Of a stretch of DNA of 53,656 nucleotides, positions 1-53,656 are shown piece by piece (position 1 is the first letter of the stretch; each line of letters opens with the position of its first letter). Both the position numbers and the translations under genes were made by a program. The DNA is from a virus. Taxonomy: Duplodnaviria > Caudoviricetes. The stretch is from positions 1 through 53,656 of IMG/VR virus record IMGVR_UViG_3300023181_000009; one strand, written 5' to 3'. Below the pieces are notes generated by a model. The model saw nothing but the letters and a program-made list of their open reading frames with translations. It ran no database searches and had not been told where the DNA came from.

Positions 1-127
1 CACAGGTAAAGGAGGCATAAATTATATACCTAACCATAAAGTTGAACACTGGTTTTTGTTTTCATTTAGAAACCACAACGACTACAGTATAAAAGACATT
101 AAAGTTTTTAAACATTGCTTAAACTAA
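1..127. repeat. Terminal direct repeat, copy 1 (circular assembly overlap)
   Basis: Identical to 53530-53656; 127 bp is a common assembler k-mer size. Confidence 0.95.
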
Positions 128-132
128 AAATC

Positions 133-297
133 ATGAACAAACAAGGAAACACATTACAGCACTATATTGATGTCTTAAAATGGGCTAAAACAGGTTTAAA
201 TGAAGCAGGATTATTATCTATTGCATCATTATGTTATGCGGATAACTTATACACATCGGAATGTATCGATAGGTGCAAAAAAATGTTTGTAGCTTAA
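133..297 (+). CDS. Hypothetical protein
   Basis: ORF 115..297; the ATG at 133 follows an A-rich leader and is the more likely start. Confidence 0.6.
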   Translation: MNKQGNTLQHYIDVLKWAKTGLNEAGLLSIASLCYADNLYTSECIDRCKKMFVA

Positions 298-325
298 AAT
301 AAAAACAACACTTAAAAACAATAAA

Positions 326-667
326 ATGGGAAACACAAAATTTACAAAAGAATACTTTATAAAAAAGTTTGAAGCAATCGATAGAAGTAAATTCACAACA
401 GGTAGTCTTGGCGTGGGCAAAGAGTGTAAATGTGCATTAGGTCATTGTGGTGTTACTGATTTAAATGAATTAGCTAAAACAGAAGAAGCTTATGCGTTAT
501 CCGTGATTCTTAAGCCTATTCATAATTCAATATTTGCATGGAAAGGGGATTGGATGCATCATGTTTACGATATAAACGATAATGCGGATAGTTTAGGCAC
601 GCACCCTAAAGAAAGAATACTAAAGGCATTAAGTATGGTTGAATATACTAAAAAAGCAACCGAATGA
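326..667 (+). CDS. Hypothetical protein
   Basis: ORF in a tightly packed operon; CKCALGHC motif. Confidence 0.7.
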   Translation: MGNTKFTKEYFIKKFEAIDRSKFTTGSLGVGKECKCALGHCGVTDLNELAKTEEAYALSVILKPIHNSIFAWKGDWMHHVYDINDNADSLGTHPKERILKALSMVEYTKKATE

Positions 668-945
668 GAACACTAAACGAACTTTACCTTTTGCTTTGGG
701 AGTATATAAAAGATATGGAAAGTTTAGATGATGGAATTTGCAACTTTATATTATGGATGCATGTACATTCACATAAAAACTTTAGGATTTCAGAAGAAGA
801 ATACAAGTTGCTTATACATCATTTAAAACAAAACAAACCTCCCCAAAAAGAATATCGTGCATGGTGGTTCCCTGATGGAGAAAAAGGCACTAAGCAAAGA
901 AAGGAATTTGTACTAAGTATGATTGAAAAAACAAAACAACAATAA
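664..945 (+). CDS. Hypothetical protein
   Basis: ATGA overlap with the previous gene. Confidence 0.7.
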   Translation: MRTLNELYLLLWEYIKDMESLDDGICNFILWMHVHSHKNFRISEEEYKLLIHHLKQNKPPQKEYRAWWFPDGEKGTKQRKEFVLSMIEKTKQQ

Positions 946-946
946 T

Positions 947-1279
947 ATGGAAAATAATAGTATTGGTAAAGTAACTGTAGGTTATGGAACACCCGAACAA
1001 AGAGAAATAGAAATAAAAGCGTTTTTACAAGCCAACTTTATAGATAATAGGCTAATCTCGGTTTCAGAAACAGAAAACGACGAGGGCTTTATATTATTAG
1101 TAGAGAATCCTAAATCAAGTGGGCGGCAAGGAGAAAATAAAATGTGGCTATCAAGAGATAGCTTTATAGGTTTATTGACTGTAATTAATCTATACACATT
1201 GAAGTACAATATCGATCCTGCAAAGGAATTAGAAGAAAAATATGGAAAAGATATTAACTTTAAATTTGCAAGCAGGTAA
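947..1279 (+). CDS. Hypothetical protein
   Basis: ORF 923..1279; likely start at ATG 947, just after the previous stop. Confidence 0.7.
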   Translation: MENNSIGKVTVGYGTPEQREIEIKAFLQANFIDNRLISVSETENDEGFILLVENPKSSGRQGENKMWLSRDSFIGLLTVINLYTLKYNIDPAKELEEKYGKDINFKFASR

Positions 1280-1281
1280 TC

Positions 1282-1728
1282 ATGGCATATCTTAACAACA
1301 CAAAGCCAGTATCACAATTAGATGACAACGGCAAAGTAATAAAAAAATACGACTGTATAAACCAGGCAGCTTTAGAACATAAAGTATCTGCTACATCAAT
1401 AGCTAATTGCATTGCCGGCCGCATAGGCAAATCAGCAGGTTTTAAATGGAAGCTACAACAAAAAAAGGTTGATGAAATTAAAAAGGCTTTAAGAAGCAAG
1501 GCAAAGACTGTAAGCAGGGATAACAGTATAGGTAATGTAGAGAATCTTAAAAACAAAATACAGGCTATTGATGCTTTACCTACTGCTAAACAAATGGAGC
1601 AAAACCGAAGCTTACAAGGTTGGGTTTACATGACAAAAGAAAAAACATCAAAACAGGTGCATCCTTCTAAAATTGAAAGTTTAATTAATGAGGGTTGGAA
1701 ACAAAGCAAAACTATTAAAGCAAATTAA
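1282..1728 (+). CDS. NUMOD1-type DNA-binding domain protein
   Basis: KPVSQLDDNGKVIKKYDCINQAA...SIANCIAG...AGFKWK is a typical NUMOD1 HTH; no nuclease motif seen. Confidence 0.7.
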   Translation: MAYLNNTKPVSQLDDNGKVIKKYDCINQAALEHKVSATSIANCIAGRIGKSAGFKWKLQQKKVDEIKKALRSKAKTVSRDNSIGNVENLKNKIQAIDALPTAKQMEQNRSLQGWVYMTKEKTSKQVHPSKIESLINEGWKQSKTIKAN

Positions 1729-1730
1729 TT

Positions 1731-2117
1731 ATGGAAAATAATATTGATAATAAAATTCGGTTCATGGGTCTATATTTAGGAACCGTAACCGTTAGACACC
1801 AAGCTTGGGAGACAAGAAAAACAGAAAAGTTAACATCTATAAGATTGCAGGATGAATATTATCTTGAACTAAAACCTCTTTCATCAATTACGGATGAAGA
1901 TGCTATTGAGGTGGCTAAAATACTTGGGTATGATTATTCAGATGAAGGTGATTATTTTACAACTGCAAGCAATTATTTAGAAAGATATTATTACAATCCT
2001 AAAGATACAAGTATAGGGGTGGTTGATTATCTGAGGTCACGTGGATATGCTTATTATTACATGGGTTTAGATGTTGATGAACAAATTGAATACGGGTGGA
2101 TTAAATTAGTAGAATAA
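1731..2117 (+). CDS. Hypothetical phage protein (LKPLS paralog family)
   Basis: LELKPLSSIT...DYLRSRGY; weakly similar to 4048, 44241 and 51588. Confidence 0.7.
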   Translation: MENNIDNKIRFMGLYLGTVTVRHQAWETRKTEKLTSIRLQDEYYLELKPLSSITDEDAIEVAKILGYDYSDEGDYFTTASNYLERYYYNPKDTSIGVVDYLRSRGYAYYYMGLDVDEQIEYGWIKLVE

Positions 2118-2266
2118 TGGTCTACACAGTAAAAAACAAAAACGAGGTTTACATATACATGAATGGAAACCTAATACATAAAACAAGGGTTAATAGTCCT
2201 CAATCGGGCGTAACATTTGATGTTATGGCTTATCGTAAAAATGATTCACTTAAAAGTATAAAATAA
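2117..2266 (+). CDS. Small hypothetical protein (49 aa, absent from the ORF track)
   Basis: MVYTVKNKNEVYIYMNG...; TAATG coupling at both ends. Confidence 0.65.
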   Translation: MVYTVKNKNEVYIYMNGNLIHKTRVNSPQSGVTFDVMAYRKNDSLKSIK

Positions 2267-2502
2267 TGGCAAAAGGTAAAAAAAGCCAAACTGATATAAA
2301 AGTGCAAGCTGAAAGAATGGATTACGCTATTAATAAGCTTATAGAGCATGATATAGAGTTTACAGCACTTGATGCCGCCACCATAGAAATAGATAACCAT
2401 AACGGCTTTAAAATACATTTTTTTCCATACACAGGGTGGCACACAGGAAAAGGCATAAAAGATGGGAGGGGATTACAAAACTTACTTAAACAATTGAAAT
2501 AA
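2266..2502 (+). CDS. Hypothetical protein
   Basis: Translationally coupled ORF; FFPYTGWHTGKGIKDGRGL motif. Confidence 0.7.
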   Translation: MAKGKKSQTDIKVQAERMDYAINKLIEHDIEFTALDAATIEIDNHNGFKIHFFPYTGWHTGKGIKDGRGLQNLLKQLK

Positions 2503-2840
2503 TGGACTACAACGAAAAGATAAAACAATTAGAGGCTGAAATCAAAGAGTTAAAAGATTTACAGGCTAAAGAGAATTTAAAGGGTGCTCCCGATGTTGTG
2601 GGTAAGTTCTTTAAGCCATTTGGTAATTGCGCTGTTAAAGTTATTTTTTTAAGGTCATGGGATAAAGATCATAATGACGTGAGTATAGATTGTGAATCTG
2701 TAAACATTAGTAAAGATTCAATAAGCATTGATTTAGATACTTTTTATAATGATATAAATTTAGGCGATGAAATAACAAAAGAGGAATATTACAAATGGTA
2801 TGATAAAGCCATTGAATTTATAAACAAATTAAAAATATAA
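2502..2840 (+). CDS. Hypothetical protein
   Basis: TAATG-coupled ORF with N-terminal coiled coil. Confidence 0.7.
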   Translation: MDYNEKIKQLEAEIKELKDLQAKENLKGAPDVVGKFFKPFGNCAVKVIFLRSWDKDHNDVSIDCESVNISKDSISIDLDTFYNDINLGDEITKEEYYKWYDKAIEFINKLKI

Positions 2841-2841
2841 T

Positions 2842-3168
2842 ATGTTAACAGGAAAAGCGAAAGAGGCATTTATATCATGGATGCATACAAAACCAAATTA
2901 CCCTTATTCAACTATATTTAATTTACCTATTGTAATTCAAACAGCTTTTATTATTGAATGGTTAGATACAGTTGGTTATTTAATACAAATAACTTTAGAT
3001 TATGATAAAATGTTTGAATACAATAGAGGTTTTGACTGGGAGTTAAGAATAGATAAAGGTGGTAAATATAATAATAATCGTGATTGTTTTGAAGATAGAG
3101 AAGAAGGATTAATAAATGCTATAAATAAGTCTAACGAAATATACAACCTAAACCATGAACCTATTTGA
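2842..3168 (+). CDS. Hypothetical protein
   Basis: ORF within the operon. Confidence 0.7.
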   Translation: MLTGKAKEAFISWMHTKPNYPYSTIFNLPIVIQTAFIIEWLDTVGYLIQITLDYDKMFEYNRGFDWELRIDKGGKYNNNRDCFEDREEGLINAINKSNEIYNLNHEPI

Positions 3169-3868
3169 TATCTCAATACCATTTATAGGATTTATAGCTT
3201 TAATATTCGCTTTAGTTCACAAGAATAAAAACAAGCGTTGGTTAGTTATGGAAGACCCGACAATTGAAAAATACGACCCTGTTTTAGATGGTTATATAAA
3301 AATAACTAAAGAGCATGCGGAACTATGTAATAAATTGCGTTTAAACCCCGAATTAGAGCCTGTATTGAGTTTAAAAATAAAAAGGCTAAGTGGCATAATA
3401 AGGGAGTACGACAATGCTTTAAAAAGGCAGAAAAAATATAATAAGAATACTTTTAATATGGCTGTATCAAAAAAACAAAGACAAATAATACATGATAAGT
3501 TTGGTGGTAAGTGCGCTTATTGCGGATGTGAATTAGTAAAGGGATGGCATGTAGATGAAATATTACCTATACGTAGGAATATCATTTATGATTATAATAA
3601 ACGAAAGTTTGTGCCTGATGGAACTTGTATGCATCCTGAAAGATTACACATAGACAATCAATATCCTGCATGCGCATCATGCAATATTAATAAACACTCT
3701 ATGTCTTTAGAAGATTTTAGAAATAGTATTACAGGCTTCATGAAACATTTAAATGAGTCATCTACACAATATAAAATAGCTAAACGCTATGGGTTGATAT
3801 ACGAAACAATTAAACCTATAATATTTTACTTCGAAGAATATGAAAAAACTATTAATACTAACATTTAG
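3155..3868 (+). CDS. HNH endonuclease (domain begins at ATG 3458) with an in-frame membrane-anchored N-terminal extension
   Basis: CAYCG...WHVDE..P...NQYPACASCNINK; N-terminal hydrophobic segment. Confidence 0.8.
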   Translation: MNLFDISIPFIGFIALIFALVHKNKNKRWLVMEDPTIEKYDPVLDGYIKITKEHAELCNKLRLNPELEPVLSLKIKRLSGIIREYDNALKRQKKYNKNTFNMAVSKKQRQIIHDKFGGKCAYCGCELVKGWHVDEILPIRRNIIYDYNKRKFVPDGTCMHPERLHIDNQYPACASCNINKHSMSLEDFRNSITGFMKHLNESSTQYKIAKRYGLIYETIKPIIFYFEEYEKTINTNI

Positions 3869-4028
3869 CTTAATTGTATTCACATCATGCACCAGGGACT
3901 GCGAACAAGAAGCAAAAGACCTCGATAAAACCTATTTAGAGGCTATACAACACACTAACGGCAATACGTATGCACTAAGAGATATAAAAAGACAATACGA
4001 AGCTGCAAAGGCTAATTTAGATTGTTAA
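3840..4028 (+). CDS. Small lipoprotein
   Basis: MKKLLILTFSLIVFTS-C lipobox; paralog of 8454..8660. Confidence 0.75.
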   Translation: MKKLLILTFSLIVFTSCTRDCEQEAKDLDKTYLEAIQHTNGNTYALRDIKRQYEAAKANLDC

Positions 4029-4047
4029 ACCTTAAAACAAAAAAAAC

Positions 4048-4536
4048 ATGACATTACAATTAGAACACATACAGGGGTATTTAGCGCATGGGTTAAAAGT
4101 TATTAGCGGTAACGGAAAATCATTAATTCGTGATGTTGTATTTGAACATCAAAAAAACTTAACTACAATAACTGTAAATAATTTGGTAAGTGGTATAGGT
4201 CACAAGCCCATCCTACGCAAATTAGACCTAACAAAAATCATTACAGTTAATGGCGTTGAAATTATACCCTTATTAGAATTGGCTGAAATTCACGATCCAA
4301 ATTCAGAATGGAATCTAAACGATATGTACCCTTTTGTATACTCGATGAGTTATGAATTTCAGTTTATAGAAGGTAACTTTTATATGAACGATAATTCAGA
4401 CGAAAGCCGTGGAATTAATAATCAACTACAACTATTTAAATGGCTATACGCTAATAAATTTGACGTTGAAGGTCTTGTTGATGCAGGACTGGCAATAGAT
4501 GCCCATACACTTGAAACAAACCCTTATAACAGCTAA
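4048..4536 (+). CDS. Hypothetical phage protein (paralog of 51588..52007)
   Basis: LEHIQGYLAHGLKV...KPILR...GLVDAGLAI. Confidence 0.75.
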   Translation: MTLQLEHIQGYLAHGLKVISGNGKSLIRDVVFEHQKNLTTITVNNLVSGIGHKPILRKLDLTKIITVNGVEIIPLLELAEIHDPNSEWNLNDMYPFVYSMSYEFQFIEGNFYMNDNSDESRGINNQLQLFKWLYANKFDVEGLVDAGLAIDAHTLETNPYNS

Positions 4537-4921
4537 AGAGATGATTTACTACAACAGCCCCGACCACAAAGAACAACGTGTTAACGTTAAGCCGCTTTCA
4601 TTAAATAGGATGAAGCTATTAATTACCAAATTAAATAAATATATACCAATAGAGGCAGATATAACAAGACCTTTATTGCAACGCCTTATTTGGGACTGGG
4701 AAAACCTATCACACATGAGGGAAACACAGCCTAAATGGATTGACGCGGATGTTAATTTACCTGAAATAGGTACAGTAGTTTTACTTTCATCTAATTTCAA
4801 AAGATATATGACAGGTTATTATGATGGATTTAATTTTATAAGTATGGATTACAGATATGATGAGCCTGCAATATGCGAGTTAATAACACATTGGATTCCT
4901 ATTAATAACCCAATAAAATAA
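4499..4921 (+). CDS. Protein with DUF551-like C-terminus
   Basis: KWIDADVNLPE...ITHWIPI; true start may be ATG 4541. Confidence 0.6.
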   Translation: MPIHLKQTLITAKEMIYYNSPDHKEQRVNVKPLSLNRMKLLITKLNKYIPIEADITRPLLQRLIWDWENLSHMRETQPKWIDADVNLPEIGTVVLLSSNFKRYMTGYYDGFNFISMDYRYDEPAICELITHWIPINNPIK

Positions 4922-4928
4922 CCCTACA

Positions 4929-4963
4929 GCCCCCTACCTATAAAAAGGATAGAGGGGTTTTTT
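4929..4963 (+). terminator. Intrinsic terminator
   Basis: CCCCT...AGGGG imperfect stem followed by T6. Confidence 0.65.
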
Positions 4964-4970
4964 AATTTAA

Positions 4971-5035
4971 TTACACTTTTGTGTAAAATAAATACAATAA
5001 AGCTTGTTTTGTATTTATACTTTTGTGTATATTTG
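4971..5035 (+). promoter_or_regulatory. Bacteroidota-type promoter (TATATTTG 5028-5035) with two operator-like boxes
   Basis: TAnnTTTG -7 box; TTACACTTTTGTGTAA (4971-4986) and TTATACTTTTGTGTAT (5015-5030). Confidence 0.7.
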
Positions 5036-5072
5036 CTACAGATAAAAACAACAACATTAAAAAAAAATTATC

Positions 5073-5315
5073 ATGACACTTCAAGAGTTTAAAAACATAC
5101 CCGCAACACGTAAAGGTTTAGATATATTGAATAAGGAATTTAACACTACAGGGGATAAATTTTACAACGAAGTGTCTAGAGAATTAAGAACAAACTTACA
5201 GCTTCCTACCTCAGTTAAAAAGATAATTGGCAAGTTTGATTTTGAGGCTTATTACAATAAAATAATATCAATACAAAAATTAGGTTATGGAAAAACAACA
5301 ATTCTCCCTTTTTGA
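5073..5315 (+). CDS. Hypothetical protein
   Basis: First ORF after the promoter. Confidence 0.7.
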   Translation: MTLQEFKNIPATRKGLDILNKEFNTTGDKFYNEVSRELRTNLQLPTSVKKIIGKFDFEAYYNKIISIQKLGYGKTTILPF

Positions 5316-5517
5316 TAATCCAAATTTACCCGAACTTAAAAGAAAGTTAGCGGGTAAATTATTTAATGAATATGTTTATAAAGAAAATTATACTAAGGAT
5401 AAGGCTTTAAAAGCGATTAGTAATTGTGTAGGCTCACATATTTTTGAAGTTATAATTAATGAATACGAGCCAGAAATAATTAAATTATTAAGAAGCGAAA
5501 TAGAACAAACTTATTAA
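5287..5517 (+). CDS. Hypothetical protein
   Basis: ORF within the operon. Confidence 0.65.
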   Translation: MEKQQFSLFDNPNLPELKRKLAGKLFNEYVYKENYTKDKALKAISNCVGSHIFEVIINEYEPEIIKLLRSEIEQTY

Positions 5518-5527
5518 AAAAATCATT

Positions 5528-5767
5528 ATGGCATCTGAAAATAAAGATAAACTTATTGATATAAGTCACGAAAAAATTATTAATTCTGCTTTAAATAAAA
5601 TAAAAAAATCATGTAATGAAATCACCAATATGGGTTATATTATTTATGTTGCTGAGCATGGTTCTTTTAATGTTATAAATAACTTAAGCAATAAATCAAG
5701 TGATTTAAATCAAAGTGATGTTGTGGCTAATATTCAGTTAGATAAAATAGATAGCGGAGCTTGGTAA
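5528..5767 (+). CDS. Hypothetical protein
   Basis: ORF within the operon. Confidence 0.65.
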   Translation: MASENKDKLIDISHEKIINSALNKIKKSCNEITNMGYIIYVAEHGSFNVINNLSNKSSDLNQSDVVANIQLDKIDSGAW

Positions 5768-5803
5768 TCAACATAGGAAAACTAAAAATTAATTAATACT
5801 TGC

Positions 5804-6154
5804 ATGAAAGATATACTTATTGAAATAATACGGCTATCTGGTTTAATAGATTTTGATTTTGCCGCTAAGGCAGGAATTGAACAATCAAGGATTTCAGAGT
5901 GGAAAAATGGCAAAAAAAATATAAAGTTTAATACTCTGCAAGAAATAGCAAACAAGGTAGGATACAGTATAGAATTAAGCATTGTAAAGCACGAAACAAT
6001 CTCACACAATGAAAGTGATATTAAAGAATTAAAAGCCAATATTAAGCCTTTAAATGAAGTTAAACATGGATGCAAATGTGAGATTAGAAACAAAATATTT
6101 TTCCGCGATAAAGCTTGCAAAAAAAGAAAAGAAGATCATAAACACTTAAGATAA
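5804..6154 (+). CDS. XRE-family HTH regulator
   Basis: DFAAKAGIEQSRISEWKNGKKNIKFNTLQEIA; C-terminal CKC...C...H cluster. Confidence 0.8.
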   Translation: MKDILIEIIRLSGLIDFDFAAKAGIEQSRISEWKNGKKNIKFNTLQEIANKVGYSIELSIVKHETISHNESDIKELKANIKPLNEVKHGCKCEIRNKIFFRDKACKKRKEDHKHLR

Positions 6155-6287
6155 AAAAAACATGAAAACAGAAACAATTACACCACTACAAACCAGGGGA
6201 CAGGCAATAAAAGAATACCTTAAAAACCCTACTACAGTAAATAGGCAAAAAGTTTTGAATGCTAATAAATGTTTAAACTAATAACAC

Positions 6288-6557
6288 ATGAGAACAGAAA
6301 TAAAATATTTAGGCTACGCTATTATTATCTTTTTATTTGCACTGTATTGTAAGTGCGTATTTATGAGTAGCAAAGATAGAATAGAGCAAGAAACTTTTGT
6401 GAATGTAGATTCTGATTATTTATCTACATCTGTATATAAAAATGGTAATATGGTAAAAATATGGAGTGATAAATTGCCCGCATCTGCTGATTCAATAAGT
6501 GCGCTTATTAATAATAGAAAAAAAGATGGCGAATTGATATTGAGAAAAATTAAATAA
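6288..6557 (+). CDS. Membrane-anchored hypothetical protein
   Basis: N-terminal hydrophobic helix. Confidence 0.65.
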   Translation: MRTEIKYLGYAIIIFLFALYCKCVFMSSKDRIEQETFVNVDSDYLSTSVYKNGNMVKIWSDKLPASADSISALINNRKKDGELILRKIK

Positions 6558-6565
6558 ATAAAACT

Positions 6566-6763
6566 ATGGATTGGAGTATAAAACAAACAGTAGTATCAGA
6601 TAACCATACCGTAATAATATTTACAGATGGTAAATGTACAGAAAGAACGTTTAGCGGAACTGTTATTAAAAATACTAAAGCTCCTGAATCAGTAGGAAGA
6701 TATATTGACTCTATATTTAAATGGGCTTACAAATCATGTATTATTAACGCAGAAATAATTTAA
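6566..6763 (+). CDS. Hypothetical protein
   Basis: ORF within the operon. Confidence 0.6.
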   Translation: MDWSIKQTVVSDNHTVIIFTDGKCTERTFSGTVIKNTKAPESVGRYIDSIFKWAYKSCIINAEII

Positions 6764-6767
6764 AATT

Positions 6768-6974
6768 ATGAGCACAACTGACAACTTAATTAAATTAAAA
6801 AAACATCCAGTAGTTAAAGCCGTACCTGAATTAAAAACGCTTGTTTTAGAGCTTGAAAAAACAATAATGAAAGATGCTAAAATAACAGGTAAGTATTCTG
6901 ACGCAAGATCCTTAATGACGGATGGTTTAGATTATGCGCAAGCTATGATTGAAGTAGGATTAATAAAACCATAA
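6768..6974 (+). CDS. Hypothetical protein
   Basis: ORF within the operon. Confidence 0.65.
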   Translation: MSTTDNLIKLKKHPVVKAVPELKTLVLELEKTIMKDAKITGKYSDARSLMTDGLDYAQAMIEVGLIKP

Positions 6975-6978
6975 ACAA

Positions 6979-7326
6979 ATGCAAAACACAACAGAGAGTA
7001 ATAAGATAATATCGGAGTTCATGGGATTCACAGAATATAATCACGGATCTTACAAAACCTTTTCTAAAGACAATAAAGATCATTTCTATGACAGCCAACT
7101 CCAATATGACAGGCTGTGGGAAAGATTAATGCCTGTAATAGACAAAATAGAATCATTGGGGTATAGTACAGAGTTGTATTCTTCTCAAAGAGATGGGTAC
7201 TTTTTTACTATAGGCAAATATGGGTCTACAACTGCTTTACATGATAGCCAAAGCGAATCAAGAATCGAATGTGTCTACAATGCAGTAGTAGAATTTATAA
7301 CAGAATACAATAAAACAAAAAAGTAA
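6979..7326 (+). CDS. Hypothetical phage protein
   Basis: NKIISEFMG...YDRLWERLMPVIDKIE...YNAVVEFI pattern, which I recall from Bacteroidota phages. Confidence 0.7.
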   Translation: MQNTTESNKIISEFMGFTEYNHGSYKTFSKDNKDHFYDSQLQYDRLWERLMPVIDKIESLGYSTELYSSQRDGYFFTIGKYGSTTALHDSQSESRIECVYNAVVEFITEYNKTKK

Positions 7327-7657
7327 AATGGATAGATATAGCAAACATTATTTGATAAAAATAATAGCAGCGATGCACGACACTATACAAGAATGGGATA
7401 ATGGATATGGATTGCCTGAACAAGAATATAATGCTTTAATTGAAGTTGGTGAGGCAGCATGTGATTATTGTAAAGATTTAAACGATTGGGATATATGAAT
7501 AAAAAAGCAATAGAGGAACTAACCAATTTGTATAAAAGAAACTTAATTAATAAATATACAGCTTTAAAAAGCTTCTGCCTTAAATGCGATATACTAACAA
7601 TCGAAGACTTTAGGGAAATTGAAAAAAATGTAAAATAAAAAAACAAAACACAACATC

Positions 7658-7936
7658 ATGGAAATAGAAAGATATATAAACGAATCAGGAGAAAAAAACG
7701 TTAAAATATGGAATACATCAGGCACAACAAATGAACTTGTCGCTGAAGTGTACCAAACAACTGCATGGGGATTTAAGACAGGTAAACAAGACCTGTATGC
7801 ACAAATATTTATTGATGCAATAGACATATTTAATAAATTCAACAAAGAGCCACTTGAAATGCTTAATGAGGTTAATATACTTAAAAGCAAAGTACATGAC
7901 TTAGAAGATGAAATTAACGCATTAAAAGAACAATAA
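7658..7936 (+). CDS. Hypothetical protein
   Basis: ORF with C-terminal coiled coil. Confidence 0.65.
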   Translation: MEIERYINESGEKNVKIWNTSGTTNELVAEVYQTTAWGFKTGKQDLYAQIFIDAIDIFNKFNKEPLEMLNEVNILKSKVHDLEDEINALKEQ

Positions 7937-7937
7937 A

Positions 7938-8156
7938 ATGATTGATATAACAAAATTAAATATTGTCTCTCCAATAAAAGCATTAGAGGACATTGTATCC
8001 CACGGAATTAAAAAAGGGGATATACTAATTGTAAAACAAAAAGGTTTTAGTGGTTGGGATAATTGCCATTATATTGAATGCAAAACCCCTTTAGGATATA
8101 CATTTGAAATATATAATGGACGTAACTTAGACAACATTAAGAAGTTTAGTCTATGA
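7938..8156 (+). CDS. Hypothetical protein
   Basis: ORF within the operon. Confidence 0.6.
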   Translation: MIDITKLNIVSPIKALEDIVSHGIKKGDILIVKQKGFSGWDNCHYIECKTPLGYTFEIYNGRNLDNIKKFSL

Positions 8157-8452
8157 TATTCCCTTTTATACCGTATTACATGCTAATGAAACAGGTAATA
8201 TACAGGAAGCATAGCAATGAATTAATAAGTTTTAACTTGACTAAAAAAGAAAAAATAATAATCCTTTCAATAGTTGGGATATGGTTTATATCTATTTTCA
8301 TATTATTACATAAACCGTTTAATCATGATTACAGGAATAAACAGAAGTATTACCAACTTAGTAGGGAAGCCTATATAAACAAAGACTTTATTAAGCAACA
8401 ACAATATAACGATAGCTTTTATAAATACCAGGAAATTGTAAAAAAACAATAA
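8153..8452 (+). CDS. Membrane protein
   Basis: IIILSIVGIWFISIFILL transmembrane segment. Confidence 0.6.
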   Translation: MIFPFIPYYMLMKQVIYRKHSNELISFNLTKKEKIIILSIVGIWFISIFILLHKPFNHDYRNKQKYYQLSREAYINKDFIKQQQYNDSFYKYQEIVKKQ

Positions 8453-8453
8453 T

Positions 8454-8660
8454 ATGAAACGAATAACCCTATTTATAGCCATTCTAACGCTGTTATCATG
8501 CAGCAATGAAGAAACAGACTGTACAGCCGCTAAAAACGAAATAACGGCACGCTTTGAAACTCAATTGGAAGATGAAAGAAAACATCATCCAGTAGACTAC
8601 GATAAAATATCCTTGCTAATCCAGGAACGTGATAACCTAATCGATAACGCTTGTAATTAA
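8454..8660 (+). CDS. Small lipoprotein
   Basis: MKRITLFIAILTLLS-C lipobox; paralog of 3840..4028. Confidence 0.75.
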   Translation: MKRITLFIAILTLLSCSNEETDCTAAKNEITARFETQLEDERKHHPVDYDKISLLIQERDNLIDNACN

Positions 8661-8805
8661 ATGAAATGTTCAGAAATACAACCAGACAGGATAATGTATG
8701 TTCCTACGTACAACTATATAATGTGTGAAAGCATACGTAAATATAAAATAAAAAAATACTTAATTGAAAACGGTGTAAGTAAAGAGAATGCTGTTAAGAT
8801 AGTTA

Positions 8806-9225
8806 ATGTTAAATTTGGATTATAAAATGGAAGAAAATTTAATCTCATTTCAAACCGCAAAGCTTGCTAAGGAAAAAGGGTTTAACATATCAACAGCATA
8901 TTGTTTTGATACTTCAATAGTAGATTACAAACTCGGCGCTATTGCAAACCCAGAATTTAATTGGAACACAGATACTCATGATGAAGATGGGGAATTATTT
9001 AGCTGTCCTACTCAAAGCCTACTACAAAAGTGGATAAGAAGTAAAGGAATAGCAGTAGACGTATATAGCGAACTATACTGCCAAAGATTTCAATTTAAAG
9101 TTGATATGATAGCTTTATTTGAATTAACACCCGACAACTATTCTTTGCATTTGCCGGATGCTTATACAACCTATGAGTTTGCACTCGAAGCAGGACTTAT
9201 TGAAGCACTTAAATTAATACCATAA
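8806..9225 (+). CDS. Hypothetical phage protein
   Basis: ISFQTAKLAKEKGF...CPTQSLLQKWIR...YEFALEAGLIEALKL; likely start at the internal Met (MEENL). Confidence 0.7.
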   Translation: MLNLDYKMEENLISFQTAKLAKEKGFNISTAYCFDTSIVDYKLGAIANPEFNWNTDTHDEDGELFSCPTQSLLQKWIRSKGIAVDVYSELYCQRFQFKVDMIALFELTPDNYSLHLPDAYTTYEFALEAGLIEALKLIP

Positions 9226-9232
9226 TATTTAC

Positions 9233-9240
9233 TACATTTG
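9233..9240 (+). promoter_or_regulatory. Promoter -7 box for the packaging operon
   Basis: TACATTTG upstream of terS. Confidence 0.6.
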
Positions 9241-9272
9241 CTTAAGATGAAAATAAGGATTAAAAATACTTA

Positions 9273-9710
9273 ATGATGGCAGCATATACAGAAGAACAAA
9301 TAAACGATAAGTTTGAAGCCGTTATAAACGATATAGAAGAAGGAAACTCATTGCGTAAAGCTTTGGGTTTTTATAATATAAGTTCAGCAACATTTTATCA
9401 ATGGTTAGATGGAAACGATGAAAGAAAAAAACGGTACGCGCGCGCATGCGAGGACAGAGCTGATAAACTTTTTGAGGAAATACTGGAAATAGCAGACAAG
9501 CAAGATAAAGATGTTTACGAAGTTGATGGGGTTGTTTATACAGACCATAATGTAATAAATCGATCAAGGTTGCAAGTTGATGCTCGTAAATGGATGGCTG
9601 CTAAAATGAATCCTAAAAAATTCGGAGACAAAGTAGACATGACCACTAATGGTAAAGACCTGCCGCCGGCTACAATTATTAAATGGGGCGATAAAGAAAT
9701 ACGAATATAA
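9273..9710 (+). CDS. terS: Terminase small subunit (Sf6-like)
   Basis: N-terminal HTH, YARA, RSRLQVDARKWMAAKMNPKKFGDK; directly upstream of terL. Confidence 0.88.
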   Translation: MMAAYTEEQINDKFEAVINDIEEGNSLRKALGFYNISSATFYQWLDGNDERKKRYARACEDRADKLFEEILEIADKQDKDVYEVDGVVYTDHNVINRSRLQVDARKWMAAKMNPKKFGDKVDMTTNGKDLPPATIIKWGDKEIRI

Positions 9711-11087
9711 ATGGTATTAACAAACAAACAAACAGAAGCGATGGTAGCCCTGCAAAGTGAGAAGTATAACTTCATCCTTTACGGGGGTGCCATCCGATGA
9801 CGGGGAGGTAAAAGCGTTTGGGGATTATCTGCTTTATTAATAATGTGCCAGGTGTTCCCTAATTCAAGATGGTGTGTAATTCGTGAGAACATGGAAAAAA
9901 TACGTACCACTACTATACCATCATTTTTAAAAATAAACCCATCAGGAAAGCTAAGACAAAGCCCTTACGAATATACACACCCCAACGGCTCAATAATATT
10001 ATTCAAGTCCGAGAACTACGTATCTGATAAAGAATTGGATTGGATGAAAGGATTAGAGGTAAATGGCTTCTTATTTGAAGAAATAAACGAATGTCAGGAA
10101 AAAACATTTTATAAAGCATTCGAGCGTTCAGGATCTTGGATAATACCTAATTCAAAATATCAACCTAAGCCAGTAATATTAGCCACATGCAACCCTACTC
10201 AAAATTGGGTTAAAGAAAAAGTATTCAATCCGTGGAAGGAAAACACATTAAACCCTAATTGGCTTTATATTCCATCTAAGATAAGCGATAACGTAGATGA
10301 GAATGGGGAGTCTAACTTACCACAAGAATATCTTGATAACTTAAACAACATGCCTCCTTATGAGTATGAAGTATTTGTTAACGGTAATTGGGATTTCTTA
10401 GTTAAAACAGGAGGGGAATTTTATAAACAATTTGAATACGATAAACAAAGGGGTAAAGCTGTTTACGATCCTGCATTGCCTTTGCACATAAGTTGGGATG
10501 ATAACGTTAACCCATACTTGCCTTGCGGTATATTTCAAATAGAAGGTTTGCATATTAAAATGATTGATGAAATTGCAGGAGAAACACCAAATAATACCGT
10601 TAAGTCCGTATGTAATGAAATAATACGTAAATACCCTGCTCACAATAGCGGAATGTTCGTATATGGGGATGCAACAGCGAACAAACAAGACACAAAACTG
10701 GAAAAAGGGCATAACTTTTATACACTTATACTTGAATATCTTAAACAATATAGACCCGTTAACCGTGTAACACGCTCAAATCCATCTGTAGTAATGCGTG
10801 GTAACTGGATAAATACTATCTTTGAAACTGGATTAGGAGGTATTGTAGTGACTATTGACGAAAAATGCACTAAAGCTATAAGCGATTTTATATTGCTTAA
10901 AGAAGCACCGGATGGGACTAAGCTAAAAGAAACTGCTAAGGATCCTAAGACAGGGGCTAAATTTCAGAAGTATGGACACTTTAGTGATTTATTCGATTAC
11001 ATTATGGTATCGGCCTTCAATAGCCAATACCAACTATATTTAAGTAATAAAAAGTCTAATAATTCATGGGCTTCTGCATTTAGGTAA
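9711..11087 (+). CDS. terL: Terminase large subunit with an in-frame TGA (9798-9800) inside Walker A; the ORF track shows only 9843..11087
   Basis: From ATG 9711: MVLTNKQTEAM...FILYGGAIR*RGGKSVW; Walker B FLFEE, coupling motif ATCNP, nuclease motifs ISWDDN, YGDA and GHFSD. Confidence 0.9.
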
Positions 11088-11095
11088 TTTATTGT

Positions 11096-11103
11096 TACAT
11101 TTG
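11096..11103 (+). promoter_or_regulatory. Promoter -7 box for the portal gene
   Basis: TACATTTG between the terL stop and ATG 11119. Confidence 0.55.
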
Positions 11104-11118
11104 TTAAAAATATTCACT

Positions 11119-12519
11119 ATGCAAATAGAATTCTTTATAAAAAATAAAAATAATCCAGGTATAATAGTTCCTGCTATTTTAAATGAGCATAACACATGCT
11201 TTGACTTAAAACTGTATAAAGAATACAATGCAGATGAACATAAAATAAACAGTAAGATATTCAGGCCTCAAAAGGTAATCACTAAAACATTAGATAGTTC
11301 TATTTTAGATATTAATGGAGAGAAAATAACCCATACTGTTTTAGTCGATGTTGCTCGTATATCATTAGCTATACAAAAGCTTATAGTAAGCCGTAAAACA
11401 GCTTTTACAACCGGAGGTAATGTTACCCTTAAATCAAAACCCTCAAATGATCAGGAAGCGGAAATAGCGGAACTTGTTAATGAAACGTGGAGAAAAAATA
11501 AATTACAGTATAGAAACGCAGATATATTTAGGGCTTTGGCTTCTGAAACAGAAGTTGCTGAAATATGGTATAGCAAAGTTAACTTAGATAAAACCATATC
11601 GCTAAAAACTAAAATATATACTCCAAGCGATGGTTATGAACTTGTTCCTATATTTGATGCACATAAAGATTTAATTGCTTTTGGATTACAATATGCAACT
11701 ACATTAAACAACGAGGTAATTAACCATTTAGATATTTATGATGAACTTGAAATAGTTAGATATACACAGCGTTCAGGTTATACATGGGTTATAGAAGAAG
11801 TTATACAGCATAACTATGGGAAAATACCTGTTATATACTATAGTATAAAACAGTCAGTTTGGCACGATGTACAAAACATGATTGAAAGGTTGGAAGTCTT
11901 AATGTCAAACTTTGCAGATACAAACGACTACAACGGATCACCTATACTATTTTCTAACGGAATGATAGAGGGATGGTCTGATAAAGGCGAGCAGGGTAAA
12001 TTAATTGAAGGAAAAGGAGAAGGGGCAAAGCTTGAATATGTTAGTTGGGATAGCGCACCGGAATCAATTAAATTAGAGATTGAAAAACTTACAGAGTTTA
12101 TTTATACAATAACTCAAACACCAAATATATCATTTAGCGAAATGAAGGGCTTAGGGGATGTTTCAGGTGTTGCTTTTGATAGGATTATGATTGATGCACA
12201 TTTAAACGCTACAGACCATCATAATGGTTCTTACGGAGAGGGAATACAAAGGAGAATTAACTTTTTACTTAGTGCGTTAGGTAATATTTACCCTAATCTA
12301 AAAATAGCTTCTGAAATAGAAATAACACCTATATTTAGTTTATTCAGTATTGATGATGAAAGCGACCGTATAGACAACGCAATGAAGGCAAACGGAGGTT
12401 TACCAGTTACATCGCATTTAGATTCAATTAAGCAGGCAGGATTAAGCGATGATGCAGAATTTACACTACAACAAATAAATAATCAACAACCTGTAACGGC
12501 AACTAATAAAAATATTTAA
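11119..12519 (+). CDS. Portal protein (SPP1 gp6-like)
   Basis: Position after terL; HNYGKIPVIYY, SNFADTNDYNGSPIL, SGVA motifs. Confidence 0.85.
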   Translation: MQIEFFIKNKNNPGIIVPAILNEHNTCFDLKLYKEYNADEHKINSKIFRPQKVITKTLDSSILDINGEKITHTVLVDVARISLAIQKLIVSRKTAFTTGGNVTLKSKPSNDQEAEIAELVNETWRKNKLQYRNADIFRALASETEVAEIWYSKVNLDKTISLKTKIYTPSDGYELVPIFDAHKDLIAFGLQYATTLNNEVINHLDIYDELEIVRYTQRSGYTWVIEEVIQHNYGKIPVIYYSIKQSVWHDVQNMIERLEVLMSNFADTNDYNGSPILFSNGMIEGWSDKGEQGKLIEGKGEGAKLEYVSWDSAPESIKLEIEKLTEFIYTITQTPNISFSEMKGLGDVSGVAFDRIMIDAHLNATDHHNGSYGEGIQRRINFLLSALGNIYPNLKIASEIEITPIFSLFSIDDESDRIDNAMKANGGLPVTSHLDSIKQAGLSDDAEFTLQQINNQQPVTATNKNI

Positions 12520-12548
12520 CAAAAATGTTATTATGAATTAAATTTAGT

Positions 12549-12653
12549 TACATTTGCTGTAAACAAACTATGTGAAGATGCATAGCACTCAAAAAAATAC
12601 GTAAATACCTTATAGCCATCTTATGCATTCAATTGCGTGAGGTGGCTTTTTTT
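12549..12653 (+). promoter_or_regulatory. Promoter plus attenuator-like leader (small hairpin and intrinsic terminator)
   Basis: TACATTTG 12549-12556; CTATG-tgaagatg-CATAG 12568-12585; 14-bp stem 12614-12647 followed by a T-tract. Confidence 0.7.
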
Positions 12654-12683
12654 GTTGTGAACATAAACTAAAATAATTTTATT

Positions 12684-13280
12684 ATGGCTGTAGACAAGGA
12701 TAAAGTATTAGCTGCAATTGAACTTAAGTTTAAGGGCAAATCTATTACAAAGACTTACAAAGAAAGCATAGCGATCAAATGGGCGGCTAAAATCGACAAT
12801 GATGCTGAAATTGATGCTTATATCAATGACAGAGAAGATGACGTTTTAGAAGCAGCATCGGAAGCAGACCGTAGAGCAACGGAAGCAAGTAAAAAAGCTA
12901 ATCCTGAAACTCCTAAAAAAGAAGAGCCTAAAGAAGAAGTTAAGACTGTAGCAGATGATGCTCCTGAATGGTTTAAAACCTATGTGAAAGCACAGGATGA
13001 AAAACTTGATGGAATAGTTGGTAAAGTTGCAGGCTTTGAACAAAAAACAATTGCTGAACGTTTTAAATCAGATCCAAGAGTTAAAGGTCTACCTGATGCA
13101 GTATTTAAAGGACGTATACCTTCTAAAGAAGAGGACTTTGAAACAGCTATTACAGAGTTAGCATCCGATTATTCTTCATTTAAATTTGGTAATGATAAAC
13201 CGGGCGGCACAGGTGCTAAAGGCGATTCTAAAAAAGAGGCGACAAAAGAAGAAATTGATGCCGTAATGGCTAAAATCTAA
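12684..13280 (+). CDS. Capsid scaffolding protein
   Basis: Charged helical protein with a PEWFK motif, between portal and capsid genes. Confidence 0.65.
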   Translation: MAVDKDKVLAAIELKFKGKSITKTYKESIAIKWAAKIDNDAEIDAYINDREDDVLEAASEADRRATEASKKANPETPKKEEPKEEVKTVADDAPEWFKTYVKAQDEKLDGIVGKVAGFEQKTIAERFKSDPRVKGLPDAVFKGRIPSKEEDFETAITELASDYSSFKFGNDKPGGTGAKGDSKKEATKEEIDAVMAKI

Positions 13281-13291
13281 AACTAAAAAAA

Positions 13292-13690
13292 ATGGCAGTA
13301 GCTAATCTAAACAATGAGCCTGTACAGTATGATGATGGTAAGGATTCTATAGTAATCGTAGATAACTTTCAGTCTATACGTGGAGGCAGGACTTTAGATG
13401 TTACCGGTTTTACACCTGAACTTATTAAATCAGGACACGTAATAATCGTACAAACATCAAATCAACAATACAAGCCTATGCCTGTAAATGGTGGTGCAAC
13501 AGCTTACGCTACACTACCTACAGGACATACATACGCGGGAGTATTGATAAACACAATACGTACATCAAAACCTTTCGCAGGAATTATGGTACGTGGAACT
13601 ATTAACCCGGTTGCAGCCCCTTATGACTTTGCTACTATTGCAGCAGCAGTTAAAACGGCTTTACCACTAATTGACCAAAGAGCAGACTAA
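13292..13690 (+). CDS. Head decoration/cement protein
   Basis: 132 aa, beta-rich, immediately before the major capsid gene. Confidence 0.6.
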   Translation: MAVANLNNEPVQYDDGKDSIVIVDNFQSIRGGRTLDVTGFTPELIKSGHVIIVQTSNQQYKPMPVNGGATAYATLPTGHTYAGVLINTIRTSKPFAGIMVRGTINPVAAPYDFATIAAAVKTALPLIDQRAD

Positions 13691-14769
13691 TGGACGAATC
13701 AAACTTTGCCGAATGGCTCGAATTATACTTCCCAGGCATTACGCTTAGGGTAGTAGAAACATTTAATGGGGAAAACTTAGTACCTACTTATTTGTACAGG
13801 AGATTCTTATCACAGCGTTTTAGCTTAGATGGTAAATGGAATAGCTTAAGTGTAAATAACAGGCTTATTGCTGCTGATGTTATTGCAATGGATTCTTCAT
13901 TGCCACTTAAAACACGACCAACAATAGCTTCTGCTACAGGAGAAATACCTAAAATGGGTATTGAACTTACAATACGTGAACAAAAGCTAACTGAACTACA
14001 AACTTTAGTTGCTTTAGGTCGAATTAGCGATGCACTTGCTTTGTTCTTTAGTGATACAAGACTTGTTATAGGCGCACAATATGAGCGTATAGAAGCTATA
14101 TTCTTAGAAGGATTAAGTTCAGGTGTATGTGTTATTGATGACACAGAAACTGTTGGTACAGGTGTAAGGTTAGATTTTAACTACCCTACATCACACCTAC
14201 TGCAATCAGATACAATGTGGAGTAACATAAATGCTACGCCAATAACAGATATACAGACCGTACTTGATGCTGCTGATTTAGAAAGCCAAACACCTACCAC
14301 TATGATGATGGATAGGACTACTTTCAACAACTTCATTAAAACGCAAGAGGTGAAAGATATTTATGCTGCATCATTTGGAATATTTGGGGCTAACGTTCCA
14401 ACTCCAACGTTTGACCAAGTAAATACAGCTTTAGGATCTCGTTACGGACTTAATATTGAAATTGTAAACAGGTCAGTTACATTACAACGTAATGGCGTTA
14501 ATACAGTAGTTAAACCGTGGAAAGCAGGTTCTGTTGTATTCGTTAGCGGTACTGATTTAGGTGCGCTTGTATATGCTACATTAGCAGAAGAGAATGCACC
14601 GGTTGCAGGTGTTGCTTACCAAAAAGTAGACAACTTTATGCTTGTATCTAAATACAGACTAAATAGGCCTTCACTAATGGAAGTTACTGCATCACAATCT
14701 CGTGTTGTGCCGGTAATTGACAATGTAAACTCTATATTCTTACTTGATACAACTATAACACAAGCATAA
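13690..14769 (+). CDS. Major capsid protein (lambda gpE-like)
   Basis: ADVIAMDSSLPLKTR, GEIPKMG, LDFNYP, PITDI and terminal PVI pattern; 359 aa. Confidence 0.85.
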   Translation: MDESNFAEWLELYFPGITLRVVETFNGENLVPTYLYRRFLSQRFSLDGKWNSLSVNNRLIAADVIAMDSSLPLKTRPTIASATGEIPKMGIELTIREQKLTELQTLVALGRISDALALFFSDTRLVIGAQYERIEAIFLEGLSSGVCVIDDTETVGTGVRLDFNYPTSHLLQSDTMWSNINATPITDIQTVLDAADLESQTPTTMMMDRTTFNNFIKTQEVKDIYAASFGIFGANVPTPTFDQVNTALGSRYGLNIEIVNRSVTLQRNGVNTVVKPWKAGSVVFVSGTDLGALVYATLAEENAPVAGVAYQKVDNFMLVSKYRLNRPSLMEVTASQSRVVPVIDNVNSIFLLDTTITQA

Positions 14770-14771
14770 TA

Positions 14772-14963
14772 ATGGCGGGTAGACCTAAAAAAGAAGTTGA
14801 GGGAAAGTATATAGTAGTAAATCCATTTCAGGATAGGGCTGTATATGGTTCTGATAAGTACGAAGTAGGCGACGATGTTTCACACTTTGATGCTGACAGG
14901 TTAGAATCGGCTATTTCGCGTAAACTTGTAGAGTTAAACGTAACGCCTAAAACAGAAGAGTAG
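14772..14963 (+). CDS. Small head-completion protein
   Basis: YIVVNPFQD...YEVGDDV...R...LVE pattern directly after the capsid gene. Confidence 0.55.
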   Translation: MAGRPKKEVEGKYIVVNPFQDRAVYGSDKYEVGDDVSHFDADRLESAISRKLVELNVTPKTEE

Positions 14964-15622
14964 TGTATAACATTAGTTCCATAGACACACTTAAAAACAG
15001 AGTTGGTTGGTTTGCACCTGTGCAGCCAACTAACCTTGTTATTACACCTGAAAACGAAGCAACAGATAGCGGTTTGTTCGTGAATAGTTTTCATGCATTG
15101 GCAACGGTTGAAAAAGTGTTTAAGTCTATAGAAAATGTTGATGTTACACAAGATACTTTAAACGTAATCTTAGCTAAGATAAAAGTAGATGCGGCTGTTG
15201 ATGTATTGCATAAAGTGTACGACGTTAATATGAGGGCAAGATATAGGTTTAATAACCTTATTGAAAGCCTAAACTATTTAACTGATTACACAGATAGCAT
15301 TACAGTTAATGCAAGTTCGTTTACAGATGTTATAGGTTTGAGTATGGCTATTAAGACTATAGAGCAATTACGTTTAACCGTAAGAAGCAATAAAGACACT
15401 AACAGCTACAAACTGACTGATGCTGATTTATACCAGGCATTGCATGGAGTGTATACACCCGAAGGTAAAAACGTAACTATTGGCTTATATGGTCAATACA
15501 GGGAAGCATTAGCATTACTTATTGATGTTTTGTTTCCTACTAAAATACCTGATGGAGCAACGCTAAACCCTGATGGAACTGTTAAATTAGCACCTACGTT
15601 AAAAGCTTTAAGGATATGGTAA
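14963..15622 (+). CDS. Head-tail connector protein (GTG start)
   Basis: Synteny within the neck module. Confidence 0.5.
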   Translation: MYNISSIDTLKNRVGWFAPVQPTNLVITPENEATDSGLFVNSFHALATVEKVFKSIENVDVTQDTLNVILAKIKVDAAVDVLHKVYDVNMRARYRFNNLIESLNYLTDYTDSITVNASSFTDVIGLSMAIKTIEQLRLTVRSNKDTNSYKLTDADLYQALHGVYTPEGKNVTIGLYGQYREALALLIDVLFPTKIPDGATLNPDGTVKLAPTLKALRIW

Positions 15623-16143
15623 TAGCTAAAGATAATCCTATAGGTATAGATAGCTTGGTTAATAAAATGCAGAATGTTATTAATGAACGTTTAGCATGGG
15701 CGAATCAACTTGAAATATATCCACGCTGTTATATACAGTTTAGGGATAATCAAACAACCATTGAGCATTATCTTAAAAATGGAGATTATGAAACAGTAAA
15801 TAACGCAGAAGCAAATAAATGCTTCTTTGTATTGTTTGGTAATCAACAAAAAGAGAATGATGGTCTTTATAGTACACAGTTAGACCTTTACTTTACTTTA
15901 AATCTTACTGAAATTAAACCCGATGTGTTACACAGGTGTGATGAAGAGGTAAGAATGGATGTTTTAAAGGTAATAGAGCGTTTTAGTTTAGGTATTAATA
16001 CTGTTACCATAAATCAAGTAATCACAGGTATAGATAATGTTTACAGAGGTTTATTCTTTAACCGTGACGACGACAACCAACCATACCATTGCTTTAAGGT
16101 TAGGTTAGATATAAAATATGATAAAGATGGCTACAATTGTTAG
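15616..16143 (+). CDS. Neck/tail terminator-like protein
   Basis: Synteny before the major tail gene; QPYHCFKV motif. Confidence 0.5.
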   Translation: MVIAKDNPIGIDSLVNKMQNVINERLAWANQLEIYPRCYIQFRDNQTTIEHYLKNGDYETVNNAEANKCFFVLFGNQQKENDGLYSTQLDLYFTLNLTEIKPDVLHRCDEEVRMDVLKVIERFSLGINTVTINQVITGIDNVYRGLFFNRDDDNQPYHCFKVRLDIKYDKDGYNC

Positions 16144-16172
16144 CTTATTAACTATTAAAAAAATAAAACATT

Positions 16173-17042
16173 ATGAGCGTAATAAACGAACTATGCGGAA
16201 TTGATGTAGCACAACCAAGAAATACAGGATCAAACAATGAATGTATTGAGGGTGTATTAAAACTGCAATTTGCAGCCCGTACAGGTTTTGCTTTCCCAAC
16301 ATTAACCGCTTTTAAAACAAAACAGGCATGGCTTGATGCTATAGAGGCTAAGGATATTATACCGCTATATACAGCACGTGTAGTAACTAACGCAAATACT
16401 GATCCTGTATTTTATACTACAGGAGATTACAGGTTTCAAACCGCGCCACCTGTTGAGGGCTTAACTTACGAATGCTACTTAGGACTTTGTTCTCATGCAG
16501 CGTTAGACTCTATACAAAACACTGAATATAACCAATTGTTTGACCTGAATAATGACGATTCATTCTTAGGCGTTATGAATGAGGATGGAAGCGTTAGAGG
16601 TCGTAAAGCAACAATTAACGTAGGTATACGCCAACGTCCGGTACTTGATAAGCCAGCGACTACTTTAGTAACTGTTACTTATGCAGATTACAAAGACATC
16701 GTAAATAACGGTGTATTGGTTAAAACTACTTTCGGCTCAGACCTTAGAGGTATATTTGATATTGTGCTTAACCAGGTTTCAGCAACTACAACTACAATAC
16801 GCTTTACAGCTATTACTGATTGCGGTAACAGGCCATTAACTACTTTAACGGGTACTGATGTGATTGTACGTAATGCAGCCGGTGTTATTCAAACTGTAAC
16901 ATTTGTTCCTGCTGATGCTAACGGTGTTTATCAGATTACAGCAACGGCTGTAGCTGATGGATGGACTGTAGAAGTAGATGGCGTTATTGTTATAGTAGAT
17001 ACGATGTATGAAGCAGACGGTGTACTAACTGTAAACATATAA
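16173..17042 (+). CDS. Major tail protein, possibly with a C-terminal Ig-like domain
   Basis: Synteny, size and a Thr/Val-rich beta C-terminus. Confidence 0.65.
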   Translation: MSVINELCGIDVAQPRNTGSNNECIEGVLKLQFAARTGFAFPTLTAFKTKQAWLDAIEAKDIIPLYTARVVTNANTDPVFYTTGDYRFQTAPPVEGLTYECYLGLCSHAALDSIQNTEYNQLFDLNNDDSFLGVMNEDGSVRGRKATINVGIRQRPVLDKPATTLVTVTYADYKDIVNNGVLVKTTFGSDLRGIFDIVLNQVSATTTTIRFTAITDCGNRPLTTLTGTDVIVRNAAGVIQTVTFVPADANGVYQITATAVADGWTVEVDGVIVIVDTMYEADGVLTVNI

Positions 17043-17045
17043 GCC

Positions 17046-17282
17046 ATGAGTAAAAAATCAGAAAAAGCAGCTTTGTTAAAAAACAGAAATGTTTATAAAG
17101 GTATTTTGTTTGCAGAAGGTTATAATGCAACTTACAAAGAGTTTAAAGACACTTTCGAGGAAATACACATCTTTGCTAACCTGCAACCAGAAGCACGTGA
17201 AATAGCCTTAAAAGAGGCTTATAAAGCAGCAACAAATGGCAACACTAAACCAAGCGTTACAGAAAGCAAGGGCGATAAGTAA
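17046..17282 (+). CDS. Tail module hypothetical protein
   Basis: Synteny. Confidence 0.55.
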   Translation: MSKKSEKAALLKNRNVYKGILFAEGYNATYKEFKDTFEEIHIFANLQPEAREIALKEAYKAATNGNTKPSVTESKGDK

Positions 17283-17697
17283 AGATGCTCTTATTTCCCA
17301 GTTTTTTGATGTTATACGTAGTTGCGAAAAAGAGTTTATAGATAAGAATAAAGACCAGTTACTAAATGAAAAGATAGATATATACGGTAGTCCAATAGGT
17401 TATTATTCACGTGCTACAGAAGCTATAAACCCAAATAAACGTGCAGGAACACCTTTTACTTTATATGATACAGGCGACTTCTTTAGCGGTTTTTACATGG
17501 AAATACAGAATCAAAGCGTTAAGCTTTATTCAAGGGATAGTAAAACCAAAGACTTAGTAGGCGCACATCTTAGTAGATATAGTACATTCTTGTCAGGAGA
17601 TATTTTCGGCTTAACAGATAAAAATTTAAGGGAGGTAATTGAGCAATCAATCCTCCCTTTGTTCATTCAGGATATAAGAACCAAATTAAGTATATGA
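17236..17697 (+). CDS. Neck/tail-completion protein
   Basis: TLYDTGDFFSG...IFGLT pattern. Confidence 0.55.
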   Translation: MATLNQALQKARAISKDALISQFFDVIRSCEKEFIDKNKDQLLNEKIDIYGSPIGYYSRATEAINPNKRAGTPFTLYDTGDFFSGFYMEIQNQSVKLYSRDSKTKDLVGAHLSRYSTFLSGDIFGLTDKNLREVIEQSILPLFIQDIRTKLSI

Positions 17698-18260
17698 TTT
17701 ACAAAACCCTTGATATTATTCCTTACAAGCTTTTTATTAAAATAAGTCAGAATCATGATTACACATTACTATGTACTGAAAATGAGTTTTTAGAATTAAA
17801 CGAATTAAATGATATTTGGGATAGCATACATTCAGAATATTTATCTTTAAACCCATCAAGTGACGACAAGCGTATACTAAAGATTCATGCAGAAATATAT
17901 CACTTTCAGGCTAAATACAACTGGGTTATAATAGCATGCCGGATATTATCATGGGATTATGATAAAGAGACTATAGACCAATTAATTGAATACGGTTACT
18001 CTATAACTCATGAATCATTTTTAGGAGATTTAGAGCGTATTCAAAAAGAAGCGGAAGGTTTATTGGTTAAAGCAGATGCAATGGCAGAGGAACTCCCTAA
18101 ACAAGATGAAAACGATGCTAAATATAGCGTTGATGATATGCTTGCCAGTTATAGCGTGTTTTTAGGTATAGATTTAGACTTTAATACAATACCCGCAACT
18201 AAAGTGTTATCTTTGGGTAAGCAAATAGACCTTAAGATAAAAGCAAACCACAAACAGTAA
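17694..18260 (+). CDS. Putative tail assembly chaperone
   Basis: Acidic helical protein before the tape measure gene. Confidence 0.5.
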   Translation: MIYKTLDIIPYKLFIKISQNHDYTLLCTENEFLELNELNDIWDSIHSEYLSLNPSSDDKRILKIHAEIYHFQAKYNWVIIACRILSWDYDKETIDQLIEYGYSITHESFLGDLERIQKEAEGLLVKADAMAEELPKQDENDAKYSVDDMLASYSVFLGIDLDFNTIPATKVLSLGKQIDLKIKANHKQ

Positions 18261-18264
18261 AGAG

Positions 18265-18471
18265 ATGAAAAAATCATATTCATATAAAGAACTTTCTGAT
18301 GCATTAAATATGTCCTTTAAAATGTCAAATCTTATAGCTTATATTCTTAACCTTTTGAAATCAATAGATTTAGACCAATCAGAATATTACATAAAACTAA
18401 ATGCTAAGTATATTATAATTATTGGCTTAATCATGGATTTAAACAACAAACTAAGGCTTATTGAAGCTTAA
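18265..18471 (+). CDS. Hypothetical protein
   Basis: AT-rich ORF between the chaperone and tape measure genes. Confidence 0.45.
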   Translation: MKKSYSYKELSDALNMSFKMSNLIAYILNLLKSIDLDQSEYYIKLNAKYIIIIGLIMDLNNKLRLIEA

Positions 18472-18485
18472 ATAATAATAAATCT

Positions 18486-21400
18486 ATGGCACAAGACGGA
18501 ATAATTACCAGGCAGGAGTTAATTACAGATGCCGCGCTGTATTGGGGGGATGACTACGAGAAAAACATACAGAAAGCTATACAAGCTAATAACGACTTAA
18601 AGGCATCGGCTAAAGAGCTAAATGCCGTTGTTGCCGCATACCGTACAGATACATCAACAAATCAAAATCTAATAGAGAATAAGCGTAAAGAAAAGGCTGC
18701 TACAGATAGTATAATAGCCTCTTTACGTGAGCAAGATACAGTTATTGCAGGGCTTAAATCACAAATTGCAAGCCTAACAGCCGAACAAAGAATAAATAAT
18801 GAGGTTTCAAGGGAAAAGGCAAGGATAGCCAATGAAGCAAGACAAGCCATTGAAGCCGAAAAACTATCGCATTTAAGCAATACTAATGCGCTTAAAGAAG
18901 AAACTAACGCTGTAATATCTTCGGAAAAGGTTAAGCAGGAAAAAATTAAGACAGAAAAACTTGAAGCACAGCAAGCAGCACAAGTTGAACGTGCGACAAG
19001 ATCGCAAAAAGATGCTTATGGGGAAATGTCTGCTGAACTTAATAAATCGTTCAGGGCTACTGCAAGTGTTGCCGTTGAATTGTACCGGTTGAAAGAAGCC
19101 GGGAAAGCTAATACACCTGAATTTACAGACCTAACAAAACGCTTCGCTGAATTGAGAGGCGAAACACTTAAACTTGACACAGAATTAAAAAAAATAGATG
19201 CATCACTTGGAAGGAATCAGCGTAATGTTGGTAATTATAAATTTGATGCGTTAGGAAACTCAATACAACAGATATTAAGAGAAGCACCATCTGCGGCTGT
19301 ATCGCTTAACACATTCTTTCTTGCTATATCAAATAACTTACCCGCATTCTTTGATAGTTTAACCACTATAAAAAGTGAATTGTCTGAAATTAAAAAGGTA
19401 GCAGAAGAATATACAGCATCTGTTGCAACACAGACAGAAGCACAACAAGCAGCCGTACAAATATCAAATGATTTAGAAGAAAGTTTAGCTACACAAGTAG
19501 AATCTGTGATAGCAAGCATTGGCGCATCAAGAGAACAGGCAGCAGCAATACGTGAAGAAGTATTAGCCCATTTAGAAGAAATAGAAACAACTGGAATAGC
19601 TACAACTGAAACAGTAGCTAATACAGAAGCTACGTTATTAAATGCCGGTGCAACGGTAGAACAAGTTGCATCGATTCAAGGAGAAATAGCAGCCACAGGG
19701 CGTGCCAATATATCACGTGCTGCCGCAACCGCATCATTAACAGCAGAAACATTAGCAGCTACAGAAGCAAATGCCGCATTAGCTGCACAACCAAGCATAT
19801 TGGCACGTGTTGGATCTTCTTTGTTATCTGTAAACACATTCCTTACATTAGGTGTTGTAGGATTAACATTCTTTGGAGGTCAAATAATAGAATTACTTGG
19901 AACGTTAGGAGATTTTGACGAAGCTTTAACTGCCGTTGGAAGGGCGCAACAAAAACTATTAAATACATCTAATGATTCACAAAAAGACTTCCAAAAACAG
20001 GCAGACAGCTTAAAACAACTACAAGGCATAGCCAAAAACGATGCTCTAAGCACTGATGCACGTATGGAAGCTGTTAAAAAACTAAGGCAGCAGTATTTTT
20101 ACTATTATAAAGACTTATCCGATGCACAAATACTAAACAAGTCTTATAGTAAAAGTGAACAGGAATTGCTTAAAGCTATAGATGCACGTACAAAAGCATT
20201 ATCTAAGCAAAAAGAAGTTGACAATATAAAAGATAGGATAGTTGATATAAACGATGAAATAAAAGCACGTGAAGGCTTTGCCGCACCTTTAACTAAGCTA
20301 CGTACTGAATTATCTGAATTACAAAAAATTGATGGTGCTAACTTAAACCTTACTAAGGCGCAAGTTGATGCTAATATAGCTCGTAGAAAAGAAATAGGTT
20401 TAGAGATAAAAGAAATACTACGTCAACAAGGACAAAGGCAGCTATATAACGAAGAATTAGCCGATACAGATAAGAAGCAAAAGGCTATAAACGAAAGCTC
20501 TTTAAAACAGCTTAAAGACGAAGCTAATGGCTTGCAAAAATTAGTTAAGCCGGCACAAGAAGAGGTTAACCAATTACAGGCAGAATCTATATTACTTGAT
20601 GCTAAAGAAGTAAAAAGCAAAAAGGATAAATATAAAACCCTAAAAGACGAAGAAAACGCATTATCTGACTTAATTATATTCAGGTTAAATTTAGTGAGGG
20701 AGCAAAACGATGCTATTACTAACGATGAAAATAAAACTGATGAAGAACGTAATGATGCTGTATTAAGGTCTTCAAGGCTTCAATTATCTATAGCCGAAGA
20801 AGAAACAGTAAAAAAACTTCGTAATATTAGCCAGTATAATGATAAAGTAAGGGACTTGACCGATGAAGAAATAAGTATTTTATCAAAAGGAGGACAAATT
20901 AAAAGGGCGTTAAATAATCAGGAGTTGCTTGCTGTAGAGGAACTACAAAAAAAACGTGATGATATAAATAAAGACACCGAAAACAGATTAGATAACTTAT
21001 TAATCTCACAGTTTGAAAAACGCATACAAAGGCAGGATGAAGCAAACACAAAATTGCTTAATGCCGACCTTATGCGTGAAAATGAACGTTTCGCTAATGA
21101 AGAAGTAGGTTTTAAAGACCGTGAAGCAGCAGTAGAAGCACATGAGCGTAATATATTCGATATTAAGAAAGGTTATGCAATACGAGCATTAGAAACACAG
21201 GTAGCATCATTTAAAGAACTATTAGCGCGTACTGATCTGACCGACCAGGAGCGTTTAGATTATGCCGCTAAACTTTCTAATGCTGAAATAGCTTTATCTG
21301 ATGCTAAAACAAGTACTGATTTAAAAAACCTTGTTACTGTAAAAGATGCTAATGTAGCAGCAGCACAATTTATACTTGAAACCTCAAAAAACCTATCAGA

Positions 21401-22178
21401 TGAATTAGGTAACTTAGCAAACACTTTATTTGAAAGGCGTATTAGTAAAATAGACGAAGAATTATCTGATTTACAAGATTATTACAGCAGACAAACGGAG
21501 TTAGCGGGGGATGATGAAGAAAAAAAGAAACTAATAGAAGAAGAAAGTGCAAAAAGAACAGCAGCCCTTGAAAGGAAAAAACGTGAAGAACAACGCAAGC
21601 AAGCTATATTCAACAAAGCCTTTAACGTTGCGCAAGTTTTACAACAAACGGCATTGGCTGTAATATCTACATTAGCACAAGTGCCTAAATTTGACTTTGC
21701 CATTAGTGCTACAACGTTAGCAGCCATTGCGGCCGGTGTTGGTGCTGTTCAATTAGCTAACGTATTAGCTACTCCTATACCTAAATATAAACATGGTAGG
21801 AGAGGCGGTATTGAAGAAATGGCTATAGTAGGGGATGGTGGTGTACAGGAAATTATAGAAGGTAAAGACGGTAAAATACGTGTCACTCCTAATGTACCTA
21901 CACTTACTTTATTGAAACAAGGGGATAGTGTACACAGCAGTAAGCAGGCATATCGTGACTATATGACCAAAAACATGTTCTATAATCTTAAAAACGATAA
22001 TAGGCGCATTCAAGGTTATAATGAAAGTCAACAACCAGTTAATAATGACCAGTTAAAAAGGGATATTAAAAATTCAATTGAAACAGGATTCAAAAAAGCA
22101 CGAATTATTAATCAAATCAAAACCAAAAACATTGATATAAATCACGAACTTTGGAAAATGAATAATAAACATTGGTAA
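18486..22178 (+). CDS. Tail tape measure protein
   Basis: 1230 aa coiled coil; LGRNQRNVGNY motif; hydrophobic segments; ATPIPKYKHG near the C-terminus. Confidence 0.85.
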   Translation: MAQDGIITRQELITDAALYWGDDYEKNIQKAIQANNDLKASAKELNAVVAAYRTDTSTNQNLIENKRKEKAATDSIIASLREQDTVIAGLKSQIASLTAEQRINNEVSREKARIANEARQAIEAEKLSHLSNTNALKEETNAVISSEKVKQEKIKTEKLEAQQAAQVERATRSQKDAYGEMSAELNKSFRATASVAVELYRLKEAGKANTPEFTDLTKRFAELRGETLKLDTELKKIDASLGRNQRNVGNYKFDALGNSIQQILREAPSAAVSLNTFFLAISNNLPAFFDSLTTIKSELSEIKKVAEEYTASVATQTEAQQAAVQISNDLEESLATQVESVIASIGASREQAAAIREEVLAHLEEIETTGIATTETVANTEATLLNAGATVEQVASIQGEIAATGRANISRAAATASLTAETLAATEANAALAAQPSILARVGSSLLSVNTFLTLGVVGLTFFGGQIIELLGTLGDFDEALTAVGRAQQKLLNTSNDSQKDFQKQADSLKQLQGIAKNDALSTDARMEAVKKLRQQYFYYYKDLSDAQILNKSYSKSEQELLKAIDARTKALSKQKEVDNIKDRIVDINDEIKAREGFAAPLTKLRTELSELQKIDGANLNLTKAQVDANIARRKEIGLEIKEILRQQGQRQLYNEELADTDKKQKAINESSLKQLKDEANGLQKLVKPAQEEVNQLQAESILLDAKEVKSKKDKYKTLKDEENALSDLIIFRLNLVREQNDAITNDENKTDEERNDAVLRSSRLQLSIAEEETVKKLRNISQYNDKVRDLTDEEISILSKGGQIKRALNNQELLAVEELQKKRDDINKDTENRLDNLLISQFEKRIQRQDEANTKLLNADLMRENERFANEEVGFKDREAAVEAHERNIFDIKKGYAIRALETQVASFKELLARTDLTDQERLDYAAKLSNAEIALSDAKTSTDLKNLVTVKDANVAAAQFILETSKNLSDELGNLANTLFERRISKIDEELSDLQDYYSRQTELAGDDEEKKKLIEEESAKRTAALERKKREEQRKQAIFNKAFNVAQVLQQTALAVISTLAQVPKFDFAISATTLAAIAAGVGAVQLANVLATPIPKYKHGRRGGIEEMAIVGDGGVQEIIEGKDGKIRVTPNVPTLTLLKQGDSVHSSKQAYRDYMTKNMFYNLKNDNRRIQGYNESQQPVNNDQLKRDIKNSIETGFKKARIINQIKTKNIDINHELWKMNNKHW

Positions 22179-24458
22179 ATGAGTGCTAACCCTGCATTTA
22201 AAGATAGAGTACGCTATACCCTTTTTAATGAACAAATGGGGTCTATAGTTGTACAAGAACCAGAAGGATGGGAAACAGACGATAAAGAGCTTACAAGACA
22301 TGAACAATATCATGGCATATTTCCTAAATTCTCTAATGCTTTGAAGTTTCATGATGACGGTGCTGATTATATTAAATTAGTTTATGATGTTCAGGGTATA
22401 GAAGCAGATATTAGATTGACAAAACAAACTGCCAATCCTCAAACTGATATAATGGAGTTAGCGTACTATGGTAACTTAGATTTAACTACGTATGAAATAG
22501 ATAAAAAAGTGGTTTCAGTCAAATTTAACAATGCCGGATTTGAAACTATATTAAAAGCAAGGGAAAGTGAAAAAGTAGAAGTTACAAGGTTAACAACTAT
22601 GGATGGTGCTGCTATTGATCCATTAAGAATAGATACAGTACAGTTAAACGGTCGTAATATACTTTTAGATTCAAGATGGAAAACTGATTCAGGTAGGTTT
22701 GGTAATACAGTAGCTGCACAAGTTTATATTGCTGCGGGTTCAAGTTCAGGAGGTACAGATAGAGAACAAGTAGTTGGTGTCCCTATAAAGTTAGTAGTAG
22801 AAAGCCATGAAAACGCACAATCTATAAGTGACCAAACAGTAACGGGACCTAATCAAGGAACTACAGGAATAATGTTTTTTGCTAATAGCGATAGGGATAG
22901 ACGGTTTAAACTAAAACTTGACATGTCTTTCCTTACTAATGTTTATCAAAAAGACGATACAGAAAACGAATACTATATATTATACATCACAAAGTACAGT
23001 AACGGTACAGATTATAATGTTGCACAAAGATATAATCTATTTGATACTACTAATCTTGGAGGTATAGGTGTACTTGGTGGTACAGCATTAGGAACACCAC
23101 CAGGGGTTTGGAACGTAAATTATGAAAACGACTTTGAGTTGCTTCAAGGTCAAAGCTTATCATTACAGTTTTTTGTTCATGCTAACTTAGGTGGTACTTT
23201 GAGCGACGGTAGTTTAGGGATTAATGCTTTTGGGATAAATGCTAATATGAGTATTGTTGAAGATAGTTATGCTGAACCTTCACAGTCTAAATTTATCCTT
23301 GCTTTTGAGTTAGCCAATAGGCTTGTGCAAATAATGACAGGTCGTAACAGGTCTTTTAAATCAAGTATATTCGGAAGAACTGATATAGGATACACCGAGG
23401 ATGGCAGGGCTTCATTAAATGGTTATAGTCATGGTTTTTGGATTAGGAATTTTGATTCATTACCTATATCAACTGCAAATGAAATAAACCCTTTTAAGCC
23501 ACTTACAACGTCTTTTAAGGAATTCATTTCAAGTAATGAAGCTATTTGGAATATAGGTTTAGGAATAGAGCAAAATGGGTACAGTGAAACAATAGTTATA
23601 GAAGATAAAAGATACTTTTATGATAACAATGTTAGGATAAGATTGCCTAATCAGGTAAGCGACGTAAAACGTTCTGTTGCGCCTAACTATTATTATAGCG
23701 GCGTGGATATAGGATATGCTAAAGGAGGCGATTACGAAGAAGCTATGGGGCTTGACGAATACAATGCACGTTCTACATTTACAACGTTCATTAAAAGGCT
23801 TAAAAACACGTATAGCGAGATTTCAGATTACCGTGCTGACAGTTACGGTAAAGAGTTTGCTAGGCGTAAACCCTATAATTTATTCCCAACAGAAGATTCA
23901 AGCTATGATAACGATATATTTATACAGGATTTAAAAAGAAATGAGTTTGATAATGGGACAAATACCGAACCCCAATATATATTTGAGGAGAGGAAATGGC
24001 AAGATGACTTTGAACAATCCCCTATAGGCGTTTATAGCCCTGAAACAGCCACAAATTTAAGGTTTTCCCCTTTTAATATGTTGTTAAGGCATGGCTGGGT
24101 TATCGGTTCAGGTCTTAAAAAATACGCAAATGAGTTTTTAAGATACGCAAGCAGTACGGCAAATAGCGGATTGATAACTAAATTAATAGGTGGCGTTGAA
24201 AGGGCGGAAAATGGTAATATACAAAACAGTGAATTAGAAAGATCACGGTATTTACCTGAGACAATAGAGTTTATACATCCAATAACACCTGAATTAATGA
24301 GGCAAATAGAAGGTTATACAATAGTTGATAATAAGCGAAAGCCTAATATTTATGGACTTATTGAATTTATAGACGAAAACAACGATATACAAAAGGGTTA
24401 TTTACTAAATTTGAAGCCAAATGATGGTAAGTTTAAATTGCTTATAGCTAACAGGTAA
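22179..24458 (+). CDS. Distal tail/baseplate protein
   Basis: Directly after the tape measure gene; EPEGW motif near the N-terminus. Confidence 0.65.
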   Translation: MSANPAFKDRVRYTLFNEQMGSIVVQEPEGWETDDKELTRHEQYHGIFPKFSNALKFHDDGADYIKLVYDVQGIEADIRLTKQTANPQTDIMELAYYGNLDLTTYEIDKKVVSVKFNNAGFETILKARESEKVEVTRLTTMDGAAIDPLRIDTVQLNGRNILLDSRWKTDSGRFGNTVAAQVYIAAGSSSGGTDREQVVGVPIKLVVESHENAQSISDQTVTGPNQGTTGIMFFANSDRDRRFKLKLDMSFLTNVYQKDDTENEYYILYITKYSNGTDYNVAQRYNLFDTTNLGGIGVLGGTALGTPPGVWNVNYENDFELLQGQSLSLQFFVHANLGGTLSDGSLGINAFGINANMSIVEDSYAEPSQSKFILAFELANRLVQIMTGRNRSFKSSIFGRTDIGYTEDGRASLNGYSHGFWIRNFDSLPISTANEINPFKPLTTSFKEFISSNEAIWNIGLGIEQNGYSETIVIEDKRYFYDNNVRIRLPNQVSDVKRSVAPNYYYSGVDIGYAKGGDYEEAMGLDEYNARSTFTTFIKRLKNTYSEISDYRADSYGKEFARRKPYNLFPTEDSSYDNDIFIQDLKRNEFDNGTNTEPQYIFEERKWQDDFEQSPIGVYSPETATNLRFSPFNMLLRHGWVIGSGLKKYANEFLRYASSTANSGLITKLIGGVERAENGNIQNSELERSRYLPETIEFIHPITPELMRQIEGYTIVDNKRKPNIYGLIEFIDENNDIQKGYLLNLKPNDGKFKLLIANR

Positions 24459-24462
24459 TCAC

Positions 24463-26478
24463 ATGATAAATCAAGTAGTAATAACATTCAATGAAGATGT
24501 ACCTGTAAATGGCTCTATACGTGTTTTAATAGGCGATAACGGTACATTCTTTCATTTAGGCAGAGTAGTTAGGGATGGCAGGAATACATTTACTGCAACA
24601 AGCCCTATTAGCACAGGACAAAATACTGCACGTAACTATGCTACAGCATTCCAGTTAGATTTATCAAATGCTGATGGATATAGAGTAACATTTGAAGATA
24701 ATAGCGTAACCATAACGACTCTTTATGATTTTATAGAATTTACAGGAGTCCAATGTTTAAAATTAGAGGGAAATCCTAATGTATTAACTGATTATGATGT
24801 TCAGTTTAATACTATAGTATTTACACCGCCTTTTGCATTTACAAGTCTAACATATACTATTCAAAACGAAAACCCTTGTGATTACGTCAGATTTAATATA
24901 GTTACTAATCAGAATATGTCGCAAATAAGTTCCCCTATATCTATAGGAGGACTCAATACACCTACTTACAATATAGACTTACTTAGGGGTACAACTGGGC
25001 TTGTTAGGGTAACAAATAGAGAAGTACCCTCAGTAACTATAAGTCAAAGCTACAGAACGCCTGATTTATTAAACCCTGCTAATTTCAATGTACAGGTTAA
25101 TAATAGTCCTAATGGCGCAACCTTGATAGTAAATTATCAAGAACCTTATGGATTAACATTACAGTTTAGTTTAAATGGAATAAATTATCAATCTGAAAAT
25201 ACTTTTGTTGGTATTGCGCCAGGTAGCTACACATTATATATAAAAGATCAATTCGGCTGTGTAAAAACATTAACATTTACAGTTGATGAAATACAAAGCA
25301 GTAGATTGCCTTTTTTTTATATATCTAAAAGTAACAGCATAAGGTTCGCTAACAGGATAAACTTTAGTGATGCAGGTAATTATCGTAATGATGAAAATAC
25401 TTTAAGCTGTGAAGTAAACGTTAGGTTACCTTATAAAGAAATACAACAGTTTCAAACGGCTGATATAATTACAACACAATTCAAGTCAAACTATAATGAA
25501 AACCTTGCGTATGTTATTTTAAGCGATGGTACTGAAATACAAATACCTGTATTCCTAAAATCAAATAACATAGGAGTAACAGACAGCAGGGATGCAATTA
25601 AGGTTAACTTAGGCGATAATAAGACTGGAATATACTTTCAGTCTGGAAATATTTATGATTACGGCACAGGTGCTGTAATTGAGCCTTACTCCCTTAACGG
25701 TACATTACCCCAATGGGCATCTTTTGGAAACTACTTTCAAGTAGATGGCGCTTGGTATTTAATAGATAACATTATTTATGACGAGACTTTTCAAGCCGAT
25801 GTAATAGTAATTAATTCACAATACACAGGCGCGCCTATGAATGTTATTGCCGGTGCTGTTTATGACTTATTTAATTATGAAGTTTACGAGTTTACTATAG
25901 ATATGGTAAACTACCAAAACCAAAACATAACAGTCAGGATTAACAATAATGATACAACATTTGGAAACTTAACCCATATAAGCGAGAGAATAAACGTTCA
26001 GGTTAGGCAATTGGGGACTGTTGAGATAAGGTATTCAAACCCTGATAACACAGATATATTTTACAGCACAGGCATTACTAATATAATAAGATTACCTATA
26101 GATAGGGTTTCTGCTGTTTCTAATCAGGATATAGAAACCTATAATACAGATACATCAGTAGTTTTGCTTAACTCTGATGTTTACGAAATGGATAAGTTTA
26201 CTTTTTTGCCCGTAACAAAAGAGATAATGCGTAAATTAGTACAGGCCTTAAGCCATAAAACATTGCAAATTGATGGAGTTTATTATGTTAGTAATGCACC
26301 CGCTGATTTTGATGTTGCATTAGGCGAAACAAACCTTTATGTAGTGAGTGCTAATCTTGTTAAAACAGGCGGTGTGTTCTCTTCTAATTCAGGAAGTATA
26401 AATGATATAACAGATAGTACAAACGTTGAGATACCAGGTCTGCTTGACATAGGTAATGGAGGTTTTGTAGAATATTAA
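24463..26478 (+). CDS. Tail tip/structural protein with an Ig-like segment
   Basis: FSLNGINYQSENTFVGIAPGSYTLYIKDQFGC resembles a SprB/Ig-like repeat. Confidence 0.65.
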   Translation: MINQVVITFNEDVPVNGSIRVLIGDNGTFFHLGRVVRDGRNTFTATSPISTGQNTARNYATAFQLDLSNADGYRVTFEDNSVTITTLYDFIEFTGVQCLKLEGNPNVLTDYDVQFNTIVFTPPFAFTSLTYTIQNENPCDYVRFNIVTNQNMSQISSPISIGGLNTPTYNIDLLRGTTGLVRVTNREVPSVTISQSYRTPDLLNPANFNVQVNNSPNGATLIVNYQEPYGLTLQFSLNGINYQSENTFVGIAPGSYTLYIKDQFGCVKTLTFTVDEIQSSRLPFFYISKSNSIRFANRINFSDAGNYRNDENTLSCEVNVRLPYKEIQQFQTADIITTQFKSNYNENLAYVILSDGTEIQIPVFLKSNNIGVTDSRDAIKVNLGDNKTGIYFQSGNIYDYGTGAVIEPYSLNGTLPQWASFGNYFQVDGAWYLIDNIIYDETFQADVIVINSQYTGAPMNVIAGAVYDLFNYEVYEFTIDMVNYQNQNITVRINNNDTTFGNLTHISERINVQVRQLGTVEIRYSNPDNTDIFYSTGITNIIRLPIDRVSAVSNQDIETYNTDTSVVLLNSDVYEMDKFTFLPVTKEIMRKLVQALSHKTLQIDGVYYVSNAPADFDVALGETNLYVVSANLVKTGGVFSSNSGSINDITDSTNVEIPGLLDIGNGGFVEY

Positions 26479-26493
26479 TAAACAAGTTAAATA

Positions 26494-29400
26494 ATGAGCC
26501 AATACACACAAATATTGCAGTTCTTAAATAGGTTAAATACAGCTTTTAACCTTATAGTTTCAAATAGTAAAAGAATAGATGAACTTCCTGCGTATGTTTC
26601 AGGAACTAAATTAGCAGCTATATGGAATCCAAACACGCAAAGAACAGAACGAGTTGAGTTAAATGACAATGATGGCATTCCCTACTCTCCTATGGGTACT
26701 ACAAGAAGCTTTTATGTAGAAAGTGATGTAAATGTAACAGAAACAACAGTAAGAAGTTTACTAAATGCAGGAACACCTACAGGAAATTATCCTATATCTA
26801 TTTCTTCATCTGAAACACCTGTTTATATTGTTATAAATAAGACTACCGAAACCAATACTTTAAGATATGTTTTTGGATTTTCGAGGGGTGCAGGTTCATG
26901 GGGTTTTGGTGGAACAACGATACCATTATTCTCATTTACGCAATTAAGCGCGCCTTATTACTTAACTATTGACGATATAACTAACGACCCTAACACTCAA
27001 ACAATAGATTTAGGTTCATTACCAACGGGAGATTATGTAACGGCTGCTAATAGCGAGTCTCGTGATTTATCAAACGAGGACTTAGTTTACTATTTTAGTT
27101 ACACACAAGATGGTGTTTTGTATTTAGTTCAATTCATCGGAGACAACGGCATTTACGGAAGTTCAGGCACGCAATTAGTATTAGGAGATTTTGCGGCTGC
27201 TACAAACAGTAATGTAACACCTGAACAGGACTTACAAGATGTAACTACTGTAGGTAATACCACAAATAAGGATATAATACATACCGATGAGTCAGGTACG
27301 ACTTATAAAAATGGTGCTGGGGATAAGCAGGCTTTTTTTAGATATGTTGACGAATTTAATTTAGAAATTTCAGACCCTACATTTAAAGTTATTAATGGTT
27401 CTGATTCAAGATATGTGCCTCTTAACATAGGAGGTGTTGAAGCTGACGAAAACGGGTTTGTTGATATTTCAGAAGGATTAAGTGGTCAGTTTATACCTTT
27501 GCCGGGAACTACAGAGGGTAATCCTGTTGCAGGGGATATAGAAGTTGCAGACGGTATTAAAATATTCACTACCGATGGTGTTTTTAGGATAGGAGGAGAA
27601 ACACAGGGATTGCAATTTTCAAGTGATGGCGTTAATAATTCTGCAATATTATCTTACCCCCCTACTTCAAAAGGTTTTACTGGAGCATCAGAATTTACAA
27701 ACGATGGCTCGGATAGAAAACAATTTCCTCAAAATGGTTGGGTTTTAGATAATATTGCAGGACGTGAAGAAATAACAAACGATTTGTTTATATCATGCAT
27801 GTTATACAAATACATAGAGTCTCCAAGCACCTATGATGGTAGAAGTATGTACTACATATACAAAGGAGAAGAAAAGTATTTTGATATTACACCTTATGTT
27901 CCTGATAGGTCAGTGTTTCCGAGATTGCTTTGTCATGCTGTTTTTATAGATGGTAACAACATTATAATACAAGGTTCTACTGGCTATAATTCAGCAGACC
28001 ATAATGATATGTTTATTCTTGTTTTTGAAGATTGCTATACTTTAAACGGAGAATTAAAATCAAGTAGTTATAAGTATAAAACATTTGTTGATTTTCTTAA
28101 TAGAGATTCATCGGGACTAATGTATGATGTACATGGTATTACATTATTTGATGGTTATCTTTACGGAAATACAAGAATACAGCAAGCAGGTATAACAGCC
28201 GGAGCAAGAACACAGGTATTTAAAATAAATCCTTATGATTTAGAAGATGCCACCGTAATAACATTAAATGATTATCAAGGTAGCGCAGGAGAAATACAAG
28301 TCACAAAAGATGGTGTTTTTTCAGTAGTTGTAAGAAGCGCAACTCTTGGAGGCTATATAATAAGAACTGATTTAAATTTAAATAATGTCACTAATTTAGC
28401 CGATATAGGCACTACAATAACCAAAAGAGTTTTAAGGAGTGTTCCTTTTGTAATAAGTAAAGGAGAGTTATATTTACCTACATACGACAATACATCTTCA
28501 TCTACATATCCAAGATTTCTAAAGGTTTCCGTATATAATACATTATCAGGGAAATTAGTTAGAGAATCTGAAACCTTAACAATATCTCCAGGTACTGAAA
28601 TAAACGATTTGTATTGGCATTGGGCTAATATATATCAGGGAAAACTAATAATGCATGCTTGTATCGGTAATAATGAAAATAGGTATATAGTTAGAATAGA
28701 TACAGCTACACTAACACTTGAAGAAAGTAGACCTGTATCGTTCTTTTCAGGGTCAAACAGTACCATATTTACGAACGATAACAGTATAATGCCGGATGGT
28801 TACATCTATTTTAATGAAGAATTGAATGCTGTTACAGGTAAATTATATAGAGTTAAATATAACGATTTTTCTGATTTTACAGCCATAACCCCTATCGGTA
28901 ACGGGGGTTATTATTATTCAGGAGGTTCTACAGACACAAGGTTTGGAAAAGATTATCAAAGCAAATCATTACAAAAGGTATTAGAATCTACTACACCCAA
29001 TTTAACCGCGCCTACATCTACAGGAACTTTAACTACAGGGGTAAGGGTTAATAGCGTTACATATACTACAGGTACAGATGGCATTGCTGATTTAGGCACT
29101 ATTGGTGGTACATCTACGGTTTACCCTAAAATACTTATATGTGATGTTACACCCGCAACCGTTCAGGGTTCAGTATCGGGAAGTACCGAAACTATATTTA
29201 GATTAGAACCGATACCAGCAAATACACTTAGCGCGGGGGTTTTATCCGTAAACTTTACTTTTAGTAATGTAGGTGTTGCAGGAACTAAACCTATTAAATG
29301 CTATTTAAGCAACTCTTCATCAATGGTTTCTTCTAATGTATACGCTATTTTAACACCAAGTGCAACTGGGAGATTTAATAGGATTACAAGAGATTTAATT

Positions 29401-29604
29401 ATATCTTCATCGGGCTTAGTTACGGGCGCAGCAAACGGAGCAAGTTTGCCGACTGACCAAATAATAAATGGAGGGGCTAAAAGAGCTGCTACAACACTTG
29501 ATTTTACACAAACTATATATGTTTACGCTACAGTAGCACTAACAAGTACTGCCGACGATATGACACAGGAAGCCGTAGAAGTATTATTTATAAAAGCTCA
29601 ATAA
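26494..29604 (+). CDS. Tail fibre/receptor-binding protein
   Basis: 1036 aa, Thr/Gly/Ser-rich; LQDVTTVGNTT motif; central beta-propeller-like block. Confidence 0.7.
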   Translation: MSQYTQILQFLNRLNTAFNLIVSNSKRIDELPAYVSGTKLAAIWNPNTQRTERVELNDNDGIPYSPMGTTRSFYVESDVNVTETTVRSLLNAGTPTGNYPISISSSETPVYIVINKTTETNTLRYVFGFSRGAGSWGFGGTTIPLFSFTQLSAPYYLTIDDITNDPNTQTIDLGSLPTGDYVTAANSESRDLSNEDLVYYFSYTQDGVLYLVQFIGDNGIYGSSGTQLVLGDFAAATNSNVTPEQDLQDVTTVGNTTNKDIIHTDESGTTYKNGAGDKQAFFRYVDEFNLEISDPTFKVINGSDSRYVPLNIGGVEADENGFVDISEGLSGQFIPLPGTTEGNPVAGDIEVADGIKIFTTDGVFRIGGETQGLQFSSDGVNNSAILSYPPTSKGFTGASEFTNDGSDRKQFPQNGWVLDNIAGREEITNDLFISCMLYKYIESPSTYDGRSMYYIYKGEEKYFDITPYVPDRSVFPRLLCHAVFIDGNNIIIQGSTGYNSADHNDMFILVFEDCYTLNGELKSSSYKYKTFVDFLNRDSSGLMYDVHGITLFDGYLYGNTRIQQAGITAGARTQVFKINPYDLEDATVITLNDYQGSAGEIQVTKDGVFSVVVRSATLGGYIIRTDLNLNNVTNLADIGTTITKRVLRSVPFVISKGELYLPTYDNTSSSTYPRFLKVSVYNTLSGKLVRESETLTISPGTEINDLYWHWANIYQGKLIMHACIGNNENRYIVRIDTATLTLEESRPVSFFSGSNSTIFTNDNSIMPDGYIYFNEELNAVTGKLYRVKYNDFSDFTAITPIGNGGYYYSGGSTDTRFGKDYQSKSLQKVLESTTPNLTAPTSTGTLTTGVRVNSVTYTTGTDGIADLGTIGGTSTVYPKILICDVTPATVQGSVSGSTETIFRLEPIPANTLSAGVLSVNFTFSNVGVAGTKPIKCYLSNSSSMVSSNVYAILTPSATGRFNRITRDLIISSSGLVTGAANGASLPTDQIINGGAKRAATTLDFTQTIYVYATVALTSTADDMTQEAVEVLFIKAQ

Positions 29605-29606
29605 TT

Positions 29607-30071
29607 ATGAAAAAAATCGCCTTACTCGTATTTTTATTAACAGCCTCTATGCAGGCTCAACAATTCAACATTTACGATTGTACAACATTCGTTTATGTCG
29701 GATATTCAACTATTCAGCCCACATCGGGATGCTACACAACAGTTATTCCTCAGATGTTATACTGTTACCCTAAATTTAACATTACTACACAACAATGGTA
29801 TGAATCGGGGAACACATTACAGCTTGAAGATTGCTACACTTTAAGAGATTTGGCATCTATGGTATATAATGCGGAATCATTGGTTAACAATCAATTTACT
29901 GTATTGAAAACAGATTCACAATTGAATTATTATTACGGGGATATACAGCCTCCTTTTCAGTTGTTTTGTCCAAATACTCCTTGGCCAGGACAGCCTACAT
30001 GGTCAGTAACATACATAAAAATGTCACCTACTAAATGGAGACGTTCATTTTCAACCGATAATCAACCATAA
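29607..30071 (+). CDS. Signal-peptide protein resembling a tail-fibre assembly chaperone
   Basis: MKKIALLVFLLTASMQA/Q; YD.....VG....P....TT..P....PKF.....W.E pattern. Confidence 0.6.
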   Translation: MKKIALLVFLLTASMQAQQFNIYDCTTFVYVGYSTIQPTSGCYTTVIPQMLYCYPKFNITTQQWYESGNTLQLEDCYTLRDLASMVYNAESLVNNQFTVLKTDSQLNYYYGDIQPPFQLFCPNTPWPGQPTWSVTYIKMSPTKWRRSFSTDNQP

Positions 30072-30073
30072 TC

Positions 30074-30895
30074 ATGAAACAGATATTTAAAAATATTATT
30101 GGAGTAGCGTGTTCTATTGCAGTACTTGGTGTTGTAGTAATATTCATGTTTGCAGCAGGAAATAAGCCATTTGATTTATTTACTACAGTACCAGGGGATA
30201 ACGTTCCAGTTTATAATTCAACAACTATGCTATGGACTGGTTTCGCTCTTGATGCTTTAGCGAAAGTCAGCGATATACCTACAAATAATAATCAGTTAAC
30301 TAATGGAGCAGGATATATTACAAGTGTACCGGCTCAAACATGGTCAAGCATTACAGGAAAACCTACTTTGTTTTCGGGTAGCTATGCAGATTTAACCAAT
30401 AAGCCTACAATAGACAATTATACCGACACACGTGCCCGTGCATCAATTAGTTTAACCACAACAGGCAATACAGGTGCATCTACTTATAATGCTGCTACAG
30501 GGGTTTTAAATGTGCCTAACTACTCGTTTACACCAATAGCACCAACTTACAGTAACACACCTGCAAGAACATTAAACGCTACAGGTTCTATACTATCTGC
30601 AACAAAACCTACATGGGTATCATATAGCATAACACATACAGTAGCTTTAACTTTAGTAACATTAAATGGCGCAAGTAATGTATATTTAGAAATAAGCCCT
30701 AATAATACAACGTGGACTACAATTAGCCAAGCAGGATTTAGCGATGGTGTTGCGGTTGCAGTAGCGATTACTAAAAACCAAACTAATAATATACAGGGCT
30801 ATATACCCGCTAATTATTATTATCGTATAAGGAGTGTTGTAACAGGCGGTGGAAGTGCTACATTTGCAAACGGACAAGAAGTAACAATAAATTAA
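30074..30895 (+). CDS. Fibre-like protein with an N-terminal membrane anchor or signal peptide
   Basis: IIGVACSIAVLGVVVIFMFA, then IPTNNNQLTNGAGYIT...WSSITGKP...SGSYADLTNKPTI fibre shaft motifs. Confidence 0.7.
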   Translation: MKQIFKNIIGVACSIAVLGVVVIFMFAAGNKPFDLFTTVPGDNVPVYNSTTMLWTGFALDALAKVSDIPTNNNQLTNGAGYITSVPAQTWSSITGKPTLFSGSYADLTNKPTIDNYTDTRARASISLTTTGNTGASTYNAATGVLNVPNYSFTPIAPTYSNTPARTLNATGSILSATKPTWVSYSITHTVALTLVTLNGASNVYLEISPNNTTWTTISQAGFSDGVAVAVAITKNQTNNIQGYIPANYYYRIRSVVTGGGSATFANGQEVTIN

Positions 30896-30902
30896 ACATA
30901 TT

Positions 30903-31325
30903 ATGACAACAAAATTTAGAACGGATTTAGTAAATTATGGAGTAGGTATATCAGTAGCAGTCGCTGTAATTGGCGGTTCGAACTATATTGGAATAGGCGG
31001 AAAATTTGGAGATAAAGTCGTTGCATGGATTGTTATATGCGCTATGGCTATAGGCTTAGGATGGGCGGCTGCATGGATTATTAACTGGTTACAAGGCCAA
31101 AGCCACCAAAAAGCATTAGATGCAAACGAAGAGGAAAAAAGAAGTGCTAAAGGAGCTGCATGGGCTACTATTATTATTGCACCTATTTTAATTATTATAT
31201 CCTCATTTGTTAAAATAAATCCTAATGTATATGGTGTTATATCTTTATGTGGAATAGGGGTATTTTTAATTGCTTTTGCTTATTGGGGCGTTCCTGCTTT
31301 ACTCAAAAGGTTGTCTAAAAAATAG
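30903..31325 (+). CDS. Four-TM membrane protein
   Basis: Four hydrophobic segments. Confidence 0.7.
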   Translation: MTTKFRTDLVNYGVGISVAVAVIGGSNYIGIGGKFGDKVVAWIVICAMAIGLGWAAAWIINWLQGQSHQKALDANEEEKRSAKGAAWATIIIAPILIIISSFVKINPNVYGVISLCGIGVFLIAFAYWGVPALLKRLSKK

Positions 31326-31346
31326 CCTTAAAAACAAATTATACTT

Positions 31347-31374
31347 AACCAACTCTTAACGGGTTGGTTTTTTT
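31347..31374 (+). terminator. Intrinsic terminator, followed by promoter box TATATTTG (31377-31384)
   Basis: AACCAACTC-ttaac-GGGTTGGTT plus T-tract. Confidence 0.75.
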
Positions 31375-31400
31375 ATTATATTTGCTTTAACATAAAAATA

Positions 31401-31619
31401 ATGGTTATGAAGTTTTTATCAGATAATATAAAGCCTGTACTTGGATTGATAATAATATCAGCAGGTATAGTTTATTTTTTTATATGCCTGGATATAAATA
31501 GAGAACCTAATGGAGCTATGATAGGCCTTGTGAGTATGGCAGCAGGTTATTACTTTGGATCATCTACAGGAACGGCTAAAAAAGACGAAACAATATCTGA
31601 TTTAGCTAAAAAACAATGA
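31401..31619 (+). CDS. Putative holin (2 TM)
   Basis: Two TM segments and YYFGSS...KKDETI C-terminus. Confidence 0.65.
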   Translation: MVMKFLSDNIKPVLGLIIISAGIVYFFICLDINREPNGAMIGLVSMAAGYYFGSSTGTAKKDETISDLAKKQ

Positions 31620-31825
31620 GAAAAACACTGATAATTATTTGGAGTGGGCTAAAGAGATTAGCTTTATTATTGGGCATATTATCTGTAATTATAACTATGA
31701 ACTATGCATTTTGCGATGGGCAAAAACTTAATAAAAACACTAAAGATACTAAAAGAAAAACTGATAGCATTAAGGCGGGAAAACGTTTTAAGCGAGTTGA
31801 CAAGGGAAATGGGTTACAGCCGTAA
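31616..31825 (+). CDS. Small membrane protein
   Basis: ATGA-coupled; N-terminal TM and basic tail. Confidence 0.5.
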   Translation: MRKTLIIIWSGLKRLALLLGILSVIITMNYAFCDGQKLNKNTKDTKRKTDSIKAGKRFKRVDKGNGLQP

Positions 31826-31904
31826 TTATTATAGGGCATGGCTTATATTTATGGCTTTATTTACTTTTTACATTATTTACACAATTTATAATTTTACACA
31901 CTAA
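31716..31904 (+). CDS. Small membrane protein overlapping the previous ORF
   Basis: ORF 31704..31904 with internal Met MGKNL; C-terminal TM; TAATG-coupled to the next gene. Confidence 0.5.
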   Translation: MGKNLIKTLKILKEKLIALRRENVLSELTREMGYSRNYYRAWLIFMALFTFYIIYTIYNFTH

Positions 31905-32155
31905 TGAGTTACAACGTATTAAAAATCACAAAAAAGGCAGCACAAACACTTGCTAATTCAGGACAGGAAACAGCTTTTTTTTTAGATGAACAACCTACAG
32001 AAGTTTATTTAACTTATAATGACGTAGCTGTTACAGGAAGCAAAGAGCCTTTTGTCTTGCAGGATGCAGATGTACAAAAAACAGGTCTTGTTACTTATAA
32101 TGCACTTGATGGCGGTTATCCAATAAGGAAAGATAAAAAAATGTTTCCTCGTTAA
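31904..32155 (+). CDS. Hypothetical protein
   Basis: TAATG-coupled at both ends. Confidence 0.7.
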   Translation: MSYNVLKITKKAAQTLANSGQETAFFLDEQPTEVYLTYNDVAVTGSKEPFVLQDADVQKTGLVTYNALDGGYPIRKDKKMFPR

Positions 32156-32550
32156 TGTTTAGCGAAAAATATAATCTAAGGGATATGTTTAGTAAGTATG
32201 CTATTCATATCCCTTTTTTAGCTATGATAGGCAACCTTATCGGTTTTATCATATTCTTTTCTTACTATATGAATGGAAAGAAAGAAAGTGAATTAATGTG
32301 TACTTTAGACAACCTATTAAAGCACATAACAGAAACGCCTTTGTTATTTATACTATTAATTTACGCATTTATAGAAAAGCCAACATATATATCTAAATTA
32401 AGCTTAAGATGCATTATTGTATTATGGTTTATTAACCTACCCTATATAATATTTTCATTTGATGTTGATATTTACTTCTTTATAAGCGTTATTTGTGTTT
32501 ATATAGTATTCCTTGTGCTTTCTTTGGCAAAAATTACTAAAAGAATTTAA
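32155..32550 (+). CDS. Four-TM membrane protein
   Basis: Hydrophobic segments. Confidence 0.65.
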   Translation: MFSEKYNLRDMFSKYAIHIPFLAMIGNLIGFIIFFSYYMNGKKESELMCTLDNLLKHITETPLLFILLIYAFIEKPTYISKLSLRCIIVLWFINLPYIIFSFDVDIYFFISVICVYIVFLVLSLAKITKRI

Positions 32551-32578
32551 TTACCTTTACATCTGTAATAGAAAGCCA

Positions 32579-32971
32579 ATGTATAACTCAACATTCCTGC
32601 TATTAACTACGGTAATAGTTTCTGAAACATCGCAGGAAGCACCTATGCTTTCTTTATCTATATTCCTTGCTGCCTTATCAGGTTACGCTATACGTTTAGG
32701 AATGGATATTCAAAATAAACAACTTTCCTGGTCACGAACCATTATACAAGTATTGTACATTATAGGTCTTTCTTGGTTTGGATTAAACATGTGGCCTTTA
32801 CTTGAAACTAAATGGCCTGTAACAACTTATGTTTTCTTTGTGAGTGTATTTGGTATTTTTATAGTAGGTTTGGCTAATAGTATTGTAAAGCAAGGTTTAA
32901 CCGCTTACTTTAAAGGAATGCTTAAAAAGTTATTGGCTGATGAAGAAATAAAAGAAGAAAACCATGATTAA
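32579..32971 (+). CDS. Holin-like membrane protein
   Basis: ORF 32513..32971, likely start ATG 32579; 3-4 TM segments and a charged C-terminal tail. Confidence 0.55.
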   Translation: MYNSTFLLLTTVIVSETSQEAPMLSLSIFLAALSGYAIRLGMDIQNKQLSWSRTIIQVLYIIGLSWFGLNMWPLLETKWPVTTYVFFVSVFGIFIVGLANSIVKQGLTAYFKGMLKKLLADEEIKEENHD

Positions 32972-33326
32972 CATAGCCAACATAATAATAATAGTTTTAA
33001 TGATGTGCTATATAGTGTACATGAGTTACATTGTTTCCGGCATGAAGTATAGCTACTGGTACATATTTATGAGGTATTTAAGACATAAAGATTATAAACC
33101 TTTAGAATGGCTTATATCTAATAAATATCTATTCACAGTACCTCCATTAATGATTAGTGTATTCATAATCATATTAGCATATTTAAAGCAGTTGAAAGAT
33201 GGCTTAATTCTTGTACGTCCTGAAATAGCGGTATTTTCAGCCGTTGTATTTTGGTTTTGTCTTATATACTATAATAAGAACAGGGACGATAAGTTACGTA
33301 AATACGAAAAAGATAATAAAATGTAG
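32964..33326 (+). CDS. Three-TM membrane protein
   Basis: Hydrophobic segments and a basic C-terminal tail. Confidence 0.65.
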   Translation: MINIANIIIIVLMMCYIVYMSYIVSGMKYSYWYIFMRYLRHKDYKPLEWLISNKYLFTVPPLMISVFIIILAYLKQLKDGLILVRPEIAVFSAVVFWFCLIYYNKNRDDKLRKYEKDNKM

Positions 33327-33331
33327 TTACC

Positions 33332-33472
33332 ATGAAAACAAAGGCAAGTAAAAAGACAATCGATAAAGCAAATAAGCTTTTGGAAGAAAATAAAAACATC
33401 AGCCTTTATTTGAATGGTAAAATAACAGTTGAGGAATTAAATAAAAGAGGCGTTAAGTTTGACTGGACTTAA
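33332..33472 (+). CDS. Small basic protein (46 aa, absent from the ORF track)
   Basis: MKTKASKKTIDKANKLLEENKNISLYLNGKITVEELNKRGVKFDWT. Confidence 0.5.
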   Translation: MKTKASKKTIDKANKLLEENKNISLYLNGKITVEELNKRGVKFDWT

Positions 33473-33494
33473 AATAATGTTGTACATTTGCTAC

Positions 33495-33555
33495 ATGTGA
33501 TGGGTCACATAATTGTTAGCCTCTTAAATACTGAGAATATTTAAGGGGTTTTTTA
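33495..33555 (+). ncRNA. Candidate small RNA with two hairpins
   Basis: Promoter TACATTTG 33483-33490; ATGTGA-tggg-TCACAT hairpin; 13-bp terminator stem 33518-33550 plus T-tract. Confidence 0.45.
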
Positions 33556-33577
33556 TTACCTTTGATATTCACTTTAA

Positions 33578-34240
33578 ATGTATTTTATGAACTACATTAT
33601 TGAATTTCAGGAAAAATATAAAATACCTCTTACCGGCACACTCGATAGGAAAACATTACTTAAAATGAAATCTGTTTGGGGTATAAGTAATAATCAATTA
33701 GCACATGTACTTGCAAATGTAGATAATGAGACAGGTAATTTTACGTTAGCTTATGAGAACCTGAATTATTCAGCTAAACGTCTTATTGAAATATTTAAGT
33801 ATCGACTTGACCGTAATAAAGACGGATGGTTAGATGCATCAGAAAAAGCTAAAATAAAAGAAATAGCAGGCAACCCTCAAAAGATTGCTAATTTTGTTTA
33901 TGCTGATCGTTATGGAAATGGTAATGAAGCATCCGGGGATGGATGGCGTTACAGAGGTCGCGGCGGCATTCAGGTTACTTTTAAATCTAACTACCAGGCT
34001 TTTTCTAATTTCACTAAGGATAAATCTATTATTGCTAATCCTGATTTAGTAGCTTCAAAATACTTTTGGGAAAGTGCTATTTGGTTCTTTACATACGCTA
34101 AGTTATGGAGCAAGATGTTATATAGTGACGAGGCAAGCGTAAAAGCTGTTAGAAAAGCTGTAAATGGCGGTGCAATAGGCTTGGATCATGTTCAAACAAA
34201 ATTTAAATACTACATTAAGCTTTTGAATGAAATAAATTAA
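33578..34240 (+). CDS. Endolysin, glycoside hydrolase family 19
   Basis: LAN..NET, ENLNYS, GNGNEASGDGWRYRGRGGIQVT..SNY, VNGG.IG; own promoter box TACCTTTG 33557-33564. Confidence 0.9.
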   Translation: MYFMNYIIEFQEKYKIPLTGTLDRKTLLKMKSVWGISNNQLAHVLANVDNETGNFTLAYENLNYSAKRLIEIFKYRLDRNKDGWLDASEKAKIKEIAGNPQKIANFVYADRYGNGNEASGDGWRYRGRGGIQVTFKSNYQAFSNFTKDKSIIANPDLVASKYFWESAIWFFTYAKLWSKMLYSDEASVKAVRKAVNGGAIGLDHVQTKFKYYIKLLNEIN

Positions 34241-34245
34241 AAAGT

Positions 34246-34271
34246 AAAGCCCCCGTAATGGAGGCTTTTTT
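34246..34271. terminator. Bidirectional terminator between convergent genes
   Basis: AAAGCCCC...GAGGCTTT plus T-tract at the strand switch. Confidence 0.7.
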
Positions 34272-34282
34272 ATTTTAAGTAG

Positions 34283-34639
34283 TTAGTTAACTTCTAATAT
34301 GTTTCTATAATCAAACAGTAAGCTTTTGCCTCTACCTGAAACCTTAAAATTGTAAATGCTATCCTTTTTTAAATGAAAGAATAAATCGCTATTATTATAC
34401 TTTACATTAACTAAAGAAGATTCACATACAAATGTTTCTCTATCAGTTATAACTAAGTATCTTATTTCAGTTGATACGCTTTTGCCTGTACCATGTATTA
34501 ATTGTTGCTGCTGCAATTCAATTATTTTTGCTCCATTAACCTTGCTTATGTTTAAACTATTGTCTATATTCAGTCCTATTATTATAATAAATGGTATTAA
34601 AACAATAGCAGTAACTATCCAAGTCCTTCTTTTTATCAT
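34283..34639 (-). CDS. Membrane-anchored phage protein (DUF1523-like)
   Basis: N-terminal TM; YLVITD.ETF...KYNNSDL...YNFKVSG. Confidence 0.55.
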   Translation of the reverse strand: MIKRRTWIVTAIVLIPFIIIIGLNIDNSLNISKVNGAKIIELQQQQLIHGTGKSVSTEIRYLVITDRETFVCESSLVNVKYNNSDLFFHLKKDSIYNFKVSGRGKSLLFDYRNILEVN

Positions 34640-34645
34640 GATTAA

Positions 34646-35032
34646 TTAGTCTATTTGATTACTATATAGTACTTCAGCTTTTTCTTTTATCTTTTGAAAA
34701 ACATCGTTATCTAATTCTTTTTGTGCTACACCTATAAAGAAACTTCCAAAATGCCTAACAGCCACTTTAGGATTATCCTTATTTAATCCTGAAATTCTAT
34801 TTTTTATTGTTGAATGTAATATCCCCAAAAGTGTTTTAAACCTTATGTTTTTAGAATATGTTTCATAAGGTACTGGTGTACCTTTCTCTTTTAAATCCTT
34901 AAAGTTATCAATTGCGGCCTTCATATGAGACATAAGCTTTAACAACTCAATTTCATAATTTAAAAGTATAGATATATCTTGACAATCTATTATATCCTGT
35001 TCTGTAAAACTAAGTGTTTTAATTTCTATCAT
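34646..35032 (-). CDS. Hypothetical protein
   Basis: ORF within the operon. Confidence 0.65.
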   Translation of the reverse strand: MIEIKTLSFTEQDIIDCQDISILLNYEIELLKLMSHMKAAIDNFKDLKEKGTPVPYETYSKNIRFKTLLGILHSTIKNRISGLNKDNPKVAVRHFGSFFIGVAQKELDNDVFQKIKEKAEVLYSNQID

Positions 35033-35037
35033 AATTA

Positions 35038-35751
35038 TTATTTGTTTTTTTGGTTATATTTTTTAATTATAAAATCAATGCCTTTTTGATACACTACAGT
35101 TTTAAGGCTGATATTCACGCTGCCATCGGGTTTATTATATTTGCTTTCTATAACCCTGAAATAACCCGCGTCGATATATGTTTGATAAGGGGTGTTATTT
35201 TCGCGTAGTATTGATATATCCCTTAAGAACTCAAACAGTTTATTCCTACCTACACCTAAATTACAAACTTTAGCAACGTCCACCATATCAAATGCATCTT
35301 TACTGCCTGTTACCTGTTCGTAAAACTCAACCTTTGGTTTATTATCTTCTAATAACTTTTGTTGAGCCTCGATTTGTTCAGCTTGTTTAGCCGCCAACAT
35401 TAAAGCTTCTGAAAATGTTTGTGGTAAAGTGTGATTTTTAGACTTTAATTCTTTTTCGCATTGAATAAAGTATTGCCTTGCTATCTTACCTTTTTCAGTC
35501 CTGTGTATCATAGATATTTCTTTTGCCATATCTAAGTTAAAGGCATAATCTATAATATCAATTCTGCCGCCTTTTAAGTTGTCGTCTTTTTTGGAAACAA
35601 CCTCAATGTAGTCTTTACCCTCAGTAAACCCATACTCAAACATTCTTTTACACCATTTTGTAAATTCTGTTTTAATTTCTAAAAATTTGTGCAATTCTCT
35701 TGCTGAAATAACACCACCACTTTCGTTGTGCTTAATATTTATTAGTTCCAT
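35038..35751 (-). CDS. ant: Phage antirepressor (AntA/AntB N-terminus plus KilAC C-terminus)
   Basis: ISARELHKFL...DMAKEISM...ARQYFI; LPQTFSEAL; KPKVEFY; GRNKLFEFLR; PYQTYIDAGYF. Confidence 0.88.
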   Translation of the reverse strand: MELINIKHNESGGVISARELHKFLEIKTEFTKWCKRMFEYGFTEGKDYIEVVSKKDDNLKGGRIDIIDYAFNLDMAKEISMIHRTEKGKIARQYFIQCEKELKSKNHTLPQTFSEALMLAAKQAEQIEAQQKLLEDNKPKVEFYEQVTGSKDAFDMVDVAKVCNLGVGRNKLFEFLRDISILRENNTPYQTYIDAGYFRVIESKYNKPDGSVNISLKTVVYQKGIDFIIKKYNQKNK

Positions 35752-35758
35752 AAAATAT

Positions 35759-35852
35759 AAAAACCCTTGAAATCCGAGGTCGTAGGCTCTTCATTCAAGG
35801 GAATTTTAATAATGTTTTTATTTGTAGCTACGACTCTACGAATACAAATATA
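35759..35852 (-). promoter_or_regulatory. Promoter plus structured kissing-loop leader (copy A)
   Basis: TATATTTG (35845-35852); hairpin GTAG-AGTCGTAG-CTAC; terminator-like hairpin with loop CCTACGAC. Confidence 0.65.
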
Positions 35853-35907
35853 TAAAAAGATTCATTACTTTAGCAAAGTAATTTTCATGTAATAAGTTTT
35901 AAGGGGT

Positions 35908-35937
35908 AAAAACCGTGTAGCAATGCACGGTTTTTTT
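35908..35937. terminator. Bidirectional terminator-like hairpin
   Basis: AAAAACCGTGTA-gcaa-TGCACGGTTTTTTT. Confidence 0.7.
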
Positions 35938-35956
35938 GTTTGTATACGATATCATC

Positions 35957-35993
35957 CTAAAAATAGTATGGTTTCGTGCTAAAAATAGTATGG
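35957..35993. repeat. 15-bp direct repeat pair, 22 bp apart
   Basis: CTAAAAATAGTATGG at 35957 and 35979. Confidence 0.85.
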
Positions 35994-36057
35994 CTTAATG
36001 GTAATATTATTTTGTTTAAGTATTTGACTACCTTTGTTTAAACTAAAAAACAATATT

Positions 36058-36552
36058 ATGAAACGATTATTACTAACCATTTTGTTGACGATAACAATAT
36101 GGTCGTTAACATCCTGCGATATACAAAAGCAAGCATCAAAGACTAAAACCGATACGGACTTTAAAGAGCAAATAGAAACTACTGAAAAACGTGATGGTGG
36201 TATTGCTACATATATTCCACCGGCAAACATAGTTTATAGAGATACGACAATTTACGTACAAGGAACTAACGGCACGCAGCTTAAGGTAATATACGATAAA
36301 CAAGGAATAATTCAACAGGCAGACTGTAATGCAGCTTTAATCGAAGTTATTACAAAGTACAATAGCCAATTATTACAAACTACTAAGGAAAAAGAGAAAA
36401 CTAAGACAGAGGAATTTAATACAACATGGGTATTATACCTAATTGGGGGCGTTGTGTTGATGTTTTCTATAGTAATATTCCTTATGTACCGTACTATAAA
36501 TAAAAATTCCGATAACGTTGCGGAATTGATTAATGCTATTAAAAATAAATAA
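36058..36552 (+). CDS. Putative unimolecular spanin
   Basis: Lipobox SLTS-C plus C-terminal TM WVLYLIGGVVLMFSIVIFLM; promoter box TACCTTTG 36029-36036. Confidence 0.65.
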   Translation: MKRLLLTILLTITIWSLTSCDIQKQASKTKTDTDFKEQIETTEKRDGGIATYIPPANIVYRDTTIYVQGTNGTQLKVIYDKQGIIQQADCNAALIEVITKYNSQLLQTTKEKEKTKTEEFNTTWVLYLIGGVVLMFSIVIFLMYRTINKNSDNVAELINAIKNK

Positions 36553-36617
36553 GTATATTTACACCCTATTGTTTTTTTGTTATTTTCTATTCAAACTATT
36601 TATTGTTTTTTGTCTTT

Positions 36618-36652
36618 AGTCCCGAAGTACTCCCATGCTTCGGGACTTTTTT
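36618..36652 (+). terminator. Intrinsic terminator
   Basis: AGTCCCGAAGTA-ctccca-TGCTTCGGGACT plus T-tract. Confidence 0.8.
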
Positions 36653-36848
36653 ATTTCCTCTTTTTCTTTTTAGGTTTTAAATGTGTCATTTTATTTCTAA
36701 TCTTACCACTACCTTTAGTTTCTATAGCTTTTAAAGATTCAATAATTGCATTAGAAGTTTCAATTATACTTTCTACAATTCGGCTTTCTTTAGCATACCT
36801 ATCTATTTCGCATAAATAAGGGTTCTCATAATTTCCTTTACTACTCAT
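36651..36848 (-). CDS. Small basic protein
   Basis: ORF ending at the terminator. Confidence 0.55.
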   Translation of the reverse strand: MSSKGNYENPYLCEIDRYAKESRIVESIIETSNAIIESLKAIETKGSGKIRNKMTHLKPKKKKRK

Positions 36849-36964
36849 AATTAAATGGTTTTTATTTTATATTTTATGTGCAGCTATAATTAAAGCTATT
36901 CCTAAAAATAATGCAAATATTATTAACGCGCAGCCGGAAGCATCTGGACCTATTTTATTTTTAC

Positions 36965-37153
36965 TCATGACATTTTATCTTTATTGATTAATTTAAGGTT
37001 TTCGGCATCGTAATCGCGTTTCATGGCATCTTTATAATCTGATATTTTAACGGTTATATACCAGTATATATTTAGCAATATAAATCCCCATGCTATAATT
37101 CCGCTAATTATTAAGAAACGCCAGTACCATGATAGGTTTGTTAGTTCATCCAT
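36965..37153 (-). CDS. Small membrane protein
   Basis: Single TM segment. Confidence 0.6.
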   Translation of the reverse strand: MDELTNLSWYWRFLIISGIIAWGFILLNIYWYITVKISDYKDAMKRDYDAENLKLINKDKMS

Positions 37154-37535
37154 GTTTGTATAATTTAAGTAGTTGTGTGACCTTTAAAAGCTTTCTTGAT
37201 AGTTCTTCATGTTCTCTTTCCAATGTTTTAATGAATAGCTCATTATTATCAATTTCCTGTAAAGCTTTTAAACTGCTTATACCGCCATCATCTATTACTT
37301 CAATAAATTCTTTACTTGCTTTTATGGGTTTTAATTCTTCTTTATAGCCAATATGTAGATTGTGAAATGAAGCAAACTTTTCTAACTGGGTATAAACTTC
37401 GTTATCGTCTACATGGTTTTTATAAACACCCGATTCCTTCGCTTTGCCTATTAAAAACTTTCGGTCTTTAGTTCCGTATCGCTCAATAATAGACTTTAGC
37501 AATTCTCTTTTTATAGCTGTTGATTTATCTTCCAT
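37146..37535 (-). CDS. Hypothetical protein
   Basis: ORF within the operon. Confidence 0.65.
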   Translation of the reverse strand: MEDKSTAIKRELLKSIIERYGTKDRKFLIGKAKESGVYKNHVDDNEVYTQLEKFASFHNLHIGYKEELKPIKASKEFIEVIDDGGISSLKALQEIDNNELFIKTLEREHEELSRKLLKVTQLLKLYKHG

Positions 37536-37968
37536 TCATTTTACTTTCTAATGTTATTTCGCTAAATTCAAAGTAAGGCTTTTTAGGCTTTTTATGTATT
37601 GGGTATATAGGGTTTAAATTTATCTTGTCAATTACAGATCTTTTATAATAAAGGTTATAATTATATCTGTAAGGTTTTAGCTTTATTTGAAAAACTATGT
37701 GTTTGGCCTGTGAAACATTTACTCCTAAAACCTTTGATACTTTGTGTATAGAATAGTCATCAGTAAGTAATTTAAAATTAACCGCTTCTAATCCTATATC
37801 AACTCTTCTAACATCATAAGATTTGGCTGCTTTTATTTCTGTATCGCAAAACCTTGAAACCCATCTTACCCCTGTAAATACATGCATTGCGTACCATCTT
37901 TCTTTAATTACGCCTCTATATTTAATAATCTTAAAATATACACCTCTATAAATTAATGATTTTGGCAT
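37525..37968 (-). CDS. AP2-like DNA-binding protein with a C-terminal HTH
   Basis: YRGVY...RWYA...F.TEIKAAKSYD; YSIHKVSKVLGV. Confidence 0.55.
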   Translation of the reverse strand: MPKSLIYRGVYFKIIKYRGVIKERWYAMHVFTGVRWVSRFCDTEIKAAKSYDVRRVDIGLEAVNFKLLTDDYSIHKVSKVLGVNVSQAKHIVFQIKLKPYRYNYNLYYKRSVIDKINLNPIYPIHKKPKKPYFEFSEITLESKMNGR

Positions 37969-37970
37969 AC

Positions 37971-38156
37971 TTAATAAACTATTAAACTTAAAAGCAATAA
38001 TAAAGCCGATACAGCCGTAAACACAAATGAGAAGCGCATATCTTCAAGTGTTGCGCCTTTTGTCCTGTATGCTCCTATAAATAAGCCTAAGCCTATTATA
38101 AAAGCAACCACTAATGCTAACTTAAGCATTAGTGGACTGTTTACTATAAGTTCCAT
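37971..38156 (-). CDS. Small two-TM protein
   Basis: Hydrophobic segments. Confidence 0.6.
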   Translation of the reverse strand: MELIVNSPLMLKLALVVAFIIGLGLFIGAYRTKGATLEDMRFSFVFTAVSALLLLLSLIVY

Positions 38157-38299
38157 TATGGATTAAGTGTTTTTAATGTGGATATAGCAATATTCATAGC
38201 TTCTGTTAAATCTCGTGGATGTGTCATAGGTATTTCAGCACCCATACGCCAATTTTGATGCTTTTCTAAAATCCTAATTTCTTGTTTTAAGTCCATAAT

Positions 38300-38557
38300 T
38301 TAGTTAGTTAAATATACCGATAGGTTTTCTACAAATGGAACTGTTTTAATACCGCATTCTCTTTGGTATTCAGCACAACCAACACTGCCTGTAGAAAAGT
38401 CACTATTTTTTTTTGCTTTCAATACTACAGCAGTTTCACGAGTTAGCATATTATCATGCCACCCAATATATAATACTTCTTTAGTTAAAAAGTTTTGTAC
38501 CTTTTTATATTCTGCTTCGTTTGTAACTATTACAGAAATCCCTTTTTGTTTACTCAT
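38300..38557 (-). CDS. Hypothetical protein
   Basis: ORF within the operon. Confidence 0.65.
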   Translation of the reverse strand: MSKQKGISVIVTNEAEYKKVQNFLTKEVLYIGWHDNMLTRETAVVLKAKKNSDFSTGSVGCAEYQRECGIKTVPFVENLSVYLTN

Positions 38558-38565
38558 GATTAATT

Positions 38566-38880
38566 CTATTTACAAGGTAATTTATTAATTTGTCTAACCT
38601 GTACGTATTTATCCCAACCCTTTGTTTCAAAGTTATAATTGTAATGTGTAGCAATTTCATAATGCTTACCATCGCTTGCTGTGCCTGAAATTACCGTGTC
38701 CATTCCATACTCTTCTCTGCAATGAACACCTATTTTAATAGTTCCTGTAGTTGTTGTAACAGTAAGCGTGTTATTAATTGTAGGCTGTGTGCCGGGACTT
38801 AAATTATTATCAAATCCAGTTTGTTGCGCGGTCATGTTTAATGCTGTAAATAGCATTGCTGTAATAAAAAGTGTTTTCAT
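38566..38880 (-). CDS. Secreted protein (signal peptide)
   Basis: MKTLFITAMLFTALNMTA/QQ; Gln at +1 is typical of Bacteroidota SPI substrates. Confidence 0.65.
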   Translation of the reverse strand: MKTLFITAMLFTALNMTAQQTGFDNNLSPGTQPTINNTLTVTTTTGTIKIGVHCREEYGMDTVISGTASDGKHYEIATHYNYNFETKGWDKYVQVRQINKLPCK

Positions 38881-39013
38881 TATTAATCGTTTTTAAATTG
38901 TTGATGTTGAAAGTAAAAAGCAAGAACCGCACTAATGAAAAGTAAAAAGGCTAAAAAGGCACATATAAAAATACATATTTCCTTTGCGTTTTTATATTCT
39001 AAGTTTGTCATAA

Positions 39014-39826
39014 TTAATCGTTTTTCAGCGTTATTGGTTCGCCTTTGTATAGTTTAAAATCTGATTTATCAAAAGAATCATATTCTCCGTGTCTTAAATT
39101 AGTGTAATCAGGAGATGTATAAATCATAGTTCCAAGAAACTTATCATAGTATTGATTTCCGATTGGATTACTCAAAACTAAATACGGTTTTCCATGACCC
39201 TTATGTTCAAGTATATTTGATTTAGACCAATCTATACTTTCAGGTTCTTTGGCGTGTTCATTTTCCTTAAGCACTAAGCGTTTAAAGTCTTCGGTGGATA
39301 GTAAAATATAATCTTCTTTTTTGCGGAAAGTAGTTTCTAAACCGCTTGTTACGTAAATAATAGGATGTTTTTCGGATCTATCTATATAATCGTAAATATT
39401 GGTGTTTACCCACTCTATAATTTCATAGTTATCAGCTTTAACACACCACTTTTCAGGCAATTCAGTAAGTTCTTTATTTACCGGCGCATCGTTACAATTA
39501 GCTACTTCATCAGTATTAACTTCAATGTTGTTTATTTCCTGCATAAAATCAGATCCTTTTTCCAATATATTAATCTTACGTTCAAGTGCCTTTACACGCT
39601 TGTTTAATGAGGGTTTAAGAAACTTTGAAGCAGAAAATATACAATATGTGTTTGGTATAGAAACAACAAGAGTAAAATTATATTCAGCGTGTTTAATAGC
39701 GTAAAAACCATGCTTAAACTTTGGATTATATCCGTATGTGTCTTTAAATAATTTATTTATACCCTTAGCCTCTTTTTTAGTTTTGATGTGTATAACATCA
39801 TTTGGTTTTAAATCTGTAATTTTCAT
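39014..39826 (-). CDS. Modular hypothetical protein
   Basis: 270 aa ORF containing an LPEKWCVK module. Confidence 0.7.
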   Translation of the reverse strand: MKITDLKPNDVIHIKTKKEAKGINKLFKDTYGYNPKFKHGFYAIKHAEYNFTLVVSIPNTYCIFSASKFLKPSLNKRVKALERKINILEKGSDFMQEINNIEVNTDEVANCNDAPVNKELTELPEKWCVKADNYEIIEWVNTNIYDYIDRSEKHPIIYVTSGLETTFRKKEDYILLSTEDFKRLVLKENEHAKEPESIDWSKSNILEHKGHGKPYLVLSNPIGNQYYDKFLGTMIYTSPDYTNLRHGEYDSFDKSDFKLYKGEPITLKND

Positions 39827-39836
39827 TGTTTTTGTT

Positions 39837-40034
39837 TTAAGTGTTTTTATAACTGTGAAATCCTTTTTGAAAGCTGCTGTAAGTCCATCCTTTAATTTGT
39901 TTCATATATATAAATGCTTTAAATGTCATTTGCCTAACCATTATTATATCGTCTTTAAAAGCTACTACATCAACTATAGTTTCAGCAGGTGTTTTTAAAA
40001 ATAGATGGTCTTTGTTAGCTTTTGGTAGTGCCAT
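39837..40034 (-). CDS. Hypothetical protein
   Basis: ORF within the operon. Confidence 0.6.
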   Translation of the reverse strand: MALPKANKDHLFLKTPAETIVDVVAFKDDIIMVRQMTFKAFIYMKQIKGWTYSSFQKGFHSYKNT

Positions 40035-40311
40035 TACATCTGTTTATTTCATGTTTAATGTGATTTATAGACCTCCAACATGCATTAAATCCATTAGGTG
40101 TTTTACCTTTGTCATCTAATATATTAAACACAGCATCCTTATTTTTGTTTTGTGCCATTAAAACCCATAACCCTTTATATTTAAAATGAATATTACCATA
40201 GTATAAATCCTTTTTAGGTAGCCCATCATTAAGCATATCAATAAGGATATTTGCATTCTCAATAACAATAGATTCATCAAACGCATCTAAAAGGTTTAAC
40301 TGGGAACTCAT
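40015..40311 (-). CDS. Hypothetical protein
   Basis: ORF within the operon. Confidence 0.6.
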   Translation of the reverse strand: MSSQLNLLDAFDESIVIENANILIDMLNDGLPKKDLYYGNIHFKYKGLWVLMAQNKNKDAVFNILDDKGKTPNGFNACWRSINHIKHEINRCNGTTKS

Positions 40312-40652
40312 CTTTTAATTGTTCCGTTTAAATATTCCGTTATTTCTTCTTTGGTAAAAGTTACATCCGAATCAAATCCATCTTTTAATACGAATATGTC
40401 GGTAATTGTTATAGTTTCTATTTCTGAAATGTCGTAATCTAAAAAATCATCATAAATTTCATATACAGTATTAACTTTAACTTCAACATCAATGTAAACA
40501 CATAACTCATATTCGTTATATATTCCAGTTAAAGATAAACTTTGCTTTTCCAAGTTATTGTTATCGAAAACCTCGTTTATATCTTCAAGGTTCTTAAGTA
40601 GGTTTTGTTTTATAGTTTGCATAACCTTAATTTTTATCGTGAATAGTACCAA
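40308..40652 (-). CDS. Acidic hypothetical protein
   Basis: Likely start at MQTIK; very D/E-rich. Confidence 0.6.
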   Translation of the reverse strand: MVLFTIKIKVMQTIKQNLLKNLEDINEVFDNNNLEKQSLSLTGIYNEYELCVYIDVEVKVNTVYEIYDDFLDYDISEIETITITDIFVLKDGFDSDVTFTKEEITEYLNGTIKR

Positions 40653-40962
40653 CCACTTCTAACCATTTTTCGCAGTCCTTCAATTCCTGAACTTCAACGC
40701 ATGGGAATCTAATTACAAATTGGCAAGTGTCCTGATACCATTCTATAACACCACCATCTTTGCTTTTATCTCCTACATAAACATCTTTGCCGTTAATGTC
40801 TTTTTTGCCTGTGAATTGCATTAATTCAAGTTGATAGTAATCTCCATCAGTATCAAATTTACCTGCATGAAATCCATTATCCTTCTCGTACTTTATTTTA
40901 AACTGACCAACGTAAAGCATTTTATTATTTAGCTTATCAAACGCCCTAAACTTAATGTCCAT
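40627..40962 (-). CDS. YopX family protein
   Basis: IKFRAFDK...LMQFTGKKDINGKDVYVGD...EVVGTIHD. Confidence 0.88.
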   Translation of the reverse strand: MDIKFRAFDKLNNKMLYVGQFKIKYEKDNGFHAGKFDTDGDYYQLELMQFTGKKDINGKDVYVGDKSKDGGVIEWYQDTCQFVIRFPCVEVQELKDCEKWLEVVGTIHDKN

Positions 40963-40968
40963 AAAAAT

Positions 40969-41043
40969 AAAAACCCCAAAAGCAACGGTGGTAGTCGAAT
41001 ACTTAAGGGGAATTTGTTATACTGTTAGTAGCTACCACACTAC
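40969..41043 (-). promoter_or_regulatory. Structured kissing-loop leader (copy B)
   Basis: Hairpin GTAG-TGTGGTAG-CTAC; terminator-like hairpin with loop ACTACCAC. Confidence 0.6.
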
Positions 41044-41060
41044 ATTTATAACTTTTAAAA

Positions 41061-41522
41061 CTATATTTTATATTTATCTTTTACATCTTTAAGGCTAACC
41101 TTTATCAACTTATTTTCTTCTGCACTTCTCAATTTATTAAGGTTTTCTATTTGCTTTGTTAAATTTTCTATTACGTTTTTTATAGGCTCATTTTCATCAT
41201 TTGGCAGAAAATAACTTTGCTCATCATATTCAGATAATTGCCCCTTCATACCTTCCATGTCTTCCGCAATAAACCTGTTGTCTTTACGCAAGCCAACTAT
41301 TCTTAAAGTTTTTGCCTCGTTAAATACTGACCCATGTTTTTCTACAAAGAAAGGTGTAAACTCTGTATTGTACTTTATGTAATCATCTATAGACTTTTTA
41401 GCCGAAGCATAAGACTTTTTAGTTTCCTGTCTATCATATTTATCTGATACAGAATAAAAATTCTCGTTATCCGTATCAAAAAATATTTCAAATCCTCTGT
41501 AATTTTCTATTAGTGTTTTCAT
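41061..41522 (-). CDS. Hypothetical protein
   Basis: ORF within the operon. Confidence 0.7.
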   Translation of the reverse strand: MKTLIENYRGFEIFFDTDNENFYSVSDKYDRQETKKSYASAKKSIDDYIKYNTEFTPFFVEKHGSVFNEAKTLRIVGLRKDNRFIAEDMEGMKGQLSEYDEQSYFLPNDENEPIKNVIENLTKQIENLNKLRSAEENKLIKVSLKDVKDKYKI

Positions 41523-41524
41523 AT

Positions 41525-41782
41525 CTATTGTTTTAGTGAGTTTATAATATTCTCAACTTCTGTAATCCTGTTTAAGCAGTCTTCAACTCCTGTAGATGGC
41601 TTAATTGACTTATTTAAAAAGCCTCTAAGTGCAGTTTTAATAGTAGGGTAATAAAAGTTGTCAGTAAATTCGTAAGGCTCTTTAGAACCATCCTTTTTAT
41701 TTTCCTTTTCCCTTGTTTCAAAAAATTGAAGTATAACATTGTTTTCGTCTGTTATAATCCTGTAATTTTCGTTTAGTTCCAT
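41525..41782 (-). CDS. Hypothetical phage protein
   Basis: YRIITDENNVIL...YYPTIKTAL pattern. Confidence 0.65.
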   Translation of the reverse strand: MELNENYRIITDENNVILQFFETREKENKKDGSKEPYEFTDNFYYPTIKTALRGFLNKSIKPSTGVEDCLNRITEVENIINSLKQ

Positions 41783-41787
41783 TTTAT

Positions 41788-41940
41788 CTATTGTTTTTGT
41801 TTTTTGTAACCATCAAGTATTTTATAAACCTTTTCCTTTATTTCAGATTTGTGGATTGTAGGAACTAAAAATTGTATTGATTCTACTTTACCTTCAAACT
41901 TTCTTTTCCTTCCCGCGTTACGTTCGTTTTGTTTTGGCAT
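41788..41940 (-). CDS. Small DNA-binding-like protein (50 aa, absent from the ORF track)
   Basis: MPKQNERNAGRKRKFEGKVESIQFLVP...; NAGRK motif followed by a beta-alpha pattern. Confidence 0.5.
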   Translation of the reverse strand: MPKQNERNAGRKRKFEGKVESIQFLVPTIHKSEIKEKVYKILDGYKKQKQ

Positions 41941-42053
41941 ATAATAAATAATAAATAGTTGATAAATTTATCAACATTGTTGATATTTTATTTGACTTGA
42001 ATTCGTAATTAATAAGCAAAGTACTTATATACAGTTAGTTGGTTATTGACTGG

Positions 42054-42320
42054 TTATATTTTATATTCTAAGTTTTTACTATATTTAAAACTTATATACA
42101 CACCTCTAAATAATCCGTTTACCCATATTGGAGAACGCATCGTTTGAATTAATCCCAATTCAGATAGTAATTTGCAAATATCAAAATCAGGATTATACAT
42201 ATTTGAAGGCTCAAACCAAGTGTTTTCATTAAAAGTGAATAATCTTTCAATATGGAAATCAACATCTAAATAAGGCATTGAGTTTCTTTGTAAAGACTGG
42301 TATATTAAAGTATTTTGCAT
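42054..42320 (-). CDS. Hypothetical protein
   Basis: TAATG-coupled ORF. Confidence 0.6.
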   Translation of the reverse strand: MQNTLIYQSLQRNSMPYLDVDFHIERLFTFNENTWFEPSNMYNPDFDICKLLSELGLIQTMRSPIWVNGLFRGVYISFKYSKNLEYKI

Positions 42321-42478
42321 TATTTACGAATTAAAAAATTGTGTTTGTAAATTCTAACCATTGCATCGGCAGTGTTTTCGTTGCCACCATTTAATTTTAA
42401 TTGCTTAGACCTAAATTTACACAATGCTTTTTCATCATATAAACCAGTTGATACCATTTCTTTAATTATTGCTGACAT
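42320..42478 (-). CDS. Small hypothetical protein
   Basis: Promoter TATATTTG at 42509-42516 lies inside the track ORF, so the start is probably ATG 42478. Confidence 0.55.
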   Translation of the reverse strand: MSAIIKEMVSTGLYDEKALCKFRSKQLKLNGGNENTADAMVRIYKHNFLIRK

Positions 42479-42567
42479 AATATTATATTTTGTTGTTTTT
42501 ATCTGATACAAATATAACACATTAAATTAAATAAACACACATTTAATTAAAGTATTTAAATTTATTT

Positions 42568-43251
42568 TTATCCTGTGTAAATACCCAATTCCGCGTTAAA
42601 CCTTTGCCTTAATTCAATACGTTCTTCTTTAGTAAATTGACGTTCCTGTAATTTTAGCCATTTAACTATTCCGCGTGCAATGCTTATCTTTTCTTTTATA
42701 GTATCAATGCTTAGTTTAATAGGAGGTGTTGATTTAAGGCTGTTTAAGCGTTCTAAATACTCTTTACCGTATAAGCTTACTATTCCATCCTGATAACGCA
42801 ATGTATCGCCTGATTTCCACATATTAGAATGTTCTGATTGGTTCCAAATGTTTTCTAAATGAAATCTAATCGTAGGATGCGCGCCCCGTGAATGCATATG
42901 TCCTGCGTTCCTCTTACCCTTAAGACTATTAGTTGCTATACATGGCCATCCTGCATCTATATACTTTATTATGGCGTTTATTTCACGTTGCAACATATCT
43001 TCATAATATCTTTTCGGGTTAAGCTCCTCACGTGTTTTTTTATTCTTAGCCTTTTGTTCTGACTTAACTATTGATTTTGCTTTAATTATTGACTTTGCTA
43101 ATTTAATCTTGCCTGGTTCCGAATGCAGCAAAAAGTTACTGTAACAGCACATTTTACCAAGACCGTTAATCCTATGCATAGTTAATTTTCCGCAACCGTA
43201 ACCCTTTGCAATGCCTAAGCCTTTGCATACTTTCTCTTTGGGTTTTATCAT
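42568..43251 (-). CDS. ninG: NinG/Rap-family recombination endonuclease
   Basis: LQREINAIIKYID.GWPCI...NAGHMHSRGAHPTIRFHLENIWNQ. Confidence 0.8.
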   Translation of the reverse strand: MIKPKEKVCKGLGIAKGYGCGKLTMHRINGLGKMCCYSNFLLHSEPGKIKLAKSIIKAKSIVKSEQKAKNKKTREELNPKRYYEDMLQREINAIIKYIDAGWPCIATNSLKGKRNAGHMHSRGAHPTIRFHLENIWNQSEHSNMWKSGDTLRYQDGIVSLYGKEYLERLNSLKSTPPIKLSIDTIKEKISIARGIVKWLKLQERQFTKEERIELRQRFNAELGIYTG

Positions 43252-43255
43252 AAAT

Positions 43256-43642
43256 TTATTTTTTTAATTCCAGTTCTTTACCTGTATTCGCGTGTATTAG
43301 GTTCTGTATTTGGTGGATGTATTTTAAATCAATGTATCTGTCATAATACCTAAAACCTTGCATTCCATTAGTAATACCATCCTTATCAAAGTCAAATCCA
43401 AATACAGGGTCAATGTAATCATATTTAGTCCTAAATTGGCTTTTATAGGTTTGCTCAAATCCGAAACGCAAAAGCCATTCGTCGGTTATTGGTATTCCCT
43501 CTGCGTTTAGCAAATGATTATAATTTTCATTTTCTTTAAAATATAACTCATCAGGATTTGAAAATATATCTGAAACAGTCCATATATTGCCTGCAACATA
43601 TAAAAAATTACCAATCCGTAATTCTTGTGCTTTAATAATCAT
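43256..43642 (-). CDS. Hypothetical phage protein
   Basis: ELRIGN...IPITDEWLLRFGF...YIHQIQNL...TGKEL pattern. Confidence 0.7.
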   Translation of the reverse strand: MIIKAQELRIGNFLYVAGNIWTVSDIFSNPDELYFKENENYNHLLNAEGIPITDEWLLRFGFEQTYKSQFRTKYDYIDPVFGFDFDKDGITNGMQGFRYYDRYIDLKYIHQIQNLIHANTGKELELKK

Positions 43643-43673
43643 TGTTTTTATTTATAAAGGTTATTGTTTTATG

Positions 43674-43934
43674 TTACTGGTTATTTGCTATCATATTTAG
43701 TTTAAACATTAAACCTTCTATAGTATCAGAATACTCATAGTTTAAATTATTGTCTTCGCACCACTTTTCTAAACTCAATCCTTTTCTACCTTTAAGTTGG
43801 GTAGGATTAAAATATCCACCTGTAAACTTGTAAGTACCGCCTAAATTTTTATTTCCATGTCCCTGACCACCCTCTATCAGTAAGTAGTAAACTACTGAAA
43901 ATCCTGTCTCATGTTTATATATTATATTTCTCAT
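43674..43934 (-). CDS. Hypothetical protein
   Basis: ORF within the operon. Confidence 0.6.
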   Translation of the reverse strand: MRNIIYKHETGFSVVYYLLIEGGQGHGNKNLGGTYKFTGGYFNPTQLKGRKGLSLEKWCEDNNLNYEYSDTIEGLMFKLNMIANNQ

Positions 43935-43939
43935 ATTTT

Positions 43940-44251
43940 CTATTTATAAGGATTGTTATTATCGGTTACTGTAAACCTCCATTTATTTTTAAGATATAAA
44001 GCTTTTACAACAGCTCTTTTTAGGATGGTGTCAAAATCCTTTGTTCTTGATTTAGAGGTTACATTATCCATTATAACTTCATTTTTATAGGGATTAGTAA
44101 TAGCATAATCATATAGCCCCTCCCAATTTTGAATATCTACAGGGAAGCAGTTAATATTTAACCATCTGTATACAATTAAATATTTGTATTGTTCAGGTAT
44201 AAAAAACCAATAATTAGGCTTTTTAAATTCTTTAGGTAGGTTATTTAGCAT
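43940..44251 (-). CDS. Hypothetical protein
   Basis: ORF within the operon. Confidence 0.6.
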   Translation of the reverse strand: MLNNLPKEFKKPNYWFFIPEQYKYLIVYRWLNINCFPVDIQNWEGLYDYAITNPYKNEVIMDNVTSKSRTKDFDTILKRAVVKALYLKNKWRFTVTDNNNPYK

Positions 44252-44669
44252 AGGTATTATTTTGTTCTGTTACTGGTATCCATGAGCCTTCGGGTAAACC
44301 TATTGCAAAATTTAGATTTAGCAAATATTGTTCTTCCCAATTGTTCAAAACGTTAACTCCATCTTCATAATCTGCTAAAAGCATATCTTTATAAATGTAA
44401 TATGCTGTAACTCTAAGTGATTTATTTTGCATGTATTCCAATGGAACTACTCCATTAATAACGTTTGTAATCATTTCAAATGGTCGTGCTAATATGTGGT
44501 ATTCGGTGCCTATTTTGTCAAAAGGAATATATTTATCATCACTTACCTTTGAGCCATATATACCGATTACACCTTCTAAAACTCCGTGTATACCGTACAC
44601 TTTTCCCTCTTTATCCTGCAACATATATGAGTTACCATAAAGGGTTGCTGCTATTTGTTTTGTTATCAT
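44241..44669 (-). CDS. Hypothetical protein (distant LKPLS/LRP family member)
   Basis: YHILARPFEMIT...YLLNLNFAIGLP. Confidence 0.6.
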   Translation of the reverse strand: MITKQIAATLYGNSYMLQDKEGKVYGIHGVLEGVIGIYGSKVSDDKYIPFDKIGTEYHILARPFEMITNVINGVVPLEYMQNKSLRVTAYYIYKDMLLADYEDGVNVLNNWEEQYLLNLNFAIGLPEGSWIPVTEQNNTYAK

Positions 44670-44833
44670 AATTTTATTTTTAAATAGTTAAAGTTGTTTA
44701 AGTTTAAAAATTTTCCCACTGAAAATAAAGGATATGTATTAATTCCTTTTTTCCACATATAATCCAATGTAACATCCATGTATATCATTGTTTTTCATTT
44801 TAAAATCCTACATCTGGTTTTGTAGTTTCATGG

Positions 44834-45745
44834 TTACTTGTGTTTAGTAAATTCATCTAACGTAGTTACTTTACGTTTAGTTAGCATGTTTTCAAGTACC
44901 GGTTCATAGTTTGGTATTGAAAAAGGTAATCTATCATTGTTAACACTTATTCCAAGTGTAGGGAATTTTTTACCTCTTGCACGTTGACAAATTAACTCTG
45001 AATAATCGCCCATATCCTTAACTATAACTACTGTTTCGCACTTCTGTTGCAATATTGTACCTAAATGCCCTCTTGCCTTTTCAGTTCCTGGATTTAAGTG
45101 CAATACTCCTGTTATGTGACAATTTGCAAGTGTACTGTATTTCATAAGCTTTTGTGTAAATTCCACGCACTCTGTAAGCGAATTAAAATCTGCTATGAAG
45201 TCAACGTAACCATCTAATGAAACTATACCTAATTTGTCTTTATAAGGACTTTTAGTAAATAGCCAATCGAGATAAGCTAATCTTTCAAAAGTACTATATT
45301 CCCTTAATTTAATTGGTATATAGTATTCATGTATTCCACCTACCGCCCTTTTAATCCTATCTGCTGTATTCCAAGAGTCGAAAGAGTCCTGCTCTGTATC
45401 AATATCAATTATATATTTGCCTTTTAAATCATATCCTACAATATCCGAACAAAGGTTATTTGCCATTCCACCAATTGCACAAGCTATAATTAAACTTTTT
45501 GCCCATGTCTTACGGCTTTTTTCTTCACCCTTAAGCATCGATATATTACCAAAAGTACCAAATCTTAAAGGGTAATGTGTGCCGTTGTAGGCTATATCAT
45601 CCACACCGATAGAAATTGCAATTGGCGGTCTTGGTGGTTTTATATTTAAATCAATAGTTGCCTTTTTGTGTACCTCTGAATAATCTAATTCTTTAGGGTT
45701 GTCATTAGGCAGCATTATCACTGGGGATATTTTCTGTATTGCCAT
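44834..45745 (-). CDS. RecA/AAA_25-family ATPase (putative replicative helicase)
   Basis: Walker A GEEKSRKT, IDTEQ, Walker B VSLDG, VLHLN...RGHLG. Confidence 0.75.
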   Translation of the reverse strand: MAIQKISPVIMLPNDNPKELDYSEVHKKATIDLNIKPPRPPIAISIGVDDIAYNGTHYPLRFGTFGNISMLKGEEKSRKTWAKSLIIACAIGGMANNLCSDIVGYDLKGKYIIDIDTEQDSFDSWNTADRIKRAVGGIHEYYIPIKLREYSTFERLAYLDWLFTKSPYKDKLGIVSLDGYVDFIADFNSLTECVEFTQKLMKYSTLANCHITGVLHLNPGTEKARGHLGTILQQKCETVVIVKDMGDYSELICQRARGKKFPTLGISVNNDRLPFSIPNYEPVLENMLTKRKVTTLDEFTKHK

Positions 45746-45747
45746 AA

Positions 45748-46428
45748 TTAAAACATAGTTAGTTGTTGTTGATGACTTTTAAGTCGTTTACAAGCGGCAT
45801 CGAAATAATCCTTATCCAATTCACAAGCCGTTAAATTAAAGCCTAAATTATGGCATGCTATCGCTATTGATCCACTTCCTAAATGGGTGTCTAAAACTAA
45901 CTGATTAGGCTTAGAATAATTCATTAACAACCATTCATAAAGCTTTACAGGTTTTTGTGTTGGGTGTATTCTAACCTCTTTATTTTTCATATCATGCTGT
46001 ATCATTCCGTGCCATGCAATAGAGACAGATTTTATACTATTTAATAATGAGCAATAAGCTAACTCCCCATCAGAGTAAGTAGGCATAGTAACGCACTTAT
46101 CCCAATAAATTCTACCACCCGATAAAAAATCGTAAGGGTAATAATTTACGCCCCATATTATTTGATTTTTTGAGACTCTAAACAACTCTTGGAAGTAATT
46201 TTCGTTAGGAACATTTAAATCCCATTTCTTATTATCATATGATTTTATTTTAGCTAATGATTTCTTTTCATGACTATCGCTATTTTTACCATTGTTTTTT
46301 TTGTCAGCACCTATCCCATAAGGCGGATCCACTATAGCAAGATCAAAGTATTTATCAGGATAACGAGCCATTAAAGCAATGTTATCTTCGTTTGTAATAT
46401 TTATTTTATCTACCATTTTAAATTTCAT
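45748..46428 (-). CDS. DNA adenine/N4-cytosine methyltransferase (beta class)
   Basis: DLAIVDPPYG...HPTQKPV.LY...LDTHLGSGS. Confidence 0.9.
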   Translation of the reverse strand: MKFKMVDKINITNEDNIALMARYPDKYFDLAIVDPPYGIGADKKNNGKNSDSHEKKSLAKIKSYDNKKWDLNVPNENYFQELFRVSKNQIIWGVNYYPYDFLSGGRIYWDKCVTMPTYSDGELAYCSLLNSIKSVSIAWHGMIQHDMKNKEVRIHPTQKPVKLYEWLLMNYSKPNQLVLDTHLGSGSIAIACHNLGFNLTACELDKDYFDAACKRLKSHQQQLTMF

Positions 46429-47014
46429 TATCTGTTAATGTTTTACATCCTTTATCCTCGTAATCTGCATAATGTTCACAGCAATGCAAATCATGTTCTT
46501 TGTTTTCATACCTGACTAATAATTCAGATAAAAAGTTATTAAGCTTTTCAGTTATGGCTTCATTGCTAAACATATGTTCTTTCATGAATTTAGCAAAGCT
46601 GTCACTAATTACAGGGTCTTTTGCTTTATCGCTATTTTCTTTGTAAACCTCCCTAAGTGTTTCTATACTTTGGGGCTTAACGGTATCTTTAAATTCATAG
46701 TGATTAAAAAAATCGTTCAGCCTAAACATATCCATATTTAATTTAAAACGCTCGTAATGCCCTTTTAAAGGCTCTTTAAGAATATTTTGTATTTCCTTTT
46801 CTGCTGTAATGTTTGAGCCTTCATAATGCAATAAAAGCTGATTATAAACATACATAGTCATTTTACAAAAATGGTGGTTACGTGCTAATCTTTCTTCTTT
46901 AACAAAATTTATCCAATCTACAACTTCGTTAAAAGCATTAGCATCAGTTTGGTTGGGCTTATTACCTTTTGCTATTGTATAAGCAAGTCTGTTCATTGAT
47001 TTATCTATTTGCAT
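46418..47014 (-). CDS. Hypothetical protein in the replication module
   Basis: ORF between the initiator and the methyltransferase. Confidence 0.65.
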   Translation of the reverse strand: MQIDKSMNRLAYTIAKGNKPNQTDANAFNEVVDWINFVKEERLARNHHFCKMTMYVYNQLLLHYEGSNITAEKEIQNILKEPLKGHYERFKLNMDMFRLNDFFNHYEFKDTVKPQSIETLREVYKENSDKAKDPVISDSFAKFMKEHMFSNEAITEKLNNFLSELLVRYENKEHDLHCCEHYADYEDKGCKTLTDNEI

Positions 47015-47052
47015 AGCCTATTAATTAATTTAATCCGTTTTAAGGCATTATT

Positions 47053-47835
47053 TTATGTTTTTGATATCAATACCTTGCTTATGTTTTTTCTAAGCGTTGA
47101 TGCGCTTAAAATAGTATTCTTCCAAAATAGTTCGTCGTCGCTGTTTAGGTAGTTATAAGCATCTAAAAGATTTTGCATTGTAACACCGTCATTTTCTAAC
47201 ATCAAACGTATTTCACTTACATACGCCTTATACGTTGCTTTTTCTTGGTGTGTAGTTGGCGATCCTTTTGCTTTAAGATTTTTAATAAATACCTGTCTAA
47301 ATTTTTCGGCTATTGTAAAATGCTTTAGTGATATTTCTGTTTGAGGTATTTGAAAACCTTTTGCAATTAAAAACTTATTATCGTCTGAAATTTTAATTTC
47401 GGACAATAGAGTTTTATCTATCTCTTTTCTATTCTTATCTACTCTTCTCTTCTCTGCATCATTTTGCATTGCAAAGTTTATATCTTGCAATGCACTTGCA
47501 TCCGTTTGCAATGCACTTGCATCAACTTTAGCCCATCTTTTATTAGCTGCTTCACGCCTTTTTTCTGAATTATCTAATACGTTAACAAACTGTTCGTCAA
47601 GGAATTGTATTTTTATAAAACCTAAATCTGCTTTAACAATCTTTCGGGTTAATAAAATATCTAAATGTTCTTTGTCAATTTCAATTTCAGCATCCTCAAC
47701 ACTCAAATCACATTCTTTATTCCAGTATAAACAACATAAACGTATAAATCTAAGTTGCGTAATTTCGGGTGCTCTTTGTATCTTTCCCATATTCCAATCG
47801 AGAATTGAGAACTTAAACCATTGTAGCTTATCCAT
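47053..47835 (-). CDS. Replication initiator (lambda O-like organisation)
   Basis: WFKF...LCCLYW N-terminal domain, RREAANKRW, repetitive linker carrying DNA iterons. Confidence 0.7.
   Translation of the reverse strand: MDKLQWFKFSILDWNMGKIQRAPEITQLRFIRLCCLYWNKECDLSVEDAEIEIDKEHLDILLTRKIVKADLGFIKIQFLDEQFVNVLDNSEKRREAANKRWAKVDASALQTDASALQDINFAMQNDAEKRRVDKNRKEIDKTLLSEIKISDDNKFLIAKGFQIPQTEISLKHFTIAEKFRQVFIKNLKAKGSPTTHQEKATYKAYVSEIRLMLENDGVTMQNLLDAYNYLNSDDELFWKNTILSASTLRKNISKVLISKT
47421..47523. repeat. Putative replication origin: iterons plus a strand-asymmetric tract
   Basis: TTGCAATGCACTTGCATC at 47485 and 47506 (21-bp period), inverted repeat TTTGCA-t-TGCAAA nearby, pyrimidine tract 47421-47454. 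Confidence 0.65.
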
Positions 47836-47840
47836 AATAG

Positions 47841-48443
47841 TTAATCTAATCCAAAATACAAATCCATGCTCAAATATTCTGTATTAGCTTGCTTTAAAGC
47901 ATCTATTAACTTCCCTTTAGATTCTTTACATAAACCATATCCATAACCACGATAACGATAAGATCGCTCAAATGTAGATATAGGAAATATTAACACATCA
48001 TCTATAACAAGCTTTTTATTAGTAAGGTCTTCAAAAAAAGTATTTACAAATATGTTATAATATGTAATTCCTTCTTTTTCTGAACGTTTAGCATAGGCGT
48101 ATTTAGTTATAGAAAAATCAAACTTGGATATTATTTCAACAGGAGTTCCATAAGTATGCCTTATAAGTTCAACTCTAATATTGGTAGTTTTATTTTTGTA
48201 GCACTTTACATTTTTATTTTCATAAGAAAAAATATAATTATCATCTTTTTCAAAAACATCAACTGCTTCTATTAAATCTTTTTCAGATTGAAAAAAAACA
48301 TCAATATCCTTTATCTTTTGATTATTAAAAATGTTTTTAAAGCAACCACCTGCTATAAATCCCTTGTGTCCTTCCATGTAGTAATCTAGGAATCTAACTT
48401 TGTTAAATGATTCTTTTGCACGTTCTATAAATTTACTTTCCAT
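47841..48443 (-). CDS. Pol-beta superfamily nucleotidyltransferase (CCA/poly(A) polymerase head-like)
   Basis: FIAGGCF...KDIDVFF, VELI, FDFSI motifs. Confidence 0.75.
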   Translation of the reverse strand: MESKFIERAKESFNKVRFLDYYMEGHKGFIAGGCFKNIFNNQKIKDIDVFFQSEKDLIEAVDVFEKDDNYIFSYENKNVKCYKNKTTNIRVELIRHTYGTPVEIISKFDFSITKYAYAKRSEKEGITYYNIFVNTFFEDLTNKKLVIDDVLIFPISTFERSYRYRGYGYGLCKESKGKLIDALKQANTEYLSMDLYFGLD

Positions 48444-48488
48444 TATATTATAATTGTTTAATTTTACACATTTTTAAAGCCAAAAAAA

Positions 48489-48647
48489 TCATTTACATAA
48501 TGATATAACCATTTGTATTTCTGTTTTTTTCCAGTTATTTTTAATTAGCCTGGTGTCTAATGTAGTCCTTGTAATGCCAAGTTTTAATGCAAGCCAAGAC
48601 TTTGATTCATTATTTATTAAATTATATGCTTTTGTTGTTATGTTCAT
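48489..48647 (-). CDS. Cro-like HTH protein (52 aa, absent from the ORF track)
   Basis: SKSWLALKLGITRTTLDTRLIKNNWKKTE; promoter box at 48705-48712. Confidence 0.65.
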   Translation of the reverse strand: MNITTKAYNLINNESKSWLALKLGITRTTLDTRLIKNNWKKTEIQMVISLCK

Positions 48648-48729
48648 TTTTGTACACGTTAAGTTTTAATAAAACCCCAATAATAAAACTGGGGTTTGTT
48701 ACTGCAAATATAAGGATAATATTTAGATA

Positions 48730-49101
48730 TTAAAATTGTTTACCATTTTCTTTTATCCTATTTTCAATTTTATGATCTTCACGGTTAGCGTTGTATTCTA
48801 ACTTTTCAGCAATAGCCCCGCCAATATCATAACCCCAACGACCGCAATAATCCATAATACGGATTACAGTATCAGCCATTTCTACTTCTACCATTGGTCT
48901 GTGAGGCAAATGGTCATCCATTAAGTTTTTACGCTCTCCTTCCATAGCCTCAGATAGTTCAGAATGCATAAGGCAAATCATCTCGGCTTTATTTCGTTCT
49001 TTTAATGCTCCTGTTTCTAAATCAGTATGCCATCCTGCTTTTAATGATTCATTGAAGCATATGTCTCTTAAAATGTTAATTGGTTCTTTAATGCTTGTCA
49101 T
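48730..49101 (-). CDS. MazG-like nucleoside triphosphate pyrophosphohydrolase
   Basis: LMHSELSEAMEG.RK...EVEMADTVIRIMD...EKLEYN..R. Confidence 0.8.
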   Translation of the reverse strand: MTSIKEPINILRDICFNESLKAGWHTDLETGALKERNKAEMICLMHSELSEAMEGERKNLMDDHLPHRPMVEVEMADTVIRIMDYCGRWGYDIGGAIAEKLEYNANREDHKIENRIKENGKQF

Positions 49102-49203
49102 AATTTATTTTTAAATAATAAGTTTTAATGTTTCTTTATTTTACGTTAAATGATTTTTTGTAAATTACGATACTACCGGTGTTTTATAAATGTTACATTA
49201 TAT

Positions 49204-49944
49204 TTAAGTATTTAGTATTTCTTCTGCTTTAATAACCTTTTCAATTAAAAGGCTTTTATCTTCATCTGTTGGTTTAAAATTATGTATAACCTTTGAAGGC
49301 CATTTGCTGTGAGTTGGAATATAAGCAAGTTCACTAATATGTTTTTCTGTAATAAATCTACCTTGCCATGGTTCTATTCCAATACGTTCCAAAAAGTTTG
49401 TGTCTTCAATTTCTTCACGTATAGCCATTAACTGAAGTTCCGAAGGAGTAAAAGCCATTATCTCGCAAAATTCTACATTAAGTAATATAGAATTAGAAAC
49501 TACCTGCCAATAAATATCAGGGAATAAGACTTTAAATTCATCAACTGATATTATGCCCTCGTTTAACTCTAATAACGCTTTAGAAAGGCTATAATACTTC
49601 TTAGGTTGATAGCATTTCATTTCTCCTGCTGTATTAAGTTTAGTGAAGTCAGGCGACCCACTCCAAAAAGCATATTTAGGATGCGTTAAAGTCGTTTTTG
49701 AACATAACGAATATTCTATACCCATATCGTTTTCAAAAGCCCATGTCTCCATTACTTTGCCCCAGCACATATCTTGTGAGTAAGCTCCTGTATCTAAAGA
49801 ACGCCCCAAACATCTTTCGGCTCTTTTCTCTTCAATATAAGTCAAAGCAGGTGCACCAAAATTTTTACCTGATTTGTCTTTAGTCATTAACTTGAATATT
49901 TCGCTTGAAGTAAAACGACCTATTCTTTGCTCTATACTAATCAT
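49204..49944 (-). CDS. YqaJ/lambda-exonuclease-family nuclease
   Basis: RIGRFTSSE, WG..ME, SGSPD, EMKC, YWQ. Confidence 0.8.
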   Translation of the reverse strand: MISIEQRIGRFTSSEIFKLMTKDKSGKNFGAPALTYIEEKRAERCLGRSLDTGAYSQDMCWGKVMETWAFENDMGIEYSLCSKTTLTHPKYAFWSGSPDFTKLNTAGEMKCYQPKKYYSLSKALLELNEGIISVDEFKVLFPDIYWQVVSNSILLNVEFCEIMAFTPSELQLMAIREEIEDTNFLERIGIEPWQGRFITEKHISELAYIPTHSKWPSKVIHNFKPTDEDKSLLIEKVIKAEEILNT

Positions 49945-50440
49945 TATTTTTAATCTTTGAGTTTAGAAAGTTAGTTACCTTGTTATAGGAGTTATGTTCT
50001 TGATTATTTATAACCCTTTCAACTCCTGATAATTCTTCTTGACTTAATTCGCCTTTAACTTGGTCTAATAGAGTTTTAATATTTCCTAAATAATCCATAC
50101 CACCTTTTAAAACCCGAAGTATAGCAAGCCCGTTAGCTTCTCCTATTCTGCCTTTATTAGCTACTACACCAATCTCTACTTCAAGGTTAATCCATCCTGT
50201 AGTTTCTTTTGTTCCGGTAAATGAATTTAATTGCTTACAGTTAGTAGCGTTTAATATCATAGGCTTTACAATTTCGCCATTTGGATAAGTTTTCTCAACA
50301 AAGTAAGCTACATTCTTTAATTCCTTTTTTTGTAATTGCACATCCTTTTGCTCTACCCTTTGTATTGTAAGGATAACATTAGAATCTATATCCCATGCTG
50401 CCATGAAATCAGATTTAAAAGCGTTTCTCCAATTTGCCAT
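49937..50440 (-). CDS. Putative ssDNA-binding/annealing protein
   Basis: Coupled to the exonuclease; KPMILNATN motif; function inferred from synteny. Confidence 0.45.
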   Translation of the reverse strand: MANWRNAFKSDFMAAWDIDSNVILTIQRVEQKDVQLQKKELKNVAYFVEKTYPNGEIVKPMILNATNCKQLNSFTGTKETTGWINLEVEIGVVANKGRIGEANGLAILRVLKGGMDYLGNIKTLLDQVKGELSQEELSGVERVINNQEHNSYNKVTNFLNSKIKNND

Positions 50441-50461
50441 ATTATTGTTTTTTGTTTTTAA

Positions 50462-50908
50462 TTAATATATTGGTGGTTTAGGTTTAATTATTTCTTGGTA
50501 ATGACTAAATATAGGTTCTCTTGTTTCGTGGTTTATAGCGTTAGATAATCTACCTGTAAAAATATCTATACGATAACCGATACCCCAATCTACTTTTGAA
50601 TAAACAAAATAAGAACCTTCTTTTATAGGCAAATCATTTTCACTTTCTATTTTTACCCAATTATTATTGCCGTGTATTCCTTTAAGTAGTGTTGGCTGCC
50701 AGTAATACCATCCATCTCCATATTCAGAATCACATTTAAAATTACCTTCTCTATATGGTATTTCATAATCTATTAATGTTTGTTCTGCATCTTCTTGTCC
50801 ATTGGTGCAATAACCACAATTAAACCATCCTTCTGCATCAATATTTTCTTTATTTGAATCCCAATGTTTTCCATAAGCTTCTTTAATCGCTAATTCCTTT
50901 GCTGTCAT
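50462..50908 (-). CDS. Protein with DUF551-like C-terminus
   Basis: NNWVKIESENDLP...SHYQEIIKPKPPIY. Confidence 0.6.
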   Translation of the reverse strand: MTAKELAIKEAYGKHWDSNKENIDAEGWFNCGYCTNGQEDAEQTLIDYEIPYREGNFKCDSEYGDGWYYWQPTLLKGIHGNNNWVKIESENDLPIKEGSYFVYSKVDWGIGYRIDIFTGRLSNAINHETREPIFSHYQEIIKPKPPIY

Positions 50909-51090
50909 AACTTATCTATTTCTTGTTTAACTTCTTCCCAGTAATCTCCATTTAAAACACGTACAGTAACATTTGTATTAGCTTCTATAATTTCATTAAC
51001 GCATATAATAGCGGCTTTTTTTGAAAATGTTTTAAGTTTAAAGCTACCAAACATTACATATAATTGTTCCGCTTTTTGTTTTGGATTCAT
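50905..51090 (-). CDS. Hypothetical phage protein
   Basis: PKQKAEQL...AAIICVNEII...YWEEVKQEI. Confidence 0.65.
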   Translation of the reverse strand: MNPKQKAEQLYVMFGSFKLKTFSKKAAIICVNEIIEANTNVTVRVLNGDYWEEVKQEIDKL

Positions 51091-51092
51091 AA

Positions 51093-51335
51093 CTATTTAT
51101 TTTCAAATTTAACAAGTTCATCAAATGTTAATCCTGTTTTATCCATAAGATATTTAACAACTGATAAAGAGTTTGAATTAAAACCTTTATTATAGGTTAC
51201 TAATGTTTTTGGTGTAAGTCCTGTATCTTCTGAAATTGACTTTTGATTTATTTCAGTTCCTGGATTTTCAATTCTTATTTTCTGAATTGCGGTATCTATT
51301 AAAATAGTAACGTTCTGTTTGTTCTTTTTATTCAT
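51093..51335 (-). CDS. Cro/C1-type HTH regulator
   Basis: NQKSISEDTGLTPKTLVTYNKG...GLTFDELV. Confidence 0.7.
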   Translation of the reverse strand: MNKKNKQNVTILIDTAIQKIRIENPGTEINQKSISEDTGLTPKTLVTYNKGFNSNSLSVVKYLMDKTGLTFDELVKFENK

Positions 51336-51344
51336 AGTGTTTAA

Positions 51345-51587
51345 TTATTTGTTGTCGGTTGCTAATGGAGTGTCGAGAACATTTTTGTCATTATTGTAAT
51401 CAACGTAACATAATTGTTTTTGCTTTATACACATTTGTTTGGCGTGTTCTTGCATACATTCATTTAAAATATATTCAACGGTATTTCCTGATAGTTTATC
51501 TAAATCAATATCTGTTATTACCTGTTCAAAGTTTTCATATCCATGTTTAATAGCTACTTCATACTTAATTTGTTCTAATGTTTTCAT
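51345..51587 (-). CDS. Hypothetical protein
   Basis: ORF within the operon. Confidence 0.6.
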   Translation of the reverse strand: MKTLEQIKYEVAIKHGYENFEQVITDIDLDKLSGNTVEYILNECMQEHAKQMCIKQKQLCYVDYNNDKNVLDTPLATDNK

Positions 51588-52007
51588 TTATATAGTTTCA
51601 AAATAGTTAATAGCTAAACCTGCAGGAATTAAATTAAACATATCAATATGTTCTTTTGCCATAAATATTATAGTTCTAAATTCAAGATGTGATATATTTA
51701 TATTTTTGTTTGCTAAAGCGCATATATCTTGTTTTTGGCTTGTAGAAATACCAACTGTTTTTATTAAAGCTTCTGTATAATAGCTTAGAGGCTTTAGTAT
51801 GGGTTTAAACAGCATAACATCATATCTTTTAATTGATTCAGTTAGTGAAATTAAATTAATTCCATCTATTGATTGTAAACCATCTATTTGCAATAACCTG
51901 TCTGATTTAAATATCTTAGTTATATTGCATTTAACTTTCAACCCATAAGGCAAATACACCGATAAGTGTTCAAGTGTTAGTTTAGTTGTTTCCATTTTAT
52001 AATTCAA
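51588..52007 (-). CDS. Hypothetical phage protein (paralog of 4048..4536)
   Basis: LTLEHLSVYLPYGLKV...KPILKPLS...NLIPAGLAI. Confidence 0.7.
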   Translation of the reverse strand: MNYKMETTKLTLEHLSVYLPYGLKVKCNITKIFKSDRLLQIDGLQSIDGINLISLTESIKRYDVMLFKPILKPLSYYTEALIKTVGISTSQKQDICALANKNINISHLEFRTIIFMAKEHIDMFNLIPAGLAINYFETI

Positions 52008-52188
52008 TTATTATTTGTTCAATTAGTTTTGTTTTTTCGTCACGTTGTTTCATTAAAGCGTAAAAGTCAGTATCTGTAACATCGTTATCACAACGCCCCC
52101 AACTTTCACTAACCATTAAATCACATCTTTTTTCAATTTCCCGCTTATCATTTACAAGCTGCTTTAGTTGTTGTATTTTGTCTTGCAT
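51997..52188 (-). CDS. Hypothetical protein
   Basis: ORF within the operon. Confidence 0.6.
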   Translation of the reverse strand: MQDKIQQLKQLVNDKREIEKRCDLMVSESWGRCDNDVTDTDFYALMKQRDEKTKLIEQIIIEL

Positions 52189-52190
52189 GG

Positions 52191-52571
52191 TTAAATGAAT
52201 TTGAAATTAAAAATACCTGCTCTGCATTTATCTGTGCAGCTTTGGTGTATACTTCCTACATCAATTTTGGTTTTACTTTCAGCTTCACGAATGGAGTTGT
52301 ACACGCAAATTAATTTATCTTCAAAATATTTAGCTACTGGTCTTTGATCCATGCCTTTAACTATAGATAATACATTTCCTATTTTTCTTATAGGTTCTTT
52401 CTCAAATCGTCTAAATTGGAAATCATTGCCTTTTGTGTTTTTACCATTAACTATACAAGATATCAAATTTCTATCTGCACCCGTTAAATTAGAAGCTTCC
52501 TCAATACCGAAAGTAGAAGTTATAAAATTACCTTCTAAATCATATATAGCTACATTATATTTATTGCTCAT
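52191..52571 (-). CDS. Tandem NUMOD1 domain protein
   Basis: Two repeats: VAIYDLEGNFI...IEEAS...ISCIVNG and RPVAKY...YNSIREAE...IHQSC...AGIFNFK. Confidence 0.7.
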   Translation of the reverse strand: MSNKYNVAIYDLEGNFITSTFGIEEASNLTGADRNLISCIVNGKNTKGNDFQFRRFEKEPIRKIGNVLSIVKGMDQRPVAKYFEDKLICVYNSIREAESKTKIDVGSIHQSCTDKCRAGIFNFKFI

Positions 52572-52694
52572 AATTCAATTATTTTTTCATAGTTAGGATT
52601 TACCCCGTAATCTTTATAAAGGTTACTTAAAGGCTCGTTGTAGTTTGGATCGGGGTGTGTTTCGGTTATTTCAATTGTTATCATTGTTAAATCT

Positions 52695-52931
52695 TTAAAT
52701 ATATAATTTACATTTTTTTAGAATATCTATAGCGTAATTAACTGCGCCTCTTTTAGTATGAAAAACCCTTCTATCTAAATACACATACCTTTTATTTCCA
52801 TCCTTATCATTAGTCAGGTTTATTTCAAGATACCAGTCAAACTTAGTTTTAATGCCTTTAGTAACTAAATAAGAACCATTATTAAATTCATATTTATAAG
52901 AAGATTGTTTTATTGCAGCCATAATATTCAT
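52695..52931 (-). CDS. Hypothetical protein
   Basis: First gene of the leftward arm. Confidence 0.6.
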   Translation of the reverse strand: MNIMAAIKQSSYKYEFNNGSYLVTKGIKTKFDWYLEINLTNDKDGNKRYVYLDRRVFHTKRGAVNYAIDILKKCKLYI

Positions 52932-52945
52932 CGTTTTTGTTACTG

Positions 52946-53035
52946 CAAATATAAAACAAATAAGTTAATTACAAAACAAAAAAGTAAATTTATTTACTAA
53001 AATGTTTGTTTATGTAAATATATTGTTTACATTTG
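52946..53035. promoter_or_regulatory. Divergent promoter pair
   Basis: Leftward TATATTTG (52946-52953, - strand); rightward TTTG(53005)-N19-TACATTTG(53028-53035). Confidence 0.75.
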
Positions 53036-53069
53036 TACTCAGATAACAACAACATTAAACAATAATATT

Positions 53070-53396
53070 ATGGAAAACAATTCAATTACATCGGAAGAAA
53101 AAAACTGCGGATTTCAATATTCGGTAGAAACAGGGTCTTATTTTAAGGAAATAGAAATTAGGGTAGATAAAACAGAACTTACATTATCGGAAGCTAAAGC
53201 ATTATGGAATGAAAATTATTCTGATGCTTACATTAATGTTAAGCAAGGCAATAAAGTAGAAATGGTTATTTGGGTTAATATGCCTAATAGTTATAGTTTC
53301 GGAGAAAAGTTGCATTATATTGATTATAGTGCGGAAATTGATGGAAGTTATATTATAGAAAGAACCGTTAAGTACTTTCCTAAACATATTAAATAA
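53070..53396 (+). CDS. Hypothetical protein
   Basis: First gene of the rightward arm. Confidence 0.65.
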   Translation: MENNSITSEEKNCGFQYSVETGSYFKEIEIRVDKTELTLSEAKALWNENYSDAYINVKQGNKVEMVIWVNMPNSYSFGEKLHYIDYSAEIDGSYIIERTVKYFPKHIK

Positions 53397-53404
53397 CCTT
53401 AGAC

Positions 53405-53656
53405 ATGCAAAATACCACCCCTTTAAACTGGAAGACTGTAAATTATTACGAAATACAAAATACAGATTTATGTTTAGCTTTATACCCTTATGAAGTTTAT
53501 TGGGGTAGTAAAATGCAAATGCTAAATTACACAGGTAAAGGAGGCATAAATTATATACCTAACCATAAAGTTGAACACTGGTTTTTGTTTTCATTTAGAA
53601 ACCACAACGACTACAGTATAAAAGACATTAAAGTTTTTAAACATTGCTTAAACTAA
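53405..53656 (+). CDS. Hypothetical protein (ends inside the terminal repeat)
   Basis: Complete ORF; its 3' end is also present at 1-127. Confidence 0.65.
   Translation: MQNTTPLNWKTVNYYEIQNTDLCLALYPYEVYWGSKMQMLNYTGKGGINYIPNHKVEHWFLFSFRNHNDYSIKDIKVFKHCLN
53530..53656. repeat. Terminal direct repeat, copy 2
   Basis: Identical to 1-127. Confidence 0.95.

What the first reader, a model, noticed from the sequence alone, without database searches (positions are those of the whole stretch)
9711..9845. Terminase large subunit Walker A interrupted by CGA-TGA-CGG: candidate programmed stop-hop (translational bypass)
Seen: an ATG at 9711, directly after the terS stop, reads MVLTNKQTEAMVALQSEKYNFILYGGAIR-STOP-RGGKSVWG and continues in frame into the 9843..11087 ORF. 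The TGA (9798-9800) is flanked by two synonymous Arg codons, CGA and CGG. Known: TerL needs the N-terminal adenine-binding Q motif (here LTNKQ) and a G-x4-GK[ST] P-loop, so the 414 aa ORF alone has no ATP site. Inference: removing exactly 6 nt gives the canonical YGGAIRGGKS, whereas simple readthrough gives GGAIR-X-RGGKS and breaks the P-loop spacing. This fits peptidyl-tRNA-Arg taking off at CGA, skipping UGA and landing on CGG. Supporting context: UGA-C is a weak RF2 stop context (as at the prfB shift site), an SD-like GGGGGT lies 6 nt upstream of CGA, and CATCCTT-TAC-GGGGGTG can form a hairpin just 5' of the site. The other structural genes are intact and TGA ends other genes, which argues against decay or code reassignment. 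The hop could set the TerS:TerL ratio or tie packaging to RF2/tRNA-Arg status. Bypassing is known from T4 gene 60 and has been proposed for some Streptomyces phage terminases; I know of no Bacteroidota example.
Basis: partly seen in the sequence, partly recalled or inferred. Interest (0 to 1): 0.92.

Follow-up and report, generated by a model that had tools for sequence, protein, structure and literature searches.

The report
Ribosome hop inside phage terminase gene
The DNA-packaging motor gene of this phage is cut by a stop codon plus a repeated arginine codon in its ATP-binding loop, and about 80 related phage genes carry gaps of 6 to 42 bases at the same spot, often beside a selfish nuclease gene, so ribosomes most likely jump the gap as they do in phage T4 gene 60.

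Summary
ATG 9711 opens 29 codons that end GGG GGT GCC ATC CGA, followed by TGA (9798-9800) and CGG, then GGA GGT AAA AGC in frame with the 9843..11087 ORF. Contigs from three runs carry the site unchanged.

Relatives decide the reading. Pattern scans of IMG/VR gave 80 interrupted large-terminase (TerL) entries, cut at the same Arg|Gly junction of the Walker A loop. Gap steps are 6, 7, 10, 11, 39, 41 and 42 nt.
- A stop codon always follows the take-off CGN (41 of 41 when the middle triplet was left free).
- The landing codon is CGN in 76 of 80.
- No case has an AGR take-off codon.
- Long gaps hold a hairpin.
- Downstream ORFs are intact, with dN/dS of 0.04-0.08.

A NUMOD4/HNH homing endonuclease gene lies directly upstream in 19 of 67 gapped loci but 1 of 120 ungapped loci. 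The window has none.

Best reading (0.8): translational bypass, here a minimal 6-nt stop-hop. The gap is probably a homing-endonuclease immunity scar, as in T4 gene 60 with its mobile endonuclease.

No experiment or RNA data exist. My literature searches found no earlier report.

The parts
9273..9710 (+). Small terminase subunit gene (Sf6 type). Its TAA stop abuts the TerL ATG, so there is no room for the homing endonuclease gene that sits here in relatives L005 and L045.
   Evidence: Pfam PF20901 E 1.1e-29; junction read; relatives.
9711..9797 (+). TerL segment 1: 29 codons from ATG to the take-off codon. It holds the invariant Gln of the N-terminal K-Q motif (9729-9731) and the first half of the Walker A loop, G G A I R (9783-9797).
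   Evidence: Q7, G25, G26 and A27 are invariant, and I28 and R29 nearly so, in 67 uninterrupted relatives. PHROG TerL match spans residues 5-175.
9795..9797 (+). Take-off codon CGA (Arg29). It occupies the P site when the stop enters the A site.
   Evidence: The take-off codon is CGN in all 80 interrupted entries (required by the search patterns). The AGR versions of the same patterns gave 0 TerL genes among 9 hits.
9798..9800 (+). In-frame TGA, followed by C. This is the skipped codon.
   Evidence: The middle triplet was a stop in 41 of 41 loci when it was left free in the search.
9801..9803 (+). Landing codon CGG. Peptidyl-tRNA-Arg re-pairs on it and it is not decoded again. Together with the TGA it forms the 6-nt coding gap (9798-9803; equally 9795-9800).
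   Evidence: The landing codon is CGN in 76 of 80 interrupted entries, although it was not constrained in the scans.
9804..11087 (+). TerL segment 2: 427 codons plus stop. It starts with G G K S, the second half of the Walker A loop, and contains the rest of the ATPase and the nuclease domain. The predicted joined product is 456 aa.
   Evidence: The model of the uninterrupted sister gene (L002, 455 aa, pLDDT 91.9) puts strand 21-26, loop 27-31 and helix 32-46 around the junction. Its best PDB fold match is phage D6E large terminase, E 7e-22.
11092..12519 (+). Portal protein gene (context: a TerS-TerL-portal packaging module).
   Evidence: Pfam PF05133 E 4.2e-36.

Best explanation
The window's large terminase gene carries a 6-nt coding gap inside its Walker A loop, and the full-length enzyme is made by translational bypass in its minimal form, a stop-hop.

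Proposed steps:
1. The ribosome translates 29 codons.
2. With peptidyl-tRNA-Arg on CGA in the P site and UGA-C in the A site, termination is slow.
3. The tRNA lets go and the mRNA moves 6 nt.
4. The anticodon re-pairs with the two G:C pairs of CGG.
5. Decoding resumes at GGA, giving ...GGAIR|GGKS... and a 456-aa TerL.

Shown here: the DNA arrangement, its recurrence, its codon rules, and purifying selection on the downstream ORF. Inferred: the hop itself, its efficiency and its stimulators.

Origin (inference, about 0.6): the gap is the shrunken remnant of a cassette made of a free-standing NUMOD4/HNH homing endonuclease gene plus an insert in the nuclease's presumed target, the conserved P-loop DNA. 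The insert protects the carrier from its own or a relative's nuclease, and bypass keeps TerL working. This is the logic described for T4 gene 60 and its mobile endonuclease. The window has lost, or never received, the endonuclease gene but keeps the gap.
For: 1. Same site, many genes. The pooled IMG/VR loci held 80 interrupted TerL entries, all cut after the Arg codon of [FY]GGAIR. This count includes the window and two contigs counted twice. Steps were 6 nt (42 entries), 7 (2), 10 (1), 11 (2), 39 (27), 41 (2) and 42 (4).

2. Readthrough is impossible in the sister forms. Steps of 7, 10, 11 and 41 nt change frame, yet an intact ORF of 405-430 aa begins at the landing codon. The 41-nt gaps contain TAG in the landing frame.

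3. Codon rules.
- Landing codon: CGN in 76 of 80 entries. It is AGT in the other 4, which are one phage type.
- Take-off codon: the AGR versions of the patterns gave 0 TerL genes among 9 hits. Yet 5 of 12 uninterrupted relatives from the protein-based search use AGR for this Arg.
- Middle triplet: a stop in 41 of 41 loci when left free (TGA 34, TAG 4, TAA 3), never one of the 61 sense codons.

4. The gene is alive.
- Of 72 interrupted entries whose ORF ends within the locus, 68 have at least 380 aa after the landing codon.
- dN/dS is 0.036-0.078 in the 7 of 11 interrupted pairs where dS was not saturated.
- The window is a complete genome at depth 498 in its probable source run and is present in two further runs.

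5. Long gaps fold like bypass elements. They have a 10-12-bp hairpin with a tetraloop starting 2-5 nt after the stop, then an A-rich tail and the landing codon. A loop-closing C:G is changed to G:C among variants.

6. Homing endonuclease link.
- The ORF directly upstream of TerL is NUMOD4 plus HNH_3 in four of the five loci scanned and HNH_3 alone in the fifth, L064.
- An HMM of these five finds an adjacent copy in 14 of 31 long-gap loci, 5 of 36 short-gap loci and 1 of 120 uninterrupted loci. Fisher p = 7.5e-9; by 97% cluster, 10 of 31 against 1 of 80, p = 7.7e-6.
- The window's own clade includes L005 (7 nt) and L045 (6 nt) with the endonuclease gene.

7. Frequent gain or loss. A tree of 111 representatives needs at least 19 changes of the gap state. 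Mismatches between close gapped and ungapped pairs cluster around the site.

8. The junction lies in the loop between strand 21-26 and helix 32-46. G25, G26, A27, G30 and K32 are invariant in 67 uninterrupted relatives.
Against: - No protein, RNA or reporter data exist. No RNA run holds the stretch.
- No relative above 60% identity is a cultured phage, so viability is inferred, not shown.
- In the window the take-off and landing codons differ at the wobble base (CGA, then CGG). By recalled textbook decoding rules, a single tRNA-Arg(ICG) would pair with only two bases on landing. Across the 6-nt class, 15 of 42 pairs cross the CGH/CGG divide.
- No conserved RNA structure or SD-like stimulator was found at the 6-nt sites.
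- Synthetic stop-hops in E. coli are known as low-level events (recalled; reviewed in PMC5009743, passages seen). The yield could therefore be low.
- The window itself has no endonuclease gene, so the immunity role cannot be seen in this genome.
- The endonuclease's target site is untested.
- The loci were collected with patterns that required CGN at take-off and a stop after it. The counts are therefore not frequencies in nature. In the protein-based sample, only 2 of 17 relatives were interrupted.
- Four interrupted entries have further defects: L086, L122, L133 and L135.
Confidence: 0.8

Rival explanations
1. Stop-codon readthrough (or a suppressor tRNA) inserts an amino acid at TGA. The terminase then works with a Walker A loop two residues longer (GGAIR-X-R-GGKS).
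For: In the window the two parts are in frame. TGA-C is recalled as a leaky context. TGA is enriched at short gaps: 19 of 23 distinct sites.
Against: If a two-residue insertion were tolerated, sense codons should be seen, yet the middle triplet is a stop in 41 of 41 loci. The second codon is always CGN. Close relatives carry 7, 10, 11 and 41-nt gaps at the same site that no readthrough can repair. The loop residues are invariant and ungapped in uninterrupted relatives. No tRNA gene is in the window.
Confidence: 0.05
2. The gene is dead. The 6 nt are a disabling scar of a selfish element or a mutation, and the genome is a defective or helper-dependent phage.
For: A stop in the ATP site of an essential gene is what a null allele looks like. 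Four interrupted entries carry further deletions or a frameshift. No cultured relative exists.
Against: Of 72 complete interrupted ORFs, 68 are full length. dN/dS is 0.04-0.08 within clades in which every member is interrupted. The window is a complete genome with terminal repeats at depth 498 and is seen in three runs. It has a single TerL. By my reading of the contig names, the interrupted loci come from about 70 IMG datasets.
Confidence: 0.07
3. The gap is removed or circumvented by another route. Candidates are RNA-level excision or editing, polymerase slippage, or two separately made fragments that assemble.
For: No RNA data are available. The long gaps are structured RNAs. In one clade a GTG inside the gap opens an ORF that gene callers would pick.
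Against: Gaps of 6-11 nt leave no room for a ribozyme or a splice structure, and hairpins of about 25 nt are far below recalled self-splicing intron sizes. There is no homopolymer for slippage. In the window the first ATG after the gap (9843) lies beyond the P-loop. A split between GGAIR and GGKS would break the nucleotide-binding loop. None of these routes explains the CGN...CGN rule or the obligatory stop.
Confidence: 0.05
4. Sequencing or assembly artefact.
For: It is a metagenome-assembled record.
Against: The sequence is identical in contigs of three runs, two of them from samples and studies other than that of the probable source run. The same feature occurs, with different letters, in dozens of other contigs.
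Confidence: 0.01

Closest known systems
Phage T4 gene 60 bypass cassette with its mobile HNH endonuclease (called the MobA element in bioRxiv 2022.08.31.505936; abstract and section 12 read)
   Same: - A non-coding insert sits in a conserved motif of an essential enzyme.
- The take-off codon is followed directly by a stop, and the landing codon matches it.
- A hairpin lies at the 5' end of the gap (seen here in the 39-42-nt relatives).
- A free-standing HNH-family endonuclease gene lies next to it.
- The endonuclease is lost in some genomes while the gap stays.
- Insertions are patchy and look recent.
   Different: - The target is the large terminase P-loop, not a topoisomerase subunit.
- The codon is Arg CGN, not Gly GGA.
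- Gaps are 6-42 nt, not about 50.
- The endonuclease gene lies upstream of an unsplit gene.
- The phages are uncultured and have no close isolate.
- The window's form has no hairpin and no endonuclease gene.
- Nothing has been tested experimentally. The preprint calls the gene 60 cassette unique and never mentions terminase.
Synthetic 'stop-hops' in E. coli (Weiss et al. 1987, reference B54 of PMC5009743; passages of the review read, the original not read)
   Same: Matched codons flank a stop, nine nucleotides specify one amino acid, and the product is two residues shorter than a readthrough product.
   Different: Those were engineered constructs. The review states that no natural occurrences of in-frame stop hopping are known. 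Here the arrangement is natural, recurrent and under selection.
[quoted passage not shown]
   Same: Short non-coding blocks lie inside a large terminase gene, and conserved flanking protein sequence argues against insertion of extra residues.
   Different: The trigger there is a rare sense codon (UUA) tied to host tRNA availability. There are two sites in three genes out of 100, no endonuclease link is reported, and the proposed role is a lysis/lysogeny sensor.
Mitochondrial bypass elements ('byps') of Magnusiomyces (as summarised in PMC5009743; other details recalled)
   Same: [quoted passage not shown]
   Different: They occur in mitochondria, in many genes, with no adjacent nuclease and with another translation system.

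Membership tests
Programmed translational bypass element (gene 60 type) | Take-off and landing codons readable by one peptidyl-tRNA | tested here: met
   The window has CGA and CGG, sharing the first two bases. Across the family, the landing codon is CGN in 76 of 80 entries, and no case has an AGR take-off.
Programmed translational bypass element (gene 60 type) | [quoted passage not shown] | tested here: met
   TGA lies at 9798-9800. The triplet is a stop in 41 of 41 loci when left free.
Programmed translational bypass element (gene 60 type) | Stem-loop at the take-off site or 5' part of the gap | tested here: not met
   A 6-nt gap has no room for one, and no conserved flanking fold was found. 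The feature is met in the 39-42-nt relatives.
Programmed translational bypass element (gene 60 type) | A single polypeptide made from the two segments, lacking gap-encoded residues | not testable with these tools
   This needs mass spectrometry or a reporter. No RNA or protein data are available.
Programmed translational bypass element (gene 60 type) | A nascent-peptide signal that promotes take-off | not testable with these tools
   The 29 upstream residues are conserved, but they also form the nucleotide-binding N-terminus, so conservation cannot be assigned to a bypass signal.
Homing endonuclease plus bypass-insert mobile cassette | A free-standing endonuclease gene adjacent to the interrupted gene | tested here: not met
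   No match exists anywhere in the window (HMM, E <= 1e-5), and the TerS stop abuts the TerL start. The feature is met in 19 of 67 gapped relatives, including L005 and L045 of the window's clade.
Homing endonuclease plus bypass-insert mobile cassette | The insert blocks cleavage of the carrier's own DNA by the endonuclease | not testable with these tools
   This needs a cleavage assay. Indirect support comes from the association (p = 7.5e-9) and from tract-like clustering of mismatches at the site.
Large terminase subunit (Terminase_3 / PBSX-like) | ATPase with Walker A G-x4-GK[ST], plus a C-terminal nuclease fold | tested here: met
   PHROG phrog_979 matches at E 1.3e-17. Pfam Terminase_3 scores 22.4 bits, just under the 23.2 cut-off. 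The sister-gene model has pLDDT 91.9, and its best PDB match is D6E large terminase, E 7e-22. The Walker A loop is intact only if the 6 nt are skipped.

The most novel reading that the evidence does not exclude
This is the first natural in-frame stop-hop. It belongs to a second, independent family of homing-endonuclease-linked bypass cassettes, sited in the Walker A loop of large terminases of uncultured phages. The family forms a natural series of gap lengths (42, 41, 39, 11, 10, 7 and 6 nt), all using tRNA-Arg on CGN codons. If true, ribosomal bypass is a recurrent way for phages to tolerate nuclease-immunity inserts in essential motifs, not a T4 oddity. Gene callers would then be systematically splitting such genes.
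Probability: 0.7. Interest if true: 0.92.

Novelty: new variant of a known kind. Interest (0 to 1): 0.88.

Why it matters
- **Few natural cases.** Efficient natural bypass has rested on very few systems: T4 gene 60 and its homologues, one yeast mitochondrial lineage, and a candidate in Streptomyces phages. A 2016 review states that natural in-frame stop-hops are unknown (PMC5009743, passage).
- **A comparative series.** This family offers dozens of independent natural variants at one site. Gap length, stop codon, codon pair and hairpin all vary, which is the kind of series needed to ask what a ribosome requires in order to take off, slide and land.
- **A reason for existence.** The family links bypass to homing-endonuclease conflict in a second gene.
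- **Annotation.** Terminase genes that look truncated or broken at the P-loop may be intact. This matters for phage annotation, completeness estimates and terminase-based phylogenies.

Tried and rejected
- **Host and prophages.**
None of the 120 stored hits was a terminase, so it gave no host information.
  - The readthrough protein found nothing at E <= 1e-15 in 401 genomes of the family of a Flavobacterium genome, nor at E <= 0.001 in three named genomes.
  - The host stays unknown. A Bacteroidota host is only suggested by the nearest, distant isolates.
- **RNA evidence.** No RNA holder was listed for the stretch.
- **Cultured relatives.** tblastn with the window's TerL and three other interrupted TerL clades found no phage record above 60% identity.
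- **Solved structures by sequence.** No PDB match at E <= 1.
- **Single-sequence structure prediction.** It failed (pLDDT 31.8). It was repeated with a 67-row alignment.
- **Conserved RNA signal at 6-nt sites.** None was found. A hairpin pairing GGNGG with the take-off and stop codons forms only in the CGC/CGG subsets, not in the window.
It was not supported as a conserved feature.
- **Second terminase in the window.** None was found.
- **Other stop-hop-like sites in the window.** Two other stops have matched flanking codons, at 12669 and 46437. Both lie at ordinary gene borders.
- **Prior reports.** Full-text searches gave only Hau3, gene 60 and reviews:
  - 'translational bypassing' + 'terminase';
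  - 'ribosome hopping' + 'terminase large subunit';
  - take-off and landing codon terms;
  - stop-hop terms;
  - 'coding gap' / 'homing endonuclease' / 'bypassing'.

  Subscription journals and supplementary files were not searchable.
Full report
**Observation.** The window is a complete viral record of 53,656 bp with direct terminal repeats.
- At 9711 an ATG follows the stop of an Sf6-type small terminase gene (9273..9710; Pfam PF20901, E 1e-29).
- It opens 29 codons ending TAC GGG GGT GCC ATC CGA. Then come TGA (9798-9800), CGG, and GGA GGT AAA AGC, in frame with the 414-aa ORF 9843..11087.
- An SPP1-type portal gene follows.
- The interrupted gene is the only terminase-like gene in the record. 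It matches PHROG phrog_979 (large terminase, E 1.3e-17) over residues 5-175, that is, across the break.
- TGA is a normal but rare stop here: 5 of 62 gene ends. The window has no tRNA gene.
- Contigs of three sequencing runs cover the site without any difference. Two of them come from samples and studies other than that of the probable source run, which has depth 498.

**Relatives.** A protein-based search of IMG/VR returned 19 related loci, and 17 include the N-terminus.
- Fifteen read straight through the loop: twelve as [FY]GGA[IV]RG[GA]K[ST] and three (L008-L010) as FGGAMGGGKT, with Gly in place of the Arg.
- L004 (73% identity) has CGC TGA CGT at the same place.
- L005 (77%) has CGA TGAA CGA. 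This 7-nt step shifts the frame, and the rest of the gene continues in the new frame.
- The nearest relative, L002 (91%), is uninterrupted.

**Pattern scans.** I then scanned IMG/VR with degenerate DNA patterns for the loop followed by a stop.
- The TGA pattern gave 76 loci, of which 44 are terminase N-termini.
- The TAA/TAG pattern gave 60 loci, of which 35 are terminases.
- Pooled with the first set, there were 210 terminase entries: 130 uninterrupted and 80 interrupted. The interrupted count includes the window and two contigs counted twice.
- Steps from take-off to landing codon were 6 nt (42 entries), 7 (2), 10 (1), 11 (2), 39 (27, after correcting a regex artefact), 41 (2) and 42 (4).
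- By my reading of the contig names, the interrupted loci come from about 70 different IMG datasets.

These counts are shaped by the patterns and are not natural frequencies.

**Rules the gaps obey.**
1. The break is always after the Arg codon, between GGAIR and GGK[ST].
2. The codon before Gly-Gly-Lys is CGN in 76 of 80 entries. It is AGT in the other four, which are one phage type. The scans did not constrain this codon.
3. Replacing the take-off CGN by AGR in the patterns gave 9 hits and no terminase. Yet 5 of 12 uninterrupted relatives in the unbiased set use AGA or AGG for this Arg.
4. With the middle triplet left free (CGN NNN CGN), all 41 hits had a stop (TGA 34, TAG 4, TAA 3). None had a sense codon.
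5. Steps of 7, 10, 11 and 41 nt are not multiples of three. The 41-nt gaps also contain TAG in the landing frame, so neither readthrough nor a simple frameshift at the stop can join the parts.
6. The 39-42-nt gaps all fold into a 10-12-bp hairpin with a tetraloop that begins 2-5 nt after the stop. An A-rich tail and the landing codon follow. Variants in one clade swap the loop-closing C:G for G:C.

These are the features of a take-off and landing bypass. No other mechanism that I could name explains all of them.

**The genes are in use.**
- Of 72 interrupted entries whose ORF ends within the locus, 68 have at least 380 codons after the landing codon.
- The four exceptions carry internal deletions or a 1-nt frameshift, and may be defective variants or assembly errors.
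- In the 7 of 11 interrupted pairs tested where dS was not saturated, dN/dS is 0.036-0.078. Several of these pairs lie in clades in which every sampled member is interrupted.

**Where the break falls in the protein.**
- A model of the uninterrupted sister protein was built from 67 uninterrupted relatives. It has mean pLDDT 91.9. It places the junction in the loop (27-31) between strand 21-26 and helix 32-46.
- Its best PDB matches are the large terminases of phages D6E (E 7e-22), Sf6 and T4.
- G25, G26, A27, G30 and K32 are invariant. Note that most of those rows were chosen by a pattern that fixes this motif.

**Why the gaps exist.** In five gapped loci from four clades, the ORF directly upstream of the terminase gene is a free-standing HNH_3 endonuclease. 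Four of them also match NUMOD4 and three a weak, sub-threshold helix-turn-helix hit; L064 matches HNH_3 alone.
- An HMM built from these five was searched against all six-frame ORFs of the 210 entries. Only loci with at least 800 nt upstream of TerL were classified.
- It finds an adjacent upstream copy in 14 of 31 long-gap loci, 5 of 36 short-gap loci and 1 of 120 uninterrupted loci. Fisher p = 7.5e-9; by 97% cluster, 10 of 31 against 1 of 80, p = 7.7e-6.
- The window's own clade contains L005 and L045 with this gene between the small and large terminase genes.
- The window has no copy anywhere, and its small terminase stop abuts the large terminase ATG.

On a tree of 111 representatives, the gapped state needs at least 19 changes, 16 of them forced by well-supported branches. 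The tree used FastTree on the part of the protein after the landing codon. Pairs with and without a gap lie as close as 0.003-0.009 substitutions per site.

In such pairs the mismatches cluster around the site. For example, L064/L189 has 11, 5 and 8 per 30 nt upstream and 4, 4, 0, 4, 6, 1, 0... downstream. Window/L002 has 12 in the first 30 nt downstream against roughly 5 further on.

Short-gap sites also share unusual synonymous codons. GCC for Ala occurs in 19 of 23 distinct sites against 10 of 115 uninterrupted ones. ATC for Ile occurs in 16 of 23 against 20 of 115.

All this fits a cassette that spreads by nuclease-induced gene conversion and later loses the nuclease. That is what a 2022 preprint describes for the T4 gene 60 element, including genomes that kept the bypass after losing the endonuclease (bioRxiv 2022.08.31.505936, section 12). 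The target of the terminase-linked endonuclease is not tested. This part is inference.

**Mechanism proposed for the window.**
1. Peptidyl-tRNA-Arg sits on CGA with UGA-C in the A site.
2. Release is slow.
3. The anticodon unpairs and the mRNA advances 6 nt.
4. The anticodon re-pairs on CGG, mainly through the two G:C pairs shared by all CGN codons.
5. GGA is decoded next.

The exclusive use of CGN and never AGR would follow from the need for two strong pairs on landing. That link is inference. TAA and TAG also serve, so the effect is not tied to one release factor. I found no conserved flanking structure or SD-like signal. Efficiency is unknown.

**Comparison with what is known.**
- A 2016 review says stop-hops were shown with synthetic constructs and that no natural occurrences are known (PMC5009743, passages).
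- The Streptomyces phage Hau3 terminase has two 10-nt blocks headed by the rare UUA codon, with partial experimental support for bypass (PMC10732093, passages).
- The gene 60 preprint reports homologues only in topoisomerase genes and calls the cassette unique. A term search of it found no mention of terminase.
- Two other papers that mention bypass near HNH genes or terminases concern different situations (PMC4351075; PMC2677866).
- Five full-text searches found no description of a gap in a terminase Walker A loop. Subscription journals and supplements were not searched.

**Verdict.** It is a new variant of a known kind. It is a second endonuclease-linked bypass family in a new gene, using a new tRNA. 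Its members range from hairpin-bearing gaps of about 40 nt down to the minimal natural stop-hop in this window. The main weakness is that every line of evidence is comparative.

Noticed in passing
L027, L043, L061, L062 (42-nt gap; take-off at L027:3549): In this one phage type the codon before Gly-Gly-Lys is AGT, not CGN. Either landing tolerates a mismatch in the first base or the product carries a different junction. The adjacent HNH gene is present.
   Followed up: partly
6-nt sites with CGC or CGG take-off, e.g. L004, L058, L088, L026: The upstream Gly codons (GGNGG) can pair with the last base of the Ile codon plus the take-off and stop codons, forming a 5-7-bp hairpin with a 6-nt loop. 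This does not happen in the window or other CGA sites. It may relate to the GCC/ATC/GGT codon bias at short gaps. The meaning is unknown.
   Followed up: partly
L023, L035, L042, L051, L053: A DNA methyltransferase-like ORF (…IVDPPFGGAIR) ends at a TGA that matches the same nucleotide pattern. Another open frame follows. This could be chance or another interrupted gene.
   Followed up: no
L100, L102, L104, L108, L112 and about a dozen more: A non-terminase ORF family ends in [FY]GGAIR plus TAA or TAG. These loci account for many of the non-terminase pattern hits and were treated as background.
   Followed up: no
L122, L133, L135 (39-nt gaps) and L086 (6-nt gap): These have additional internal deletions or a 1-nt frameshift in the terminase ORF compared with close relatives. 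They may be defective variants or assembly errors.
   Followed up: partly
L103:1723 and relatives (oriented coordinates): A GTG inside the 39-nt gap opens an ORF that reads VGAKIRGGKT. Gene callers will therefore annotate a terminase that starts inside the gap.
   Followed up: no
window 9273-9710 and the regions upstream of TerL in L002-L140: Small terminase genes upstream of closely related large terminase genes are largely unrelated to each other, so the mosaic boundary lies at or near the TerL start. The window's TerS has a 108-nt stretch 72% identical to Leeuwenhoekiella phage vB_LaeS_Arctus_1.
   Followed up: partly

Follow-up and report, generated by a model that had tools for sequence, protein, structure and literature searches.

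The two leader copies described here, one before an antirepressor-like gene (ant, copy A) and the other before a yopX gene (copy B), are members of a real family of leader RNAs of about 85 nt that is widespread and uncatalogued. In each copy a 5' hairpin (H1) is followed by a linker and a terminator-like hairpin (T) with a U-tract, and the loops of the two hairpins pair with each other over seven bases as a kissing helix. The window, i.e. the whole stretch of DNA that was analyzed, spans all 53,656 bp of a complete virus record that has direct terminal repeats, and the leader occurs in it exactly twice. A covariance model run with filters off scored copy A at 84.5 bits and copy B at 62.5 bits, and the next best position in the window reached 15.7 bits (E = 1.4). 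The H1 word, with up to three mismatches allowed, matched twice in the window against 0.16 matches expected, and none of 100 shuffles reached two. Nested minimum-free-energy folds gave unremarkable z-scores (copy A, -1.65; copy B, -0.91), and the case for the family is therefore built on covariation and not on energy. No Rfam 15 family reached its gathering score in the whole window, with chance-level matches only at E ≤ 10 around both copies, and a search of 10 homologous loci at E ≤ 1 returned nothing, in keeping with the remark in the initial annotation that this architecture was not one it recognized. A Megablast of positions 34000-42000 against phage records gave no match.

The initial annotation described copy A on the - strand (35759-35852) as a promoter, two hairpins, a 22-nt spacer and a U-tract with an ATG about 12 nt further on, and every one of these parts is present at its place (Table 1). 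The 7-bp loop complementarity that it reported, GTCGTAG (35834-35828) with CTACGAC (35785-35779), is exact. T of copy A consists of a 7-bp outer stem, an internal loop (AUGAA/GGAUU) with tandem G.A, a 3-bp inner stem and the 8-nt apical loop CCTACGAC. The loop-2 heptad (L2) is placed 28-34 nt before the ant ATG, inside the terminator loop, and the ATG itself, at 35751, lies 12 nt past the last paired G. A hairpin that belongs to the upstream gene and is separate from the leader stands just before the cassette. A weak Rfam match to the Bacteroidetes FopS small-RNA family (35878-35940, + strand; 26.4 bits where the family's gathering score is 56, E = 0.056) coincides with this hairpin and is probably just hairpin likeness.

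Table 1. Coordinates of the leader copies, their parts and the genes that they head in the window.
Feature	Position	Strand	Basis
Copy A, possible -33 promoter element TTTG, 21 nt upstream of the -7 box	35874..35877	-	weak, position only
Copy A, -7 promoter box TATATTTG, Bacteroidota sigma-A type TAnnTTTG	35845..35852	-	sequence reading and family position
Copy A, hairpin 1 (H1) GTAG[AGTCGTAG]CTAC, 4-bp stem, 8-nt loop AGTCGTAG	35824..35839	-	sequence, model, covariation
Copy A, loop-1 (L1) heptad GUCGUAG, 5' side of kissing helix	35828..35834	-	exact complement of 35779-35785
Copy A, 22-nt A/U-rich linker with A run, 3' end AAAATT	35802..35823	-	sequence
Copy A, terminator hairpin (T) CCCTTGA-ATGAA-GAG[CCTACGAC]CTC-GGATT-TCAAGGG	35764..35801	-	sequence, fold, model
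Copy A, L2 heptad CUACGAC in T apical loop, 3' side of kissing helix	35779..35785	-	complement of L1
Copy A, U-tract UUUUU directly 3' of T	35759..35763	-	sequence
Copy A cargo, 237-aa AntA + KilAC (ANT) protein	35038..35751	-	Pfam AntA 3.5e-24, ANT 1.3e-26; phrog_63 anti-repressor 2.3e-60
Terminator-like hairpin of upstream gene, just before cassette	35908..35935	both strands read as hairpin	12 pairs then T run
Copy B, hairpin 1 GTAG[TGTGGTAG]CTAC; L1 heptad GUGGUAG at 41032-41038	41028..41043	-	62.5 bits
Copy B, terminator hairpin; L2 heptad CUACCAC at 40988-40994; without tandem G.A loop	40974..41010	-	sequence, fold, model
Copy B, U-tract	40969..40973	-	sequence
Copy B cargo, 111-aa YopX-family protein	40627..40962	-	Pfam YopX 4.4e-13

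Copy B differs from copy A in the kissing helix by one C-G to G-C swap, in which both sides have changed and pairing is kept. Its 3' part reads GGGGTTTTT and is followed by the yopX ATG at 40962, which is separated from the last paired G by 11 nt. A TAnnTTTG box was looked for in copy B and none was found, the nearest candidate (TAGTTTTA, 12 nt upstream) having a disfavored G. The stop codon of the upstream ORF (41061-41522), for which a search found no relatives, precedes the start of the copy by 17 nt. Copy B retains H1, the 7-bp kissing helix and T without the promoter box and without the tandem G.A loop; the fold is thus maintained inside an operon, where a terminator role is still sensible and a role tied to an RNA 5' end is not.

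Relatives of the two copies were collected with three patterns and a covariance model. The first, a loose pattern on the terminator base only, returned mostly unrelated hairpins together with about 14 loci that have the same layout and other complementary loop pairs. The covariance model (R1) was built from 13 sequences with nested helices only, the loop-loop helix being left out. A second pattern, which left loop 2 unconstrained throughout and loop 1 at three positions, yielded 81 viral loci, 78 of which R1 matched, and a third, with H1 and both loops wholly free, yielded at least 119 loci. Among the matches listed for this third pattern, a perfect complement of at least 7 nt between the upstream 60 nt and the hairpin core occurs in 60 of 87 distinct sequences, compared with 179 of 1706 mismatched control pairings. 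R1 alone, run on five complete virus records, found one to three copies in each, and these copies, whose loops no pattern constrained, contributed the new pairs GTGGAAG/CTTCCAC, GTAGTAG/CTACTAC and ATGCAAG/CTTGCAT. The pooled alignment (A6) comprises 100 hits from 99 sources, all on phage contigs, and 79 distinct rows. As AATTCCC and GGGTT were fixed in all three collection patterns, part of the conservation seen in the stem base and U-tract comes from the patterns themselves; a few hits found by R1 alone still keep AAUUCC and a U run (the U-tract for example in L204, L206 and L208).

The covariance model and homolog search that the initial annotation suggested as a check thus returned a family, and its 79 distinct sequences covary. 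Standard pairs form in 98.0% of the cells of A6 (shuffles, 73.5%), changes on both sides are seen at 20 of 22 pairs, and none of 500 shuffles reaches any of the observed measures; when the partners are slid by 1-3 columns, pairing falls to 33-48%. The proposal that the 5' hairpin pairs through its loop with a terminator-like hairpin after the promoter is borne out, as the kissing helix, which is absent from the R1 model, pairs in 100% of cells and covaries at 7/7 pairs among the 79 distinct sequences. The H1 stem covaries at 4/4 pairs (99.1% of cells paired), the inner stem of T at 4/4 and its outer stem at 5/7, and RNAalifold recovers H1 and T independently. Seventeen loop codes occur and every one is complementary, in one case with a G-U pair; an apparent 18th is an alignment gap. 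The paired columns hold 47 G-U cells and a single A-C cell, an excess that indicates selection on RNA of the same strand as the downstream gene and not on duplex DNA or the antisense strand.

In the consensus fold, each 8-nt loop consists of one unpaired 5' base, mostly A, with the other seven paired. The outer stem of T is 6-7 bp long and has CCC/GGG at its base; a symmetric internal loop separates it from an inner stem of 3-4 bp, which carries the 8-nt loop. In most copies the internal loop is 5'-UGAU/5'-UGAU, i.e. U.U, G.A, A.G and U.U. The linker is 16-24 nt long, with A kept at 72-92% in four of the five A-run columns. Copy A fits the whole consensus and copy B all of it except the G.A loop. 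Median energies are -1.4 kcal/mol for H1, -11.4 kcal/mol for T and -9.9 kcal/mol for the loop-loop duplex. Mutual information over all column pairs revealed no further covarying helix, none that involves the linker and no antiterminator helix: the top pairs all fall in H1, the kissing helix or T, and the rest reflect a one-base register shift of the internal loop between subfamilies. The leader RNA therefore has a single covarying fold, which does not point to a classical attenuator with two states. A leader peptide that would use the AUG and UGA conserved in the internal loop was considered and rejected. The two codons are in frame in the commonest subfamily (a 7-codon mini-ORF) and out of frame in another, and the tandem G.A motif explains both better. 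In copy A the internal-loop AUG opens a 20-codon frame (35732-35794, - strand) that overlaps the start of ant in another frame.

The position of the leader between a promoter and a start codon is as regular as its fold. Of the 79 distinct copies, 67 have a strict TAnnTTTG box that ends 3-6 nt upstream of H1 (48 at 5 nt, 17 at 4 nt), 10 more have TAnnTTTA at the same place, and copy B and L140 are without a box. The promoter consensus given in PMC6847099 is TTTG/TANNTTTG, and the G of the -7 box corresponds to position -5 in Flavobacterium johnsoniae promoters. With the box G at -5, the RNA start is predicted at H1 or one base before it, which for copy A is near 35840. The first ATG lies 5-19 nt past the last paired G in 77 of the 79 copies, most commonly at 11 nt (34/79), and this tight spacing between T and the ATG leaves no room for another promoter.

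The genes downstream are mostly homing-endonuclease genes of the HNH and GIY-YIG types. Downstream proteins of 67 distinct loci from the second pattern set were clustered. In the largest cluster (27 members), seven of the nine members tested carry NUMOD4 and HNH_3, four of these also AP2, while one has AP2 only and one gave no hit. Both tested members of a cluster of 10 carry GIY-YIG and NUMOD3, and a cluster of 15 is a single 79-aa family to which no function is assigned. Smaller clusters consist of helicases (3), primase-like proteins (3) and DNA methylases (2), with two further pairs lacking an assigned function, and Ant, YopX and a 22-aa ORF occur once each. R1 found no match at E ≤ 1 in any of 34 loci with relatives of the copy A Ant protein; in the closest of them, at 74% identity, the upstream region is unrelated. 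With none of 34 ant homologs carrying it and mostly nuclease cargo, the leader is not an antirepressor device. No integrase hit was obtained among the 82 scanned ORFs of the record, so the name 'antirepressor' may not describe the role of the gene here. What the window adds to the family is that the leader is not confined to nuclease genes, as ant and yopX show, and that a promoter-less copy in an operon still keeps the fold.

The leader is essentially a phage element. In bacterial and archaeal genomes (one per species, 185,579 in total), a strict pattern matched 78 places and R1 confirmed two, both on short metagenome-bin contigs, and 150 further genomes from the phylum of one such bin (G006) gave no hits. 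Within phages it spreads as a module. Among 84 leader pairs that are at least 90% identical, 25 precede proteins without BLAST similarity to one another, which is an upper figure because some of the compared proteins are cut by the ends of their loci. The flanks of those 25 pairs, taken as 100 nt on the upstream side and the gene's first 100 nt, are mostly 0.3-0.4 identical, with a range of 0.27-0.98, and three pairs share the upstream flank at 0.8-0.98 identity. The clearest case is provided by L190, with a GIY-YIG gene, and L291, with a NUMOD4-HNH gene, whose leaders are 96% identical. In two syntenic loci (L143, 1498-2097, and L174, 982-1581), a common upstream helicase-like gene is followed by leaders that are 68% identical, and the loci diverge just past the ATG into an HNH endonuclease gene in one and a DNA methylase gene in the other.

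The reading that we prefer, with a probability of about one half, is that the leader is a self-contained, portable, promoter-proximal attenuator in which the kissing helix fixes one fold in any context. A host-type Bacteroidota promoter would start the transcript at the weak 4-bp H1 or one base before it, and seven of the eight H1 loop bases pair with seven of the eight bases of the T apical loop. The GC clamp and U-tract would make T an intrinsic terminator, with the AUG about 11 nt later, and placement of the AUG past the terminator implies that the gene is transcribed only via read-through. Most transcripts would stop at the U-tract and a set fraction would continue into an accessory gene that may be harmful. 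By locking the leader fold, the kissing helix could make the dose independent of the flanks into which the cassette has recombined. Judged from its sequence features, T probably terminates a share of transcripts and the cargo is probably expressed by read-through, and the kissing helix may set the efficiency. Judged by rough geometry, a linker of about 22 nt looks long enough for the kissing helix and T to coexist. Preservation of the copy B fold inside an operon supports a role that needs neither a 5' end nor a private promoter. Counting against the attenuator is the folding of T at about -11 kcal/mol without the kissing helix, which is therefore not required for T to form, and by analogy with guanidine-IV, whose kissing loop works against the terminator, the effect here could have the opposite sign.

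The first alternative to be weighed, which we regard as unlikely, is a factor-controlled switch in which the kissing complex, together with the tandem G.A loop and the A-rich linker, would bind a phage or host protein or a ligand, and this binding would shut off termination at a defined time during infection. Such control would resemble N/nut or Q control, or a riboswitch. It would account for the conservation of unpaired parts (tandem G.A flanked by U.U in most copies, the A run of the linker), for a cargo gene without another route to transcription and for a parallel with the homing endonucleases of T-even phages, which are timed (PMC2988022). Against it, the loops vary freely over 17 codes and leave no conserved ligand pocket, the mutual-information scan offers no alternative helix for a switch, copy B keeps the rest of the structure without the G.A motif, and the analysis turned up no candidate factor.

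Less probable again is a 5' stabilizer or translation insulator, a compact fold that protects the 5' end of the read-through mRNA and keeps the U-rich start region unstructured. H1 begins at +1 or +2 in most copies and the AUG lies outside the fold, consistent with the reliance of Bacteroidota translation on low structure near the start codon described in PMC6847099. The GC clamp and U-tract are left unexplained by this role, and copy B keeps the fold away from any 5' end.

The terminated leader of about 85 nt could itself be the product, an abundant and compact small RNA that acts in trans, for example by exchanging loops with nascent leaders that carry an identical code. The layout of the leader, a strong promoter immediately followed by a terminator, is that of a small-RNA gene, both ends of the leader are base-paired, and a loop-loop duplex of about -10 kcal/mol with many loop codes would suit such exchange. 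This role is nevertheless distinctly unlikely, since the tight AUG spacing and the cargo without a promoter of its own argue for action in cis, and copy B and L140 have no promoter box. Selection for orthogonal codes was also considered and rejected: codes differ within four of five multi-copy records, no more often than the roughly 85% expected by chance from code frequencies. A more elaborate version, improbable and advanced by analogy, would be an addressable, protein-free RNA device, in which terminated leaders build up from a strong promoter, swap loops through the 7-nt code only with nascent leaders of the same code, shift the balance between kissing helix and terminator, much as a ligand does in guanidine-IV, and so let the cassette feed back on its own read-through. 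Kissing loops are used in plasmid copy-number control, to which a device of this kind, placed before selfish phage genes, might be likened.

An element that works mainly at the DNA level, for instance as a homing target, as an inverted-repeat operator or as a PeSL-like site of recombination, is very unlikely. Homology stops at the cassette borders and cargo is swapped there, as has been proposed for PeSL (PMC4122927), and a recombination role may coexist with an RNA role; the ratio of G-U to A-C cells (47 to 1) is instead the mark of selection on one RNA strand, and compensatory changes are present in four helices. In the P1/P7 c4 and P4 CI systems, short complementary RNA segments lie within one transcript and antirepressor genes are among the targets, and in P1/P7 c4 the complementary targets overlap the site at which translation of the controlled gene begins. 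The initial annotation had drawn a tie to antirepressor control of this antisense kind, which is given almost no weight here even though copy A adjoins an Ant-family gene and has complementary short sequences, for the library, in which we take the curated C4 models to be included, gave no match, the leader is not linked to ant among the 34 homolog loci, the pairing partner is the terminator loop and not the region of the start codon, and the same leader stands before endonuclease, helicase, primase-like and methylase genes.

It should be noted that several known systems share part of this design. The closest architecture is that of guanidine-IV (the mepA motif), in which the loop of a 5' hairpin kisses the loop of a hairpin that extends into the terminator within a promoter-proximal leader; this kissing loop is ligand-dependent, is helped by a short linker and competes with completion of the full terminator stem (PMC11611296). 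The leader described here has seven perfect pairs and a linker of 16-24 nt, its loops are free to vary in place of the conserved loop nucleotides of guanidine-IV, and it precedes ant, yopX, HNH, GIY-YIG, helicase, primase-like and methylase genes in place of guanidine export and detoxification genes. The mepA model, presumably also part of the Rfam library, gave no guanidine-IV match here.

The closest biology is the control of homing-endonuclease genes in T-even phages (mobE, segF, I-TevI, segB and seg43(25)), where RNA structures on the 5' side or intrinsic terminators are reported to restrain expression (PMC2988022). Those elements are either single hairpins, which often mask the ribosome-binding site, or terminators located within the coding sequence, and have neither a loop-loop helix nor a portable conserved sequence common to unrelated genes, whereas the leader has both. 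They serve nuclease genes, unlike the leaders in this window with their ant and yopX cargo. In genomic behavior the closest counterparts are the PeSL motifs of T4-like phages, short promoter-plus-hairpin modules at the borders of swapped accessory genes (PMC4122927), and the leader shares this border location. The PeSL stem-loop lies upstream of an early promoter of sigma-70 type and no RNA tertiary pairing is described for it, while the order here is a Bacteroidota-type promoter box, H1 and terminator, with covariation at the RNA level. The leader lacks defining features of each of guanidine-IV, the T-even elements and PeSL. With the classical attenuator or riboswitch platform it shares a terminator hairpin and U-tract between promoter and gene, and the mutually exclusive antiterminator helix was not found.

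A literature search found no description of the motif, though it may be listed unnamed in a catalog of 10,006 viral candidate RNAs from the same collection (PMC10690425). Some candidates in that catalog precede NUMOD4/HNH genes, and one of them, DNAVirus_2711, is marine and partly archaeal. The leader word is absent from the six supplementary files of PMC10690425 that were searched.

These results describe a well-supported structured RNA family missing from Rfam. Its unusual anatomy apparently couples a constitutive, freely recoded kissing loop to an intrinsic terminator, and the unit, about 100 bp in length, moves among Bacteroidota phages. To our knowledge, gene control in Bacteroidota is poorly known and these bacteria use no Shine-Dalgarno sequence. 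Should the leader dose transcription, selfish nuclease genes and other accessory genes would bring their own context-proof expression control with them, and the leader could serve as a compact, recodable terminator part for engineering Bacteroidota.

Several minor observations concern the record and the cassettes. Head, tail and lysis genes of the record occupy the + strand to about 34.2 kb, and replication and recombination genes with many small ORFs occupy the - strand from about 52.9 to 34.3 kb. This phage has an HNH endonuclease gene of its own (3155-3865, + strand; phrog_2118, 9.8e-41) that no leader precedes. The 79-aa family (L183, 1587-1823, and 14 related loci) is the second commonest cargo and has no Pfam hit. 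On one contig, two leaders about 11 kb apart (L351 and L358) share the loop code GTGGACG, and the genes after them begin in the same way, which looks like a recent duplication of leader plus cargo. In another locus (L191), a second leader and a 170-aa ORF precede a gene of the 79-aa family, giving two tandem cassettes.
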